DNA of 64,000 nt. It comes from Prevotella sp. (GTDB lineage Bacteria > Bacteroidota > Bacteroidia > Bacteroidales > Dysgonomonadaceae). The notes under the pieces were generated by a model, which had not been told where the DNA came from, did not search any database, and worked only from the letters and a program-made list of their open reading frames with translations. The DNA lies in the NCBI GenBank assembly GCA_031285625.1, contig JAITVV010000095.1, positions 32,001 to 96,000 on the forward strand, in the 5' to 3' direction. Below, piece after piece: positions 1 through 64,000 of this stretch. Numbering within the stretch: position 1 is the first letter of the stretch; each line of letters opens with the position of its first letter. The translations under genes and the position numbers were made by a program.

Positions 1-283
1 CGGAAAAATTCCGACCCAACCGCAAGGCTTCGTTGTAGCGGGAATAGATCAGCAAGTTTACCTTTTCAATCTGCTTGTTCACTTCAATCGCAAACAGGCT
101 TTTACCTTTCAGCCGTCCGGCTTTGGCATCCCACAGTTTGACATCGGCATCAATCTTCAGGCTGAACTGAGCCATCGTTTTGCCGACATGGATTCGCCCC
201 ATGACGGGACATAGACCGTTTTTCCTGCTCTGATTCTTTTTGAGGTAGAATAACACCTTCAACTCATTTGTCATAACGCTCAT
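1..283 (-). CDS. Tyrosine site-specific integrase, N-terminal arm-DNA-binding part (runs off window start)
   Basis: Manual translation of minus strand: MSVMTNELKVLFYLKKNQSRKNGLCPVMGRIHVGKTMAQFSLKIDADVKLWDAKAGRLKGKS..., typical of Bacteroidetes integrase N-termini; alternative start at 274; not in ORF track. Confidence 0.85.
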   Translation of the reverse strand, partial: MSVMTNELKVLFYLKKNQSRKNGLCPVMGRIHVGKTMAQFSLKIDADVKLWDAKAGRLKGKSLFAIEVNKQIEKVNLLIYSRYNEALRLGRNFS

Positions 284-620
284 TTTTTAGTTTTAAAATT
301 ACTTCCAAATGAGTTAATTGAGCTATGAAAAATGAGCGGTCGGCTATCAATGTGCCACGGATAGAAGTTATTTTAGCACGAATCGCTTCGGATTGCACAA
401 CCGGCTAAAATACAATCTCATAGATAGCATTCAGCTGTGTTTTGCCTCACGAAAAACAGGTAACGGGTAAGTAACGGAAGTCCAACGAGAACAACCTGAT
501 TTTGCGTTTTTCGACCTGAGACAACATCGGACAACCTGTACATATCGGGCTAAATATCAACGGGTTCATCCTTTTTCGCTTGAAATCACTTTTTTGCAGA
601 TTCTTTGATACAAAGTTAGA
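1..620. mobile_element. End of an integrative (mobilizable/conjugative transposon-like) element
   Basis: Integrase oriented into the element, visibly higher GC than sequence after ~600, direct repeats GTAACGG at 460-466 and 471-477; boundary approximate. Confidence 0.65.
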
Positions 621-682
621 AAAAGATATTTTTATCCACTACTTTTGATGTTCTATTTCATTATTCTACTTAACCTTCCAAT

Positions 683-2095
683 ATGATAAGTGATTTCTTT
701 CTGGATAAAATAAAGCAAAATTTTCCTTTTGAGCCTACAAGCCAGCAGCAAATAGCTTTGGAAAAGATTGTTCATTTTCTGTTTTTACAGAAAGAAGAGA
801 CTTTATTTTTATTGCGGGGATATGCCGGTACGGGTAAGTCTTCACTGCTTGGAGCATTGGTAAAGACAATGACTGAGTTTAAACAAAAGACAGTTTTACT
901 GGCACCTACAGGTCGAGCTGCAAAAGTGTTCTCATCTTATGCCAATCATCCGGCCTTTACCATCCACAAGAAAATATACAGGCAACAAAAGTTCGCAGGT
1001 GACTTTGGTAGTTTCGGATTGATGGACAATCTGCATAAAGATACTTTGTTCATTGTCGATGAAGCTTCTATGATCAGCAATAATGGCCTCGACTCTTCAT
1101 TCTTTGGTACCGGAAGATTACTTGACGATCTGATCCATTATATTTATTCAGGCGAAAATTGCCGACTCTTATTAATTGGAGACTCTGCTCAGTTGCCTCC
1201 TGTAATGGAAGAAGATAGTCCTGCCTTGCAGACAGCAATCCTTGAAGGATATGGATTGGAGATACATGAGGCTATGTTGTCCCAGATAGTGCGTCAGGCT
1301 GAGAGTTCGGGTATATTATTCAATGCCACTAATATACGTAATGCCCTCAATGAGGGAGAGACAGAGGCTTACCCCAAACTCAAATTAAACGACTTTTCCG
1401 ATATCGTTCGTATTAGTGGCGAAGATCTGATAGATGAAATATCCTCAGCATACAATCGTGAAGGAATAGAAAATACAATGATTATCTCACGATCTAATAA
1501 ACGATCCAACATATACAATCAAGGTGTGCGCAACCGCATCTTATACAGGGAAGAGGAATTGTCTACCGGAGATATGTTGATGATCACCAAAAACAACTAC
1601 TACTGGACAGAAAATATAGAAGGAATAGATTTCCTTGCCAACGGAGAGATTGTAGAAGTGCTTCGTATCCGTGGCGAGCAGCAGCTTTACGGCTTTCGTT
1701 TCAGGGACGTTTTGGTACGTAGCGTAGACTATGATATCGAACTGGAGATAAAAATACTAATGGACACATTGTATTCGGATGCCGCAGGACTTACGCGTGA
1801 ACGTTCCGAGGAACTGTTTTTGAATGTATTGGAGGATTATGCTGATATCCCAAACAAACCTGCTAAGATGAAAAAATTAAAGGTTGATCCATACTTTAAT
1901 GCTGTTCAGGTAAAGTTTGCATACGCTGTTACCTGCCACAAAGCTCAGGGAGGCGAATGGGATATAGTCTTTCTCGATCTGGGTTATATTTCGGAAGAAC
2001 ATTTAGGTATAGGCTTCTATCGCTGGCTGTATACGGCAATTACCCGTGCAGGAAAGAAATTATATTTGGTAAACCTTCCGGATGAGTTTGTCTGA
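683..2095 (+). CDS. RecD-like ATP-dependent SF1 helicase (exodeoxyribonuclease V alpha-like)
   Basis: Walker A GYAGTGKS, DEASM, GDSAQLPPV, YAVTCHKAQGGEW, YTAITRA motifs. Confidence 0.9.
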   Translation: MISDFFLDKIKQNFPFEPTSQQQIALEKIVHFLFLQKEETLFLLRGYAGTGKSSLLGALVKTMTEFKQKTVLLAPTGRAAKVFSSYANHPAFTIHKKIYRQQKFAGDFGSFGLMDNLHKDTLFIVDEASMISNNGLDSSFFGTGRLLDDLIHYIYSGENCRLLLIGDSAQLPPVMEEDSPALQTAILEGYGLEIHEAMLSQIVRQAESSGILFNATNIRNALNEGETEAYPKLKLNDFSDIVRISGEDLIDEISSAYNREGIENTMIISRSNKRSNIYNQGVRNRILYREEELSTGDMLMITKNNYYWTENIEGIDFLANGEIVEVLRIRGEQQLYGFRFRDVLVRSVDYDIELEIKILMDTLYSDAAGLTRERSEELFLNVLEDYADIPNKPAKMKKLKVDPYFNAVQVKFAYAVTCHKAQGGEWDIVFLDLGYISEEHLGIGFYRWLYTAITRAGKKLYLVNLPDEFV

Positions 2096-3046
2096 TTAAT
2101 TCCCGGAATTAGCCTTAATATAATCCTCTATCTGAAAATCCTTCTTCATTATCGGTTTACCGATCTGTTTAACCACTGTGTTTATCATCAGTTGTTTCTT
2201 ATCTAAAACCAATCTGTCTATAAAGATATTTATTTCATCCAGATTGTCAACCATTGGATCATTGGCTATTTCGTGAGCGGCATCTTCTATTTTGTGAAAG
2301 AAGTATGGATAATTCAGGCTGTCAAATTGTTCTGCAATATGTTTCGATCCATAGAATCCAATATTATACATCTCAATCTTATCATAAGGGACATTGCTAT
2401 CAGCGTCGCCATGAAACATTTGTATAGGTGCAGGCGCATCTTTCCATTTCAGATCGCCATCCATACTGAATATAGCTCCGGCAAACGAGATCACTCCTGC
2501 ATAGTTAAAATCCCCGGGTAGCACCTGGGCAAGTTTTGTCTTGTTACTGATGTTATACGCTCCCTGCAATACAGAGATTGCCCCGGCACTCGATCCATTT
2601 GCTATTATTACATTTTTGTCAATACCCCATTCATCAGCATGTTCTATAACAAATAATGTAGCATCGAACAGATCTTCCACCGCCATTGATATACTATTAT
2701 TCAATGTTACTACAGAACGCATCAGGTCCGTTTGTAGGCCTGCATTCTTCATCCCAAGACGATAATCAATAGATACTACTATGTACCCTTTGTTGACTAG
2801 TTTATTAAAATACTCTACATAGTAATTATCATCCCTTTTCCCATTTGCAAATCCACCACCAAACATAAAAATAATACAAGGTTTAGCTTCATTTACAGTC
2901 TCATTCTTTAAACTATACTTATCAAGCTGCAATGTATTGCCATCCTTCACCGAATAAGTAAATATCTGCTTGTCTATTCCACCATTGGCAGATATACCAA
3001 TACATACAAAAAGAGAAAGAAATAAAATTATCATCTTTGTTCTCAT
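2096..3046 (-). CDS. Secreted alpha/beta-hydrolase (esterase/lipase)
   Basis: Signal peptide, FGGGF oxyanion motif, GSSAG nucleophile elbow, HGDAD. Confidence 0.85.
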   Translation of the reverse strand: MRTKMIILFLSLFVCIGISANGGIDKQIFTYSVKDGNTLQLDKYSLKNETVNEAKPCIIFMFGGGFANGKRDDNYYVEYFNKLVNKGYIVVSIDYRLGMKNAGLQTDLMRSVVTLNNSISMAVEDLFDATLFVIEHADEWGIDKNVIIANGSSAGAISVLQGAYNISNKTKLAQVLPGDFNYAGVISFAGAIFSMDGDLKWKDAPAPIQMFHGDADSNVPYDKIEMYNIGFYGSKHIAEQFDSLNYPYFFHKIEDAAHEIANDPMVDNLDEINIFIDRLVLDKKQLMINTVVKQIGKPIMKKDFQIEDYIKANSGN

Positions 3047-3066
3047 GGCAAATTATATTAAGTGAA

Positions 3067-4071
3067 TTAATGGGTTATTTTGTATAGTAGCTCTTTCAAC
3101 AGTTCTCCATCACGGGTTGAGGTATTGTCCACACCTTTCGATTTTGCATCATAAGTTCGTAACAAACTGATGATTTCCATACATTTAAAAGCATTGTAAT
3201 TCTTTAGCGCAACAACATAGTCTTTAGCCTGGTACGGGTTTCTGAATCCCAATTCAGTTGCTATACCCTGTTCTGTCTTGTTTTTCGCCCAATAACAGAT
3301 CATCAGGTTACTGAAAAAGTTGAAGAGTATCGACATCGTCATTATCATCGGGTTATTCTTCGGGTTTTTCTCGAAGTAATCTGCGATCTGGTTTACCTTA
3401 AAGATATTCTTATTAATAATAGCATTCAGTAGTTCAAAATTGTTGAAATCTTTACTGATACCTATATTTTCTTCTATCAGCTCTGCTGTTATTTGTCTCT
3501 GGTTTGGCGGAATTGCTATCAGTAGTTTAGCTACTTCATTCGTTATTTTGCTCAGGTCGTTACCCAGATAATCAGATAGCATTTGTGCAGATTTCTGGTC
3601 TATACTCAGGTTCTTTGATTGAATATACGATGAGATAAAAGCGGGGATTTTATAATCTGGAATCTTCTTTGATTCCATAATTACTCCTTGCTTATCTATT
3701 TCGGCATATAACTTTTTCCGTTTATCAAGCGATCCGTTTTTATAATTGAGAACCAGTATCGTTGTATTGAGCGGATTCTTAACATATATTTCCAGCTCCT
3801 CTATCTTACTCAGGTTCTGAGCTTCCTTTATTACAATAAGCTGATAGTCTGACATCATCGGATAACTGCGTGCCAATGTGATCACGGTTCTCACATCTGT
3901 CTCCATTCCATAGAGGATATTCTGATTAAAATCCCTCTCTTCTTCCGGTAGTACGTAACTTGTCAGCATTTCTGTCAACTCGTCTATATAATAAGGCTCA
4001 TCGCCCATAAGTAGATATACAGGCTTATATTTTCGCGCTTTTATGTCGGCTTTTATTTGTTCAAAAGTCAT
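3067..4071 (-). CDS. holA: DNA polymerase III subunit delta
   Basis: PVYLLMGDEPYYID N-terminus, ERDFN, PMMS..LIVIKEAQ. Confidence 0.92.
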   Translation of the reverse strand: MTFEQIKADIKARKYKPVYLLMGDEPYYIDELTEMLTSYVLPEEERDFNQNILYGMETDVRTVITLARSYPMMSDYQLIVIKEAQNLSKIEELEIYVKNPLNTTILVLNYKNGSLDKRKKLYAEIDKQGVIMESKKIPDYKIPAFISSYIQSKNLSIDQKSAQMLSDYLGNDLSKITNEVAKLLIAIPPNQRQITAELIEENIGISKDFNNFELLNAIINKNIFKVNQIADYFEKNPKNNPMIMTMSILFNFFSNLMICYWAKNKTEQGIATELGFRNPYQAKDYVVALKNYNAFKCMEIISLLRTYDAKSKGVDNTSTRDGELLKELLYKITH

Positions 4072-4073
4072 AG

Positions 4074-4847
4074 TTATTCAAAACGCAGATGTTTAACTGT
4101 TTCTCCGTTATTAATTAATGTTCTTAAAGCTTCTATACCTACCATTACATGTTCTTCAACAAAGTTTTTTGTGACTATGCTGTCGCTCTTTTCGGTCTTC
4201 ACTCCATCGGATATCATAGGTTGATCCGAAACGAGCAGCAAAGCTCCTGTAGGGATCTGATTGGCAAATCCGCATGTAAACAGAGTTGCGGTTTCCATAT
4301 CTACAGCCATTGTACGTATTCTTCTCAGATAGTCTTTAAAGACCTCGTCATATTCCCATACTCGACGATTCGTGGTATATACAGTTCCAGTCCAATAGTC
4401 ACGATTATGGTTACGTATGGTCGATGATACTGATCTCAGCAGACTAAATGCCGGTAGCGATGGCACCTCGGGCGGAAAGTAGTCATTAGATGTACCCTCT
4501 CCCCTGATAGCAGCAATAGGCAGAATGTAATCTCCCAGATTATTATGTTTCTTTATACCTCCGCATTTACCTAAAAAGAGTACGGCTTCGGGCTCAATAG
4601 CACTTAGTAAGTCCATTATGGTGGCAGCATTGGCACTACCCATACCAAAGTTTATAATAGTGATACCTTCAGCCGAAGCATTCGGCATATTACCATCCCG
4701 TCCTACTATGGGTACATTAAAATGGTTGGCAAATACTTCTACATATTTGGCAAAGTTGGTTAATAGTATATGTTTAGTAAATTGCTCCAGCGGTCTTTTC
4801 GTGTAACGTGGAAGCCAATTATCTACAATTTCTTGCTTTGTTTTCAT
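4074..4847 (-). CDS. amn: AMP nucleosidase
   Basis: MKTKQEIVDNWLPRYT, FGMGSANAATIMDLL, VDMETAT PNP/UDP-family motifs. Confidence 0.9.
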   Translation of the reverse strand: MKTKQEIVDNWLPRYTKRPLEQFTKHILLTNFAKYVEVFANHFNVPIVGRDGNMPNASAEGITIINFGMGSANAATIMDLLSAIEPEAVLFLGKCGGIKKHNNLGDYILPIAAIRGEGTSNDYFPPEVPSLPAFSLLRSVSSTIRNHNRDYWTGTVYTTNRRVWEYDEVFKDYLRRIRTMAVDMETATLFTCGFANQIPTGALLLVSDQPMISDGVKTEKSDSIVTKNFVEEHVMVGIEALRTLINNGETVKHLRFE

Positions 4848-4923
4848 ATTAGTTCTACTTTTGTTTTGTATAAAACAAGTATTTTCTCTTTATTGTTTGA
4901 TACAGATTTAACAAAGGTAACAA

Positions 4924-5373
4924 ATGTTGAACTTAAATTTACCCCCTTTCAATATAAATGTAAAAAAAACAGATGGGAAGTTATCCGTTTGGGATCCGTT
5001 GCGGCGTAAGTTTGTTGCCCTCACGCCTGAGGAGTGGGTAAGACAGCATTTCGTGAATTTTCTGTTAACGGAAAAAGGATATCCTTCTGCACTTGTAGCC
5101 AACGAAATCCAGATCAACCTGAATAATCAGAAGAGGCGTTGCGACTCTGTTATTTATGACCGCAATCTGACTCCGTTGATGATAATAGAATACAAGGCTC
5201 CTGATGTAAATATTACCCAGTCGGTATTTGATCAGATCGTGAGATATAACATTGTACTGAAGGTAAAATACCTGATAGTATCAAACGGAATGAACCATTT
5301 CTGCTGTGAAATGAATTATGTAGATCAGACCTTTTGTTATTTACCGGATATACCTTTATATACGGATTTATAA
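4924..5373 (+). CDS. Stand-alone HsdR N-terminal domain protein
   Basis: LTPEEWVRQH and RCD...IIEYKAP PD-(D/E)xK-like motif. Confidence 0.85.
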   Translation: MLNLNLPPFNINVKKTDGKLSVWDPLRRKFVALTPEEWVRQHFVNFLLTEKGYPSALVANEIQINLNNQKRRCDSVIYDRNLTPLMIIEYKAPDVNITQSVFDQIVRYNIVLKVKYLIVSNGMNHFCCEMNYVDQTFCYLPDIPLYTDL

Positions 5374-5421
5374 AAAGTAACAAAAGTGACAGGTTTATAT
5401 ATATTTTTCATGTTACTTTTT
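5372..5421 (+). repeat. GTAAC-family intergenic repeat, copy A
   Basis: AAAAAGTAACAAAAGTGACA-N19-TGTTACTTTTT. Confidence 0.75.
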
Positions 5422-5523
5422 TTCTATATCAAAGCTCTCTTTATATAAGATAATTATTAAAGATAGAGGTAACTATTTTTATTAGTGCGACACATCAAAA
5501 GGTCTAGTTTTTCTAATTCTTCC

Positions 5524-5597
5524 TGTCATCCTGAACAAAGTGAAGGATCTCTTAACACCTTTCCATTAAATGGGTCGAGATGTTCCTCAGCATGACA
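5524..5597. repeat. TGTC/CGTC-type palindromic repeat (REP/MITE-like), copy 1
   Basis: TGTCATCCTGA..GAAGGATCTC...TCAGCATGACA; 10/11 terminal inverted repeat; second copy at 62798. Confidence 0.75.
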
Positions 5598-5615
5598 AAA
5601 GGTTGTTTAAGAATT

Positions 5616-6821
5616 TTAATTTTCAAATATTCTGCTGCGTGCCAGCATACAGGCCCCAACAACCCCAGCTTTGTCTTTCAATTTAGAAACGACCATTTTC
5701 GAATCTTTATTTACCAGATTCAAAGAATACTTGCGTACTGCCGATTTGATTGGTTCCATGATATAATCGCCTACTACAGAGACTGTACCCCCTATGATAA
5801 CCATCTCAGGGTTGAAGATATTAATAAGCCCGGCAATGCTTTCTCCCAGTTTTTGTCCGATCTCTTCCACCAGGCCAATACAAAGCACATCTTCTTTCGA
5901 TACGGCATCTATAATGTCATCTAAAGTTATTTGCTTATTATCAATCGCCCGTTGCGAAAGCAGGGAAGTTCCCCCTTCATTCACCAGTTCGAGCAAACGC
6001 CTGTGCATGGCCAGTCCTGATGCTTCGGTCTCAAGGCAACCTTTCTTTCCACAATGACACAATATTTCATTATTATAGGTTTTTACATGGCCAAATTCAC
6101 CGGAGAATCCGGATTTTCCGGTATATATCTTCCCGTCTATTATAATACCAATAGCAAGCCCCCAACTGAGGTTTACAAAAATGACATTTTTTTCGTCATT
6201 TACACATCCTGCCATATATTCGCCATAAGTCATAGCCCGCGTATCATTATCTATGGTTACCGGGTATCCCAGTTTCTCTCTTAATACCTCAGGTAGTGGT
6301 TTTTCATTAAAATGAAATACACTGTGACTATATCCGGTTTCAGGGTTTACGCGCCCAAATATATTTATATCTATATTCAGAATTTTACTTTTATCAATAG
6401 TTTGTGAATCGATAAAATCTTTAATGATCTTGCACAGGTTATTTAATGCTTGGGGAGTATTCTGAAAGTGATAATCGACACTCATGCAGAGGTCTATCAT
6501 TTCTCCCTTAAAGTTAATAATGGCAATATTAACACTCGATTGTCTCATGTCAACACCTACAAAATAGCATGCATCCGGATTCAGTCCGTATAAGTTAGGA
6601 TATCGCCCTTCTGTTGTTTCCAGTTTCCCATAGTCAGTGATGAAACCTTCTTCACACATTTCCCCGATAAACTTGGTGACAGTAGGGATACTAAGATCAA
6701 TATCCTTAGATAGTTCAGTAAGGGTAGAGCCACCATTGTGTATATAATGGTTTATGATCTTCTTTTTCACAAGAGCACTTTTTACTCCCTTTCCAACTTC
6801 GTCTAATAGTTTTCTATTCAT
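5616..6821 (-). CDS. ROK family transcriptional regulator
   Basis: N-terminal HTH (LSIPTVTK), DNDTRA, GEFGH, CHCGKKGCLE; start placed at MNRKLL. Confidence 0.92.
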   Translation of the reverse strand: MNRKLLDEVGKGVKSALVKKKIINHYIHNGGSTLTELSKDIDLSIPTVTKFIGEMCEEGFITDYGKLETTEGRYPNLYGLNPDACYFVGVDMRQSSVNIAIINFKGEMIDLCMSVDYHFQNTPQALNNLCKIIKDFIDSQTIDKSKILNIDINIFGRVNPETGYSHSVFHFNEKPLPEVLREKLGYPVTIDNDTRAMTYGEYMAGCVNDEKNVIFVNLSWGLAIGIIIDGKIYTGKSGFSGEFGHVKTYNNEILCHCGKKGCLETEASGLAMHRRLLELVNEGGTSLLSQRAIDNKQITLDDIIDAVSKEDVLCIGLVEEIGQKLGESIAGLINIFNPEMVIIGGTVSVVGDYIMEPIKSAVRKYSLNLVNKDSKMVVSKLKDKAGVVGACMLARSRIFEN

Positions 6822-7166
6822 AATGCAGACTATCTTATACATTACAAAATTACGTCAATATTTTATTATCCCAAGCTAATAATTAGATTATATTTTATAT
6901 TCATCGAAATAAATAAAATATTTTTTATGTATATTGGTCTTATATAATAAATTATTTTCTAAAATTAAAAATTTAAATCCTCAACAAAATATACATATAA
7001 ATAACTATTTATAAGATATATAAACCACAAAATTATCATTTTCATATTTAATTATTTTGTTAAAATAAGATCTATATAATAAAATATTTAATTAAGTCTT
7101 TGGTGTTTAAATAAAACATTACAATATTTGTAATCGTAAAAGGTATTTGCATAATACCCTATACTA

Positions 7167-7426
7167 TGAAAAGCATATTAATGTCCAGTAAAAACAGAAG
7201 ATCGTAGAAGGTTTTTGAAAACGGCAGCTTCAGCTGTAACAATCCCCAGCTTGCAATAGCAATAGCCAGCCTCATCCGGATGAATCAGCCTGTGGCTTAC
7301 TATCAGGGTAGCGATGCATGGCTCAAGATGTCTGTAAGTAAAGATTCTGAAATGCAAAAAATGGTAAAAACATTGGGGGACATCTTAGTAAAAAGAAATG
7401 GAAAGTTTTCTGTAATAGATAAATAG
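7167..7426 (+). pseudogene. Eroded remnant of a Tat-exported protein gene
   Basis: EDRRRFLKTAASAVTIPSLQ* out of frame with upstream ATGs, followed by a 48-aa ORF at 7280-7426. Confidence 0.45.
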
Positions 7427-7583
7427 TTTATGCTGTTTAGCTGTAAATATTAAATTTATAGATTTTCTCACCCCCCCTTTTTTATATTTTTCCTATCTTT
7501 AATGACTTAAATTGTAATACTTTATTTGTGCCTTTTATAACTTGACTAATGCCCAAATAATTCAGAATAATTATCAAAATGTT

Positions 7584-8855
7584 ATGAGTAAAAAGAACCT
7601 AATCGACAGGCGGAATTTTTTGAAAACATCTCTATTTTCAATGGCCGCCCTAACCATTGTCCCCCGCCACGTGTTGGGCAATGGTTACCTAGCTCCAAGT
7701 GATCAGCTTACCAAAGGTATTATTGGTACCGGTAGTATGGGACGCGGACACCTCAATTATGCAGGTACACGCCTTGTAGCTGTTTGCGATGTAGACAAAA
7801 ATCACCTTGAACTCGGAAAACGTCTGGTACATGATAACATTGCTGCTTATCACGATTTCCGGGATCTCATCCTTGACAAAAATGTAGATATTGTGCATAT
7901 TGCCACACCTCCTCATTGGCATGGTATAATGTCTGTGGAAGCAGCTAAAGCCGGCAAAGACATATGGTGTGAAAAGCCGATGACACGTACTATCGGCGAA
8001 GGAAAACGAGTAATGGAAGCAGTGAAACAATACGGCACCAAATTCCGCCTTAACACATGGTTTCGTTTCACTGATAACTTCTATGGTTTGGGCACGCCTG
8101 TAAAACCATTAAAAAAACTGGTGCAGAGCGGAATGCTCGGCTGGCCGTTAAAAGTAACAATAAGCAAACATACAGGTTTCGACTGGAAATTCTTCTGGGT
8201 CGGCAAAGAATACCTGGAACCGCAACGCGTTCCATCTGAGCTGGACTACGATATGTGGTTAGGCCCGGCTCCATACAAACCATACAACATACACCGTGTA
8301 CATCAGACCTTCCGCGGATACTGGGATTACGATGGCGGAGGACTTGGCGATATGGGACAACACTATATAGACCCTGTACAATACTTCTTGGGAAAAGATC
8401 ATACTAGTCCGGTGAAAATAGAAGTGGATGCACCGCAACAACACCCTGATGCTATCGGCACATGGCGTTCCATAACATATACATATGATGATGGTTGCCA
8501 GATCGTACTATGGGGAGGTGATTATGGTGACCCTAATACTCCATATATATCAGGTCCAAACGGAAATGTATATAAAAATTTCGTTTGTGATATCCCGGAT
8601 TGGGAGAAAAAACTAGCCGATTACCCTGAACCTGAGACTCAGGTTACAGATTTTCTGGAAAGTGTGAAAACACGCAAACAATTTGCATTGAACGAACAGA
8701 ACGGATTCCGCTCTGCTACAATTGTCAACCAAGGTATTGTAGCCCTTAGGCTCAACCGGACATTGCATTTCGATCCTGTGAAATTGGAGTTTATTAATGA
8801 TGATGCTGCTAATCGTTTACTCGATCAGCCAATGCGTGCGCCTTGGAATATTTAA
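7584..8855 (+). CDS. Gfo/Idh/MocA family oxidoreductase with Tat signal
   Basis: RRNFLK Tat motif, GIIGTGSMG Rossmann, ATPPHWH, CEKP, DMGQH. Confidence 0.92.
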   Translation: MSKKNLIDRRNFLKTSLFSMAALTIVPRHVLGNGYLAPSDQLTKGIIGTGSMGRGHLNYAGTRLVAVCDVDKNHLELGKRLVHDNIAAYHDFRDLILDKNVDIVHIATPPHWHGIMSVEAAKAGKDIWCEKPMTRTIGEGKRVMEAVKQYGTKFRLNTWFRFTDNFYGLGTPVKPLKKLVQSGMLGWPLKVTISKHTGFDWKFFWVGKEYLEPQRVPSELDYDMWLGPAPYKPYNIHRVHQTFRGYWDYDGGGLGDMGQHYIDPVQYFLGKDHTSPVKIEVDAPQQHPDAIGTWRSITYTYDDGCQIVLWGGDYGDPNTPYISGPNGNVYKNFVCDIPDWEKKLADYPEPETQVTDFLESVKTRKQFALNEQNGFRSATIVNQGIVALRLNRTLHFDPVKLEFINDDAANRLLDQPMRAPWNI

Positions 8856-8874
8856 AAAATTAATGAAAAAAATT

Positions 8875-11800
8875 ATGAAAAAAATATATTCATTGATAAG
8901 CCTCTTTTTGTTCATTTCGGTATTTGTATCGGCTCAGACACATATCAACCGCACAGCTAAAACAATTGTAGCTGATGTCTTAGCACAAATGCCCGCACAA
9001 AAAAGCGAATCATATAATAACCAACTTAAGGATTTGAGTTCTACCGGCGAAGAAGGAGTTTTACAACTTATAAAGATGATGAACACTCCGGGAAACGGAA
9101 GTAATTCCGAGGTAGAATATGCATTAAGCGGATTATCTCATTATGTATCTGCACAAGGACAAGAGGCATTAAGGCTGACTACATCAAATGCATACATCAA
9201 AGCACTTGATATGGTTACCGATCGCGAAATCAAAGCCTTTATTATCAGGCAGCTTGAAGTAATAGGTAAGGACGAAGCTGTAGCTAAACTCTCATCGTAT
9301 CTGGATAATGAATCTTTGAGTGGGCCGGCTGCACGTGCCCTATCGTTAATTAACACATCTGCATCGCAGAAAGCTTTGTTGAATGCTTTGAGCTCTGTAA
9401 CAGATGAAGAATCAAAACAAGATGTAATTCTCGCAGTTGCACGTTTAAAGATTACAGATTCAGAAAATATACTGAGAAGAATGCTTGGCAACAGTAATAT
9501 AAATATGCAAAAAACGGTTGTTTATGCATTAAGTCAGGTTGGGACTAAAGCATCATTGCAAGATCTGGCTGTAGCAGCGAAAAAAGATAATTTTACAATG
9601 CAGAAAGTAGGTGCTAACGAGGCTTATATTACATTGATAAAGCGTGTACTTGCTCAAGGCGATGTGAAGGAAGCCGAGAAAGCAGCGAATGACCTGATGA
9701 AGGAAGCTGAAAAAGCCGGACAAACACAGACCCGTGAAGCTGTATTGGAAATATTGATGGCTGCTAAACCTGTAACTGTTCCCAAATTGTTGCAAAAAGC
9801 ATTAAAGGATTCGAGTGATAAATATCGTTTTAGTGCATTATCATTTGCTTCTGATTATGCTGATAGCAATCTTTACAGTGAACTTATAAAATCCTTAAAG
9901 AAATATAAACCAGAGGCTCAGGCCGATATACTTAATTGGTTAAATCAGGAATGCGAAGATGTTCAGAAACGACAATCTATAGGTTCTTTAGGGACTAAAA
10001 CGATAATTGATCTGCTAATCTTTGGTAGCTCGGAAACTAAAACTGCTGCTGCAGAGATATTGTCTAAGACCGGTAGCCGTGAAGGTATTGTGGCCCTTGC
10101 GTCTCTACTGAATGATGCTGATGTAAAAACTGTAAGTATCGGAAAAGAAGCTCTGTCTACCACCAAAGGTGATATTTCTTCTGCCGTAGCCCCGGTGATA
10201 ACCACTGCAAATACAGCAGGAAAAGTTGCCGGTCTACAATTATTAGCCAGCCGTAAATCTTCTGCAAATATGAATGTGGTACTGGAGAACCTGTATGCGA
10301 GCTCTTCAGATGTAAGAACTGCAGCATATACTGCACTCAAGGATGTAGTAAGTGAGGGCAACCTGGAAGAATTATATTTCCTTTTGGAAGGTACTCATGC
10401 CGAATATGTAGCCCCTGTTCAGCAAGCAATAGTTTCGGCAATGAAATCATATTCGAAAGAAAAACAATTGGAAACAATTGTTGCAAGGATGGATAACGTA
10501 AGCCCTAATAAGCAATATTTGTACTATCCTATACTTTCTGCTACTGGCGAAAGTAAGGCCCTCGGTATGATTGTAGATAGATTTGCACAAGAAACTGGAA
10601 AAGGCAAGGATGCAGCTTTTCAGGCGTTGCTGGATTGGAAAGGCCTGGATGCAGCCGAGGAATTATATACAATATGCAAAGATGCCTCGGTTCCCACATA
10701 TTTTGACCGGGCTCTTGAAAGATATATTCAGTTGGTTTCAACGCCAAAACTGACAGGCGAGAATCGCCGTTTGCTACTAACCAAAGCTATGGAGATAGCT
10801 AAGATGAACGCTCAGAAGAATGCTATTTTAAGGCAATTAGGCAATACCGGAACCTACTTGGGTATGTTGTTGGCCGGACAGTATCTTGATGAAAAGCCTA
10901 TAGCTCAGGAAGCGGCCGGAGCTGTAATGAACATAGCATTGGCAAATAAGAACTATACGGGTAAGAATGTAGAAGAATTGCTAAACAAAGTAATTGATGT
11001 CCTCGATAATCCTGATGCTGAATATCAACGTCAGGCTATTCGTAAGCATCTTGCCGAAATACCAAAAGAAGAAGGCTTCGTTTCTATCTTTAATGGTAAA
11101 GATCTTACAGGCTGGAAAGGCATTGTTGAGAATCCGATAACCCGTGCTAAAATGAGACCAGCTATACTTGCTAAGAAGCAGGAAGCTGCTGATAAGATCG
11201 CACACAAACACTGGATTCCTGAAAATGGTATCCTCATGTTTGATGGTGTGGGAGGTGAAAATCTCTGTACAGAAAAGAAATATGGTGATTTTGAGATGTA
11301 CATAGACTGGAATCTTGATCCTGCAGGACCAGAAGCAGATGCAGGTATTTATCTGAGAGGAACTCCTCAGGTACAGATATGGGATATTTCGCGCGTAAAT
11401 GTGGGAGCACAGGTTGGTTCCGGCGGATTATACAATAATCAGAAGAACCCTAGCCAGCCACTCAAACTTGCCGATAATAAACTGGGAGAATGGAATACAT
11501 TCTATATAAAAATGGTAGGCGACCGTGTAACTGTGAAATTGAATGGTGAACTCGTTGTGGATAATGTTATTCTTGAAAACTTCTGGGATCGCAGCAAACC
11601 TATACCTGCATTAGAGCAACTGGAACTACAAGCTCATGGCAGCAAGGTGTATTATCGCAATATATATGTAAAAGAACTTGAAAGCTTCAAACCGTTTGAA
11701 CTATCTGCAGAAGAAAAGAAAGAAGGTTTCAAAGTGTTGTTTGACGGAACTAACATGCATGAATGGACAGGCAATACTGTTGATTATGTAATAGAAGATG

Positions 11801-12303
11801 GTTGTATCTCACTCGATCCTAAAGGTGGACATGGAGGGAACCTGTATACTAAAAGTGAGTTTGCCAACTTTGTATACCGTTTTGAGTTCCAACTGACACC
11901 TGCAGCGAATAATGGTATTGGAATCCGCGCACCAATGGAAGGTGATGCAGCTTATATGGGTATGGAAATTCAGGTGCTTGACCATGATCATCCGGCTTAT
12001 AAAGACATTACCCCATTGCAGGTACATGGATCTGTATACGGTATAATAGGTGCCAGAAGAGCAAAATTGAAACCTATTGGAGAATGGAATCAGGAAGAGA
12101 TTATAGCTAATGGCAATAATATCAAAGTTACTCTGAATGGTGAAGTCATACTTGATGGCAACATAAAAGAAGCTACTAAAAATGGTACGGCTGATGGTCA
12201 AGAACATCCGGGTTTATTTAATAAAAAAGGACATATCGGATTTTTAGGGCATGGATCTCCTGTCAAGTTTAAAAATATCAGGATCAAAGAACTGAAGAGA
12301 TAA
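8875..12303 (+). CDS. Secreted HEAT-repeat protein with two C-terminal DUF1080 (3-keto-glycoside hydrolase/hydratase-like) domains
   Basis: Signal peptide, long alpha-solenoid region, two (I/L)F(N/D)G....W ... GEWN ... H..(V)..(R/K)NI domains; start may be 8863. Confidence 0.88.
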   Translation: MKKIYSLISLFLFISVFVSAQTHINRTAKTIVADVLAQMPAQKSESYNNQLKDLSSTGEEGVLQLIKMMNTPGNGSNSEVEYALSGLSHYVSAQGQEALRLTTSNAYIKALDMVTDREIKAFIIRQLEVIGKDEAVAKLSSYLDNESLSGPAARALSLINTSASQKALLNALSSVTDEESKQDVILAVARLKITDSENILRRMLGNSNINMQKTVVYALSQVGTKASLQDLAVAAKKDNFTMQKVGANEAYITLIKRVLAQGDVKEAEKAANDLMKEAEKAGQTQTREAVLEILMAAKPVTVPKLLQKALKDSSDKYRFSALSFASDYADSNLYSELIKSLKKYKPEAQADILNWLNQECEDVQKRQSIGSLGTKTIIDLLIFGSSETKTAAAEILSKTGSREGIVALASLLNDADVKTVSIGKEALSTTKGDISSAVAPVITTANTAGKVAGLQLLASRKSSANMNVVLENLYASSSDVRTAAYTALKDVVSEGNLEELYFLLEGTHAEYVAPVQQAIVSAMKSYSKEKQLETIVARMDNVSPNKQYLYYPILSATGESKALGMIVDRFAQETGKGKDAAFQALLDWKGLDAAEELYTICKDASVPTYFDRALERYIQLVSTPKLTGENRRLLLTKAMEIAKMNAQKNAILRQLGNTGTYLGMLLAGQYLDEKPIAQEAAGAVMNIALANKNYTGKNVEELLNKVIDVLDNPDAEYQRQAIRKHLAEIPKEEGFVSIFNGKDLTGWKGIVENPITRAKMRPAILAKKQEAADKIAHKHWIPENGILMFDGVGGENLCTEKKYGDFEMYIDWNLDPAGPEADAGIYLRGTPQVQIWDISRVNVGAQVGSGGLYNNQKNPSQPLKLADNKLGEWNTFYIKMVGDRVTVKLNGELVVDNVILENFWDRSKPIPALEQLELQAHGSKVYYRNIYVKELESFKPFELSAEEKKEGFKVLFDGTNMHEWTGNTVDYVIEDGCISLDPKGGHGGNLYTKSEFANFVYRFEFQLTPAANNGIGIRAPMEGDAAYMGMEIQVLDHDHPAYKDITPLQVHGSVYGIIGARRAKLKPIGEWNQEEIIANGNNIKVTLNGEVILDGNIKEATKNGTADGQEHPGLFNKKGHIGFLGHGSPVKFKNIRIKELKR

Positions 12304-12320
12304 TCAAATACTATATATGG

Positions 12321-12353
12321 AAAGGCCGTAAAAGTAATTTTTACGGCCTTTTT
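12321..12353 (+). terminator. Intrinsic terminator
   Basis: AAAGGCCGTAAAA-loop-TTTTACGGCCTTT followed by T run. Confidence 0.85.
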
Positions 12354-12462
12354 GTTTTATCAGCAAGACAGAACATGTATATTTATAAAATGGAACGATA
12401 TTTGTAATATTAGACTTTAATGGTAAAATTTGGATAGTAGCAAAATAAATGAAAATCAAAGA

Positions 12463-14811
12463 ATGAGGAGCCCTCTCTGTTTTATTGTTTTCATACTGTT
12501 ATTTCATACAAATATTGTATTATCTCAGACCTTGAGAGGTATCGTATATGATACTTCTGAAGCCCCTGTATCCGGTGCATCCGTTTTTATTAAAGAGTTA
12601 AATTTGGGTCTGATAACAAATAATGAGGGAAAGTTTCAGGTAAACCTTGAAAAAGGACAATATTCTCTTATTTGTAAATCTATTGGCTATAATGAGGCAC
12701 ATCATGTACAAATTGTGCAAGATGGAGATATTTCTGCAAAAATTATACTCACTCCAAATGAGGTCTTCGAATATAGCAGAGTACTAAAGAAAGATACTAT
12801 TGCAGAAAAGATCATAAGAAAGGCTATCAGAACAAGACCTGAATATAAATATTATAAGGCAAGTTCGTATATTAAAGGCGACCTCGTCATGACCCAGATC
12901 TCCCAATTAACCAATAAGCTGGTTGAGAAGATAGAAAAGATCAATATACTTGATTGGCAGAATAAGCCGATACATCAGGAAATATATAGTGATGTAGAAT
13001 TTCAGGCTCCCAATATATATAATATACAAGTAACAGGATATTCCGGAAATATATCCGATGAATTGAATCAGAGAGCGGCAGTCGGCCTTTTGGATGAATC
13101 ATTATACTCAGAAAGGTACAACAACTGTATATCTCCTCTCAATCCGAGAGCATTTTCATATTACAGATATTACTGCACCGATACTTATATACATAATAAT
13201 CAGAAATGCTATATAGTAAAGGTAAAATCGAAGAAAAATGATCCGGAGTTATTAAATGGTGAATTACATATTATGGAAGATGGCAATGTTAACTACTCCC
13301 GTTTGACCAGAAGCCTGCAAGGAGTTGATTTTACGACTACCACTACTTATTACAATATCGATGATGAATATAATATTCCTATTACACACCGGATAAATTT
13401 ACATATGCATGCCTTTGGCAACAGTGGTAAAGTAACTTATCTGACCTCGCTAAAATATAAATCTATAGGAAAGAATGTAATTCCGAAAGATGTACTGGAA
13501 GAGAAAGGTATAAAATATAATATAACTGCAGTTGAAGATTCTATTTTTTGGAACGAGGTAAGAACTCTCCCTGCAAGTCCTCCTGATACGATTAAATTTG
13601 AGCACTTCAATATAAAGAAATATAATTCAAAGCCATGGTTTGGCAAAATCCTGATGGGTGACTATATATATGGTGGCGACTCAAGTAAATGGTCTGTTGG
13701 ATATGGTGGGGTGAAAATGATATTCAGAGACTATAACTATGTAGATGGCTTCTGGCTAGGACAACGATTTTATATCAAATCGAAACTTGATTACGGGAAA
13801 ACATTAGAGATAAGTCCTTTCTTATATTATACTACCGCAAGGCATCGGATGATAGGTGGCAGTGACCTGACATATAATTACCTGCCGGCAAAGGATGGAA
13901 AATTGACATTTGCCGTTGGCTCACATACAGCTGATTTCAATAATCTGAGCATTACCCGGTATAATAACTATTTTAGCTCCCTGTTCTTAGGTAAAAACTA
14001 TAATTCTTTTTATCAGAGAGATTATGTAACAGTTAGCAATAATATAGATCTCACAAAAAGACTAAAGTTGTCGGCTAGCCTGGGAGTAGAAAGGCGCGCA
14101 GGGCTTAACAACAATACTGATTTTACACTTGTCAAGGTGAAGAGGCATAGGATCATTCCCAATATATATCCGGATAAACGTTTTGACAGAACATTTTATT
14201 CCATGGGACTATCATTTTCGCCATACGCTAATTACACAATAGAAAACAATGAGCCTCCCCTTGTTTTCCATCTCGAATTTGAACAAGGCTTTTCAGCATG
14301 GCAAACAAATAATTCGAGGTATAAAAAACTAAAAGGAGGCGTAGTTCAGAATATACGATTAAATTATTTTGATAAAATAGATTATAAAATAGAGGGCGGT
14401 GCGTTTATAGGCTCAAGAAAAAATCTGCACTTTGCCGACTATCAGTTTTACGGATCACCCGACTTGGTATTTAATCTGGGCTCATTATTCGACTCTTTCC
14501 TGTTGCTTGATAATTATGAGCTGCAAGCAAATCATTACTGGATCAATTTATCACTTAATTATTCCGGAAAGTATGTTTTGCTTAAGCGCCTTCCATTTCT
14601 GCAGGGTAAGCCTTTTTTTGAGGGACTGCATTTCAAAACACTGTACACTCCGGATATAAAGTTTTATTCAGAAGTCGGATATTCTTTAAATATCACAAGA
14701 TTATTCGGTATAGGAGTATTTTCTTCATTTAATAATTTTGATTATAAAAATGCAGGCGTGAGGTTCTCTCTGAATCTTCAATCTCTGAAGATATTAAAAG
14801 AACAGGACTAA
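12463..14811 (+). CDS. Outer-membrane protein, carboxypeptidase-regulatory-like domain plus DUF5686-like region
   Basis: N-terminal G.V.D...PVSGASVFI...TNNEGKF...IGY, ISPL...AFSYYRY, YNYVDGFWLG. Confidence 0.75.
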   Translation: MRSPLCFIVFILLFHTNIVLSQTLRGIVYDTSEAPVSGASVFIKELNLGLITNNEGKFQVNLEKGQYSLICKSIGYNEAHHVQIVQDGDISAKIILTPNEVFEYSRVLKKDTIAEKIIRKAIRTRPEYKYYKASSYIKGDLVMTQISQLTNKLVEKIEKINILDWQNKPIHQEIYSDVEFQAPNIYNIQVTGYSGNISDELNQRAAVGLLDESLYSERYNNCISPLNPRAFSYYRYYCTDTYIHNNQKCYIVKVKSKKNDPELLNGELHIMEDGNVNYSRLTRSLQGVDFTTTTTYYNIDDEYNIPITHRINLHMHAFGNSGKVTYLTSLKYKSIGKNVIPKDVLEEKGIKYNITAVEDSIFWNEVRTLPASPPDTIKFEHFNIKKYNSKPWFGKILMGDYIYGGDSSKWSVGYGGVKMIFRDYNYVDGFWLGQRFYIKSKLDYGKTLEISPFLYYTTARHRMIGGSDLTYNYLPAKDGKLTFAVGSHTADFNNLSITRYNNYFSSLFLGKNYNSFYQRDYVTVSNNIDLTKRLKLSASLGVERRAGLNNNTDFTLVKVKRHRIIPNIYPDKRFDRTFYSMGLSFSPYANYTIENNEPPLVFHLEFEQGFSAWQTNNSRYKKLKGGVVQNIRLNYFDKIDYKIEGGAFIGSRKNLHFADYQFYGSPDLVFNLGSLFDSFLLLDNYELQANHYWINLSLNYSGKYVLLKRLPFLQGKPFFEGLHFKTLYTPDIKFYSEVGYSLNITRLFGIGVFSSFNNFDYKNAGVRFSLNLQSLKILKEQD

Positions 14812-14886
14812 ACTGGTTAATTAATTTCTTCGTTTCCTTTCAGATATTGATTATATTTGTCAACAACACAAATTATATTTTAGCAG

Positions 14887-15363
14887 ATGAGTAAATACGA
14901 CGATGCAATCAAAATTATGGAAGAACGTTGTGGAAATGGCAAAGAAGAAGTTATTGCCCTTGCTACAATATCACTTTCCCCGAACGCTAATGGTAATCCC
15001 CGCCCCGCAGTCCGCATGGTATGCGCTTATTATGAAGAAGGTGTATTCTATGTTTCAACAGATGCAAAAAAGAATAAAACATTGCAAATTGAGAAAAACA
15101 ATGAAGTTTCCGTATGTGGCTTCGAATGGTATGCTTTTCATGGTACTGCTGAAAATCTAGGCTGGGTTAAGAACGAAAAAAATGCAGAAATCAGGGCGAA
15201 ATTTAAAAAAGTATTTAATTGGTTCGAGGAAGTTGGTGATGAAGATAATCCCGACTCTATCGTTCTACGCATTACCCTTACTGAAGGCACAATTATTGAT
15301 AACGAAAGGAAATACGGTGAACAGCAGTATGAAATTGATTTTGTTAATAAAACAGTGAAATGA
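14887..15363 (+). CDS. Pyridoxamine 5'-phosphate oxidase-like FMN-binding protein
   Basis: ALATI...RPAVRMV...FYVST...KTLQIEKNNEVS. Confidence 0.8.
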   Translation: MSKYDDAIKIMEERCGNGKEEVIALATISLSPNANGNPRPAVRMVCAYYEEGVFYVSTDAKKNKTLQIEKNNEVSVCGFEWYAFHGTAENLGWVKNEKNAEIRAKFKKVFNWFEEVGDEDNPDSIVLRITLTEGTIIDNERKYGEQQYEIDFVNKTVK

Positions 15364-15408
15364 TTCTATCCGGCAGTTATTACTTACACTATATACTTAG
15401 TAAAAGTA

Positions 15409-15441
15409 AAAAAGAGAGTTACATAATGTAACTCTCTTTTT
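15409..15441. terminator. Bidirectional terminator after tRNA pair
   Basis: AAAAAGAGAGTTACA-TAA-TGTAACTCTCTTTTT perfect hairpin. Confidence 0.85.
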
Positions 15442-15442
15442 G

Positions 15443-15516
15443 CTCTTCCTCTTGGACTTGAACCAAGGACCCTCTGATTAACAGTCAGATGCTCTAACCG
15501 ACTGAGCTAAGGAAGA
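15443..15516 (-). tRNA. tRNA-Asn(GTT)
   Basis: TCTTCCTTAGCTCAGTCGGTTAGAGCATCTGACT-GTT-AATCAGAGGGTCCTTGGTTCAAGTCCAAGAGGAAGAG; cloverleaf, CCA not encoded. Confidence 0.97.
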
Positions 15517-15549
15517 ATTTACTTTCAAGAGAATTACTTTTTTATTTTG

Positions 15550-15623
15550 CTCTTCCTCTTGGACTTGAACCAAGGACCCTCTGATTAACAGTCAGATGCT
15601 CTAACCGACTGAGCTAAGGAAGA
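15550..15623 (-). tRNA. tRNA-Asn(GTT), identical tandem copy
   Basis: Identical to 15443-15516; TATTTTTG -7 promoter box upstream at ~15647-15654. Confidence 0.97.
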
Positions 15624-15705
15624 GTATTTTTCTCTCAAAAGTGACGCAAAAATAGGCCTTATTTCTGAATTATGCAATATCTTTGCACAAAAAAATAAAA
15701 TAAGA

Positions 15706-16686
15706 ATGACAAAAGTATTGGGAATGGGTAATGCCCTGGTAGACGTATTAGCCATCATAGAAGATGATAAAATGCTCGAACTGCTTGAACTTCCGAAAGG
15801 TAGCATGCAATTGATCGATAATAAAAAGTTTGAGACCTTAACTAAGGAATTAAATAAATTAAATAAGAGCATTGTATCGGGAGGTTCTGCAGCAAATACA
15901 ATTATCGGTTTAACCCGCTTAGGCATTGATGCCGGTTTTATCGGTCGTATTGGAAAAGACTCTTTTGGAGAGTATTTCAAAAACGATCTGGAAAAGTATC
16001 ATGTGAAATCACATCTTACAGAAGTCGATGAGATTTCGGGAGTTGCATCCACCTTTATATCCAAAGATGGAGAACGTACTTTTGGTACATTTCTGGGAGC
16101 AGCGGCACTATTGCGTGCAGAAGAACTGCATAAAGAGGATTTCCTTGGCTACAGCTACTTTTATATAGAAGGCTATCTTGTGCAAAGTCATGCCCTTATC
16201 AGAAGGGCGATAGAACTGGCCAAAGAGGCCGGAGCCAAAGTGATATTAGATTTAGCCAGTTATAATGTAGTAGTAGAAAATAAAGACTTCCTGCTGGATA
16301 TTATTCCTCAGTATGCGGACATTGTCTTTGCTAATGAAGAGGAGGCTAAATCTTTGCTTGATACAGATGCTGAAAAAGCGGTGTCCAAGCTAGCCAAGCA
16401 AACGGAGATTGCGGTAGTAAAGGTTGGCGAAAAAGGATCATGGATACAGCGAGGTAACGAGAAAGAATTTGTCCCTGCCTATAAAGTTGATTGTGTAGAT
16501 TCTACAGGTGCCGGAGACTTATATGCTGCCGGATTTATCTATGGTTTAATCAATAACTGTCCTTTATCGGTAAGTGGTCAGATAGGGACACTGTTAGCTG
16601 CTCATGTCATCCAAAGGATAGGAGCTAAAGTTGATGATAATAATTGGGAGCAAATCGCTCAAGAGGTAAGGAAAATAAGAAAATAA
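15706..16686 (+). CDS. PfkB family (adenosine kinase-like) kinase
   Basis: GMGNALVD, GGSAANT, DSTGAGD motifs. Confidence 0.9.
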   Translation: MTKVLGMGNALVDVLAIIEDDKMLELLELPKGSMQLIDNKKFETLTKELNKLNKSIVSGGSAANTIIGLTRLGIDAGFIGRIGKDSFGEYFKNDLEKYHVKSHLTEVDEISGVASTFISKDGERTFGTFLGAAALLRAEELHKEDFLGYSYFYIEGYLVQSHALIRRAIELAKEAGAKVILDLASYNVVVENKDFLLDIIPQYADIVFANEEEAKSLLDTDAEKAVSKLAKQTEIAVVKVGEKGSWIQRGNEKEFVPAYKVDCVDSTGAGDLYAAGFIYGLINNCPLSVSGQIGTLLAAHVIQRIGAKVDDNNWEQIAQEVRKIRK

Positions 16687-16749
16687 AGTATAAAATAATA
16701 AAGAACCTTATCCGGGTGAATAAGGTCCTTTTTATATATTAGAAACAGA

Positions 16750-17859
16750 TCATTTTAATAATTCTGCTACTTTTTCAGAAGCTTCTTCTGCGTCTAATCC
16801 TCTGGCTATGATTTTACCGTCCTTATCTAATAACATAAGGTGAGGTATAGAAGATATCCCATAGGTTGTAGCACCTTCACTATCCCAGAATTTAAGATCA
16901 GAAACCTGCGGCCATGTGATGTTCAGATTTTTGATACCATTTTTCCAGTCATCATTAGTCCTGTCAAGAGAGATTCCCACAATTTCGAAGTCTTTGTCTT
17001 TATAAGCTTTGTAAAGCTCTACAAGCTTAGGCATTTCTGCACGGCATGGAGGACACCACGATGCCCAGAAATCAACCAATACATATTTACCTTTGCCTGC
17101 GTAATCTGACAGTGAGGCATCCTTTCCTTCCGGGGTCTTTCCTTTTACATCGGAAAAAGTTTGTCCTACAGCAGTAGCTTCTAAAGCTGGAACAAGAGTC
17201 TCAACTTTTTTCACTCTGGCAATCGATTTATATTCGTCTTTTATTGCAGGTACAAGCTCTTTCAGCTGATCCAAAGAGAATCTATAGTAGTTTCTTGTCA
17301 GGTAATACACACCCATCTGATTTTGTATATTCTCTTTTACAAAGTTGAATGTTTCTCTGTTTGATTGATCATTCTTTTCTTTATATTGCTTTTTCAAATC
17401 AGCTTGCAATTGTACATTAGCCGTATCTTTTTTTGCTTTTTCAGCAATGGCTTTTATCTCGCTGTTTATAGCATTCACCTTAGTCATATATGCCTGATAG
17501 CTGTTGTTAGAGGAAGTTCCTTTAACACTAGATACGCTATCCAAGGTCATTTCTATCTGCCCGGGTTCTACTACTACAGGTACAGGCCTGTTCATATAAT
17601 CAGGAGCATCATCCAACGATACAAAATGCAGAATAGAGCCTTCTTTTGCCAGACCCTTAAATACAAATTCCCCGTCCACCACATTCACTGTGTCGATGGT
17701 TACCATATCTTTCCAATTCTCATCTAATGTTTTCAGATAAACTTGTTGCCCGTCATAAGTTCCGTTTGGAAGCTTCCCTTTGATTGTAAATGCATCCTTT
17801 TCGCCACATGATGTAGCAAAAATTGCTATAGCAGCCAGAAATAATATAATTTTTTTCAT
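16750..17859 (-). CDS. TlpA/AhpC-TSA thioredoxin-like lipoprotein (DUF4369 N-terminus)
   Basis: Lipobox ATSC, DFWASWCPPC. Confidence 0.9.
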   Translation of the reverse strand: MKKIILFLAAIAIFATSCGEKDAFTIKGKLPNGTYDGQQVYLKTLDENWKDMVTIDTVNVVDGEFVFKGLAKEGSILHFVSLDDAPDYMNRPVPVVVEPGQIEMTLDSVSSVKGTSSNNSYQAYMTKVNAINSEIKAIAEKAKKDTANVQLQADLKKQYKEKNDQSNRETFNFVKENIQNQMGVYYLTRNYYRFSLDQLKELVPAIKDEYKSIARVKKVETLVPALEATAVGQTFSDVKGKTPEGKDASLSDYAGKGKYVLVDFWASWCPPCRAEMPKLVELYKAYKDKDFEIVGISLDRTNDDWKNGIKNLNITWPQVSDLKFWDSEGATTYGISSIPHLMLLDKDGKIIARGLDAEEASEKVAELLK

Positions 17860-17960
17860 TCTAAGTAAAATATTGTAGTTAATATATTAAAGTATAATTT
17901 CAAAATGTTTCACTCTAGGAATTAAAACAAATATGATACTCTATTGTTTATCTACTTCAA

Positions 17961-19046
17961 TTATTTCAATATCTCATCAATCTTATCATCAAGCGCTTTT
18001 CCTCTCAGGTTTTTCGCTACAACGATACCATTCTGGTCTATTAAAACAGTGTGAGGAATAGAAGCTACTTCATATAGCTGAGAAGCCATTGTACTGGCAT
18101 CAGCGAGTTGTACCCAGCTCATTTTGTATGTTTTTACAGCATTTAGCCATTTCGATTTGTCATCGTCTACAGATATACCGACAATCTCTAGTCCTTTAGA
18201 TTTATATTGATTGTAAGTTTTTATAAGATTAGGCATTTCCTGTATGCATGGCTGACACCATGAGGCCCAGAAATCTATTAATACGAGTTTATTCTTACCT
18301 ACATAATCCGATAAAGATACTGGCATTCCTTCCTGATTTACCAACTGGACATCACTGAACGGATTGCCGACCTCTGGTCTTACTCTATCCAGTTGTTTTA
18401 GCAGTTCTTGTATTTCTGGCCTGCTACGGAAAGTGCTATCGCTAGCAGAAATAAGCTCTTTAAGCTGTTCTTTTGTAAACGTTTTTGCAGAGGAATAGAA
18501 GAGGAATTCCCCGGCTTTGTTGTCTATATTTGCTTTAGAAAAATCGAATGTCGCTTTCTGCAATTCTTCCTGTAAATCATTTACTTTCTTACCCACTTCA
18601 GGATTGTTTGCATCCTGAGGATTGATCTTAGAGATCATATCGGTAAGTTTGTTCATTACAGCATGTATATTATTGAACTCATCATTTTTAGGCGTTCCGG
18701 CTAAAGTAATATTCGTCTTATCAAACGAAATTTTAATATTCCCTGCTTCAAGAATAAGGGTACCTACGGGAGTGTCCGGATCTGCAGCTTCAAACTTACC
18801 AACGGAAACAAAACCCATAACAGGGGCTTCTGTTACTCCTTTAAGATTGAATTTTCCATCTTTTATAGCGGCCGAGTCTATAACAGTTAAGGATTCGGAT
18901 TGTAAACTGTCCATCTTTTGAAGGTATACCATTTTACCATCATACGCATTATCTGCGAAGTTTCCCTCGATGGTATATGCACCTTTATCCTTGCATGAAG
19001 CAAATACTATTGCCAGGATAAATAAGAGTAATGTGATTTTTTTCAT
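17961..19046 (-). CDS. TlpA/AhpC-TSA thioredoxin-like lipoprotein, tandem paralog
   Basis: Lipobox FASC, DFWASWCQPC. Confidence 0.9.
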   Translation of the reverse strand: MKKITLLLFILAIVFASCKDKGAYTIEGNFADNAYDGKMVYLQKMDSLQSESLTVIDSAAIKDGKFNLKGVTEAPVMGFVSVGKFEAADPDTPVGTLILEAGNIKISFDKTNITLAGTPKNDEFNNIHAVMNKLTDMISKINPQDANNPEVGKKVNDLQEELQKATFDFSKANIDNKAGEFLFYSSAKTFTKEQLKELISASDSTFRSRPEIQELLKQLDRVRPEVGNPFSDVQLVNQEGMPVSLSDYVGKNKLVLIDFWASWCQPCIQEMPNLIKTYNQYKSKGLEIVGISVDDDKSKWLNAVKTYKMSWVQLADASTMASQLYEVASIPHTVLIDQNGIVVAKNLRGKALDDKIDEILK

Positions 19047-19105
19047 CAATAAAGTATTTAATAATATCGTGCAAAGATAAGTAAATACTTCATACTCTTA
19101 TGTGT

Positions 19106-20176
19106 TCAGCTATCAATACTTTTATTACCTTCGAAATAAAGAGTCTGAGTAGGAAAGGCAAAATTCAAGCCGGCAGTATTAAAGGCAGAGAGAATCTCCA
19201 TATTTACATCAGAAGTGGTTTTTCCTATATCGCCTTTCTTTTCTATAAAATAAATAAATGTGATAGTAAGTGCTGAATCGGTAAAATCGGTAAAATTAAC
19301 AACCAAGTCTTTAGTAGCAACAAATTCAACTTTAGAGGGCATATCTTTTAATATATTCATCGCCTCATTCATCTTCTCGGGTGTGGTATCATAAGTCAGT
19401 CCAAGCTTAGTAACTACACGTCTCATCGGTTCGGCCGATATATTGATTATCGAAGCATCTGCTATTTTATAATTAGGAAAGGTTATAACTCTTTTATCAT
19501 AGTTTCTCATCTTAGTGCTACGGGCTCCCACATCTATTATCGTTCCCTCAAAATTGTCGATACGAATAACGTCTCCTATACTGAAAGGCCTGTCGGCAAA
19601 TATAGTAAAGGCTCCGAAGATATTTTTAATTGTGTCTTGTGCTGCCAAGGCAAAAGCAATCCCCCCAATACCCAATGTTCCAAGAAGTGCACTTATATTT
19701 ACCCCAACATTACTCAAAGCCATCACAATACCGATAAGCCATATAATTACAAGAGCCGTTCTTTTTATTACGGGCATCATGCGACTGGCATGCTTTTGTG
19801 TCCTCTGGGAATTATCTGCCCTGTTTACCCAGTATACTTCCAGTAAACTATTCACCAAACGCACAATAAACCAAGTCATATTCAATACAACTAATATCTT
19901 ATATGCGTTGTCTACCGCCCTAACAAGACCATCCGGAGCAATTAACCGATGAATAGCAATCCACAGACCTAATAAGGCTATACCAAATAAAATAGGAGAC
20001 TCTATGGCATCGTATACAATGTCATCGAGACGATTAGCTGTCTTTTTAGTAAATGCCTTAATTACTCTCTTATTAAAGAGTGAAATAAGTTTTATGATAA
20101 TGATAACAGCTACAATAATTATTATTGATATTCCCCAACTTTCTATCGAATTACCCCAGATTTCTTTTTCTAACAT
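19106..20176 (-). CDS. MscS family mechanosensitive channel
   Basis: Multiple TMs, GIGGIAFALAAQDTIKNIFG, DRPFSIGD, FAFPTQ. Confidence 0.92.
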   Translation of the reverse strand: MLEKEIWGNSIESWGISIIIIVAVIIIIKLISLFNKRVIKAFTKKTANRLDDIVYDAIESPILFGIALLGLWIAIHRLIAPDGLVRAVDNAYKILVVLNMTWFIVRLVNSLLEVYWVNRADNSQRTQKHASRMMPVIKRTALVIIWLIGIVMALSNVGVNISALLGTLGIGGIAFALAAQDTIKNIFGAFTIFADRPFSIGDVIRIDNFEGTIIDVGARSTKMRNYDKRVITFPNYKIADASIINISAEPMRRVVTKLGLTYDTTPEKMNEAMNILKDMPSKVEFVATKDLVVNFTDFTDSALTITFIYFIEKKGDIGKTTSDVNMEILSAFNTAGLNFAFPTQTLYFEGNKSIDS

Positions 20177-20312
20177 TATTATTAATATTTAGTATTCGGT
20201 ATATAAACGTTAAAAATAAGTATTTTGTTTATATGATTTCCCGTTGCTAAAATACATACTTTGTACAAGAAGTGCTATAAGGAAAGAGAATAATTGATAT
20301 ATTATGATCTTT

Positions 20313-20424
20313 TATAAAAAAGAAAAAGGTTGTCATCGCGACAACCAATCTTCATTGTTAACCTTAAATCTAATACCATGAAAAACACAGTACAAAGATA
20401 TAACTTTTTTATGTTATACAACAT
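20313..20424. repeat. Direct repeat copy 1 flanking GH78 gene
   Basis: 20313-20410 identical to 23373-23470, then ATGTTATACAACAT after a 1-nt T-run difference. Confidence 0.95.
20316..20388 (-). ncRNA. Putative small RNA, copy 1 (~73 nt)
   Basis: TATCTTTG -7 box at 20393-20400; ends in GGTTGTC-N5-GACAACC hairpin plus TTTTTCTTTTTT; ends approximate. Confidence 0.7.
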
Positions 20425-20478
20425 ATTTGATCGATTTTATTATGTTATTTAGCATATTTTAACCCATTTTCGTTCATA

Positions 20479-23199
20479 TTATTTGTTAATAAGCAGGGTA
20501 TATCTCCCTGAAGGGATTGAGAATGAAGTAGTTCCATCAACTATCTTTTCATCTTTCACGCTTGATTTTTGTCCCTTTTTTAGAGCCATACCTTTAGGTA
20601 ACAATACATCTGCCGAAGTATTAGCAGGTATCTCTATTTTCCATTCAATCTCTTCGTCACCCTTTCTCCATTCACTAGCGATCTTTCCGTATGCAGACTC
20701 ATAAGATGCGTTTATGTAATCTAATCCATCAGGAAATATAGGACTCATATTTATTTTCTTAAATCCCACAATATCTTTATCTGTACTTATTCCTGCCAGG
20801 CATTCATAATACCAGATTAAGAGATCACCAAGCAACATAACATGATTATGAGAATTCATTGCGGGATCAGCAGTATTTCCGTTCCACAGTTCCCAAATAG
20901 TAGTTGCTCCATTTTCAACCATATAGCCCCAACTTGGATAAGTACGATTTGTAGCAATCGTATAAGCAAGATCCGGCCTGCCATATTTTGTTAAACCCCG
21001 CATAAGATATCCAATCCCGACCAATCCTGTACTAACATGACTATTAAAATCATCTTCTGTTTTTCTAATAACATTGGCAAAGACTTTTTCCTGGTATTCA
21101 GGAGGAGTAAGCCCAAGCATCAGCGATAATATATTAGCTGTCACTGTATTATTTCCATATTGCCCTGTTTCTTTATTCAGGTATTTATCATTATATGCAC
21201 TCTTCATCTTGAGTGCGAGATTTTCAAACTCTTTTTGATCTGCAGTATTACCATTCAATGCTGCAAATTTGCTCATAATATGTAACAAACGATAAAAAAA
21301 AGTTGTACTTAGTATAGCACCATCGGTCTTGCGCGAAGGATCTTCCGAATGTATCAACTCCTGCCTTTCGGGAGGCATACACCAGTCACCAAAGTTATCT
21401 TTTGTCAGGATATAATCAGTCATATAATTTGAAGTCATATGATTTATCCATTTCTTCATAGACTCATAATGTTGCCTTACTGGCCGTACATCACCATATT
21501 GCTCATATAACATATTTATAGCGAAAATATATGCAGATGGCCAAGTAACATTTTCGGTACGTATATCCCAATAGTCCGGCGCAACATCCGGAATACTACC
21601 ACCTTCAAGTTGTGCATCCTCGATATCTTGTATCCATTTATCGTATAACAAAGCATTATCAAGCAAGAAGCTTTCTCCATAGCAACCTGTAGCACGGTCT
21701 CCCAACCACCCCATTCTTTCGTCACGCTGTGGACAGTCGGTTGGCATACTCCGGTAGTTTCCTATTATACCCCAATATGCATTATGAAATATTTGATTCA
21801 ACATTGTATTTGAAGAATCGAAAGTACCTACGTCGCTCATTTTATCGTAAATAACCTTTCCTGTGAAGTCTCTCTTCTGAGGTTCATAATTCAAACCTGA
21901 AATTTCGACAAACCGAAATCCATGATACGTGAAACGGGGTTCCCATACAAATTCTCCATTTGCAGCAGGTGTATAAATATCAGTTACTTTTGCCGAACGC
22001 AGATTATCCAGGTAAAGATCACCATTATCTTTCAGGCTCTCGGCAAATACCATTTTTATAGGCTTACCTTTTTCTCCTTTTAGATTAATCGCAAGCCATC
22101 CTACCATATTCTGACCCATATCGAGTATATAAGTTCCTTGCGAAGTTTTAGTTACTGATACAGGTTTGATCTCTTTCATTATCCGGATATTAGGATTACG
22201 CTGTGCGAGGAGTTTTCCACCCGGTTCATCAACGCGTGAGGCTAGTATCCAACTGCTATCATTAAAGCCATTCGTTGCCCATCCTTTAAGTTCTAGATTC
22301 GCATCATACTCTTCACCGTCAAATTCGCTATTGGCCTTGATAGGGCCTTGAGTAGTCATCTTCCATGTTTCATCACTTACTATTGTCGTCTTTTCCCCGT
22401 TTTTTCCTTCCACTTCCAGTTGCACGAGCATTTTAGGATATCCAAAATTACGTACACCTTCGTTGCGCATGCTAAAATAACGCCCATTACCAAGAATTAC
22501 CCCTATTGTATTCTCTCCTTCAGATAGTAAATCTGACACATCATAAGTATTATAATTTACATGTTTTGTATAATCAGTTGCTGTTGGAGCAAAGACATCA
22601 TCCCCTACCTTGTGTCCATTAATATAACATTCGTAAAAACCAAGCCCTGTAATATAAATTTTTGCTTTGGTAATATTTGATGGAATATTGAACTCCTTAC
22701 GCAAATACCGTGCGGCCAGACGGGTATCACCTTCTAAGCGATCACTTTCATTCATAGATTTATCCAATCCAATCCATTTAGCTTTCCAATCATTATCAGT
22801 AAGCGCCATTGTCCAGCTATTGATTTCACTCCATGCTGACTCTCCTTTATTAGTCCATACCTTTACTTTCCAGTAATAGGTCTTACGTGACTCTAAAGGT
22901 TTTCCCTGATATCTAATGAATATAGAATTATCTGAAGATGTTTTACCCGAGTTCCATAACAGTTTTTGCTGATTATTGAGATCAGTTACAGATTCAGCTA
23001 CTATTATTTGGTAAGCACTCTGTCTTATATCGGACATATCAGTATCAATTTGCCACATGAAACGAGGTTGCTGGATATCTATCCCGAATGGATTAACTTT
23101 CATTTCTGTACGCAGCTTTTTAAGATGTATTCCTGATGAAGCATTTATAGCTATACATGATACAAATAAAAAAATGGTGATGTAGATTAATTTTCTCAT
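20479..23199 (-). CDS. GH78 alpha-L-rhamnosidase
   Basis: Signal peptide, DMGQNMVGW, PTDCPQRDERMGWLGD, GATTIWELW, SHNHVMLLG. Confidence 0.93.
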   Translation of the reverse strand: MRKLIYITIFLFVSCIAINASSGIHLKKLRTEMKVNPFGIDIQQPRFMWQIDTDMSDIRQSAYQIIVAESVTDLNNQQKLLWNSGKTSSDNSIFIRYQGKPLESRKTYYWKVKVWTNKGESAWSEINSWTMALTDNDWKAKWIGLDKSMNESDRLEGDTRLAARYLRKEFNIPSNITKAKIYITGLGFYECYINGHKVGDDVFAPTATDYTKHVNYNTYDVSDLLSEGENTIGVILGNGRYFSMRNEGVRNFGYPKMLVQLEVEGKNGEKTTIVSDETWKMTTQGPIKANSEFDGEEYDANLELKGWATNGFNDSSWILASRVDEPGGKLLAQRNPNIRIMKEIKPVSVTKTSQGTYILDMGQNMVGWLAINLKGEKGKPIKMVFAESLKDNGDLYLDNLRSAKVTDIYTPAANGEFVWEPRFTYHGFRFVEISGLNYEPQKRDFTGKVIYDKMSDVGTFDSSNTMLNQIFHNAYWGIIGNYRSMPTDCPQRDERMGWLGDRATGCYGESFLLDNALLYDKWIQDIEDAQLEGGSIPDVAPDYWDIRTENVTWPSAYIFAINMLYEQYGDVRPVRQHYESMKKWINHMTSNYMTDYILTKDNFGDWCMPPERQELIHSEDPSRKTDGAILSTTFFYRLLHIMSKFAALNGNTADQKEFENLALKMKSAYNDKYLNKETGQYGNNTVTANILSLMLGLTPPEYQEKVFANVIRKTEDDFNSHVSTGLVGIGYLMRGLTKYGRPDLAYTIATNRTYPSWGYMVENGATTIWELWNGNTADPAMNSHNHVMLLGDLLIWYYECLAGISTDKDIVGFKKINMSPIFPDGLDYINASYESAYGKIASEWRKGDEEIEWKIEIPANTSADVLLPKGMALKKGQKSSVKDEKIVDGTTSFSIPSGRYTLLINK

Positions 23200-23372
23200 G
23201 GACTTAATAATATAAGGTTATTCTTAAAGGATATCGATTCTTAAACCGAAAGCATAAAAATATCCTTTATTATGTTCAATTATAATGAACTATTTGATAA
23301 GATTAATTGAGAAAATGATTTTTTTCAACTGAAATGTCAAAACATTATTACTTTTTGGTGAAACTGAACTTA

Positions 23373-23485
23373 TATAAAAAAGAAAAAGGTTGTCATCGCG
23401 ACAACCAATCTTCATTGTTAACCTTAAATCTAATACCATGAAAAACACAGTACAAAGATATAACTTTTTTTATGTTATACAACAT
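23373..23485. repeat. Direct repeat copy 2 flanking GH78 gene
   Basis: Offset 3060 bp from copy 1. Confidence 0.95.
23376..23448 (-). ncRNA. Putative small RNA, copy 2 (identical to copy 1)
   Basis: TATCTTTG at 23453-23460; same terminator hairpin and U tract. Confidence 0.7.
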
Positions 23486-23527
23486 GTTTCAATGCTTTTA
23501 TATTTAATTTTAATATAATTTAACTAA

Positions 23528-24784
23528 TTAATCACTATCCGGTAAGTCTTTTTGAGCTTTAATTCCCAGTTCCTTAAGCATTTCGGCTTGACGTATCAGA
23601 TTCCCATTTCCATCTTTCAGTTGAGAAAAAGCTTTTTCGTATGCTTTCTGCGAACGGTCAATATTTTTTCCTACATCCTGCAAAGTTTCTACAAATCCGG
23701 CAAACTTATCATAGAGCGCTGCTCCTCGTTTCGCTATTTCAAGAGCATTGCGGCTCTGGTATTCACGCTTCCATAAGTCAGCTACAACTTTTAGCGATGC
23801 TATCAGATTAGTAGGACTTATCAATAAAATACGCTTTCTGTATGCATAATCCCATAAAGTAGAGTCCAGCTGCATAGCTAAGATGTATGCCGGTTCGTTA
23901 GGTATAAACATCATTACAAAATCCAGGGATTCAATATAATCCTGATATGATTTCGCACTCAGCTCATCAATATGTTGCTTTACAGATATAATATGCTCTT
24001 TCTCTGCTACTATTTTCTGTTCATCTGTCTCTGACTCCACATATCTTACATATGCACTTAAAGACACTTTAGAATCAATAATTATCTTACGTCCACCAGG
24101 ATAAACAATAATAACATCAGGTTGCATATATTTATTCTCATCATTCAATATACGCTTACCATTGATATCTGTCAGAAAATCCTGTGTAAAATACTCCTCC
24201 CCCTTCTTTAATCCCGATTTTTCAAGGATGGATTCAAGTATCATTTCACCCCAGTTACCCTGAATTTTGCTATTTCCTTTCAATGCTTTCGTCAGATTAT
24301 TAGCATCCTCACTTATCTGATTATTTAGTGCGACAAGATCTTTGATACGTTCTTCCAATGAAAAACGCTGTTTTGACTCTTTATCATAGGTTTCTTCTAC
24401 TTTCGCCTTAAACTCTACCAACTTTTCATTCAATGGCTTGAGTATAGCTTCAATATTAGATTTATTTATATCAGTAAAACGAAGAGTCTTTTCTTCGAGA
24501 ATCTGATTAGCCAGAATTTGAAAATCTTTATTCAATTGGTTTCGTGTGTTCAGCAATTCCTCTTGTTGAACATGCAACTGATCTTCTTTTGATTGAACCA
24601 AAGCTTCTAATTGAGCTATTTCACGGATGGCTTTTATTTGAATTTGTTGCAAGGTTTGTTTTTCTGAAGATAGACGATTGATTGTATCCTTTAAATCACC
24701 CTCCTTCTGTTTACTTGACTTTTGAATAAAAGAGATGACAACAATAGCCAGAACCAGCATGATACCAGCATAAACTAATTCCAT
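23528..24784 (-). CDS. rmuC: DNA recombination protein RmuC
   Basis: N-terminal TM, coiled coil, QGNWGEMILE, PDV..IIDSKVSL, DFVMMFIPNE; start at MELVY. Confidence 0.92.
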   Translation of the reverse strand: MELVYAGIMLVLAIVVISFIQKSSKQKEGDLKDTINRLSSEKQTLQQIQIKAIREIAQLEALVQSKEDQLHVQQEELLNTRNQLNKDFQILANQILEEKTLRFTDINKSNIEAILKPLNEKLVEFKAKVEETYDKESKQRFSLEERIKDLVALNNQISEDANNLTKALKGNSKIQGNWGEMILESILEKSGLKKGEEYFTQDFLTDINGKRILNDENKYMQPDVIIVYPGGRKIIIDSKVSLSAYVRYVESETDEQKIVAEKEHIISVKQHIDELSAKSYQDYIESLDFVMMFIPNEPAYILAMQLDSTLWDYAYRKRILLISPTNLIASLKVVADLWKREYQSRNALEIAKRGAALYDKFAGFVETLQDVGKNIDRSQKAYEKAFSQLKDGNGNLIRQAEMLKELGIKAQKDLPDSD

Positions 24785-24903
24785 ATAGATTTGTTTTAAA
24801 AGAAATGGAAAGTTATTTAAAAATATCACCTTTAACAAAATTTGCCAGAAAAAACTTGTGAACATTCGTACTCAAAGATATTTTTACCAAATAATTTCAG
24901 ACA

Positions 24904-25248
24904 GTGAAGATAATATATAGTAAGAACTTTCCACCTAAAGAATTTGGAGCCATCAATCTGTTTGGTCTAATAATTGTACGCAAGGATTATGGTGGACTTA
25001 CAGATGCTGAGAAGAATCATGAACTCATCCATACCAGACAAATGCTGGAAATGCTTATTATATTCTTTTATCTAAGTTACGTAATAGAATGGTTGATTCG
25101 TCTGATGCAATATAAGAATAGGTTAAAAGCATATGAGAATATATCATATGAAAGGGAAGCGTATAGTTGTATGTATGATCCTACTTATTTAAAGAATAGA
25201 AATATATTTGCTTTCAGGCATTATTATAAAGAAAGGAAAGAAAAATGA
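24904..25248 (+). CDS. Hypothetical HExxH protein (putative small metallopeptidase)
   Basis: NHELIHTRQ, TM segment, ISYEREAY; GTG start; 4-nt overlap with msrAB. Confidence 0.65.
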   Translation: MKIIYSKNFPPKEFGAINLFGLIIVRKDYGGLTDAEKNHELIHTRQMLEMLIIFFYLSYVIEWLIRLMQYKNRLKAYENISYEREAYSCMYDPTYLKNRNIFAFRHYYKERKEK

Positions 25249-26180
25249 AGCAATTAATGTATATACTTTGTATTGCCCTGATGAGTATATCATGTGCGCA
25301 AAGTCAAAATAAACCTAAACAAGAAAATATGAAATATAATCAACTTACACCCGAAGAAGAACGGGTAATCCTGCATAAAGGGACAGAAGCTCCATACACA
25401 GGGGAATATACCAATAATAAAAGAAGTGGTACATATGTCTGCAAAAGGTGCAATGCACCACTATATAAGTCATCAGATAAATTTGATTCACATTGTGGAT
25501 GGCCATCTTTCGATGATGAAATTAAAGGAGCTGTCAAACGGGTTCCTGATGCAGATGGCAGGCGTACTGAAATTATTTGTGCCAACTGTGGTGCACATTT
25601 AGGTCACGTATTCTTAGACGAGGGATTTACTGCTAAAGAAACCCGTCATTGCGTTAATTCAATATCTTTAAAATTTATACCAGAAGAAAATAAAATGATT
25701 AAGAAAGCTTATTTTGCCTCAGGCTGCTTTTGGGGCACAGAATACTATTTTATGAAAGCCGCAGGAATAGCCCACACAGCCGTAGGTTTTATGGGTGGAC
25801 ATGTCGATCATCCTACTTATGAACAAGTATGTCAGAAAAATACCGGCCATCTGGAAACTACAGAAGTAGAGTATGACACTTCTAAAACATCCTATGAGGA
25901 ATTAGTCAAACTTTTCTTCGAAACGCACGATTTTACGCAAACAAACGGTCAAGGCCCAGATATAGGTCCCCAATATTTATCTTGCATATTTTATTCTGAT
26001 GAAACTGAAAAAGAAATAGCTCAGAAGTATATCTCTATATTACAGAGCAAAGGATATAAGGTAGCAACCATGCTAAAACCCATATCTACATTTTGGAAGG
26101 CTGAAGACTATCACCAACAGTATTATGAGCACAAAGGTACAACTCCTTATTGCCATGTATATAAAAAGATATTTGATTAG
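25245..26180 (+). CDS. msrAB: Bifunctional methionine sulfoxide reductase MsrB/MsrA, lipoprotein-like signal
   Basis: GWPSF, HLGHVF, RHCVNS (MsrB); GCFWG, AEDYHQQY (MsrA). Confidence 0.93.
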   Translation: MKQLMYILCIALMSISCAQSQNKPKQENMKYNQLTPEEERVILHKGTEAPYTGEYTNNKRSGTYVCKRCNAPLYKSSDKFDSHCGWPSFDDEIKGAVKRVPDADGRRTEIICANCGAHLGHVFLDEGFTAKETRHCVNSISLKFIPEENKMIKKAYFASGCFWGTEYYFMKAAGIAHTAVGFMGGHVDHPTYEQVCQKNTGHLETTEVEYDTSKTSYEELVKLFFETHDFTQTNGQGPDIGPQYLSCIFYSDETEKEIAQKYISILQSKGYKVATMLKPISTFWKAEDYHQQYYEHKGTTPYCHVYKKIFD

Positions 26181-26315
26181 CAGAATTAACTGTATCAGTA
26201 CCTATTATTAAAATAAGTATAATTTAAAGAGAATTAATTATCATATTTAAGGTATTCATACTATTTTTGTGCCTTAACTAAAAAAATAATAAGTATCAAA
26301 CTAAATTGATTTTTT

Positions 26316-26738
26316 ATGCTTAAAACAATTTTATCTGTTTCAGGTAAGCCAGGTCTTTACAAATTAATTTCGAATAGTAAGAATATGGTAATTGTAGAGT
26401 CTGTAGTAGACAGTAAAAAAGTGCCTATACATGCACGAGATAAAGTCGTTTCTCTTGGTGATATCTCCATATATACAGAAACTGATGATATTCCTCTCAG
26501 GGAAATCCTAATCTCCATCAAAAATAAGGAGAATGGAGCCAAAGCGTCAATCAACACAAGTGCAAAACCTGAGGAACTAAAAAAATACTTTCAAGAAATA
26601 CTTCCTGATTTCGACAGAGACCGTGTATACCCAACGGATATTAAGAAAATAATAAGCTGGTACAATATCTTAACTGAAGCCGGGCTTGACTACGAAAAGG
26701 AAGAAGTGAGTAATGAAGAAATAAAAGAGGCAGAATAA
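26316..26738 (+). CDS. DUF5606-like conserved Bacteroidetes protein
   Basis: ILSVSGKPGLYKL, LGDISIYT, DRVYPTDIKKI.SWYN. Confidence 0.8.
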   Translation: MLKTILSVSGKPGLYKLISNSKNMVIVESVVDSKKVPIHARDKVVSLGDISIYTETDDIPLREILISIKNKENGAKASINTSAKPEELKKYFQEILPDFDRDRVYPTDIKKIISWYNILTEAGLDYEKEEVSNEEIKEAE

Positions 26739-26754
26739 ACCGGATACAATAAAG

Positions 26755-26789
26755 AAAAAGCTGGACATTATTAAATGTCCAGCTTTTTT
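26755..26789 (+). terminator. Intrinsic terminator
   Basis: AAAAAGCTGGACATT-loop-AATGTCCAGCTTTTTT. Confidence 0.8.
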
Positions 26790-26833
26790 ATTTCGCTATT
26801 AATTCAGCTATTTTATTTTAAAGAGTGTTTTAT

Positions 26834-26861
26834 AAAAAAGAGTGGAATGAATCCACTCTTT
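26834..26861 (-). terminator. Intrinsic terminator of OmpA-family gene
   Basis: AAAGAGTGGA-ATGAA-TCCACTCTTT hairpin with A run. Confidence 0.75.
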
Positions 26862-26880
26862 CCTATTTCAACAGCTGATA

Positions 26881-28035
26881 TTATTCAGCAAAGAAGATTG
26901 CAACACGGTTCCATGCATTTTCAGCATATGGTTGTTCAGTATCACCTTTCCATTCAACTTTAACGCGATTGCTGTTAATGTTGTATTTGTTGATCAACGC
27001 ATTAGCAACATTTTTAGCACGTTTTTCAGAAAGTTTCTGGTTGATAGAAGCTGTACCAGTTTTCTTGTCAGCATAACCTACGATCTTAACATTTTTGCTA
27101 GGATTATCTTGTAGATATTTAGCTGTGTTGAAAATGCTAACTTCTTGGTTTTTGTCAATAACTGCACTACCTAAACGGAAGAATACTACGTTAGAAACAA
27201 ATGTTTTAGCTTCAACCTTTTGTGGTTCTGGACACTTAGGACAATCTGGACATTTAGGTTGGTCAACTTTTCTGTTTCTCAAAGCTTCATTTTCTTGACG
27301 AAGTTTGTTGATCTGACCATTAAGATCATCAAGAAGACCTTGATCCATCAACAATGCTTCAGAGAAGTCAGTTTTGCTACCTAGTTTGAATACTAAACTA
27401 GCAGAAGCACCAACTAAACCATCATAAGTTCCACTACCGCTATGGTTGAATCCTTCTTTAAGCAAAGCTGCAGATAGATCGATATCCAAAGCTACTCTGC
27501 TAGAGATTCTGAATTTGTTAATCAAACCACCATTAATAGTGAAGTTTCTTTGTTTTCCACCAGGATGAGTTGCACCATTCATCTTATAGTCCCATCCAAA
27601 GCCAAATCCAACTCCTAAATAAGGGATTAAGCTATAAACACGAGTTTCGCTATATTTTCCAAGATAGTTAGTAACATCAAACATTGCATCAACTTCACCC
27701 ATTACATATTTGTTATGTAACATGCTAGCAGCATCTTTAGTAAAATTGTGTAATGATCCACCTTGTACTTTCAAACGAGCTCCTAAGTACGGATTGTACC
27801 ATTTACCAACTTGTACAGTTGGAGCAACAGTCATACGGTTTAGGAAATCTGCATCTCCATTTTTATCTCCGATAACCATGTTAGCGCCGGCACCGACTCC
27901 AACAAACCAGTTATCCCAAAAACCGTTACGCGCAAAAGTTGCATTACGACCTTCTCTTGTACTAAATCCGCTTGTTTGAGCGAATGTAGTCATAGCCGCA
28001 AAAACTAAAACTAAAAGTAAACTTACTTTTTTCAT
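26881..28035 (-). CDS. OmpA family outer-membrane protein (Omp40/41-like)
   Basis: Signal peptide, beta-barrel, CPDCPKCPEP linker, GYAD..TG...N..LSEKRA..V, WNRV. Confidence 0.92.
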   Translation of the reverse strand: MKKVSLLLVLVFAAMTTFAQTSGFSTREGRNATFARNGFWDNWFVGVGAGANMVIGDKNGDADFLNRMTVAPTVQVGKWYNPYLGARLKVQGGSLHNFTKDAASMLHNKYVMGEVDAMFDVTNYLGKYSETRVYSLIPYLGVGFGFGWDYKMNGATHPGGKQRNFTINGGLINKFRISSRVALDIDLSAALLKEGFNHSGSGTYDGLVGASASLVFKLGSKTDFSEALLMDQGLLDDLNGQINKLRQENEALRNRKVDQPKCPDCPKCPEPQKVEAKTFVSNVVFFRLGSAVIDKNQEVSIFNTAKYLQDNPSKNVKIVGYADKKTGTASINQKLSEKRAKNVANALINKYNINSNRVKVEWKGDTEQPYAENAWNRVAIFFAE

Positions 28036-28076
28036 AATCAATCTTTTAAATTATAATTAAACACTCTCTTTTATTC

Positions 28077-29171
28077 TTACTTATATTCAGTATACCATGT
28101 ATACATCTTTTTTAAACCATCTTCTATATTGATACTGTGTTTCCAGCCTAAAGAATTAAGTTTCGACACATCAGATAATTTTCGCATAGTACCATCAGGT
28201 TTATCTGTATTAAACCATAATTGCCCAGAAAATCCAACTATTTCCTTAATCAAATCAGCAACATTTTTTATCGAAATTTCAATACCAGTACCAATATTAA
28301 TGTGGGTATTGCGAATTTCCTTATCTTGTATAACATCAGTTAAGTCCAAAAAGTTTACTGATTCCATCACAAAAACGGTTGCATCACCCATTTCCTGACT
28401 CCACAGGAATTCTCTCATCGGTTTTCCAGATCCCCATAATTCAACCTGAACTGTGTCCCCTAACTTTTTCACTCCATATTTACTAAGTACATCAAGTATC
28501 TGGGATTCGGAAGAATTACCTGAAACATCCTCAATAGGACGAACATTTAGATCTTTCTTAATAATATTCCATGCATTCGTTTCTAAACATTTTCCTAAAT
28601 GAATTTTACGAAGCATCGCGGGCAATACATGCGAAGTTTCCAGGTTGAAATTATCATTTGGGCCATATAAATTTGTCGGCATTACAGCTATAAAATTAGT
28701 CCCATACTGGAGATTATAGCTCTCACACATTTTCAGACCTGAAATTTTTGCTATCGCATAAGGCTCGTTTGTATATTCTAAAGGCCCTGTCAACAAAGCA
28801 TTTTCATTCATTGGCTGAGGTGCCTCTTTAGGGTATATACAAGAACTCCCCAAAAATACTAATTTTTTCACTTTATTCACATATGATTGATGAATAACAT
28901 TGCTTTGTATCATCAAATTCTCATATATAAATTGTCCTCTATATGTATTATTAGCCACAATACCACCAACCTTTGCTGCTGCAAGAAATACATATTCCGG
29001 CTTTTCTTTTTCAAAAAAATCAGCAACAGCCACTTGATCCATAAGGTCAAGTTCTTTGTGGGTTCTTAATACAAAATTCGAATACCCTTTATCCTCAAGA
29101 CTTTTAAGAATCGCAGAACCAACCAAACCTCTGTGGCCAGCTATAAATATTTTAGCGTCCTTTTTTATCAT
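28077..29171 (-). CDS. fcl: GDP-L-fucose synthase
   Basis: AGHRGLVGSA, AAAKVGGI, LGSSCIYPK, YAIAK, SHVLPA. Confidence 0.95.
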   Translation of the reverse strand: MIKKDAKIFIAGHRGLVGSAILKSLEDKGYSNFVLRTHKELDLMDQVAVADFFEKEKPEYVFLAAAKVGGIVANNTYRGQFIYENLMIQSNVIHQSYVNKVKKLVFLGSSCIYPKEAPQPMNENALLTGPLEYTNEPYAIAKISGLKMCESYNLQYGTNFIAVMPTNLYGPNDNFNLETSHVLPAMLRKIHLGKCLETNAWNIIKKDLNVRPIEDVSGNSSESQILDVLSKYGVKKLGDTVQVELWGSGKPMREFLWSQEMGDATVFVMESVNFLDLTDVIQDKEIRNTHINIGTGIEISIKNVADLIKEIVGFSGQLWFNTDKPDGTMRKLSDVSKLNSLGWKHSINIEDGLKKMYTWYTEYK

Positions 29172-29186
29172 TAATTTTTAATCTCC

Positions 29187-30338
29187 TTACTCAAAATAGT
29201 TAAGAATCCGATAACCTCCGTTTTTAAGGAATTCTTCTTTCTTCATCAACTCAACATCGTGAATAACCATATCATTACATAGTGCTTTCAGATCATATGT
29301 TGGTTCCCATCCTAGTTTTGTTCTGGCTTTTGTATTATCTCCTATCAGAATATCAACTTCTGTTGGGCGGAAATAAGCAGGATCTACACCTACTACAGCT
29401 TCCCCTATCCTTTTCTTCAAATCCGGAAAATGCTCAGAACCTACAACTTTAGAGAATATTTCTTCATTTACTGAAGATATGAAACCTTGTTCATTTTCAT
29501 TCTCACCTTTAAACTCAACATCAACTCCAACTTCTGCAAATGACATTTTTATAAAATCACGGATAGTTGTAGTCACTCCTGTTGATATAACATAATCATC
29601 AGGTGTTTCTTGCTGTAAGACAAGGTACATTGCCTTTATATAGTCTTTTGCATGCCCCCAGTCTCTTTTACTAGAGAGGTTACCCATAAAGACTTTATCT
29701 TGTAATCCAAGTGCAATACGAGCAACAGCTCTTGTTACTTTTCTGGTTACAAATGTCTCCCCTCTTAATGGAGATTCATGATTAAACAATATTCCATTGC
29801 TTGCATGCATACCATATGCTTCCCTATAATTAACTGTTATCCAGTAAGCATACAATTTTGCTACAGCATAAGGACTTCTCGGATAAAATGGAGTGGTTTC
29901 TTTTTGAGGAATCTCTTGTACCAATCCATATAATTCAGAAGTCGAAGCCTGATATATTCTGGTTTTCTTTGTTAAATTTAACAAACGTACAGCCTCAAGC
30001 ACACGGAGCGTGCCTATACCATCAGCATTAGCAGTATACTCAGGTGTATCAAAGCTAACCTTTACATGGCTCATTGCAGCCAAATTATATATTTCGTCTG
30101 GCTGAACATCCCCTATTATACGCGTCAAGTTCATACTATCTGTCATATCTCCATAATGAAGAATCATATTCCTATTTTCATCATGTGGATCTTGATATAA
30201 ATGATCTATACGGTCTGTGTTAAACAATGATGATCTTCTCTTCAGACCATGTACCGTATATCCTTTTTTTATCAAATATTCAGACAGATAAGCTCCATCT
30301 TGTCCTGTAACGCCTGTGATGAGTGCTATTTTACTCAT
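29187..30338 (-). CDS. gmd: GDP-mannose 4,6-dehydratase
   Basis: [45 protein letters not shown]. Confidence 0.97.
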
Positions 30339-30460
30339 AAATTCACTTAATAAAACCTTATTAAGATTTAATGTTAGTTATATTTATTTACATCCATTCT
30401 TGTCCTCTACTTACCGAGTTTACCCTAGTAAGCCAATGAACAGAATAAGCCACAAAGATA
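30339..30460 (-). promoter_or_regulatory. gmd promoter (-7 box) and structured 5' leader
   Basis: TATCTTTG at 30453-30460; interrupted stem 30394-30448; perfect 8-bp hairpin 30346-30365. Confidence 0.5.
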
Positions 30461-30523
30461 TATTTTTTTTAACTAAAACAAATAAAAATCTCTTTAAATT
30501 AGCGTTTTCCACTGCATTTTTCT

Positions 30524-31711
30524 CTATAATACTGCATTTGAAAGCATTAATTCTGAAATCTGTGCAAATCGCCTGAGAACTTTCCCTTTTTTATCCAATA
30601 GAAAGAATGTTGGAGTCCCCATTATTCCATAATTCATGAAATTTTTACCAGAATAGCCATTAAAGTCACAAAGCTTATCCATCCATGGAAAATTTTTCAA
30701 ATCCTGTTCGAAAACCTCATTATCATCTCCACCTGATATAGAAATAACTCTAATTTTTTCACTTTCCAATTTGGAATATTCATTTATTAACTGTTTTAAC
30801 TGAATATGACAATTCTCACAATCAGGCTGATAAAATACAATCAGCGCCTTTTCTTCTCCGGCTTCTCCTATAGATTTAGACAATCCCTCAATCTTTGGAG
30901 CCTCCATTCCCTTTCGCACTTTTGCCAAAATAAAAGCTGTATATATTTTATCTTGCGGAACCGGGATTCTTCCAGATTGTTCAACATAAGGTATAATTAT
31001 ATCAAAGGCATCATCCCAACCATATTGCTCTGTTATGGTTATCAAATTATCAACAAGATGCACATAGACTTCATCCGACCTTATTTTTTCTAAAAGTTTA
31101 GTCATGTATTCACCTAATGCTTGCTGATCTCCATTGAGTTTCACTAAAGCATCAATTATATTATACCAGAGGCTACTCGTATACAGAGTTTCAAAACTCA
31201 GATCATTTAATGCGTAAGAACGGATAGCTCCTTTTTCTTTCAAGTTGGGAAACCTTTGTGATATAACTTTATTTAAAGCCTGATTATATCTGATTAATTG
31301 AATAAAACGGGATGCGTATAAAGTTGTATCCTCTTCAGGTATGATTCTGTCCTGAATAATAGAATATAAATACTTATTTTCAGCTGAATTATTAAAAATA
31401 TACTTTCCATCAGCACCTTGTTCTACCGAAAAATCTTCATGATTAACAATCATATTAAAGGCTGATATGTCTTTAATAATCAATCCCCCCATGCCAGCAT
31501 AATCCTTGTAAGTATCCGAAATCCGAACATCTATTTTACCGGTAAAAGGCAAAACGCCCTTTTGGATTGTATCTTGATTTATTCCTTTATGTAAAACAAA
31601 TACATATTCTTTATTTACATGTTGTGGAAGTGTTATAGTAATCTTTTGGGCATTTAGTATAAATGGTATCATTAGTACCGATACCATAAATAACAATCTC
31701 TTACTGCTCAT
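30524..31711 (-). CDS. Secreted thioredoxin-like (AhpC/TSA) domain protein
   Basis: Signal peptide, FYQPDCENC, YGIMGTPTFFLLD. Confidence 0.8.
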   Translation of the reverse strand: MSSKRLLFMVSVLMIPFILNAQKITITLPQHVNKEYVFVLHKGINQDTIQKGVLPFTGKIDVRISDTYKDYAGMGGLIIKDISAFNMIVNHEDFSVEQGADGKYIFNNSAENKYLYSIIQDRIIPEEDTTLYASRFIQLIRYNQALNKVISQRFPNLKEKGAIRSYALNDLSFETLYTSSLWYNIIDALVKLNGDQQALGEYMTKLLEKIRSDEVYVHLVDNLITITEQYGWDDAFDIIIPYVEQSGRIPVPQDKIYTAFILAKVRKGMEAPKIEGLSKSIGEAGEEKALIVFYQPDCENCHIQLKQLINEYSKLESEKIRVISISGGDDNEVFEQDLKNFPWMDKLCDFNGYSGKNFMNYGIMGTPTFFLLDKKGKVLRRFAQISELMLSNAVL

Positions 31712-31725
31712 TTTTTTGTCTATAA

Positions 31726-33159
31726 TTATAATAATGGTGAAAACAAACGCATAACCGATTCTTTAAATTTTTCAATTCTTGATCGCTTATCCCATTCTTC
31801 AACAGATAATAACGAAGATTGTTTCATATCCCTGAAAAATATTTCCTGTGCCTTTCTACAGGTTTCTTCACTATAGATAAAAGCATCGATCTCAAAATTA
31901 TGCTCAAAACTACGCATATCCATATTTGCAGAGCCTGTTATTGTCAGTGAATTATCAATAGTCATTAATTTGGAGTGTAGAAAACCTGCTTCGAAGAAAT
32001 AAACATTCACTTTTGCATCCAAAACTTCTTTAAGAAAAGACATCGAGGCAATATGAACGAATGTAGTATCCGAATCGCGAGGTAGCATCAGTCGCACATC
32101 AACTCCTCTCATTGCCGCCATTTGTAAAACCTGTAAAAGAGAATCTGTCGGGACAAAATAGGGGGTCTGAATATACACACTCTCTTTTGCATTGGAGATG
32201 GCCTGCAAAATACCCAAATGTATATCTTTAAACTGTCCGACCGGACCACTTGTTACCAGCTGCATCAGATTATCGCCTTTGTTCTCCAATATAGGATAAT
32301 AGGTATCTGAAGCCAGAAACTCTTTCCGGGATGAATACCAGTCAATAAGAAAGGACGTTTGTAACCCTGCAACCCCTTTCCCTTCTATCTTAATATGACT
32401 ATCACGCCACACTCCTGATTTCACACCATTGATATATCTGTCTGCAACATTCATTCCTCCTACAAAACCAACCTTACCATCAATAACGACAATTTTCCGG
32501 TGATTTCTGTAATTTACCCGGCTGGTTAAGAACTTGAATGCAACTTTCAGGAAAGGTTGCACCTCAACGCCCCTAGCCTGCATATCCTTAAAAAAACGAC
32601 GCTTAGCTTTCCATGAACCAACATCATCATATATGAGACGAACTTCGATTCCCTCTGCAGCTTTACGGACTAAGATATCACGGGTTTTACATCCGATTTC
32701 GTCATCTAAAAAAATATAGTATTGGATATGAATATGTTTTTGAGCTTTTTCTAATTCTTCAAAAAGGGCTTCGAATTTTTCCTTTCCTGTGGAATAAAAT
32801 GTTACGTTACTTCCTCCATACAGGGGTGATGCTTTCAGTCGGTTCAACAAGTTGACTAACCCCTTATATTCAACCGGAGGGTTTAATGTCTCAAGTAATT
32901 CGCGTCTGCCGATAGACCGGCGATTGAGTTTTTTATACATCTTATGTGAGATAAGACGTTGCTTACGATTATCTTCACCAAAGAAATAATAGATAATAAG
33001 CCCCACCAGAGGCAGCAACAGCAATATCAGTACCCATGAAATAGTCTTCAAGGGATTCCTGTTTTCCGAGATAACAATAACCATTGTTCCTAAAGCCGTA
33101 ACGACATAAAGAATCTGGAAAATAAGGATTAAATGTCCTGTTGCTTCTGAAGCTTCCAC
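31726..33159 (-). CDS. cls: Cardiolipin synthase
   Basis: Two TMs, two HKD motifs (HRKIVVID, HSKLMTID). Confidence 0.95.
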   Translation of the reverse strand: MEASEATGHLILIFQILYVVTALGTMVIVISENRNPLKTISWVLILLLLPLVGLIIYYFFGEDNRKQRLISHKMYKKLNRRSIGRRELLETLNPPVEYKGLVNLLNRLKASPLYGGSNVTFYSTGKEKFEALFEELEKAQKHIHIQYYIFLDDEIGCKTRDILVRKAAEGIEVRLIYDDVGSWKAKRRFFKDMQARGVEVQPFLKVAFKFLTSRVNYRNHRKIVVIDGKVGFVGGMNVADRYINGVKSGVWRDSHIKIEGKGVAGLQTSFLIDWYSSRKEFLASDTYYPILENKGDNLMQLVTSGPVGQFKDIHLGILQAISNAKESVYIQTPYFVPTDSLLQVLQMAAMRGVDVRLMLPRDSDTTFVHIASMSFLKEVLDAKVNVYFFEAGFLHSKLMTIDNSLTITGSANMDMRSFEHNFEIDAFIYSEETCRKAQEIFFRDMKQSSLLSVEEWDKRSRIEKFKESVMRLFSPLL

Positions 33160-33224
33160 CTAAAAATTTAATTTTCTCAAAGTTATAATAAAATCTGTGT
33201 AGAAGATTATTTTGTTAAATAAAT

Positions 33225-33617
33225 TTAAATTCCCTCATCTAAGCGATGGAGTAAATCTTCTCTTAAAACTGTTCTTTCCCATGAATAGGTAGTATCGGCG
33301 TTCTGAATATATTCTATAATATCAAGAGCTTTTACCAAATTCCCCCTATCTTTTTTATTGGTAATATCATATTCTATCATCAACAACTTAGCATATTGTT
33401 CAAGAAGGTCATTATCGTTTATTTTCTCCATAAGGAGATGGACTTCATTGTTTTGTGTAACCTCAAAATTAGTATGAAAAAATTCAAAACATTCATCCAG
33501 TACCGATTTCCTTTCAGCATCTGTTAAGAGTTTATTCTCATCGATAACCTGCTGCAACCTCTTAAAGAACTCTTCGATAAGGCGTTGTAAATAATCTTTT
33601 TTACGCTGTTGTAACAT
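33225..33617 (-). CDS. Hypothetical helical protein
   Basis: Clean ORF in operon; start placed at MLQQRKKDYL. Confidence 0.7.
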   Translation of the reverse strand: MLQQRKKDYLQRLIEEFFKRLQQVIDENKLLTDAERKSVLDECFEFFHTNFEVTQNNEVHLLMEKINDNDLLEQYAKLLMIEYDITNKKDRGNLVKALDIIEYIQNADTTYSWERTVLREDLLHRLDEGI

Positions 33618-33621
33618 CCGG

Positions 33622-33990
33622 TTATTTCCTTTCTCTATCAATTAAATAGCAGATTGCACCACCAATTGTATAACAAACAATATCCCACCAGCTAAAGGAT
33701 GATCCTATAATGGTTCGCATTACTTTATTACCCTGTAATCCTAATACTTCAACCAGCCTGAGGTACTGTCCGAATTCGACAAGATACGCAAAAAGCAAAA
33801 CAGCCACAACCAGATAAATAGTTTTTGTTTCAATAAACGATTTTAGAAAATAATATATCAGTATAACCACTAAAATATCACCACCATAGGGACGAATAAA
33901 AGAATCGTCTACAAATAAGGCTATTAAAACTTCGATTAAGAAAATGATAAGACAGATAACAAACGACTTTAAGTCAAATCTCCACTTCAT
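33622..33990 (-). CDS. DUF2809 membrane protein
   Basis: FIRPYGGDILVV, VEFGQY, GSSFSWWDIVCY. Confidence 0.85.
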   Translation of the reverse strand: MKWRFDLKSFVICLIIFLIEVLIALFVDDSFIRPYGGDILVVILIYYFLKSFIETKTIYLVVAVLLFAYLVEFGQYLRLVEVLGLQGNKVMRTIIGSSFSWWDIVCYTIGGAICYLIDRERK

Positions 33991-34002
33991 AGATAATTAA
34001 GA

Positions 34003-34929
34003 TTATTTTCTGTATTTTTCGCCGATTTCATCTTCCATCATATTCAAGTAAGATTTATAACGGCTTTCGCTTATATAATGTTTATCTACTGCTTCACGCA
34101 CTGCACAACCCGGTTCGTTTATATGTATACAGTTATTGAACCTGCAATCTTTGGAGAACTTAAAAATATCTGGAAAGAAGTGAAATATTTCATTCCGTTC
34201 CATATCCACAGTACCAAATCCTTTTATACCCGGGGTATCAATTATAAAACCACCTTGGGGCAATTCAATCATTTCCGAGAAAGTAGTAGTATGCATTCCT
34301 TTTCCATGATAATCGGAAATAGCTCCTGTTTTTAGTTTTGTATCAGGGATAAGAGTATTTATCAGTGTGGACTTTCCCACCCCCGAATGCCCGGAAAATA
34401 AGGTTATTTTCCCTTGTATTTTTTCTTGTAGAATATCTAATCCTATGTTTTGCAAAGCTGAAATTTTCAATCCCGGATAGCCAATATAATCATACATACT
34501 GATTAGTGCATCCATGTATTCCCTTTCATCTTCCGAATAAATATCAGCCTTATTGAATATCAGATTGACTGGCACACGGTAGGCTTCTGCCGATGCAAGA
34601 AAACGATCGATAAAAACAGTTGATGTTACAGGGTGATTTATGGTTACAATGAGAAAACAGAGATCTATATTAGCTGCTATAATGTGAGACTGTTTTGATA
34701 AATTTGACGAACGGCGGATAATATAATTTTTACGGTCTTCTATTTCTGTAATCAGAGCTGTTCCTTCATTATTTTCGATAATAGAAACTCTGTCACCCAC
34801 CGCAATAGGATTTGTGCTTCGTATACCTTTCAGACGAAAATTTCCTTTGATCTTACATTCGATATTACGTCCATCTTCTGTACGAACCAGGTACCAACTA
34901 CCCGTATTTTTAATTACAAGACCATTCAT
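34003..34929 (-). CDS. rsgA: Ribosome small subunit-dependent GTPase A
   Basis: [33 protein letters not shown]. Confidence 0.96.
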
Positions 34930-34935
34930 CTATAC

Positions 34936-35024
34936 ATTCGGAAATTAGCAAATTCGGAAATTAGCAAATGAACTGATAGTAGTAAAAACATTCGCTAATT
35001 TCCGAATTCCCAAATATGCTAATT
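34936..35024. repeat. Tandem plus inverted short repeat cluster
   Basis: ATTCGGAAATTAGCAA x2 (34936-34967) and inverted GCTAATTTCCGAAT (34994-35007). Confidence 0.85.
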
Positions 35025-35026
35025 GT

Positions 35027-35590
35027 TTATACTGTCAATATCTCTTTTTCTTTAAGAGCAAAGACTTCATCTATTTTTTTTATATATTTATCATGAAGCT
35101 TTTGCATGTCATTTTCAGCATCTTTGGCTACATCTTCTGCAACACCTTCTTTTACAGATTTTTTGATAGTATCAATTGCATCACGACGTGCATTACGAAT
35201 ACTTACTTTTGCATCTTCAGCTTCTTGTTTTGCTTGTTTTACCAATGCTTTACGACGTTCCTCTGTTAATGGAGGTATAGACAGGCGAATAATCTCACCA
35301 TTATTGTCAGGAGTAATACCCACATCAGAATTCAAAATTGCTTTCTCTACTTCTTTCAGCATTTGCTTTTCCCATGGTTGAACTATAATGGTTCTTGCAT
35401 CAGGAGTGTTGATAGCTGCCACACCGCTTAGTGCAGTAAGTGTGCCGTAATAATCGAGCTTAATGCCATCAAGAATACGAGGATTTGCTTTCCCCGCACG
35501 GATATGAGCTAAAGTTTCATCTAAGAATTCAACTGAAGATTGCATTTTAGCTTCTGCTTTCTGTTGGATTTGTTTTAGGTCTGCTGCCAT
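35027..35590 (-). CDS. frr: Ribosome recycling factor
   Basis: [26 protein letters not shown]; start at MAADLK. Confidence 0.96.
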
Positions 35591-35615
35591 AGCTTTATAT
35601 ATTTTTATTAATATT

Positions 35616-35951
35616 TTAGTCCAGATTATGCCCTTTGGGTAATTGTGTAAGTCCAATTATAAACTGTGCAATACCTGCAAGAATTAGCAACGATGGAAAT
35701 ACGATATGCGCTGTTATGGTTATAAAAGCACCTACTGCACATATCAGACAGCCCAGAAAAATATTCCGTTTAGCTGTTTTCATATTTTCCTTATCTACCG
35801 AGGTAATTATATCATTCAACATAGCATATGCATCATCTTCGTTCAGCCCCCGTTCAATAAGAAATATTTTAACTTTTTCAGGATTCTCCCTTTTTCGTAT
35901 CAAGGATACTGCCTGATCATGTAATTGATTATTCAAAATCACTTTGTTCAT
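35616..35951 (-). CDS. Hypothetical membrane protein between pyrH and frr
   Basis: Helical N-terminus, two C-terminal TMs, tight operon spacing. Confidence 0.7.
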
Positions 35952-35953
35952 TT

Positions 35954-36664
35954 TTATGCGTGTACGTATGTACCTATTTTTTCACCTTTAATCAGTTTTT
36001 CAAGATTGCCCGGAGTGTCCATATCGAAGACGACAATCGGGAGATTATTCTCCTTACACATTACAGTCGCTGTCATATCCATTACTTTGAGTCCACGGCT
36101 GTATACCTCATCATAAGATATGGTATCGAATTTTGTTGCTGTAGGGTCTTTTTCGGGATCAGCTGTATAAACACCGTCAACACGTGTCCCCTTCAGCATT
36201 ACATCGGCCTCTATTTCTATTCCCCGGAGAGATGAACCTGTATCTGTAGTAAAGAAAGGATTGCCCGTGCCACATGATAAAATAACAACTTCACCATTCT
36301 CCATTGATTCTATAGCTTTCCATTTGCTATATATTTCACCAATAGGTTCCATGCGAATAGCAGTCAGTACCCGTGCCTTTTGCCCGATAGCCACCAATGC
36401 CGAACTCAGCGCTAAGCTATTGATTACAGTTGCCAGCATTCCCATCTGATCACCTTTTACGCGATCGAATCCGTCAGATGCGCCACTTAGTCCGCGGAAG
36501 ATGTTGCCCCCCCCGATAACTATACTGATCTGAACACCCATATCTGCAACTGCCTTTATTTGTGCGGCATATTCATTCAAACGGTTAACATCAATACCAT
36601 ATTGTTGCTCTCCCATGAGAGACTCCCCGCTTAATTTGAGGAGTATTCTTTCATATTTTACCAT
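35954..36664 (-). CDS. pyrH: Uridylate kinase
   Basis: LLKLSGE, GGGNIFRG, GNPFFTTD, VDGVY.ADP. Confidence 0.97.
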   Translation of the reverse strand: MVKYERILLKLSGESLMGEQQYGIDVNRLNEYAAQIKAVADMGVQISIVIGGGNIFRGLSGASDGFDRVKGDQMGMLATVINSLALSSALVAIGQKARVLTAIRMEPIGEIYSKWKAIESMENGEVVILSCGTGNPFFTTDTGSSLRGIEIEADVMLKGTRVDGVYTADPEKDPTATKFDTISYDEVYSRGLKVMDMTATVMCKENNLPIVVFDMDTPGNLEKLIKGEKIGTYVHA

Positions 36665-36896
36665 TCTTTTCACTTATGTTAGTGCAAATCTAGTACAATT
36701 TGTGAAATTACGAAAACCTATTTCACCTGTTAGTTTTTATTAATTAATCAAAATATGTTTTTTTTATATCCATTCCTAAGAAAAACATTGTAAACCATAT
36801 CTATATAATACAGTAAAACGATAAAACCAAGATACATAAATTAACAACCAACGATAAGAAAATATATTATCTTTGGCTATATTATTTTTTCTAAAT

Positions 36897-37598
36897 ATGT
36901 TTTCTCAGGTTTGGATTTTATTTGTTGCAGGCTTACTGATGGTATTTTTTATGCTTATTGCCATTGTGTGGACAATCATGAAATGGAATAATAAGCAAAA
37001 CCGCAGTGTTGGATGCGCTATCATTTTTCTACTTTTTATAGTAATAATTGGTTGTGGTACTATTGTCACAATAAAAACTCTAAACTTCTTTAAGAATGCC
37101 ACACCGGCAAGTGTAGAAAAAGGGATGGAAATCTTTTCCGAAATAGCTACTGTGAGACATTCCGATTCCAACTTTATGGATAGTATAAAATCGTTGCAAC
37201 CAGTTGACAGAATAATACCTGAAACCTACTTTACGTATGCCGGCTTACGGGATTATTACCGCATGCCTCTTGTTTATCCTTTTTCCATGTCTACTATTGA
37301 TGTACTTGATTATGGCACAATTAACGACGAGAGTGGTATAAAGCATATAGCAAAAGATGCAGACAAAGGAAAACAATTGTTTGGCGGAATTACTTCCTTT
37401 ACATTTGATAAAAGGCTATTAATGGCCAAGGTCGAATCATATTCCGGAAATGAAATAAAATATATTCTGCTTGATTTTAATACCGGACAAAAAGAAGAAT
37501 TTTATACAGAGCCTGAACTAAAAGAAAAAGCAGCGGCACTTGGTTTTGATATATCAAAGGCCTGGATGACTGTAAAAGAATATTATTATAAATTCTAA
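36897..37598 (+). CDS. Hypothetical membrane-anchored protein
   Basis: Two N-terminal TMs, RDYYRMPLVYPF; followed by terminator. Confidence 0.7.
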   Translation: MFSQVWILFVAGLLMVFFMLIAIVWTIMKWNNKQNRSVGCAIIFLLFIVIIGCGTIVTIKTLNFFKNATPASVEKGMEIFSEIATVRHSDSNFMDSIKSLQPVDRIIPETYFTYAGLRDYYRMPLVYPFSMSTIDVLDYGTINDESGIKHIAKDADKGKQLFGGITSFTFDKRLLMAKVESYSGNEIKYILLDFNTGQKEEFYTEPELKEKAAALGFDISKAWMTVKEYYYKF

Positions 37599-37610
37599 TA
37601 TGAAAACTAA

Positions 37611-37637
37611 AAGGAGCATGGATTATCCATGCTCCTT
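37611..37637. terminator. Terminator between convergent genes
   Basis: AAGGAGCATGGA-TTA-TCCATGCTCCTT perfect hairpin. Confidence 0.8.
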
Positions 37638-37662
37638 ATAACTATGTAAATCAACACTATTA

Positions 37663-38913
37663 CTACCTGTCAAGCCCTTTAAAATTTCCGTTAGAATCAA
37701 AAATCAATTCCAATTCAGGATAGCCTGACAACTCTACTTTAAATCCTATCGTTTTCTTTTCGTATTCTTCAATCTTTTTATCCGGATAATTTGTCTTCAC
37801 ATATGATAAGATTGCTCCTAAGACCACACTATCGGGAACACTGTTGCCCGGTAATACCTCAACACTCTTCATATCACCTTTAATATAGAAATCAACTTTT
37901 GTTCCATTTGCAAGCTTCACTTCATATTCATCATCATCCTGTTCTGCATAAAGAAAAGTAGTGGCAGTCAGGAAATGCTCTGTAAGATATAACTGAACAG
38001 CCTGTGGCAATGCAGAGAATTGTAAACGCTGTCCATTATTATTATTGTTATTATTACCATTCGAATTCCAAAGATTACCTTCTTTATCAAATACGAGGTC
38101 AATGTCTCCATTCAGTTCAACTTCATATGTACTAATTTTATTCTTTATACTTTCCACTTTCTTTGATGAAAAATTCGAGGAAATATAATCCTGTATTTTC
38201 TGAGGGAGCAAAGCAATAACAGTCTGAGGCATCTGATCTTTTTCTACTTCTACTTTATACCAGTTCCCTAACAGATCAAATTCCACATCTGTATCGTTAG
38301 CATACTTTACATCGTAACCATCATTATCTTTTTTTACCTTAGAAGGAGTTAGCCCTTTAAAATGAGTATTCAAAAATGTCTGAGAAGACTCCGGTAAATT
38401 TCCAAATTCAATAACCACATCGTCGTCGTCGTCATTATCCGCAGCTAAAAACTCGCCATTATAATCAAATTTCAGTTCTACGTCCAATTTTCCTGTCAAA
38501 TCAATTTTGTAACCATAAGTTTCTTTCTTAATCTCAGTTATCCCTCTTCCCTGGTAATTTTGACTAACATATGATAAAATACTCCTAGGAATAAGCGCCA
38601 GTACATTATCGGGCAGAACTGCATCGTTTCGTCCTTCTATCTCGATCCATTCGCCCTGACGGTCAAATTCGATCTCATAGCCTCCTGAAGCAGTACTTTT
38701 AGTTTTCTTACTTAATGAAACGGTATAACTACTGGCAAGTTGAACAGTCTTTGTAATATCATAATCTGCAAAATGGTCTGTTATAAACTGTTTGGATTCG
38801 GCTGGAAGGTTGTCATACGGGATAACCGTGTTGTCGTTGTCATCATCACTACTACATGCACTGAAAGCCAAAGCTATAGTAAATAGTGCAATCATTAAAA
38901 AATTCTTTTTCAT
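37663..38913 (-). CDS. PepSY-like (BLIP-fold) repeat lipoprotein
   Basis: Lipobox FSAC; three repeats of LP....FI..HF ... EFD..G.W ... YV..NY with D- and N-rich linkers. Confidence 0.85.
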   Translation of the reverse strand: MKKNFLMIALFTIALAFSACSSDDDNDNTVIPYDNLPAESKQFITDHFADYDITKTVQLASSYTVSLSKKTKSTASGGYEIEFDRQGEWIEIEGRNDAVLPDNVLALIPRSILSYVSQNYQGRGITEIKKETYGYKIDLTGKLDVELKFDYNGEFLAADNDDDDDVVIEFGNLPESSQTFLNTHFKGLTPSKVKKDNDGYDVKYANDTDVEFDLLGNWYKVEVEKDQMPQTVIALLPQKIQDYISSNFSSKKVESIKNKISTYEVELNGDIDLVFDKEGNLWNSNGNNNNNNNGQRLQFSALPQAVQLYLTEHFLTATTFLYAEQDDDEYEVKLANGTKVDFYIKGDMKSVEVLPGNSVPDSVVLGAILSYVKTNYPDKKIEEYEKKTIGFKVELSGYPELELIFDSNGNFKGLDR

Positions 38914-39071
38914 TTCCTTAAAGTTAAAGTTTAGTATTTAGTATTGTATAGTCCGACAAATATAGAAGGGTAAATCTGAAAAGAATCTGAAATATCCGGG
39001 GACAACTTTATTATTTTAAAATAAATCCTTAAAAAACATTATCTTTGCCTGATCCGTAAAAGAACAACAGT

Positions 39072-39890
39072 ATGAAAAAATTATCGTTTGTTATTCTAAT
39101 TTTATTATTCACCATGTGTAGCAATAAACCGAAAGAACCAATAGTAGTTATACAAACAAGTTATGGCAATATAAAAGTAAAACTCTACAACGAAACACCC
39201 GGACACAGAGACAATTTTCTGAAACTTGCAGAAGAAGGCTTTTATAAGAATCTCACCTTTCACCGTGTGATAAAAGACTTTATGATACAGGGAGGTGATC
39301 CAAAAACCAGGAACAGCACAGATACTACAACTATTGCAGAAGAGAAGACACTGGGAGACACAATTCCCGCTGAGATAAAATTCCCTCAGTATTTTCACAA
39401 GCGTGGAGCTCTGGCTGCTGCACGATGGGGAGATCTGGAAAATCCGACAAAGGCATCGGATGCCTCACAATTTTATATTGTAGCAGGTGAACTTTGCTCT
39501 GATAATAAGCTATCGGAAATAGAGAAGGAGCGTTACGAGCGGCTAAAACAAAAGATATACAAAGAAATACAATCTGCTAATATGGATGCATTAAAATCCC
39601 TGCTGAAGAGTGGAGATAGCACAGCTGCATCCTCTATGCGTGCCGACTGGCTAAAACAGGCCGAAGAACAGGCAAAAACCCGCGAAAAGGAAATACTGTA
39701 CACAGAAGAGCAACGTGAGTTCTATAAAACAAGAGGTGGTGTACCTCGGTTGGATAATGAATATACTGTATTTGGGGAAGTACTGGAAGGAATGGACGTT
39801 GTAGATAAAATACAGAATGTAAGAACAAATGAAAAGGATAAACCACTGAAAAATATTTTGATGAATGTGGTCATATTAGAAAAGGAATAG
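39072..39890 (+). CDS. Cyclophilin-type peptidyl-prolyl isomerase lipoprotein
   Basis: FHRVIKDFMIQGGDP, SQFYIV, YTVFGEV. Confidence 0.93.
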   Translation: MKKLSFVILILLFTMCSNKPKEPIVVIQTSYGNIKVKLYNETPGHRDNFLKLAEEGFYKNLTFHRVIKDFMIQGGDPKTRNSTDTTTIAEEKTLGDTIPAEIKFPQYFHKRGALAAARWGDLENPTKASDASQFYIVAGELCSDNKLSEIEKERYERLKQKIYKEIQSANMDALKSLLKSGDSTAASSMRADWLKQAEEQAKTREKEILYTEEQREFYKTRGGVPRLDNEYTVFGEVLEGMDVVDKIQNVRTNEKDKPLKNILMNVVILEKE

Positions 39891-39892
39891 CA

Positions 39893-40228
39893 ATGAAGCA
39901 AAGTAAGGAATTCATATTAAATAATGGCACTCAAATAGAAATAGTAGCACCTGGAACCACTCGTCAGATATTAGGCTATGACGAGAATATTATGCTTGTT
40001 AAAGTTAGCTTTGAGACTGGAGCAATTGGCGAAATGCACAGCCATCCTCATGTGCAAAGCTCATATATAGACAGTGGCAAATTTGAAGTTACCATCGACG
40101 GAAAAAAACAAGTATTAAGAAAAGGAGATGGGTTCTTCGTTCCTTCCGGAAAGATTCATGGATTAATCTGTCTGGAAGCAGGAGCTGTCATCGATGCCTT
40201 TACCCCGGCAAGGGAAGATTTCTTATAA
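39893..40228 (+). CDS. Cupin domain protein (KdgF-like)
   Basis: HSHPHVQ, G.F.VTIDG, HG..CLEAG...D.FTP.REDFL. Confidence 0.85.
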   Translation: MKQSKEFILNNGTQIEIVAPGTTRQILGYDENIMLVKVSFETGAIGEMHSHPHVQSSYIDSGKFEVTIDGKKQVLRKGDGFFVPSGKIHGLICLEAGAVIDAFTPAREDFL

Positions 40229-40273
40229 GGTCGCATCAAATACTTCTTTTACTTAATAACTCAAAATAAAATA

Positions 40274-40834
40274 ATGAATACAGCAAACGATAAAAAATGG
40301 AAGGTTATAAATAGTGAGTATCTCTTCCGCGAACCATGGCTTACAGTACGCCGCGACCATGTAGAACTACCCAATGGGAATCAGATACCACAGTATTATG
40401 TTTTGGAATATCCGAATTGGGTAAATACAATTGCAATTACCAAAGATCAGAAGTTTATCTTTGTGCGCCAATACAGACATGGTTTACAATGCACTTCTAT
40501 GGAATTGTGTGCAGGGGTAACAGAAAAAGAAGACGATTCACCAATGATATCCGCCCAACGTGAACTATTGGAAGAAACAGGATATGGCAATGGGAACTGG
40601 GTAAAATTTATGGAAACATCAGCCAACCCCGGAACACATACAAATATGACTTTTTGTTATCTGGCTACAGATGTAGAAAAGGTATCTGGTCAGAATCTGG
40701 AGCCAACTGAAGATATTTCTGTGCATCTGTTATCCCTAGAGGAAGTAAAAGAGCTTTTGCTCAACGATAAGATTGTACAGTCGATGCATGCCGCTCCATT
40801 ATGGAAGTATCTTGCTATAAACCATCTGATATAA
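40274..40834 (+). CDS. NUDIX hydrolase (ADP-ribose pyrophosphatase-like)
   Basis: RQYRHG, AQRELLEETG Nudix box. Confidence 0.9.
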   Translation: MNTANDKKWKVINSEYLFREPWLTVRRDHVELPNGNQIPQYYVLEYPNWVNTIAITKDQKFIFVRQYRHGLQCTSMELCAGVTEKEDDSPMISAQRELLEETGYGNGNWVKFMETSANPGTHTNMTFCYLATDVEKVSGQNLEPTEDISVHLLSLEEVKELLLNDKIVQSMHAAPLWKYLAINHLI

Positions 40835-41338
40835 TCAGAACTCAAGTTTATCTTTATAATTGCGAGAATTCGGATGCGGTACACCAAAAACCTTAGTAGA
40901 GATAGTATCTATTTCTACTTTCCATACCCGTACATTATTTACTGCCGGATCCGAATAAGTAAAGCTACGGTTTGAATAGTGCTTCATGATGATGTCCAAA
41001 GCTTTTACTTTTTCATCAAAGTCTTTCTCAAACATCACCTTACCGCGACAGATTACGCTACTGCCTTTCATCCGGTAACTGCAGGCTACCTCTTTATTCT
41101 GATACGTCAGGGTCGATTCCGTACAAAAAGTAATGCACACATTCGGATTTCTTTCTAAAGCATCTATACTACTTCCTTCCTGTGCCGAATGCAGATAAAT
41201 CACATCATCTTTATATCCAAAATTCATGGGTATCACATAGGGTAACCCATCAACATCCGTCATACCAACGTAGCAAATCGTATTTTTAGAAATAATCTCC
41301 TCAATCAGGTGGCGTTCTTCAATAGTAACTGTCATCAT
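40835..41338 (-). CDS. Pyridoxamine 5'-phosphate oxidase / Nim-like flavin-binding protein
   Basis: PYVIPMNFGY, IYLHSA..G, NPNVCITF. Confidence 0.85.
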   Translation of the reverse strand: MMTVTIEERHLIEEIISKNTICYVGMTDVDGLPYVIPMNFGYKDDVIYLHSAQEGSSIDALERNPNVCITFCTESTLTYQNKEVACSYRMKGSSVICRGKVMFEKDFDEKVKALDIIMKHYSNRSFTYSDPAVNNVRVWKVEIDTISTKVFGVPHPNSRNYKDKLEF

Positions 41339-41432
41339 AATGCAAAACTTTTTTCTTTAGAACAAATATAACAAAAAGAGCTGCATCATAAATGTCCGAT
41401 ACAGCTCTTTTATATTTTCAGTATATATCAGC

Positions 41433-43028
41433 CTACTTTTGCTTCAATAAGCTATTATATAATTTATCATCTTTGATAATCTCATACCCTTTCTTAAATG
41501 TTTCACTGTCTTCGTTAAACACACGAACCATTGTCTGGGTATCATACACATCTCGCCCTATATAAGCCTTGATCTGCCTCATAATGATATCTTTCGATTT
41601 ATTAAATCCTTCCTCATCATATTCTACATTTTCCTCCTCGCCTGCAGCAATCAATTTATCGATTATAGACTGAGGTACAGTATATTTGTGATAAAAATCG
41701 TTTGAAGTTGGATATTTCTTATGAATATCACTACGATGATTGTCAACTTCACTATATGCCACTTTCAATGTCAGATTTTTAATCCAAAGTTTTTTATAGT
41801 AATCGGAGACAAATGAAGTATCTGCAGGTACGAAATAATCTGGCATAATACCTCCACCACCATACACAATGCGGTGATTAACCAATGTTGTATATTTCAG
41901 AGAGTCCGGAAAATGAATGCTATCGGCATGCATCATCTCACCTTTATTGTATCGTTCTATCACATCCAGATTATATGATGACAGGTCACCCTTAGTATAA
42001 GGCTTCTGTATAGAGCGCCCGGTCGGTGTATAGTAACGGGCAACAGTCAGTCTTATCATCGATTCGTCCGGCAACGGTATTTGTCTCTGCACAAGGCCTT
42101 TTCCGAAGCTACGACGTCCCACAATGATACCTCTGTCCCAGTCCTGAATAGCACCTGATAAAATCTCGCTAGCTGAGGCCGAACCTTCATTGATAAGTAC
42201 TACGAGCTTCCCTTTTTCGAAGACGCCTTTCTCTGTAGCCAATTCATCTCTGCGCGGCTGACGGCTGCCTTCGGTATATACGATAAGCTTGCCTCTATCC
42301 AAAAAGTCGTCTGCCAGATCAATAGCGGGAGCCATGTATCCACCACCATTATATTCTAAGTCAAGAATAAGGTTTTCCAACCCTTCTTTCTTCAACTTAA
42401 GTAAGGTTTCGCGGAATTCTTTCGTTGTAGTAGCTCCAAAGCGTATAATACGGATATAGCCTGTATTGTTATCTACCATATAATTGGCATCGATACTATA
42501 AATAGGAATTTTATCGCGTACTATTTTGAAATCCAATAATTCGGAATTTCCTTTGCGTAATACTTTTATATTTACTGTAGTACCTTTAGGGCCTTTCAGC
42601 TTAGACATTACATCTTTTGTAGGCATCTTTACCCCGGCAATAAGCGTATCATCAACATACATGATTTTATCCCCGGCTCTAAGCCCTATCTTCTCAGATG
42701 GCCCCCCGGATAATGCCTCAATTACATAAAGTGTATCAGTAACCATATTAAAAGAAATACCGATACCATCGAAGTTCCCTTCTAACGGATCGTTCATATC
42801 TTTTACCTCATCAGGACTGATATATGTAGAATGTGGATCTAATTTTTCAAGTAACGACTTTACGGCATCCTCTGCCAATTTATCATCGTCTACTTTATCA
42901 ACATACATGTTCTCTATGATTGCCATCGTTGTAGCCACTTTCTTAGATCCTTCACTCATTTTGAACTGAGCTGACGAAGTAAGAACAATCGCAAAGAGAC
43001 ACAGAGTTGATATAATAACTCTTTTCAT
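41433..43028 (-). CDS. S41 carboxyl-terminal processing protease
   Basis: LDPHSTY, PDZ domain, SASASEI, SFGKGLVQ, YYTPTGRSIQ. Confidence 0.93.
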   Translation of the reverse strand: MKRVIISTLCLFAIVLTSSAQFKMSEGSKKVATTMAIIENMYVDKVDDDKLAEDAVKSLLEKLDPHSTYISPDEVKDMNDPLEGNFDGIGISFNMVTDTLYVIEALSGGPSEKIGLRAGDKIMYVDDTLIAGVKMPTKDVMSKLKGPKGTTVNIKVLRKGNSELLDFKIVRDKIPIYSIDANYMVDNNTGYIRIIRFGATTTKEFRETLLKLKKEGLENLILDLEYNGGGYMAPAIDLADDFLDRGKLIVYTEGSRQPRRDELATEKGVFEKGKLVVLINEGSASASEILSGAIQDWDRGIIVGRRSFGKGLVQRQIPLPDESMIRLTVARYYTPTGRSIQKPYTKGDLSSYNLDVIERYNKGEMMHADSIHFPDSLKYTTLVNHRIVYGGGGIMPDYFVPADTSFVSDYYKKLWIKNLTLKVAYSEVDNHRSDIHKKYPTSNDFYHKYTVPQSIIDKLIAAGEEENVEYDEEGFNKSKDIIMRQIKAYIGRDVYDTQTMVRVFNEDSETFKKGYEIIKDDKLYNSLLKQK

Positions 43029-43071
43029 ATTAAATATATTTATTAGCAACCAAGTTGCCGCGTTTACATCA

Positions 43072-43530
43072 TTAATCCAGATTTATACCCTCCGGTATAA
43101 ATTGGCTGACATCATGTCCGAACCGCAATAATTCACGGACAATAGTAGAACTGATATGTGTTAGGTTTGGTTCAGTGAATAATATAAAAGTTTCTATTCC
43201 TGATATATTCCGGTTCATATCGGCAATCGTTTTTTCATATTCGAAATCGTTTACCGACCGAATGCCACGTACAATAAAAGCGGCACCTGTCTCTTTTGCA
43301 TAATCTACAGTAAGGCTGTTATACGATCCAACAGATACCCGATCATCATCTTTGTATAAAGACCGGATCATTTCTATACGTTTTTCAAGGGAGAAGTAGC
43401 TTCTTTTAGCTTCATTCACACCAATAGCAATAACGATCTCGTCTACCAATTCGAGAGATCGTTTTACCAGTGAATGATGCCCTATAGTGAAGGGATCAAA
43501 AGTCCCCGGGAAGATAGCTTTTTTCTTCAT
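43072..43530 (-). CDS. coaD: Phosphopantetheine adenylyltransferase
   Basis: [30 protein letters not shown]. Confidence 0.96.
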
Positions 43531-43533
43531 TCG

Positions 43534-45729
43534 TTAATTTGCCATATCAGATATAAACTTAATCCGTACCAGACGGATTTCGTCTTCGGAATACTCTCCC
43601 AATTCATTAATGGCTTCTTCCAAATCATCTGATTCGGCTTCCTGGAAATATTGGAATATATCATCCAGATGGTCTTCGTCTATTACTTCGCGGAGGAAGT
43701 AATCAATATTTATTTTTGTACCTGAGTATACTATAGCTTCCACTTCATTAAGTAACTCTACAAAGTCGATTCCTTTAGACTCGGCCAAGTCGTCTAAAGC
43801 TACTTTGCGGTCAATACCCTGTACAATGGCGACTTTCAGTTTCGACTTATTAGCTACGGTCCTTACGCGTAAATCTTCAGGACGCTCTATTTCATTCTCT
43901 TCTACATGTTTCTTTATTATTTGAAGGAATTCTGTCCCGTATCTTTTGGCTTTTCCGGCTCCTACTCCAGGGATATTTTGCAGTTCATCCATCGTAATAG
44001 GATAGATGGTAGCCATCGCCTCTAACGATGGATCCTGAAAGATAACATAAGGAGGAACATTGTTATTTTTAGCCATTTTCTTGCGCAGATCCTTCATGAT
44101 AGAGAATAACACAGGGTCTACAGCAGAACCGCCCCCACCGCCTTTTACAACGACATCATCGATATTATCATCATCATCCAAATCTTCTTCATCAGCTGTT
44201 GTAATCTTAAATGATGAAGGTTTCTTCAGAAAGTCCTTACCTTTTTTTGTTACTCTAAGCAGACCGTAATTCTCGATATCTTTATCGAAATATCCTGCTA
44301 TTAATGCTTGACGGATAACAGCATTCCATGTATCTTCATCTGCATCATCACCTGAGCCAAATACTTCGAGATCTTGATGCCCATAAGTTTCGATCTCAGA
44401 GGTTTCTTTTCCTCTCAGGATATTGATAACATAATCCGTTTTAAATTTTTCTTTTAACGCAACTACAGCTTCCAGAGCCGTTAATAATAAATCTTTAGCT
44501 TCCACTTGTTTTTTAGGATTTACACAATTGTCACAGTTCCCACAATTTCTTTCTTTATATTCTTCTCCAAAATAATGGAGCAATACTTTTTTTCTACAAA
44601 GGGCAGTTTCAGCATAAGCTGCAGTCTCAAGCAGGAGTTGTTTTCCAATCTCTTGTTCTGCGACAGGCTTTCCCTGCATAAATTTCTCCAATTTTTGCAA
44701 GTCTTTGAAAGAATAGAATGCAATACACTTTCCTTCTCCGCCATCACGTCCTGCACGCCCTGTCTCCTGATAATATCCTTCCAGACTCTTTGGCATATCA
44801 TAATGTATGACGTACCTCACATCGGGCTTATCTATCCCCATACCAAAGGCTATTGTTGCAACAATCACATTCACCTGTTCCATCAGGAATGCATCCTGAT
44901 TGGCAGATCGTGTATGAGCATCTAATCCTGCATGATAAGGTAATGCATTTATATTGTTTGTTTGTAATATCTCAGCAAACTCCTCCACCTTTTTACGGCT
45001 CAAACAATAAATAATTCCAGACTTGTTACCCTGAGACTTTATATATTTTATAATGTCTTTATCTACATTATTGGTCTTGGCACGAACTTCATAAAAAAGA
45101 TTATCACGGTTGAATGAAGCTTTAAAGACATCAGCCTCAACCATACCCAGATTTTTTTGTATATCCAATTGCACTTTTGGAGTAGCAGTTGCAGTAAGTG
45201 CAATTATCGGATGTTTCCCTATTTCGCCCACAATAGGACGAATTCGTCTGTATTCCGGTCTGAAATCATGCCCCCATTCAGAAATACAATGCGCTTCATC
45301 AATCGCATAAAATGATATTTGAATCTGGCGCAAAAAATCTATATTATCCTCTTTTGTAAGAGATTCGGGTGCTACATATAACAGCTTTGTCTTTCCTGAC
45401 AGTATGTCTCCTTTGACCTGCTCAATAGCAGCTTTATTTAGCGATGAATTTATAAAGTGAGCCACGCCGTCATCTTCACTAAAATTACGCATGGCGTCCA
45501 CCTGGTTCTTCATCAGGGCTATCAGTGGTGAAATAATAACAGCTGTACCATCCATCAATAATGCTGGCAGCTGGTAGCAAAGGGACTTTCCACCTCCCGT
45601 AGGCATCAACACAAAGGTATCCTTTTCATCCAATACATTTTGGATGATAGCTTCTTGGTTCCCTTTAAATTTGTCAAAGCCAAAATGCTCCTTTAAAGCA
45701 TGTGTTAGTATATCGTCTCTTTTCGGCAT
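43534..45729 (-). CDS. recQ: DNA helicase RecQ
   Basis: MPTGGGKSLCYQ, DEAHCISEWGHDFRP, RQC and HRDC domains. Confidence 0.96.
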   Translation of the reverse strand: MPKRDDILTHALKEHFGFDKFKGNQEAIIQNVLDEKDTFVLMPTGGGKSLCYQLPALLMDGTAVIISPLIALMKNQVDAMRNFSEDDGVAHFINSSLNKAAIEQVKGDILSGKTKLLYVAPESLTKEDNIDFLRQIQISFYAIDEAHCISEWGHDFRPEYRRIRPIVGEIGKHPIIALTATATPKVQLDIQKNLGMVEADVFKASFNRDNLFYEVRAKTNNVDKDIIKYIKSQGNKSGIIYCLSRKKVEEFAEILQTNNINALPYHAGLDAHTRSANQDAFLMEQVNVIVATIAFGMGIDKPDVRYVIHYDMPKSLEGYYQETGRAGRDGGEGKCIAFYSFKDLQKLEKFMQGKPVAEQEIGKQLLLETAAYAETALCRKKVLLHYFGEEYKERNCGNCDNCVNPKKQVEAKDLLLTALEAVVALKEKFKTDYVINILRGKETSEIETYGHQDLEVFGSGDDADEDTWNAVIRQALIAGYFDKDIENYGLLRVTKKGKDFLKKPSSFKITTADEEDLDDDDNIDDVVVKGGGGGSAVDPVLFSIMKDLRKKMAKNNNVPPYVIFQDPSLEAMATIYPITMDELQNIPGVGAGKAKRYGTEFLQIIKKHVEENEIERPEDLRVRTVANKSKLKVAIVQGIDRKVALDDLAESKGIDFVELLNEVEAIVYSGTKINIDYFLREVIDEDHLDDIFQYFQEAESDDLEEAINELGEYSEDEIRLVRIKFISDMAN

Positions 45730-45827
45730 ATTTCTAAAAAATAGACTATTGTATTTATTACGAAGATAAATTCCTTAATTTAATTCTCCAACTTAAAATA
45801 GACTATTTTTTGTCAAAAAAACAAACT

Positions 45828-47063
45828 TTATTGCGAATTTCTCAATTTAATTATCTGGGAGTTCTCGAGCTGCTCTACCGCATACTCTTTAGTAACGTGC
45901 AATTCGGTCTCTTTGGTTGATGGAATATTGAACATCGCATCCATCATTATTGTTTCCACAATAGACCTCAGCCCCCTGGCTCCTAATTTGTATTCAACAG
46001 CCTTGTCTACAATATATTCATATACGTCCTCTGCAAATGTAAGCGTTACATCATCCATTTTGAACAGTTTTACATATTGCTTGATGATAGAATTCTTTGG
46101 TTCTGTTAATATTCTTCTTAATGCGCTTCTATCTAATGCATCCAGATATGTCAGTATTGGCAAACGTCCAATAATCTCAGGTATAAGTCCAAATGACTTC
46201 AAATCCTGAGGTGCTACATATTGTAATAAGTTTTCACGGTCTACCTGTGCATTATTCTTCGATGAAGCATACCCCACAACCATAGTATTTAAACGTTGTG
46301 CTATCTTACGTTCGATCCCGTCGAAAGCACCACCACAGACAAATAATATATTTTTTGTATCCACTGCTATCATTTTCTGATCAGGATGTTTACGCCCCCC
46401 CTGAGGCGGTACATTTACAACAGATCCTTCAAGCAGCTTTAGCAACCCCTGTTGAACTCCCTCTCCGCTTACATCGCGTGTAATGGAAGGATTATCACTC
46501 TTACGGGCGATCTTATCTATTTCATCTATAAATACAATACCTCGTTCTGCAGCAGCAACATCATAATCGGATGCCTGCAACAGGCGGGTAAGGATGCTTT
46601 CAATATCTTCACCTACATATCCGGCCTCAGTTAATACTGTAGCATCTACTATGGCAAACGGCACATGAAGGAGTTTTGCTATTGTACGGGCTAATAATGT
46701 TTTGCCTGTACCGGTAGGACCTACAAGTATAATATTCGATTTTTCAATCTCGATATCATCATCTTTTCCTTGCAGCAGTCGCTTGTAGTGGTTATAAACG
46801 GCTACAGACAGATAGCGCTTTGCGCTATCTTGTCCTATAATGTATCCGTCAAGATATTCTTTGATAGTTCTGGGATCAGGTAGTTGATCTTTGTCTATTC
46901 CCAGAGCTGTTTTTTTAGCTTCAACGCTATCTTTTACTATTTGATATGCTTGTTCAGCACAGCTATCACAAATATCGGCTGACATACCGGAGATAAGCAT
47001 GTTCACATCTTTTTCCCCACGTCCACAGAAACTGCAATAACTGTTAGTATCTTTTTTTGACAT
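45828..47063 (-). CDS. clpX: Clp protease ATPase subunit
   Basis: CSFCG zinc finger, [24 protein letters not shown]. Confidence 0.97.
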
Positions 47064-47086
47064 TTATCCTTTTTGTGAGTAAATGA

Positions 47087-47755
47087 TTATTTGTTTTTTG
47101 TTAATACTTCATCTACCATACCATATTCTTTTGCTTCGGCTGAAGTCATCCAGTAGTCACGGTCTGAATCTTGTGCCACTTTGTCAAAAGGCTGACCTGA
47201 ATGATCGGATATAATAGTGTAAAGTTCTTTTTTGATCTTACCGATCTCACGTGCTGTGATCTCGATATCTGAAGCCTGCCCCTGAGCTCCACCAAGCGGC
47301 TGGTGAATCATCACGCGTGAATGCTTCAATGCAAAACGCTTTCCTTTTTGGCCTGCGACAAGCAATACAGCAGCCATAGATGCAGCTATACCTGTACAGA
47401 TAGTAGATACATCGCTGTTTATAAACTGCATTGTATCATATATTCCATAACCGGCATACACTGATCCTCCAGGAGAATTGATATAAATAGATATATCTTT
47501 TCCCGAATCGGCAGAATCAAGATATAATAATTGAGCCTGAATTACATTAGCTGTATAATCATCAACCTGTGTACCCAAAAAGATAATCCTATCCATCATC
47601 AAACGGGAGAAAACATCCATTTGAGCCACATTTAATTGGCGTTCTTCAATTATAGTAGGTGATATATAACTACTTGTTATATCAATATATTTATCAAGAG
47701 CTAATCCGTTTAAGCCTAAATGCTTTGTAGCATATTTTTTAAATTCATTGTTCAT
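47087..47755 (-). CDS. clpP: Clp protease proteolytic subunit
   Basis: [21 protein letters not shown]. Confidence 0.97.
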
Positions 47756-47938
47756 AACATTTCCTTTTTAATTTAATAATGTATTAGCATTGTTATATAA
47801 ACAATTATCATGCCAGTCATAAAGGCATAAAAAAAAGGCTAATAAAACAGCCTCATTTGATGCAAACAAAGTTATAAATAAAAAACTGAAAACCCGAAAT
47901 AATATTTATAGTATTTTCCATTATTTATATAAAAACAA

Positions 47939-47972
47939 ACGGGTAGTAAGAGTTTTCCTCTTTACTACCCGT
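47939..47972 (-). terminator. Hairpin downstream of tig
   Basis: ACGGGTAGTAA...TTACTACCCGT. Confidence 0.65.
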
Positions 47973-47993
47973 ATTTATCTGATACATCTTCAA

Positions 47994-49379
47994 TTATGCT
48001 TCTGTTTCCGCCTTATCCTCTTCTTTTTCGAAGAATTTACGGAATTCGTCCAGTGAGATAACTTTTTCTTCTACTCCCAGTTTTGTTTTCAGAACATCGA
48101 TAATCTTGTTTTCCATCGCACGGTCTAACAGATTGCGTGCATTATCTTTGTTCTTCAACATATCGTTGGCATAGTTTTCTACCATTTCTTCAGGAAGATT
48201 CATCATTCCATATTGTGCAAACTGAGCTCTTGCAGCCTGCATAGCAATGATCTTCATATCTTCATTTTCGATCTTAACATCAAAATCTTTAGCTATCTGC
48301 TCTTTGATCAGGTGGAATCTCAGGTCGGCAAGGATTTTTGGATAATCGTTTTCTACCGACTCTGCAGTCCTTTCTTCACCTGAGGCAATCAGCCATCTTT
48401 TAAGGAAAGCATCCGGGAACTGCAGATCACCAACTTTCTTCTCCAACAATTCTTTTGCATCAAGAAGGAATTTGTAATCGCTATCCGGAACAAACTGATC
48501 TGAAATAGTTTCTTTTACTTTTTCTCTGAAGTCAGCTTCTGTTGTAATGACTCCTTCTCCAAAAACCTTGTTAAACAAATCCTGATCAAGTTCGGCTTCT
48601 TTATAGCGAGTTATTTCAGTAATTGCAAACTGGAATTCAGGAGCAATTGCTTCAACAGCATTTTTGTCGATATGAAGCATAGAAGATATTTCTGCCTCAT
48701 TTCCATCATACGCTTTACCCGGATTAAATACGATCACATCGCCGGCTTTTGCTCCTACAAATTTAGCCTGTTCAGTTTCGTCTTTCATATATGATGGCAT
48801 CACAATACCGTCTTCAACAAAGATGCCGCCTTCTTTTACTTTTCCATCTTCAAGCTCAGAGATTTTACCTCTTATAAGGTCTGTTTCTTTAGCGCCTTCT
48901 TCTACTTTATCATATTTGCCATAATTAGCCTTATATGAATCTATTTGTTTCTCAACAAGTTCTTCATTCACTTCGATAGCATAATATGTGATTTTATCTT
49001 TTTTAGATAAAGCTAGTTTCATTTCCGGAGCAAGAGCCAGATCGAAAAAGAAGTCGTAATCGCCTTCAACAGAAAAATCTATTGGTTGTTGTTTTTCCTC
49101 GTTAGGAAGCGGCTCTCCTAAAACATTCAACTTATTCTCCTGAATATAATTATATAGATTTTCTCCTACCAGCTTATTTATTTCTTCTGCCAGCACCGAT
49201 TTACCATACATTTTTTTCACCATACCCATAGGCACAGTCCCAGGACGGAAACCCGGTATATTTGCTTTTTTGCGGAAAGTTTTTAGGGCGTTATCAAGTT
49301 TTTCCTGATAGTCTGCTTTAGCTACAGTAATTTGCAGAATAGCATTAACGCTATCTACATTTGTTAGAGATACGTTCAT
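47994..49379 (-). CDS. tig: Trigger factor
   Basis: IPGFRPG.VP ribosome-binding signature; upstream of clpP-clpX. Confidence 0.95.
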   Translation of the reverse strand: MNVSLTNVDSVNAILQITVAKADYQEKLDNALKTFRKKANIPGFRPGTVPMGMVKKMYGKSVLAEEINKLVGENLYNYIQENKLNVLGEPLPNEEKQQPIDFSVEGDYDFFFDLALAPEMKLALSKKDKITYYAIEVNEELVEKQIDSYKANYGKYDKVEEGAKETDLIRGKISELEDGKVKEGGIFVEDGIVMPSYMKDETEQAKFVGAKAGDVIVFNPGKAYDGNEAEISSMLHIDKNAVEAIAPEFQFAITEITRYKEAELDQDLFNKVFGEGVITTEADFREKVKETISDQFVPDSDYKFLLDAKELLEKKVGDLQFPDAFLKRWLIASGEERTAESVENDYPKILADLRFHLIKEQIAKDFDVKIENEDMKIIAMQAARAQFAQYGMMNLPEEMVENYANDMLKNKDNARNLLDRAMENKIIDVLKTKLGVEEKVISLDEFRKFFEKEEDKAETEA

Positions 49380-49625
49380 CTTAACGAGTTTATTTAGTTA
49401 TTGTTACAAATTTCAATCGAAATGTAAGAAAGGAATATCGTACTCCTTTTTTAGTGGTGCAAAAATAGTCTTATTATTGTAATATTCAAAGCGAAATAAT
49501 AATTTATTCGACTGGGTTAGTTAATAAAAAAACAAAGAAATGCGTTAAAAATATGTTTTGCAACATGTTTTATCACAAAAATTATATAACTTTGCTAATA
49601 AGATATTTTACATTATCAGTTTTGT

Positions 49626-50327
49626 ATGGTGGCAGATAGTAGTAATGTTATTAGTTTGTCGGAAAGCATTCCTGAAATATGGAATCTATTAAATGACAAA
49701 GAACAGTCCATGGTTGCGTCAAATGCAAGAATCATGGAGTTCAAAAAGAATGAGGTTATATATAGGGAAGAAGAGATTCCTATGGATTTGATGTGCCTGT
49801 GTAAAGGCAAAGTGAAAATATACAAAGACGGTGTCGGGGGGCGAAGTCAGATTATAAGAATGATACGACCAACCCAGTATTTCGGTTACCGGGCTTTTTT
49901 TGCCAACCAACCGTATGTTACCGCAGCATCAGCCTTTGAGCCTTCTACCATTTGCTTCATACCGATGAACCTCATCAACGAAATCGTCTCTACCAATTCA
50001 AAACTCGGATCATTTTTCATACGCGAACTATCTACTGATTTAGGTATTGCAGACGAAAGAGTTGTAAACCTTACCCAAAAACACATCCGCGGACGACTAG
50101 CTGAATCACTGATTTTCCTTATCGAAAATTACGGGCTCGAAGAAGATGGAGCCACCATCAGTATCTACCTGTCGCGTGAAGATCTGGCCAACCTGTCAAA
50201 TATGACAACCTCAAATGCCATCCGTACACTATCAACATTTGTTGACGAACACATCATAACGCTGGACGGACGAAAAATTAAAATCATAGACGAAGAAAAG
50301 CTCAGGAAAATAAGTAAAATCGGATGA
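49626..50327 (+). CDS. Crp/Fnr family transcriptional regulator
   Basis: cNMP-binding domain, SREDLANL..MTTSNAIRTLS HTH. Confidence 0.92.
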   Translation: MVADSSNVISLSESIPEIWNLLNDKEQSMVASNARIMEFKKNEVIYREEEIPMDLMCLCKGKVKIYKDGVGGRSQIIRMIRPTQYFGYRAFFANQPYVTAASAFEPSTICFIPMNLINEIVSTNSKLGSFFIRELSTDLGIADERVVNLTQKHIRGRLAESLIFLIENYGLEEDGATISIYLSREDLANLSNMTTSNAIRTLSTFVDEHIITLDGRKIKIIDEEKLRKISKIG

Positions 50328-51829
50328 TAACCCGAATTGCTCACAAATATCTGGACTATCAGTACAAAGAGGTAGACAGATTTATAAACAATCCTATAGA
50401 AACACAAGAGAAGATATTGAAATATCTGCTCAAAAACGGTGAGCAAACTTACTTCGGGCAACAATTTGATTTTTCCGCAATAAAGAATAGAGACGATTTC
50501 AGGAAACAGGTACCTGTATTTCACTATGAAGACCTACGCCCTTATCTTGATAAAATCTTAGTTGATAAACAACAAAATGTACTCTGGAACAAGCCTGTAA
50601 AATGGTTTGCCATGTCGTCGGGTACTACAGAAGATAAAAGTAAATATATACCTGTCACTCAGGAATCCCTGACCAAAGGGCACTATAAATGTGGTGAACA
50701 AATGCTCGCCATTTATGGCAGAGCAAACAGGAATGCCAGATTCTTTTTTGGTAAAACACTTGTACTGGGAGGTAGCAAACAGATAAATAATATTGGCGAC
50801 GGCATTTTCACAGGAGATATATCAGCCATTCTTATAAAGAATCTGTATTTCTGGGCTAAATTTAGCCGCACACCCGAAAGCATATCTCTCCTACCCGACT
50901 GGGAAACTAAGCTTCAGGCTCTAACAGATTATGCTGTAAAGAATGATGTGCGCGCCTTTATGGGTGTTCCGTCATGGCTATTGGTCTTACTGAAAAAGAT
51001 AAAAGCAGACACAGGGCGGGAACTAACGGATATATGGCCCAATCTGGAAGTGTTCTTCCATGGCGGTGTTAGTTTTACCCCTTTCGAAGAGCAGTATAAG
51101 AAAATGATACAAAAACCTGAGATGTGGTATTGGGAAACCTATAATGCTTCGGAGGGTTTCTTTGGTGTACAATTTGAGGAAGGCTCTAAAGAGATGCTGC
51201 TGATGCTGGACAGCTGTATTTACTACGAATTTGTCCCGATGAGTGAATGGGATAAAGAAAATCCAAGAACACTAACACTTGATGAAGTAGAAACAGGACA
51301 GAACTATGCCATCATAATTTCGACCAATGGAGGGCTGTGGCGATATATGATCGGTGATACAATTGAGTTCACCTCAACAACCCCTTATTTGTTCCACATA
51401 ACAGGCCGTACCAAGAATTTTATCAACGCATTCGGTGAGGAAATCATCATAGATAATGCCGAAAAAGCCTTATCCGAGGCATGCAAAGCAACAGGTGCGC
51501 AAATCACCGAATATACAGCTGCCCCTGTCTACTTCGACGATAATAATAATGGCGCTCACGAATGGCTGATAGAATTTGCTGTAGAACCTAACAGTCTTGA
51601 TAAGTTTATCGAGACACTGGATGAAGCTTTGAAGAAGGTAAATTCAGACTATGAGGCAAAACGGTCGTACAACCTTTCGTTGAATATGCCTATTGTAAGA
51701 AGTTTGCCTAAGGGTACCTTCAATGAATGGCTGAAATCTATCGGAAAGTTAGGCGGGCAAAATAAAGTACCACGACTGTCTAATAACAGGGATTATGTGG
51801 ATAGATTGTTGAGGTTTATAAAGGGATAG
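50324..51829 (+). CDS. GH3 (auxin-responsive promoter family) acyl-adenylating enzyme
   Basis: SSGTT, YNASEG, GLWRYMIGD, GGQNKVPRL. Confidence 0.9.
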   Translation: MITRIAHKYLDYQYKEVDRFINNPIETQEKILKYLLKNGEQTYFGQQFDFSAIKNRDDFRKQVPVFHYEDLRPYLDKILVDKQQNVLWNKPVKWFAMSSGTTEDKSKYIPVTQESLTKGHYKCGEQMLAIYGRANRNARFFFGKTLVLGGSKQINNIGDGIFTGDISAILIKNLYFWAKFSRTPESISLLPDWETKLQALTDYAVKNDVRAFMGVPSWLLVLLKKIKADTGRELTDIWPNLEVFFHGGVSFTPFEEQYKKMIQKPEMWYWETYNASEGFFGVQFEEGSKEMLLMLDSCIYYEFVPMSEWDKENPRTLTLDEVETGQNYAIIISTNGGLWRYMIGDTIEFTSTTPYLFHITGRTKNFINAFGEEIIIDNAEKALSEACKATGAQITEYTAAPVYFDDNNNGAHEWLIEFAVEPNSLDKFIETLDEALKKVNSDYEAKRSYNLSLNMPIVRSLPKGTFNEWLKSIGKLGGQNKVPRLSNNRDYVDRLLRFIKG

Positions 51830-51840
51830 TAGAATATAAA

Positions 51841-51875
51841 TAAAAATGGAGCTAGTAAAATTAGCTCCATTTTTA
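51841..51875. terminator. Intrinsic terminator, symmetric
   Basis: TAAAAATGGAGCTA-loop-TAGCTCCATTTTTA. Confidence 0.85.
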
Positions 51876-52057
51876 TTATATATACTGAAAAGTTACTCTG
51901 CGCTGAATCGTATATTCTTAAATTAAAATTTGTGTTAGCGGGGCAAATGTAATGCTTTGTAAATTGAGTTCGTAGGGATTTCAATATTAACTAATAGAAA
52001 TTAAACCTTTTGGTATTAGAGGTATCCAATACGTAACAACCTATTAAAATTACAGCC

Positions 52058-52483
52058 ATGAAAAAAGTTATAGTATTTATTGTATGTAGTATAGCCTTTT
52101 CTTTGAATTGCTTCTCTCAAAGCTATACAGCTGACGATCTGAAAAATGCAGCAAAGGCACTTACTAATAATGATGAATGGTATATTGATCAGATAAAAGA
52201 TGCTGATCTGAGAAATGCCACAAAGGCCCAGCTAAAGAATGATGAATGGTATATTGACCAGATAAAAGATAGTGACCTAAAGAATGCGACAAAAGCTAAG
52301 GTTAAAAAAGATGAATGGTATATCGACCAAATTAAAGATGAAGACCTGAAAAATTCAACAAAGGCAGAAGTAAAAGAGGACGAGTGGTATATTGATCAAA
52401 TTAGAAGTGATCAAATCAAAAATTCGACAAAAGCCAAAGTCAAAAATGATAAATGGTACATTGACCAAATAAAAGATGAGTAA
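52058..52483 (+). CDS. Secreted small protein built of 23-aa tandem repeats
   Basis: Signal peptide, then about five repeats of DEWYIDQIKDxDLKNxTKAxxKx. Confidence 0.85.
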   Translation: MKKVIVFIVCSIAFSLNCFSQSYTADDLKNAAKALTNNDEWYIDQIKDADLRNATKAQLKNDEWYIDQIKDSDLKNATKAKVKKDEWYIDQIKDEDLKNSTKAEVKEDEWYIDQIRSDQIKNSTKAKVKNDKWYIDQIKDE

Positions 52484-52491
52484 TTAAACTG

Positions 52492-52522
52492 AAAGCCTGT
52501 CCAGGAGATTCGGACAGGCTTT
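52492..52522. terminator. Terminator between convergent genes
   Basis: AAAGCCTGTCC-loop-GGACAGGCTTT. Confidence 0.8.
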
Positions 52523-52527
52523 ATTAT

Positions 52528-53253
52528 TTATAACAAACTCGCCGCATCACTATCTAAAAACCAGTACAAATATCCTTTCTTAGGATTTACTTTTGCAGCC
52601 GGATATTTATTGAGGAATTGATCTCTGTTTTTTATAACATCTCTCACCTTTTCAGCCTTATTTTTTCCTGTAGCCAGAAATACGACATACTGAGCATTGT
52701 TGACCACCTGCCCGCTAAGACTTATGCGCTTCATCTTACTTTCAGGATGCTCGCCAATAACACAAAACTCCTTGCTATCCCACAGAGATATCTGATCAGG
52801 AAAAATAGACACTGTATGTCCATCATCTCCTAAGCCCAACATAATAATCTCGAAACATGGGGTGTTGCGTCGCTGCATAACGCGTGTTTCCAGTATTTTA
52901 CTGTACCACTCGGCTTCTTCTTCAGGCTCGTTCTCTCCATGTATGCGATAAATGTTATTATTGGGTATATTAGGAACCTTGTCAAACAAATGGTCCTTAG
53001 TCATACCAAAGTTATTCATCACATTTTCGGGTGGCACACACCGTTCGTCACCCCAAAAGAAAAACAGGCGGCTCCAGTCTATAGTGTCTTTACAGTTTTC
53101 GGCCCAATAGTCAAATATAACTTTAGGCGTAGTCCCTCCTGAAAGAGCAATATTAACACGCGGATATACATCCATCAACTTCTTTAAGAATGCGGTAAAT
53201 CCCTCACTAAGGGCTGATGCATCCTGATAAATTTCAATTTCTTCTTTTATCAT
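52528..53253 (-). CDS. pgl: 6-phosphogluconolactonase
   Basis: ALSGGTTP, WGDERCVP, LGLGDDGHT. Confidence 0.95.
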   Translation of the reverse strand: MIKEEIEIYQDASALSEGFTAFLKKLMDVYPRVNIALSGGTTPKVIFDYWAENCKDTIDWSRLFFFWGDERCVPPENVMNNFGMTKDHLFDKVPNIPNNNIYRIHGENEPEEEAEWYSKILETRVMQRRNTPCFEIIMLGLGDDGHTVSIFPDQISLWDSKEFCVIGEHPESKMKRISLSGQVVNNAQYVVFLATGKNKAEKVRDVIKNRDQFLNKYPAAKVNPKKGYLYWFLDSDAASLL

Positions 53254-54785
53254 AATTCACAATATATGCCATCATCGGATAGATTCTTACAAGGATATCG
53301 CCATGTAAGGTTTTTCTCTTCAATCAAATCATCTGCACAGTTGGGTCCCCACGAGCCTGCCGGATAGCCATGCAAAGGAGCATCAGGATTCTTTTCCCAG
53401 AAATCGATCAACGGTTGAACAAATTTCCAGGTAGCCTCTAAAGCGTCACCACGTATATACAACGTGGAATCACCGATCATACAGTCAAGTAAAAGACGCT
53501 CATAAGCTTCAGGTAAATAAGTATCCTGTAATTGTGAGTAATGGAAATCCATGTTCACATTCTTCACCTGGTAACCACTGCCGGGAACTTTCATTTTCGT
53601 TTTCAGCAAAATACCTTCATCCGGCTGAATACGAATTACCAACTGGTTATCGTCATTTCTCAAATCCGTACTTTCGGGAAATAATTTTTGCGGAGCAGGT
53701 TTGAAATGTATTACCACCTCTGATACCCTTGTTGGCAAGCGTTTCCCTGTTCTCACATAAAACGGAACATCTCCCCACCGCCAGTTATCGATAAAAAGTT
53801 TCATGGCAACATATGTTTCTGTACGGGAATCAGGATTTACATCCTTTTCCTCCCGGTAGCCTTTCGCATATTTACCTTTTATATTGGCTGCTGTGTATTG
53901 TCCACGAATAACATTCTTAAACAGATCGTCGTCAGACATAGGACGTAATGCCTGAAAAACTTTCAACTTCTCATTACGTATAGAAACCGAATCGATAGAC
54001 ATCGGAGGTTCCATAGCTACTAAAGCTACCAGCTGAAGCAAGTGATTCTGAACCATATCACGCAATGCTCCGGAATGGTCGTAATAACTGCCACGGTTTT
54101 CTACACCAATACTTTCGGCAGCGGTAATCTCTACATGATGTATGTAATTTCTGTTCCACAATGGCTCATAAATACCATTAGCAAAACGCGTTACCAGCAT
54201 ATTTTGCACAGTTTCCTTCCCTAAGTAATGGTCGATTCTATATATCTGATCTTCATCATAGTCTTCCTGAAGAGATGCATTCAGCTCAACAGCAGACTTA
54301 AGATCCGTACCAAAAGGCTTCTCTATAATAATCCGTCTGAAATTGCCATCTTCTTTATTTAATCCCTGTGCCGCCAAAAATTTAGGAACAAGAGGGTATA
54401 AAGAAGGGGGTGTAGACAGGTAGAATATATAGTTACCTGCTGTATTTTCCTCTTTGTCTAATTGTTGAAGACGATCTTTCAGTTTTGAATATTCCTTACT
54501 ATCATCTGTATTTATCGACAGGTAGTGAAGTTTCTGACAAAATAGATTCAGTTCTTCATCTGAAGCATCTTTGGCTGTTGCAAATTGCCTGATGCCATCT
54601 TTCATCTTATCGCGGAAGGTATCATCTGTAAACGGACTACGGGCAACCCCCAGCACCGCAAAATTCTTAGGAAGTGAATTTTGTTTGTGAAGGTCAAATA
54701 TAGCCGGAATCAGCTTCCTGTATGTTAAATCACCAGAGGCTCCGAAAATGATCAGAGCCTGGTCTTGCGTTGGTTTTGATTTCAT
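53250..54785 (-). CDS. zwf: Glucose-6-phosphate dehydrogenase
   Basis: GASGDL, EKPFG, RIDHYLGKE, DMVQNH. Confidence 0.97.
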   Translation of the reverse strand: MKSKPTQDQALIIFGASGDLTYRKLIPAIFDLHKQNSLPKNFAVLGVARSPFTDDTFRDKMKDGIRQFATAKDASDEELNLFCQKLHYLSINTDDSKEYSKLKDRLQQLDKEENTAGNYIFYLSTPPSLYPLVPKFLAAQGLNKEDGNFRRIIIEKPFGTDLKSAVELNASLQEDYDEDQIYRIDHYLGKETVQNMLVTRFANGIYEPLWNRNYIHHVEITAAESIGVENRGSYYDHSGALRDMVQNHLLQLVALVAMEPPMSIDSVSIRNEKLKVFQALRPMSDDDLFKNVIRGQYTAANIKGKYAKGYREEKDVNPDSRTETYVAMKLFIDNWRWGDVPFYVRTGKRLPTRVSEVVIHFKPAPQKLFPESTDLRNDDNQLVIRIQPDEGILLKTKMKVPGSGYQVKNVNMDFHYSQLQDTYLPEAYERLLLDCMIGDSTLYIRGDALEATWKFVQPLIDFWEKNPDAPLHGYPAGSWGPNCADDLIEEKNLTWRYPCKNLSDDGIYCEL

Positions 54786-54848
54786 ATTTTATAGTTAGTT
54801 ACTTATATCTGTGGATATTCCACAACAGTTATTCATAACCGATATCAA

Positions 54849-55745
54849 TCAATCTTTCTTTATCTCGTGCCCCCCAAACTGATTACGCATGGCAGCCAGC
54901 AGTTTCATCGCATATGAAGATTCCTGTCTCGATTCGAAGCGTGTAAAGAGTGAAGCTGTGATAACATGTGCGGGAACATCAAAGTCCATAGCTGTCTGTA
55001 CAGTCCAACGACCTTCGCCACTATCTGCGACATAGTCTTTAATTCCATCCAGATTTTCATTTCCTTCCAATGCATTCCCTATAAGTTCTAGTAACCATGA
55101 ACGAACTACTGAACCTTGCATCCAAATTTTCGATACCTTTTCAAGGTCTACATTATAAGGAGAATTCTTCATTATTTCGAATCCTTCAGCATATGCCTGC
55201 ATCATGCCATACTCTATACCATTGTGAACCATTTTCACCATATGTCCGGCACCACTCTCACCACAACGCATATACCCGTTTTCAGGAGCAAGGCTCTTGA
55301 AGATAGGCTCCGCAAAGTCACAGGCTTCTTTGTCTCCGCCATACATCAGACAGTAACCATTCTGAAGCCCCCATACACCTCCACTGGTACCACAGTCAAG
55401 ATAATGCACTCCTTTTTCTTTTACTTTTTTACCACGTTCTACAGTTTCTCTCCAATAGCTGTTTCCTCCGTCTACAATTATATCATTCGGATTGAGTAAA
55501 GTCAGTAATTCCGCAATATTTTCCTCCACGGGCTTACCTGCAGGAACCATAAGCCATACAAGTTTACGACCTTCAAGTTTACTTACCAGATCTTTCAGGC
55601 TCGATGCTGCTATAGCACCTTTCGAAGCTGCTTCATCAACCTCTTTCTGGGTAAGATTATAAACTACAACTTCATGTCCGTGATTCAAAAGGCGCTCTAC
55701 CATTTTACCGCCCATCTTTCCCAATCCTACAAATCCAATTTTCAT
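54849..55745 (-). CDS. gnd: 6-phosphogluconate dehydrogenase (decarboxylating, short form)
   Basis: GLGKMG, DCGTSGG, KMVHNGIEYG, DSGEGRW, MRNQFGGH. Confidence 0.95.
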   Translation of the reverse strand: MKIGFVGLGKMGGKMVERLLNHGHEVVVYNLTQKEVDEAASKGAIAASSLKDLVSKLEGRKLVWLMVPAGKPVEENIAELLTLLNPNDIIVDGGNSYWRETVERGKKVKEKGVHYLDCGTSGGVWGLQNGYCLMYGGDKEACDFAEPIFKSLAPENGYMRCGESGAGHMVKMVHNGIEYGMMQAYAEGFEIMKNSPYNVDLEKVSKIWMQGSVVRSWLLELIGNALEGNENLDGIKDYVADSGEGRWTVQTAMDFDVPAHVITASLFTRFESRQESSYAMKLLAAMRNQFGGHEIKKD

Positions 55746-55980
55746 ATTATAAGTTTTATTGTTTATGATTTTATTAATAAACAAGCTAGTGCTTGAAAAG
55801 TTAAATATTTAGACAATGCTAAGTTAACATTTTTATATTTAACATAATCTGAAAGTAATCATTAATATATTTATATTTACATATTAACATTGTATATCAA
55901 ATAGTTAAATCATCAATATATCACATCAATATATTCTATAAATATATATTTAATATTTAATATATCTATTAATAAATTCA

Positions 55981-56029
55981 AAAAAGTGGCAAAAGTAACA
56001 CATAATTGATGTTTTTTAATTGTTACTTT
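55981..56029 (+). repeat. GTAAC-family intergenic repeat, copy B
   Basis: AAAAAGTGGCAAAAGTAACA-N20-TGTTACTTT. Confidence 0.65.
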
Positions 56030-56107
56030 AGTTGTACTCAAGGAATATAGTTTTAATGAAAAATATTCGAGATCTCTATACAATAGATAAATAATTTATA
56101 AAATAAC

Positions 56108-56140
56108 AAATCCTGATTTAGATATACTAAATCAGGATTT
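56108..56140. terminator. Hairpin terminator
   Basis: AAATCCTGATTTAG-ATATA-CTAAATCAGGATTT perfect 14-bp stem. Confidence 0.75.
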
Positions 56141-56162
56141 TGAATTTAAAGGTCAATTGATC

Positions 56163-56447
56163 TTAAATAATTTTCACTGTCTTAATCTCCATAAGTGACG
56201 GTGCTTCATTCACATGTGGCAATGGTTTATGAATAATCACCAATGAGTTGTAGCTAAGAGAATCTGGTCTGACAACTTTAGACTCACACAAAAAAGCATA
56301 ATTGGTTCCAGCTACTACCTGAGTCGCCACTGCCAATGGTAAATAATCGACTCCAACAATCGGATCAAGTATTTTCACGAAAAGTTCTTTTTCTTCCGAC
56401 GTGAACAATCTAAAGGCAGTAAAACCTCCACACATAACATTTTCCAT
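56163..56447 (-). CDS. Small cystatin-like protein
   Basis: N-terminal GG plus QVVAGTNY (QxVxG) motif. Confidence 0.65.
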   Translation of the reverse strand: MENVMCGGFTAFRLFTSEEKELFVKILDPIVGVDYLPLAVATQVVAGTNYAFLCESKVVRPDSLSYNSLVIIHKPLPHVNEAPSLMEIKTVKII

Positions 56448-56707
56448 AATTATTATTATTTTAAGTTGAATAAATAGATTATAAAAAAACTAAAAGAGCA
56501 ATTTATAATCTTGAATTTTATATACTTAACTTGGTTTTTTACTTTAATAAATTCTCATTTACTTTCACTGTAGATTTTAACGATATGGGCATGGGTATAA
56601 CAAACATATATGTTTTTGACAAAAACAATGTGGTACAAACTTTATTTTACAATAAAAGTTTACACCACACTATTTATACATATATGAATCAATCAATTAT
56701 ATATAAA

Positions 56708-57827
56708 TTAATTTCTCATTTTAAGATTTTCTTTCCGCCAATTTTTAGGAGATAAGCCAACCATTCCTCTAAATTTTTTCTGAAAATTACTACGATCTGT
56801 TATACCAACTATACATCCAACTTTAGAGATGGATAAATCGGGATATTTTATAAGGAGCTCTTTAGCTTCTTCAATCCTTAATTGTGTCCTCCAAACCCTA
56901 AACTCAATTTTCATACGATTGTGAAAGAAATAAGTAAGGAAATTCCGATCGGTTCCAAGACCTTTAGCTATGTCATCACGACTCACATCAGCATATTGAT
57001 ATTGTTTTTCTTCTACCCATTTATCAATAGCATATTGTAGTTTTTGCTCTTTTTCAGATAAAGGAAGAAGTTCTGCCTCACTAATATCAGATTCAAGGGT
57101 TATAGGCAAAGTAGCCTCACGAGCATAAACTGCAGATATGATATAGTGAAAGTCTAAAGGATAATTACTGTATTTTATTGCAAAAAAGATATAGAATATA
57201 ATAATTGCCGAAATAAAACAGCCGACATATTGTAATGGTAGATACGACATAAACAATGCCAGAACCCCAATACATAATGCCATATAAAAAGATACCTTTA
57301 CCCACCTGAGACGGTTATCTTCATCTTCATCATAATAATCATCGAGTTGTTTTAAATACTGTGCATACTTCTTTCTAAATAATAGAATATAGTATACCAT
57401 AAAAATAATTGTAAATTACAGAGGAAACATTGTGCAGCAGCACTAATAAAATAGCCAAAACAAAGGAGATTATTCCGAACTGATAAGAAACTCTTCTGAC
57501 CGAAACATAGGCAGGCTGTATCAACATCAATAATGCAAATGTGAATAACAATGCCTGATATGATGCAGAAACTAAAGTTAATGTTCGGATTAAATTCAAA
57601 TCGATGCTGTATATTGAAGATATAATTGTCTTATAACAATTAAAAATACCGACAATTAAATATGCCAATGCTAATGCACGACGGGCAATATTGTAGCGTT
57701 TCATATTCTCATCGCTGGGAATACGAATAGAAAACAACATTATACTAAATATAATTGTTGAAATAGATAATAGAAAACTCAGCAATAAATAAAATTCGAA
57801 TCGGGCATTTCTAATAATATAACACAA
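56708..57827 (-). pseudogene. Membrane-bound AraC family regulator split into two frames
   Basis: 57375-57827 encodes TM helices; 56708-57400 encodes more TMs plus AraC HTH (LRIEEAKELL, SNFQKKF...G.SP..WR); ORFs overlap out of frame. Confidence 0.7.
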
Positions 57828-57913
57828 ATTAAAATGTTAATTTTTAACTATGCAAACATTTAATAGTATTAATTACAAATACGATTGGGATTATCTATTT
57901 ACAGCATATTATA

Positions 57914-57960
57914 TATAATAAAAGAGGCGGTTATTTAAAATAACCACCTCTTTTATTATA
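57914..57960 (-). terminator. Terminator of rpsF-rpsR-rplI operon
   Basis: TATAATAAAAGAGGCGGTTATT...AATAACCACCTCTTTTATTATA long hairpin. Confidence 0.85.
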
Positions 57961-57973
57961 TATAATTTCAGAA

Positions 57974-58417
57974 TTACTCAGAAACTACTTCAAAAGGTAT
58001 TTCAACAGAAACTTCTTTATGAAGTTTTGCTATTGCTTTATAGCTTCCTACTTCTTTTACTGCATCTTTGATAAGGATCAGTTTTCTATCTACATTGTAA
58101 CCTAATTTCTCAAGAGCTTCAGCGACCTGAATATTAGTCACAGAACCGAAAATAGTTCCTGTAGAACTTGTTTTTGCGCCGATAGTAAGTGATACACCTT
58201 CCAACTTTGCAGCCATAGCCTGAGCATCTTGTTTGATTTTCTCAAGCTTATGAGCACGTTGTTTCATGTTTTCAGCTAATACTTTCTTTGCAGATTCTGT
58301 TGCGATAACAGCTTTACCTTGGGGAAGAAGGTAGTTACGTCCATAACCGTCTTTAACAGTTACGACTTCATCTTTATATCCTAAGTTAAGGATGTCTTCT
58401 TTTAATATAACTTGCAT
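57974..58417 (-). CDS. rplI: 50S ribosomal protein L9
   Basis: [22 protein letters not shown]. Confidence 0.98.
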
Positions 58418-58435
58418 TTCTTTCTCCTCCTTGTT

Positions 58436-58702
58436 TTATTTCATTAAGTCTGTTACGTAAGGAAGCAAAGCCAAATGGCGAGCTCTCTTTACAGCTTGTG
58501 CAACACGACGTTGGAATTTTAGTGATGTTCCTGTGATACGGCGAGGAAGTATTTTTCCTTGCTCGTTAAGGAATTTCTTTAAAAACTCAGGATCTTTGTA
58601 ATCAATATACTTAATACCGTTCTTTTTGAAACGGCAGTATTTCTTTTTCTTTACATCCACTGAAGGCGGAGTCAAATATCTGATTTCTGATTGCTGTGCC
58701 AT
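58436..58702 (-). CDS. rpsR: 30S ribosomal protein S18
   Basis: [26 protein letters not shown]. Confidence 0.98.
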
Positions 58703-58705
58703 AAA

Positions 58706-59062
58706 TTAATTCTCCTTTACTTCTTCTTTTTTAGATGATTTAAGATTTCTTCTCTTCAATGCATAAGCATGAGCAAATTTATCCTGACGGAAAGTCAAGA
58801 AACGGATCACACGCTCGTCGCGGCGGAATTGAATTTCTAGTTTAGCGATAACAGAAGGGTCAGCTTCGAACTCTAACATCGCATAAAAACCGGTAGATTT
58901 CTTCTGAATTGGGTATGCCAATTTGCGAAGTCCCCAGTTCTCTTCATTTGCTATTGTTGCCCCTTCATTGGTCAAAATAGCTTTGAATTTTTCTACCGCT
59001 TCCTTCATCTGCACATCAGACAAAACGGGAGTCAAAATGAAAACGGTTTCGTAATTGTTCAT
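58706..59062 (-). CDS. rpsF: 30S ribosomal protein S6
   Basis: [19 protein letters not shown]. Confidence 0.98.
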
Positions 59063-59224
59063 AAATTAATTAATTATAAATTAAACATATCATTTTTTAC
59101 AAATGAGCGGCAAAGATAAGGTTTTTTATTAAAATAACAAATGCTAAACCTTCAAAAAAGATTGTAGATACAAACTTCTTGTCTTATTTTTGTAATAGCA
59201 AAGTAATAAAAGAAGTATCTACAC

Positions 59225-59701
59225 ATGAAAAATGAAGAAGTATTAAATTTAAATCAAGATTTGGACCTAATATTCCCGATCATAAATGGAAAGGTGTCGA
59301 TGGCCATCAACCGGATGATGTATCGTAACTTCAGAAGAGAAGGACTGGATATCACTCCGGAACAGTGGACTGTACTGGCTTTCCTGTGGCGCGAGGACGG
59401 AGTTACCCAACAAACCTTATGCAACTCCACATTCAAAGATAAACCTAGTATGACACGCCTTCTGGACAACCTCGCCAAGCAGAATCTGGTATACAGAAAT
59501 GCCTCAACAAGTGACCGGCGTTCCAACCTTATTTATCTGACCGACGCAGGTAAGGCTATAAAAGAAAAGGCGAACAAGGCTGTATATGAAACGATGGATT
59601 CGGCTCTTGCCGGAATTGATGAGGAAGGACTAAAACAAGTCCGTACACTATTAGCTGCCGTATTTGGTAATATTAGCGAAGCTTTAAGCGAAAAGGCCTA
59701 A
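59225..59701 (+). CDS. MarR family transcriptional regulator
   Basis: ITPEQW.VL, DKPSMTRLLD, DRRSNLIYLT. Confidence 0.93.
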   Translation: MKNEEVLNLNQDLDLIFPIINGKVSMAINRMMYRNFRREGLDITPEQWTVLAFLWREDGVTQQTLCNSTFKDKPSMTRLLDNLAKQNLVYRNASTSDRRSNLIYLTDAGKAIKEKANKAVYETMDSALAGIDEEGLKQVRTLLAAVFGNISEALSEKA

Positions 59702-60726
59702 TAACCAATATGCAAATCCATATAGATGGGTAGATGATCGCTATATCCACCCAGATATCGAAATCCGGAATATGTTCTGAAAGGTTTTTGGCCGCCATAT
59801 TTTTCATTATCATTTTCTAATAAGAAATCAGAAGAATAAACGTAAGCAGATTTATTCTCGATGAACACTCTTCCGGACTTCACTAATAAATCACCACTGA
59901 CTACGAACTGATCCAGAAAATTCCATTTCCCCCTGTATTTATACGATCCGGCATTTTTCTCTTTCGTTTTGTGGTAAAACATATTATATAGGTTATGCGA
60001 CGAGATATCGGACTCTATATGCTGAGCCCTGAGAATCTCTGCCATACTTATATCATGCGGGTAGTCATTAAAGTCTCCCATAATGATAATATTAGCTTTC
60101 TTACGGATAAGAGAAACGCTATCGCATTTCTGTTTCAGTAGCTCTGCACATTTGATACGGTGAGGTCTTGTCTTTTTAATACCTTCATTACGCGATGGAA
60201 AATGACAAACAAATAAATCGAGAATCTTACCATTCACTAACCTGCCCGTTACATGCAGGATATCGCGGGTGGTCCGTATTGAATCGCCTAACAATGGCCT
60301 GTACGATTCTTTACTTAATATCTTAATCTGATCTCTCTGATACAGAAGGGCGACATTGGAACCGCGCCAATCTTCAGAGGTGGTTATAACATATTCATAT
60401 TTATGCCTTTGTAGTGCTGCTTTCTTTGTCAGATCGAAAAGTACTGAATCATTTTCCACCTCGCACAGCCCAACTAATGCCGGAGGATAACCTTCTCCTA
60501 CCGAAGATATTACTTTACTGATATTATTTAGCTTCTGCCAATATCTGTAATTTGTCCAGTGCAGCTTGCCATCTGGTGTAAGATCATCGTCATATGTATC
60601 GGGATTATCTTTCGTATCATACATATTTTCAACATTATAGAATACGACACGAAAATTTTCCTGTGCAGCCACAGGCAACAGTCCCCATAGAAGAGCAAAT
60701 AAGATGTATTTACTTAGTCCATTCAT
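59698..60726 (-). CDS. Secreted endonuclease/exonuclease/phosphatase family protein
   Basis: FYNVEN, GLCEVEN, HFPS, MGDFND, SDHLP. Confidence 0.9.
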   Translation of the reverse strand: MNGLSKYILFALLWGLLPVAAQENFRVVFYNVENMYDTKDNPDTYDDDLTPDGKLHWTNYRYWQKLNNISKVISSVGEGYPPALVGLCEVENDSVLFDLTKKAALQRHKYEYVITTSEDWRGSNVALLYQRDQIKILSKESYRPLLGDSIRTTRDILHVTGRLVNGKILDLFVCHFPSRNEGIKKTRPHRIKCAELLKQKCDSVSLIRKKANIIIMGDFNDYPHDISMAEILRAQHIESDISSHNLYNMFYHKTKEKNAGSYKYRGKWNFLDQFVVSGDLLVKSGRVFIENKSAYVYSSDFLLENDNEKYGGQKPFRTYSGFRYLGGYSDHLPIYMDLHIGY

Positions 60727-62095
60727 AGCAACCCATGTCAGGGTTAGAATCTCCTAACCTGGAACGGCCTTTGAGATCAAAGGGCACCTGCTGAGAATAC
60801 GCTTTATCAGCTTTGCCTATTGCAGGCGAAGTCTCTTGCAGTTCAAAGCTGTAAGAGTAAATGCCTCCTGTATTGAGGTCGGCAAATAGCGGATCGGCAT
60901 TCCATATTATATCTACAAAATGATCGCTAACCAACTCGGGTGTCTTTATCAAACAGTTATGGAACAAATAATTAAATGCAACCGATCCTGTCCCACTCAG
61001 ATACAATTCATCCATAGCCGAACCATATATGATCGAGTTTATAAAATCACATTTTGTAAGGGCATATGAATTGCCCAATACCAGGCATTCCGCCTGACGT
61101 GAGGCCCAGCGATAATAGTTTGCCAATGTGCAATGTACAAAAGAGTATTCTCCCCCCGACAATGTAAGTGCGGCGCCTTTCGAATTAGCAAATAAACAAT
61201 TCTCAGCATTGATTTTGCAATTAACGGCCATTACACCATATTCGGAAGTATTCTGAACAATCGTATTTTTAAAAGTGGCTTTTACATTCTGTGTATCAGA
61301 AGCAGAAAAAGTCATACCCCGAATAGCATTCCTTACTATAGCATTCTCGAATACATTATCAAAGCTTTCGGGATGAAAGACAATACCTGTCCACTGTCCG
61401 GGAGCATTATCAAATGGAATATCACCCTCAATATTATCAAAGCGGCTTCCCCTGAAAACTACAGGTTCATCTACACTGCCTTGTGCAATCAAAGCGCCAT
61501 AAACATCTAGCCCTGCATTATTTCTCATAAAGAAGGTAGTACCCTTCTGCACATTCAGCTTCACCCCCTTATTTATGGTAAGTGTATTATATATAAGAAG
61601 TGGCTTATCTCCGGTAACTACAGAGTCTTTAGTAATCACCTTATCTTTCCATATATATACATCCTGCCCTACAGCTTCCAGTTGTATATACTGGGTATTA
61701 CCATTTACAGTAAAGCGTATAGAATCTCTTATCAATAGAGGATTCTTACTGTTAGTAGGATCTACTGTTACTTCCACAAAGCCATAAAGGCTATCCTTTT
61801 TCAGGATATCTACATTGCTGAGTTTTGTACCTTTCTCTCCGTCAATATTCATACGGAAGCCACTTTTTGCAGCATTCATCAATTCGATAGATTCTATGGT
61901 CAGGGAACTTTCATTCCTGTTATAAATCTTAAACTGCCTGGTAGCCGACCCGATAGTAGTAAATACCGTATCGAAACTGATAACATCGGCTGAGAATGTC
62001 AATGACAAATTCTTATCAGACGAAAAATCATCGCTATCCTGACATGCAGTGAATACCGAAATACAAAGAATAAACAAGTATATAATTTTCTTCAC
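60710..62095 (-). CDS. Lipoprotein with Ig-like and beta-helix regions
   Basis: Lipobox FTAC, SFDTVFT.IGS, C-terminal SPAIGKA...DL.G..R...PDMGCYE; GTG start. Confidence 0.8.
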   Translation of the reverse strand: MKKIIYLFILCISVFTACQDSDDFSSDKNLSLTFSADVISFDTVFTTIGSATRQFKIYNRNESSLTIESIELMNAAKSGFRMNIDGEKGTKLSNVDILKKDSLYGFVEVTVDPTNSKNPLLIRDSIRFTVNGNTQYIQLEAVGQDVYIWKDKVITKDSVVTGDKPLLIYNTLTINKGVKLNVQKGTTFFMRNNAGLDVYGALIAQGSVDEPVVFRGSRFDNIEGDIPFDNAPGQWTGIVFHPESFDNVFENAIVRNAIRGMTFSASDTQNVKATFKNTIVQNTSEYGVMAVNCKINAENCLFANSKGAALTLSGGEYSFVHCTLANYYRWASRQAECLVLGNSYALTKCDFINSIIYGSAMDELYLSGTGSVAFNYLFHNCLIKTPELVSDHFVDIIWNADPLFADLNTGGIYSYSFELQETSPAIGKADKAYSQQVPFDLKGRSRLGDSNPDMGCYEWTK

Positions 62096-62134
62096 AGTAA
62101 CATCCTTTTGTGATTAAGTAACTTCAATAAGATT

Positions 62135-62245
62135 AAAAAGTGACAAAAGTAACAGTATATCTTCTGTTTTTCTTGTTACTTTTCTGCTCTTGCTAAAAAG
62201 TAACAAAGGTAACAACTTTTTCATTGTCTTTATCTGTTACTTTTT
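62135..62245 (+). repeat. GTAAC-family repeats, tandem copies C (62135-62183) and D (62195-62245)
   Basis: AAAAAGTGACAAAAGTAACA-N19-TGTTACTTTT and AAAAAGTAACAAAGGTAACA-N20-TGTTACTTTTT. Confidence 0.85.
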
Positions 62246-62665
62246 AGGCATTGTTTTCACCATTGATTTGTGTTTAAAATAGTAATCCAGCACTTCCCGA
62301 AAAGTATTTCCGCATTTGCTCCACTCGCCGGAAGGATGTCCATGCCCTACAACTTCACCGTTCTCGCAAATAGTTTTGCTATACATTCTAATTTTAGTAC
62401 AGTAAGAATCACCTTGAGGAATTACATGCATTTTATATCTACCTGATATACTTAAATTACGAGACTTGCTTTCATTATATACCTGAAATTCAAGGAAAAA
62501 GTCATCCCCTTTATTAGCACTATTCTCTCTTGTAATCTCCACTAAATACTGTATATTTTCTTCAGTCTCCTCTAATATATAAGGAAACTGTCCTTTCGTA
62601 TTAACTTGTCCTGTACAAATCATTGGAAATAATAATATAATTATTGCAATAGTATATTTTCTCAT
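62237..62665 (-). CDS. Hypothetical secreted protein bracketed by direct repeats
   Basis: Signal peptide MRKYTIAIIILLFP...; stop codon lies inside repeat D. Confidence 0.75.
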   Translation of the reverse strand: MRKYTIAIIILLFPMICTGQVNTKGQFPYILEETEENIQYLVEITRENSANKGDDFFLEFQVYNESKSRNLSISGRYKMHVIPQGDSYCTKIRMYSKTICENGEVVGHGHPSGEWSKCGNTFREVLDYYFKHKSMVKTMPKK

Positions 62666-62696
62666 GTAAAGTTCTGTTAAGGTTTTCTACTCTGTT

Positions 62697-62747
62697 AAAA
62701 AGTAACAAAGGTAACAGCTTTGTTATTGTTTCTATCTGTTACTTTTT
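62697..62747 (+). repeat. GTAAC-family repeat, copy E
   Basis: 46/51 identical to copy D by manual alignment. Confidence 0.85.
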
Positions 62748-62797
62748 CTCTCAGAATAAAGCTTATTTTCTATTAGACAATCTATCTTTAATTACTT

Positions 62798-62873
62798 TGT
62801 CATCCTGAGGAACGAAGGATCTCTTTTCTTCTTTACATACGCTACGCTCCTGTGACCGTTCGTCAGCATGACA
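62798..62873. repeat. TGTC/CGTC-type palindromic repeat, copy 2
   Basis: TGTCATCCTGAGGAACGAAGGATCTC...TCAGCATGACA. Confidence 0.75.
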
Positions 62874-62957
62874 AGGAGAATATGCTTTGCTCTAGCATAA
62901 TTTCATAGAGCGTTTCTATACCAAGCCACTAATTAACATAAGATCAGCATATTATCA

Positions 62958-63683
62958 TCAGCTACATACTCCGTCTATCGAACAGGATTGTCCTGTTATT
63001 ATTTCTCCTTTTTCGGAAGATACTCCGTTCTGTTCCCATTCAGTATAAGCCTCGTTCAATACTTTCAGATAATCTTCGGAAGCAATGGAGCCTTGTACGA
63101 TCTGCTTACCATTGAAGACATAGAAAGGAATATATTCAAGATTCAATTCGTTTTCACTATACTCTACATCTTTCTTTATATCTGCCAGATATTTATCACT
63201 ATCCAACATTGCTGATATATCTGTTTCTTTCAGCCCTATCTTTGTTCCAAGTTCTATCAGTACATTCCGGGCACTGATATCCCACCCTTTTACAAAGTAT
63301 GCATCAAACAACACCTCTTCCGCTTCGGTAGCCAAACCGGATTCATTAGCCAGTTTCACAAGGCGCAATGCATCGGAAGTATTAGCCACAATCAGTTTAT
63401 CAAAGTCATAGTTCAAACCAACCTCTTTTGCCAGTTTGGCTACCTTTGCCTGCGTAATACGAGCCTCATCCTCTGTCATATCATACTTCTTTGCAAAGTA
63501 GCTGTAAATAGACTGATTAGTGGCTTGTTCAAGCAAATCAGGATCTAATTCATAACTATGCCATACGAGCTCTACACTCTTCCGGTGAGGAAACTGCTCC
63601 AAAGCTTTTTCCAGTTTTCTTTTTCCTATATAACAATATGGGCAGGCTATATCTGACCATATTTCTATTTTCATTTTACTCAT
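62958..63683 (-). CDS. DsbA/FrnE family oxidoreductase
   Basis: WSDIACPYCYIG, C-terminal CSIDGVC. Confidence 0.92.
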   Translation of the reverse strand: MSKMKIEIWSDIACPYCYIGKRKLEKALEQFPHRKSVELVWHSYELDPDLLEQATNQSIYSYFAKKYDMTEDEARITQAKVAKLAKEVGLNYDFDKLIVANTSDALRLVKLANESGLATEAEEVLFDAYFVKGWDISARNVLIELGTKIGLKETDISAMLDSDKYLADIKKDVEYSENELNLEYIPFYVFNGKQIVQGSIASEDYLKVLNEAYTEWEQNGVSSEKGEIITGQSCSIDGVCS

Positions 63684-63703
63684 ACTTTTGTCTTATTATT
63701 CAA

Positions 63704-63760
63704 AAAAAGTAATAAAAGTGACAAGAGTAACACTTATCGAAATGTTACCTCTTTGTCACC
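63704..63760 (+). repeat. GTAAC-family repeat, copy F (extra half-sites)
   Basis: AAAAAGTAATAAAAGTGACA-N19-TGTTAC, with additional GTAACA and TGTCAC units. Confidence 0.7.
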
Positions 63761-63798
63761 TTATATATTTCATCGTCTATCGAATAGATAAACAACTT

Positions 63799-64000
63799 TT
63801 ATTTGGCTGGAATATTCTTTAATGTTTCCAATAAGAAATTCCACCATTTCTCAACAGAAGCTATTTCGATCTGTTCTTCCGGTGAATGCGCATTTCTGAT
63901 TGTTGGGCCACAGGAAATCATATCCAAATGCGGATATTTTTCGAGGAACAAGCCACACTCAAGCCCTGCATGAATCGCCATAATTTCTGCCTCTTTCCCA
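63799..64000 (-). CDS. pepD: Aminoacyl-histidine dipeptidase, C-terminal end (runs off window)
   Basis: AIHAGLECG, GPTIRNAHSPEE. Confidence 0.88.
   Translation of the reverse strand, partial: GKEAEIMAIHAGLECGLFLEKYPHLDMISCGPTIRNAHSPEEQIEIASVEKWWNFLLETLKNIPAK

Follow-up and report, generated by a model that had tools for sequence, protein, structure and literature searches.

Two identical short repeats lie on either side of a gene for a GH78 alpha-L-rhamnosidase in a 64,000-nucleotide stretch of bacterial DNA (the window), and the locus raises the question of what these repeats are and whether they are placed there to control the gene between them. An earlier note, made from the letters alone, had read them as twin sRNA genes that repress the enclosed glycoside hydrolase. 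Comparison of the two copies confirmed the 98-bp unit that it described, with exact identity between 20313–20410 and 23373–23470, and also its figure of about 112 bp with one indel: the identity is followed by a 1-nt indel (T6 versus T7) and then by 14 identical nucleotides, reaching 20424 and 23485. A repeat search returned 106 nt at 98% ungapped identity and a further 64-nt extension at 75%; the upstream part of the unit is common to a third dispersed copy.

Both copies match the Rfam covariance model RF04319 (FopS) over model positions 1–71 of 71, at 80.1 bits against a cut-off of 56, which settles a membership that the earlier note had named but could not test. The FopS sRNAs, about 65–70 nt in length, are described as a family of paralogous sRNAs in Bacteroides thetaiotaomicron (Ruttiger et al. 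2025, PMC11697453), conserved within the Bacteroidaceae and induced by bile salts, which act by translational repression of glycan-utilisation mRNAs, including those of glycoside hydrolases; the published repressors pair with the start-codon regions of SusC-like transporter mRNAs and of some glycoside-hydrolase mRNAs, three glycoside hydrolases having been validated (PMC11697453). The published consensus was matched at 33 of 35 nucleotides, the differences lying at positions 12 and 35, and the conserved 5' seed (R1', nt 1–21) is predicted to be single-stranded, with an opening energy of 1.7 kcal/mol for the sRNA site. Judged by sequence, each of the twin repeats is an ordinary copy of FopS, a multi-copy regulatory sRNA already known from Bacteroidales.

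Read on the minus strand, both copies consist of TATCTTTG, 4 nt, GTGTTTTTCATGGTATTAGATTTAAGGTTAACAATGAAGATTGG, a GGTTGTC-GCGAT-GACAACC hairpin and a T tract, and the 73-nt sequence is the same in both (Table 1). The end of the TATCTTTG box stands 4 nt from the predicted 5' end, the G of GTGTTTTTCAT, at both copies, a TAnnTTTG promoter as expected of FopS, and the predicted RNA of about 73 nt ends in the Rho-independent terminator that is also characteristic of the family. The complete transcription unit proposed for each copy is therefore supported by the -7 box, the 73-nt unit and the terminator hairpin. Among 53 FopS copies at the rmuC locus in 33 genomes of the genus, 47 carry the -7 box, and in the other six the box is a variant with TTTA or TTTGC at its end; with a conserved promoter in front of each copy, independent transcription is to be expected. 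The inverted repeat over the -35 region, mostly ATGTTnTAnAACAT, is recognisable by eye (uncounted) in nearly all 53, and is lacking in at least one; it offers a small new lead on a transcription factor of the FopS family. A scan for sigma-70-type promoters was uninformative (21 found versus 26.8 expected). A coding reading of the repeat was rejected, because the overlapping ORFs (40 and 52 aa) run through the terminator and differ between the copies as a result of the 1-nt indel. The FopS paper likewise rules out small ORFs (PMC11697453).

Table 1. Features of the GH78 locus (positions within the window)
Feature	Position	Strand	Evidence or remark
rmuC, conserved upstream neighbour of the FopS array	23528..24865	-	Pfam RmuC 1.4e-103
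Inverted repeat ATGTT-N4-AACAT over -35 region of FopS promoter	23472..23485	-	Copy 1 equivalent 20411-20424
-7 promoter box TATCTTTG, TAnnTTTG type, rmuC-proximal copy	23453..23460	-	Pattern scan of minus strand
FopS sRNA gene, rmuC-adjacent copy, 73 nt	23376..23448	-	+1 = G at 23448; RF04319 80.1 bits, model 1-71 of 71
Terminator hairpin GGTTGTC-GCGAT-GACAACC, then TTTTTCTTTT, rmuC-proximal copy	23388..23406	-	Terminator scan; MFE fold of 73-nt RNA
Candidate own GH78 promoter, imperfect -7 box TATTTTTA	23255..23262	-	Pattern scan; inference only
Predicted FopS pairing site on GH78 mRNA, -22 to +9 around AUG	23191..23221	-	RNAduplex -22.6 kcal/mol
GH78 alpha-L-rhamnosidase gene, 906 aa, N-terminus MRKLIYITIFLFVSC	20479..23199	-	Pfam Bac_rhamnosid6H 6.9e-107 and four further rhamnosidase domains
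Whole repeated unit, copy 1 (upstream motifs, promoter, sRNA, terminator)	20305..20468	-	Repeat search; partner 23365-23529
-7 promoter box TATCTTTG, GH78-distal copy	20393..20400	-	Pattern scan of minus strand
FopS sRNA gene, copy downstream of GH78 gene, 73 nt	20316..20388	-	+1 = G at 20388; RF04319 80.1 bits, full length
Terminator hairpin, second copy; first terminator-like site downstream of GH78 stop codon	20328..20346	-	Terminator scan

The genome that contains the window carries six near-identical FopS copies above the cut-off. FopS was present in all 24 genomes of the same genus that were searched, with 2–8 matches in each, and other copies lie next to acetate kinase and ClpB at sites that are conserved. 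The sequencing runs that contain this DNA come from termite or insect gut, and a Dysgonomonas of the insect gut is the probable host. In two RNA-library runs from a single study the summed contig depths of the FopS bins were 13 and about 100 times those of the GH78 body; these values sum copies and organisms and come from assembled contigs, which may hold DNA and show neither transcript ends nor strand.

The FopS complementarity of the GH78 start region was evaluated with RNAduplex. FopS nt 1–31 pair with mRNA positions 23221–23191 in helices of 8, 3, 3 and 10 bp. The 8-bp and 10-bp helices on which the earlier note had based an antisense relation are thus real, but what they form is imperfect complementarity in trans and not a cis-antisense overlap. 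A genome-wide ranking of the initiation region, suggested in the note and performed here with a proxy for IntaRNA, placed the site 22nd of 3727 ORF starts by hybrid energy, within the top 0.6% of starts in the genome, where a start was crudely defined as the first ATG in an ORF of at least 100 aa. With opening energies included the total was -15.3 and the rank 23; these energies were constraint-based and added to the RNAduplex values, which is not equivalent to IntaRNA, and 603 of the 606 starts with a hybrid energy able to beat the GH78 total were scored. A validated B. thetaiotaomicron target, BT_3983, has a published E of -13.15 and a hybrid energy of -18.38, obtained with a different program (PMC11697453). 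Among the top 20 predicted targets, eight were SusC-like, SusD or GH genes versus one of 20 random ORFs (Fisher p = 0.02). GH78 performed better than most similar ATGAAA-type starts, as had been asked of it, but not uniquely so: eight of 446 AUGA[AG]AAA starts were as good (GH78 counted in), and shuffling the upstream part gave a site as good in 13 of 1000 trials. The corresponding sites of GH78 orthologues in six relatives are weaker, at -13.7 to -19.6 kcal/mol (rank-equivalents 104 to 1106), and no GH78 target is listed in the available supplementary tables of the FopS paper (PMC11697453). The GH78 mRNA is a credible and plausible trans target of FopS because of its rank before and after opening energies, a rank that is not significant genome-wide; since some shuffles equal the site and it is weakly kept in the orthologues, chance may still account for it. 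The stand-alone GH78 rhamnosidase nevertheless provides one concrete, testable FopS target.

Taken together, the two repeats are two of the six FopS genes of this genome, probably contributing to a pooled trans-acting sRNA of which GH78 is a plausible target, and the bracket would derive from the history of the locus. For each copy, transcription would start at a TAnnTTTG promoter and stop at an intrinsic terminator belonging to that copy. If the analogy with B. thetaiotaomicron holds, the invariant single-stranded 5' part of the pooled FopS would base-pair where translation of glycan-utilisation mRNAs begins and so prevent initiation, and an RRM-type RNA-binding protein may act as antagonist; the known FopS family is characterised by binding to the RRM protein RbpB, and the genome here encodes one RRM_1 protein (82.1 bits). 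The GH78 mRNA would be reached in trans like any other member of the regulon, and because the six copies are near-identical, any repression would be exerted by the pool. A conserved FopS array lies just downstream of rmuC in the genus, and GH78 with its own promoter region would have come between two direct copies in this lineage. From the FopS terminator to the GH78 AUG, the candidate GH78 promoter, TATTTTTA, is the sole match of TAnnTTT type, and similar TAnnTTTA boxes align upstream of GH78 orthologues.

That the two copies are dedicated to regulating the enclosed GH78, the bracket having been selected for that purpose, is improbable. The high rank of the GH78 start speaks for it, as do the recurrence of the FopS-GH78-FopS arrangement, with about 95.5% identity, in a contig from a different run and the finding that three of nine FopS-neighbour genes in this genome fall within the top 83 (ranks 22, 24 and 83), a hint of a local link. 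Against it stand the six interchangeable copies and the comparison with relatives. At the rmuC-linked locus of six relatives none of nine enclosed genes was in the top 1% for complementarity (best rank-equivalent 286 of 3727), and among 40 genes beside 20 other FopS copies in four relatives one lay within rank-equivalent 83 versus about 0.9 expected, which is the chance level. Target enrichment beside FopS genes was therefore rejected as a general rule, and adjacency to a FopS gene should not count as evidence of targeting. In six relatives, no FopS adjoined the GH78 orthologues (75–81% identity) in the DNA compared, in which the nearest FopS was about 6 kb off in one relative and one contig covered only 4.7 kb; in four of the six the orthologues share another conserved neighbourhood. 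In 32 of 33 genomes of the genus rmuC is followed directly by FopS. The locus holds at least two copies in 14 of the 33, and in seven of the 33 genes lie between copies, all of unrelated families (chaperonin with a LigB-like gene, TonB-dependent receptor, zinc peptidase, glycosyltransferase and others). On these sequence comparisons, the bracketing seems to be an accident of genome history and no regulatory arrangement.

A role mainly as 3'-end modules, in which the copies serve as terminators of rmuC and GH78, is possible but unlikely. The GH78 mRNA would then end at the FopS terminator and carry FopS in its 3' UTR, as in the published 3'-UTR-derived FopS-14 (BTnc248) of B. thetaiotaomicron (PMC11697453), and the sRNA might be processed out or fold back on the start of its own mRNA. 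The spacing fits, with 10 nt from the GH78 stop codon (20479) to the repeat unit (20468), and the FopS hairpin is the first terminator-like site after the stop, none other having been found by the scan of the minus strand between 20479 and 20346. An RNA-library contig also runs from the GH78 body to 20395, 84 nt past the stop codon at the repeat edge, although such contigs cannot exclude DNA or reveal RNA ends. Each copy, however, has its own conserved promoter, and a 3'-end role would add to the pooled trans-acting reading without replacing it. Far less probable still is a reading that gives the repeats no RNA function and takes them for inert scars of duplication or recombination or for a small mobile repeat. 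The units, each about 170 nt long, are indeed dispersed; at the rmuC locus they are direct repeats that enclose variable DNA, and for most bracketing pairs the upstream identity is higher within a genome than between genomes. Yet the first 50 transcribed nucleotides are nearly unchanged among the 53 rmuC-locus copies, a few carrying a substitution (by eye), while the RmuC proteins of the species concerned are only 69–82% identical to the one here; the copies match in full a model built from experimentally detected sRNAs, and others occupy conserved positions next to acetate kinase and ClpB.

It is tentatively proposed, as an unlikely extension, that the FopS units just behind rmuC are a hotspot of insertion and recombination throughout the genus, the direct copies acting as homology anchors for the gain and loss of unrelated genes. 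The mRNAs of genes that land there may carry the regulator in their 3' UTR because they would end at a FopS terminator. If this is true, a regulatory sRNA gene doubles as a scaffold for gene-cassette turnover. The rmuC-linked array with its variable inserts gives a small new lead on how multi-copy sRNA genes shape genomes.

Compared with known systems, the copies share with the FopS of B. thetaiotaomicron the full-length model match, the seed consensus (33 of 35 nt) and the multi-copy state, as well as the TAnnTTTG promoter and a length of about 70 nt comprising a single-stranded 5' part and a terminator hairpin; the predicted targets are likewise rich in SusC-like, SusD and GH genes, and the pairing spans the start codon. 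B. thetaiotaomicron differs in having 14 copies, against six here. GibS (RF04182) was considered and rejected at 48 bits against a cut-off of 115: the 5' R1 seed is common to both and the first 30 or so nucleotides align, whereas the second seed R2 and the long 3' part of GibS are missing from the copies here. Like FopS-14, both copies lie directly behind a same-strand protein-coding gene, here rmuC and GH78, but unlike it both have a promoter box of their own. A position of FopS-14 behind rmuC was also considered, since its transcript length fits, and was rejected: rmuC was found in two of five genomes of other genera and FopS adjoined it in neither, so that linkage to rmuC distinguishes the present copies from the FopS of those two genomes. 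The setting differs too, the host being probably an insect-gut Dysgonomonas, and the trigger of FopS expression outside the bile-exposed mammalian gut must therefore be something else. The FopS family, with its 5' part nearly unchanged, is thus placed outside the bile-exposed mammalian-gut Bacteroides in which it was described.

The earlier note had described twin small-RNA genes on either side of a GH78 alpha-L-rhamnosidase gene, and the repeat was borne out exactly: the two units are identical over 98 nt, followed by a single-base indel within a T run and 14 more identical bases. A repeat search of the window returned an ungapped match of 106 nt (98%) with a 64-nt upstream extension (75%). 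Minus-strand reading of either copy gives TATCTTTG, a gap of four bases, GTGTTTTTCATGGTATTAGATTTAAGGTTAACAATGAAGATTGG and then the GGTTGTC-GCGAT-GACAACC hairpin with its T tract. An Rfam 15 scan of the entire window assigned both copies to RF04319 (BTncRNA_FopS) at 80.1 bits each, against a gathering score of 56, over model positions 1-71 of 71, which settles the question of FopS membership raised in the earlier note. In the alignment to RF04319 the first 31 nt of both copies are identical to the family consensus, and the published 35-nt FopS target-prediction consensus is mismatched at positions 12 and 35 only. The related GibS model was rejected, reaching only 48 bits versus 115.

According to the text of PMC11697453, B. 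thetaiotaomicron carries 14 FopS genes with canonical promoters, one member being 3'-derived, and the RNAs, of about 65-70 nt, have a terminator hairpin behind a single-stranded 5' seed (R1') and are bound by RbpB, an RRM protein. By pairing adjacent to the start codon of an mRNA for a SusC-like transporter, FopS-10 keeps that mRNA from being translated, an effect that RbpB relieves. In vitro, FopS-10 additionally bound the 5' regions of three glycoside hydrolases and of five more SusC homologues. Given this FopS-10 work, the mechanism proposed from sequence, start-region pairing and a translation block, is already the established one for the family. One RRM_1 protein is encoded in the window's genome. 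The twin repeats are members of a family already described and curated, and their action, inferred from this, would be that of FopS.

Six FopS genes above the cut-off were found in this genome (4.84 Mb, 96 contigs, 37% G+C): the two in the window, a tandem pair at a spacing of 271 nt and two single copies. All 24 same-genus genomes searched contain FopS matches (2-8 each), as do 21 of 148 genera, above the cut-off, in a draw across the order. The genus also keeps other copies at conserved positions, next to acetate kinase (399 aa) and next to ClpB (837-842 aa), which points to vertical inheritance of individual FopS loci.

Coordinates of the features discussed (window positions unless a contig, C, of the window's own genome, G000, or a compared locus, L, is named)
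Feature	Location	Strand	Remarks
Identical 98-nt units	20313-20410; 23373-23470		
GH78 gene	20479-23199	minus	906 aa; all five Pfam rhamnosidase domains
Inverted repeat ATGTT-N4-AACAT	20411-20424; 23472-23485	minus	over the -35 region
FopS copies at conserved sites	G000:C91:14919-14991; C75:26545-26618		relatives' loci L156, L160, L167, L171, L159, L165, L169, L174
DUF6377 protein gene	G000:C69:99634-101256 (L108)		
DUF6377 homologue, another species	L094:6408-8036		between rmuC-locus FopS copies
Choloylglycine-hydrolase-family gene	G000:C75:25259-26341 (L101:5260-6342)		bile-salt-hydrolase-like; convergent to FopS copy C75:26545-26618
Two tRNA genes	15443-15516; 15550-15623	minus	Rfam 71.1 bits each; spacing 107 nt; a probable tandem duplicate

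In RNAduplex, FopS nt 1-31 paired with GH78 mRNA 23221-23191 (about -22 to +9) with an energy of -22.6 kcal/mol; both helices of the earlier note, of 8 bp and 10 bp, are present, joined by two 3-bp helices. Among 3727 crude start windows of this genome (-40 to +30 around the first ATG of each non-overlapping ORF of at least 100 aa), the site ranked 22 by hybrid energy (mean -12.4, sd 3.2). With opening energies it scored -15.3 kcal/mol and ranked 23, the rescoring being limited to starts whose hybrid energy could beat -15.3 (603 of 606 scored). The validated BT_3983 site, of similar geometry, is reported at -13.15 with a hybrid energy of -18.38 (IntaRNA; PMC11697453), a rough yardstick only, as the program differs. 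An energy of -22.6 was reached by 8 of 446 AUGA[AG]AAA starts, GH78 counted, and, when the upstream 38 nt were dinucleotide-shuffled 1000 times, by 13 of the shuffles; the site is therefore clearly above the typical AT-rich start, yet several equal ones are expected by chance at this genome size. Six GH78 orthologues (75-81% protein identity) gave -19.6, -18.3, -15.8, -15.7, -15.3 and -13.7 kcal/mol, energies that would take places 104 to 1106 among this genome's starts (rank-equivalents), and conservation of the pairing site is weak. On predicted energies, GH78 is a specific candidate target of FopS.

SusC-like receptors (2), SusD proteins (2) and glycoside hydrolases (4) account for 8 of the 20 best-ranked starts versus 1 in a random draw of 20 ORFs (Fisher p = 0.02), and the predicted regulon does look like the published one. 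The best accessibility-corrected pairing in the genome, -21.3 kcal/mol, was that of the DUF6377 protein gene; its homologue in another species gave -9.9 kcal/mol, without complementarity. The choloylglycine-hydrolase-family start region ranked 24 of 3727 (76 with opening energies), a curious candidate because bile salts induce FopS in B. thetaiotaomicron (PMC11697453).

The bracket could be a circuit dedicated to the enclosed gene, as the earlier note held, or the outcome of DNA being inserted or rearranged where a FopS array is conserved. Upstream of GH78 lies rmuC; downstream there are a gene for an MscS-like channel and two thioredoxin-like genes. The setting is not that of a polysaccharide-utilisation locus. 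The rmuC locus was compared in 33 genomes of the genus, the window's included. FopS follows rmuC on the same strand within about 90 nt in 32, and a 466-aa ORF separates the two in the remaining one. Two to four direct copies were present in 14 genomes, and in 7 they enclose ORFs of at least 100 aa. The enclosed genes are mutually unrelated: GH78 in the window's genome and, in others, a LigB-like gene with a Cpn60 chaperonin; a GFO/IDH/MocA oxidoreductase and DUF6377 protein, then a TonB-dependent receptor; a zinc peptidase with a DUF4251 protein; a PMT_2 glycosyltransferase; a 188-aa protein with no family named; and an HTH protein. Notable FopS complementarity was seen in none of nine enclosed genes scored (rank-equivalents 286 to 3032 of 3727).

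Three of nine FopS neighbours in this genome rank 22 (GH78), 24 (choloylglycine hydrolase family) and 83 (sulfatase), but of the 40 neighbours of 20 further FopS loci from four relatives only 1 fell within rank-equivalent 83 (4 within the top 5%), and targeting of FopS-adjacent genes was rejected as a general rule. No FopS adjoined the GH78 orthologues in the DNA examined from six relatives. One has its nearest copy at a distance of about 6 kb, and one contig spans just 4.7 kb; four of the six orthologues have another conserved neighbourhood in common. A TAnnTTTA box occurs about 60 nt before the GH78 AUG, within a region homologous to the orthologues' upstream DNA, and this homology shows a gene that arrived with its own putative promoter region. 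From the enclosed genes, the neighbours and the orthologues we conclude that the bracket reflects DNA inserted or rearranged at a conserved array of FopS genes rather than a circuit devoted to GH78; the original interpretation is supported in part, for the small-RNA genes and for the mechanism published for their family, but not for the circuit.

The commonest order at the 33 loci is rmuC, one to four FopS, an rsmD-like methyltransferase, a DUF3822 protein and a RecD-like helicase. Many species carry unrelated genes inserted between these FopS copies or behind them, and in the window the far flank is swapped for the MscS-like channel and thioredoxin-like genes. Similarity over the upstream 83 nt averaged 0.755 between copies within a genome (24 pairs) versus 0.695 between genomes (1302 pairs; 95th percentile 0.771), which fits recent duplication or gene conversion of FopS units within lineages. 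Five of seven gene-bracketing pairs exceed 0.771, and the window's pair is at 0.75. Recombination between direct FopS units as a driver of turnover of the intervening DNA would be compatible with these values.

Besides the inverted repeat, a GTTAA...TTAA motif was observed about 65-80 nt upstream of the FopS +1. By eye (uncounted), both are recognisable in most of 53 rmuC-locus copies from the 33 genomes (loci L093-L098 and L128-L153), the GTTAA...TTAA motif being missing from a few distal copies. They may be an operator of the family's transcription factor.

Sequencing runs containing the window's DNA are termite-gut and insect-associated. Assembled contigs from two RNA-seq libraries of one study, which may hold DNA, cover the GH78 body, and such contigs show neither ends, strand nor level; one (2782 nt, 99 differences) continues 84 nt beyond the GH78 stop codon to 20395, the repeat edge. 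The depth in the FopS bins, summed over all copies and organisms, was 13-fold that of the GH78 body in one library and about 100-fold in the other, a weak hint of transcription. The FopS-GH78-FopS arrangement recurs at about 95.5% identity in a contig of another run (3033 nt, 136 differences) and is thus no assembly artefact. As the FopS hairpin was the first terminator-like site that a scan found downstream of the GH78 stop codon, GH78 transcripts may end at the FopS terminator, carrying FopS in their 3' UTR.

Compared with the published system, the host genus, probably Dysgonomonas and assigned partly from habitats, is new, no paper with both this word and FopS occurring in the literature searched. 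Also new are the GH78 gene as a candidate target (neither rhamnosidase nor GH78 occurs as a word in four supplementary files of PMC11697453), the genus-wide rmuC-linked FopS array with variable inserts (rmuC, tandem, synteny and recombination are words absent from its main text) and the conserved motifs upstream of FopS promoters. The kind of system is unchanged by any of these.
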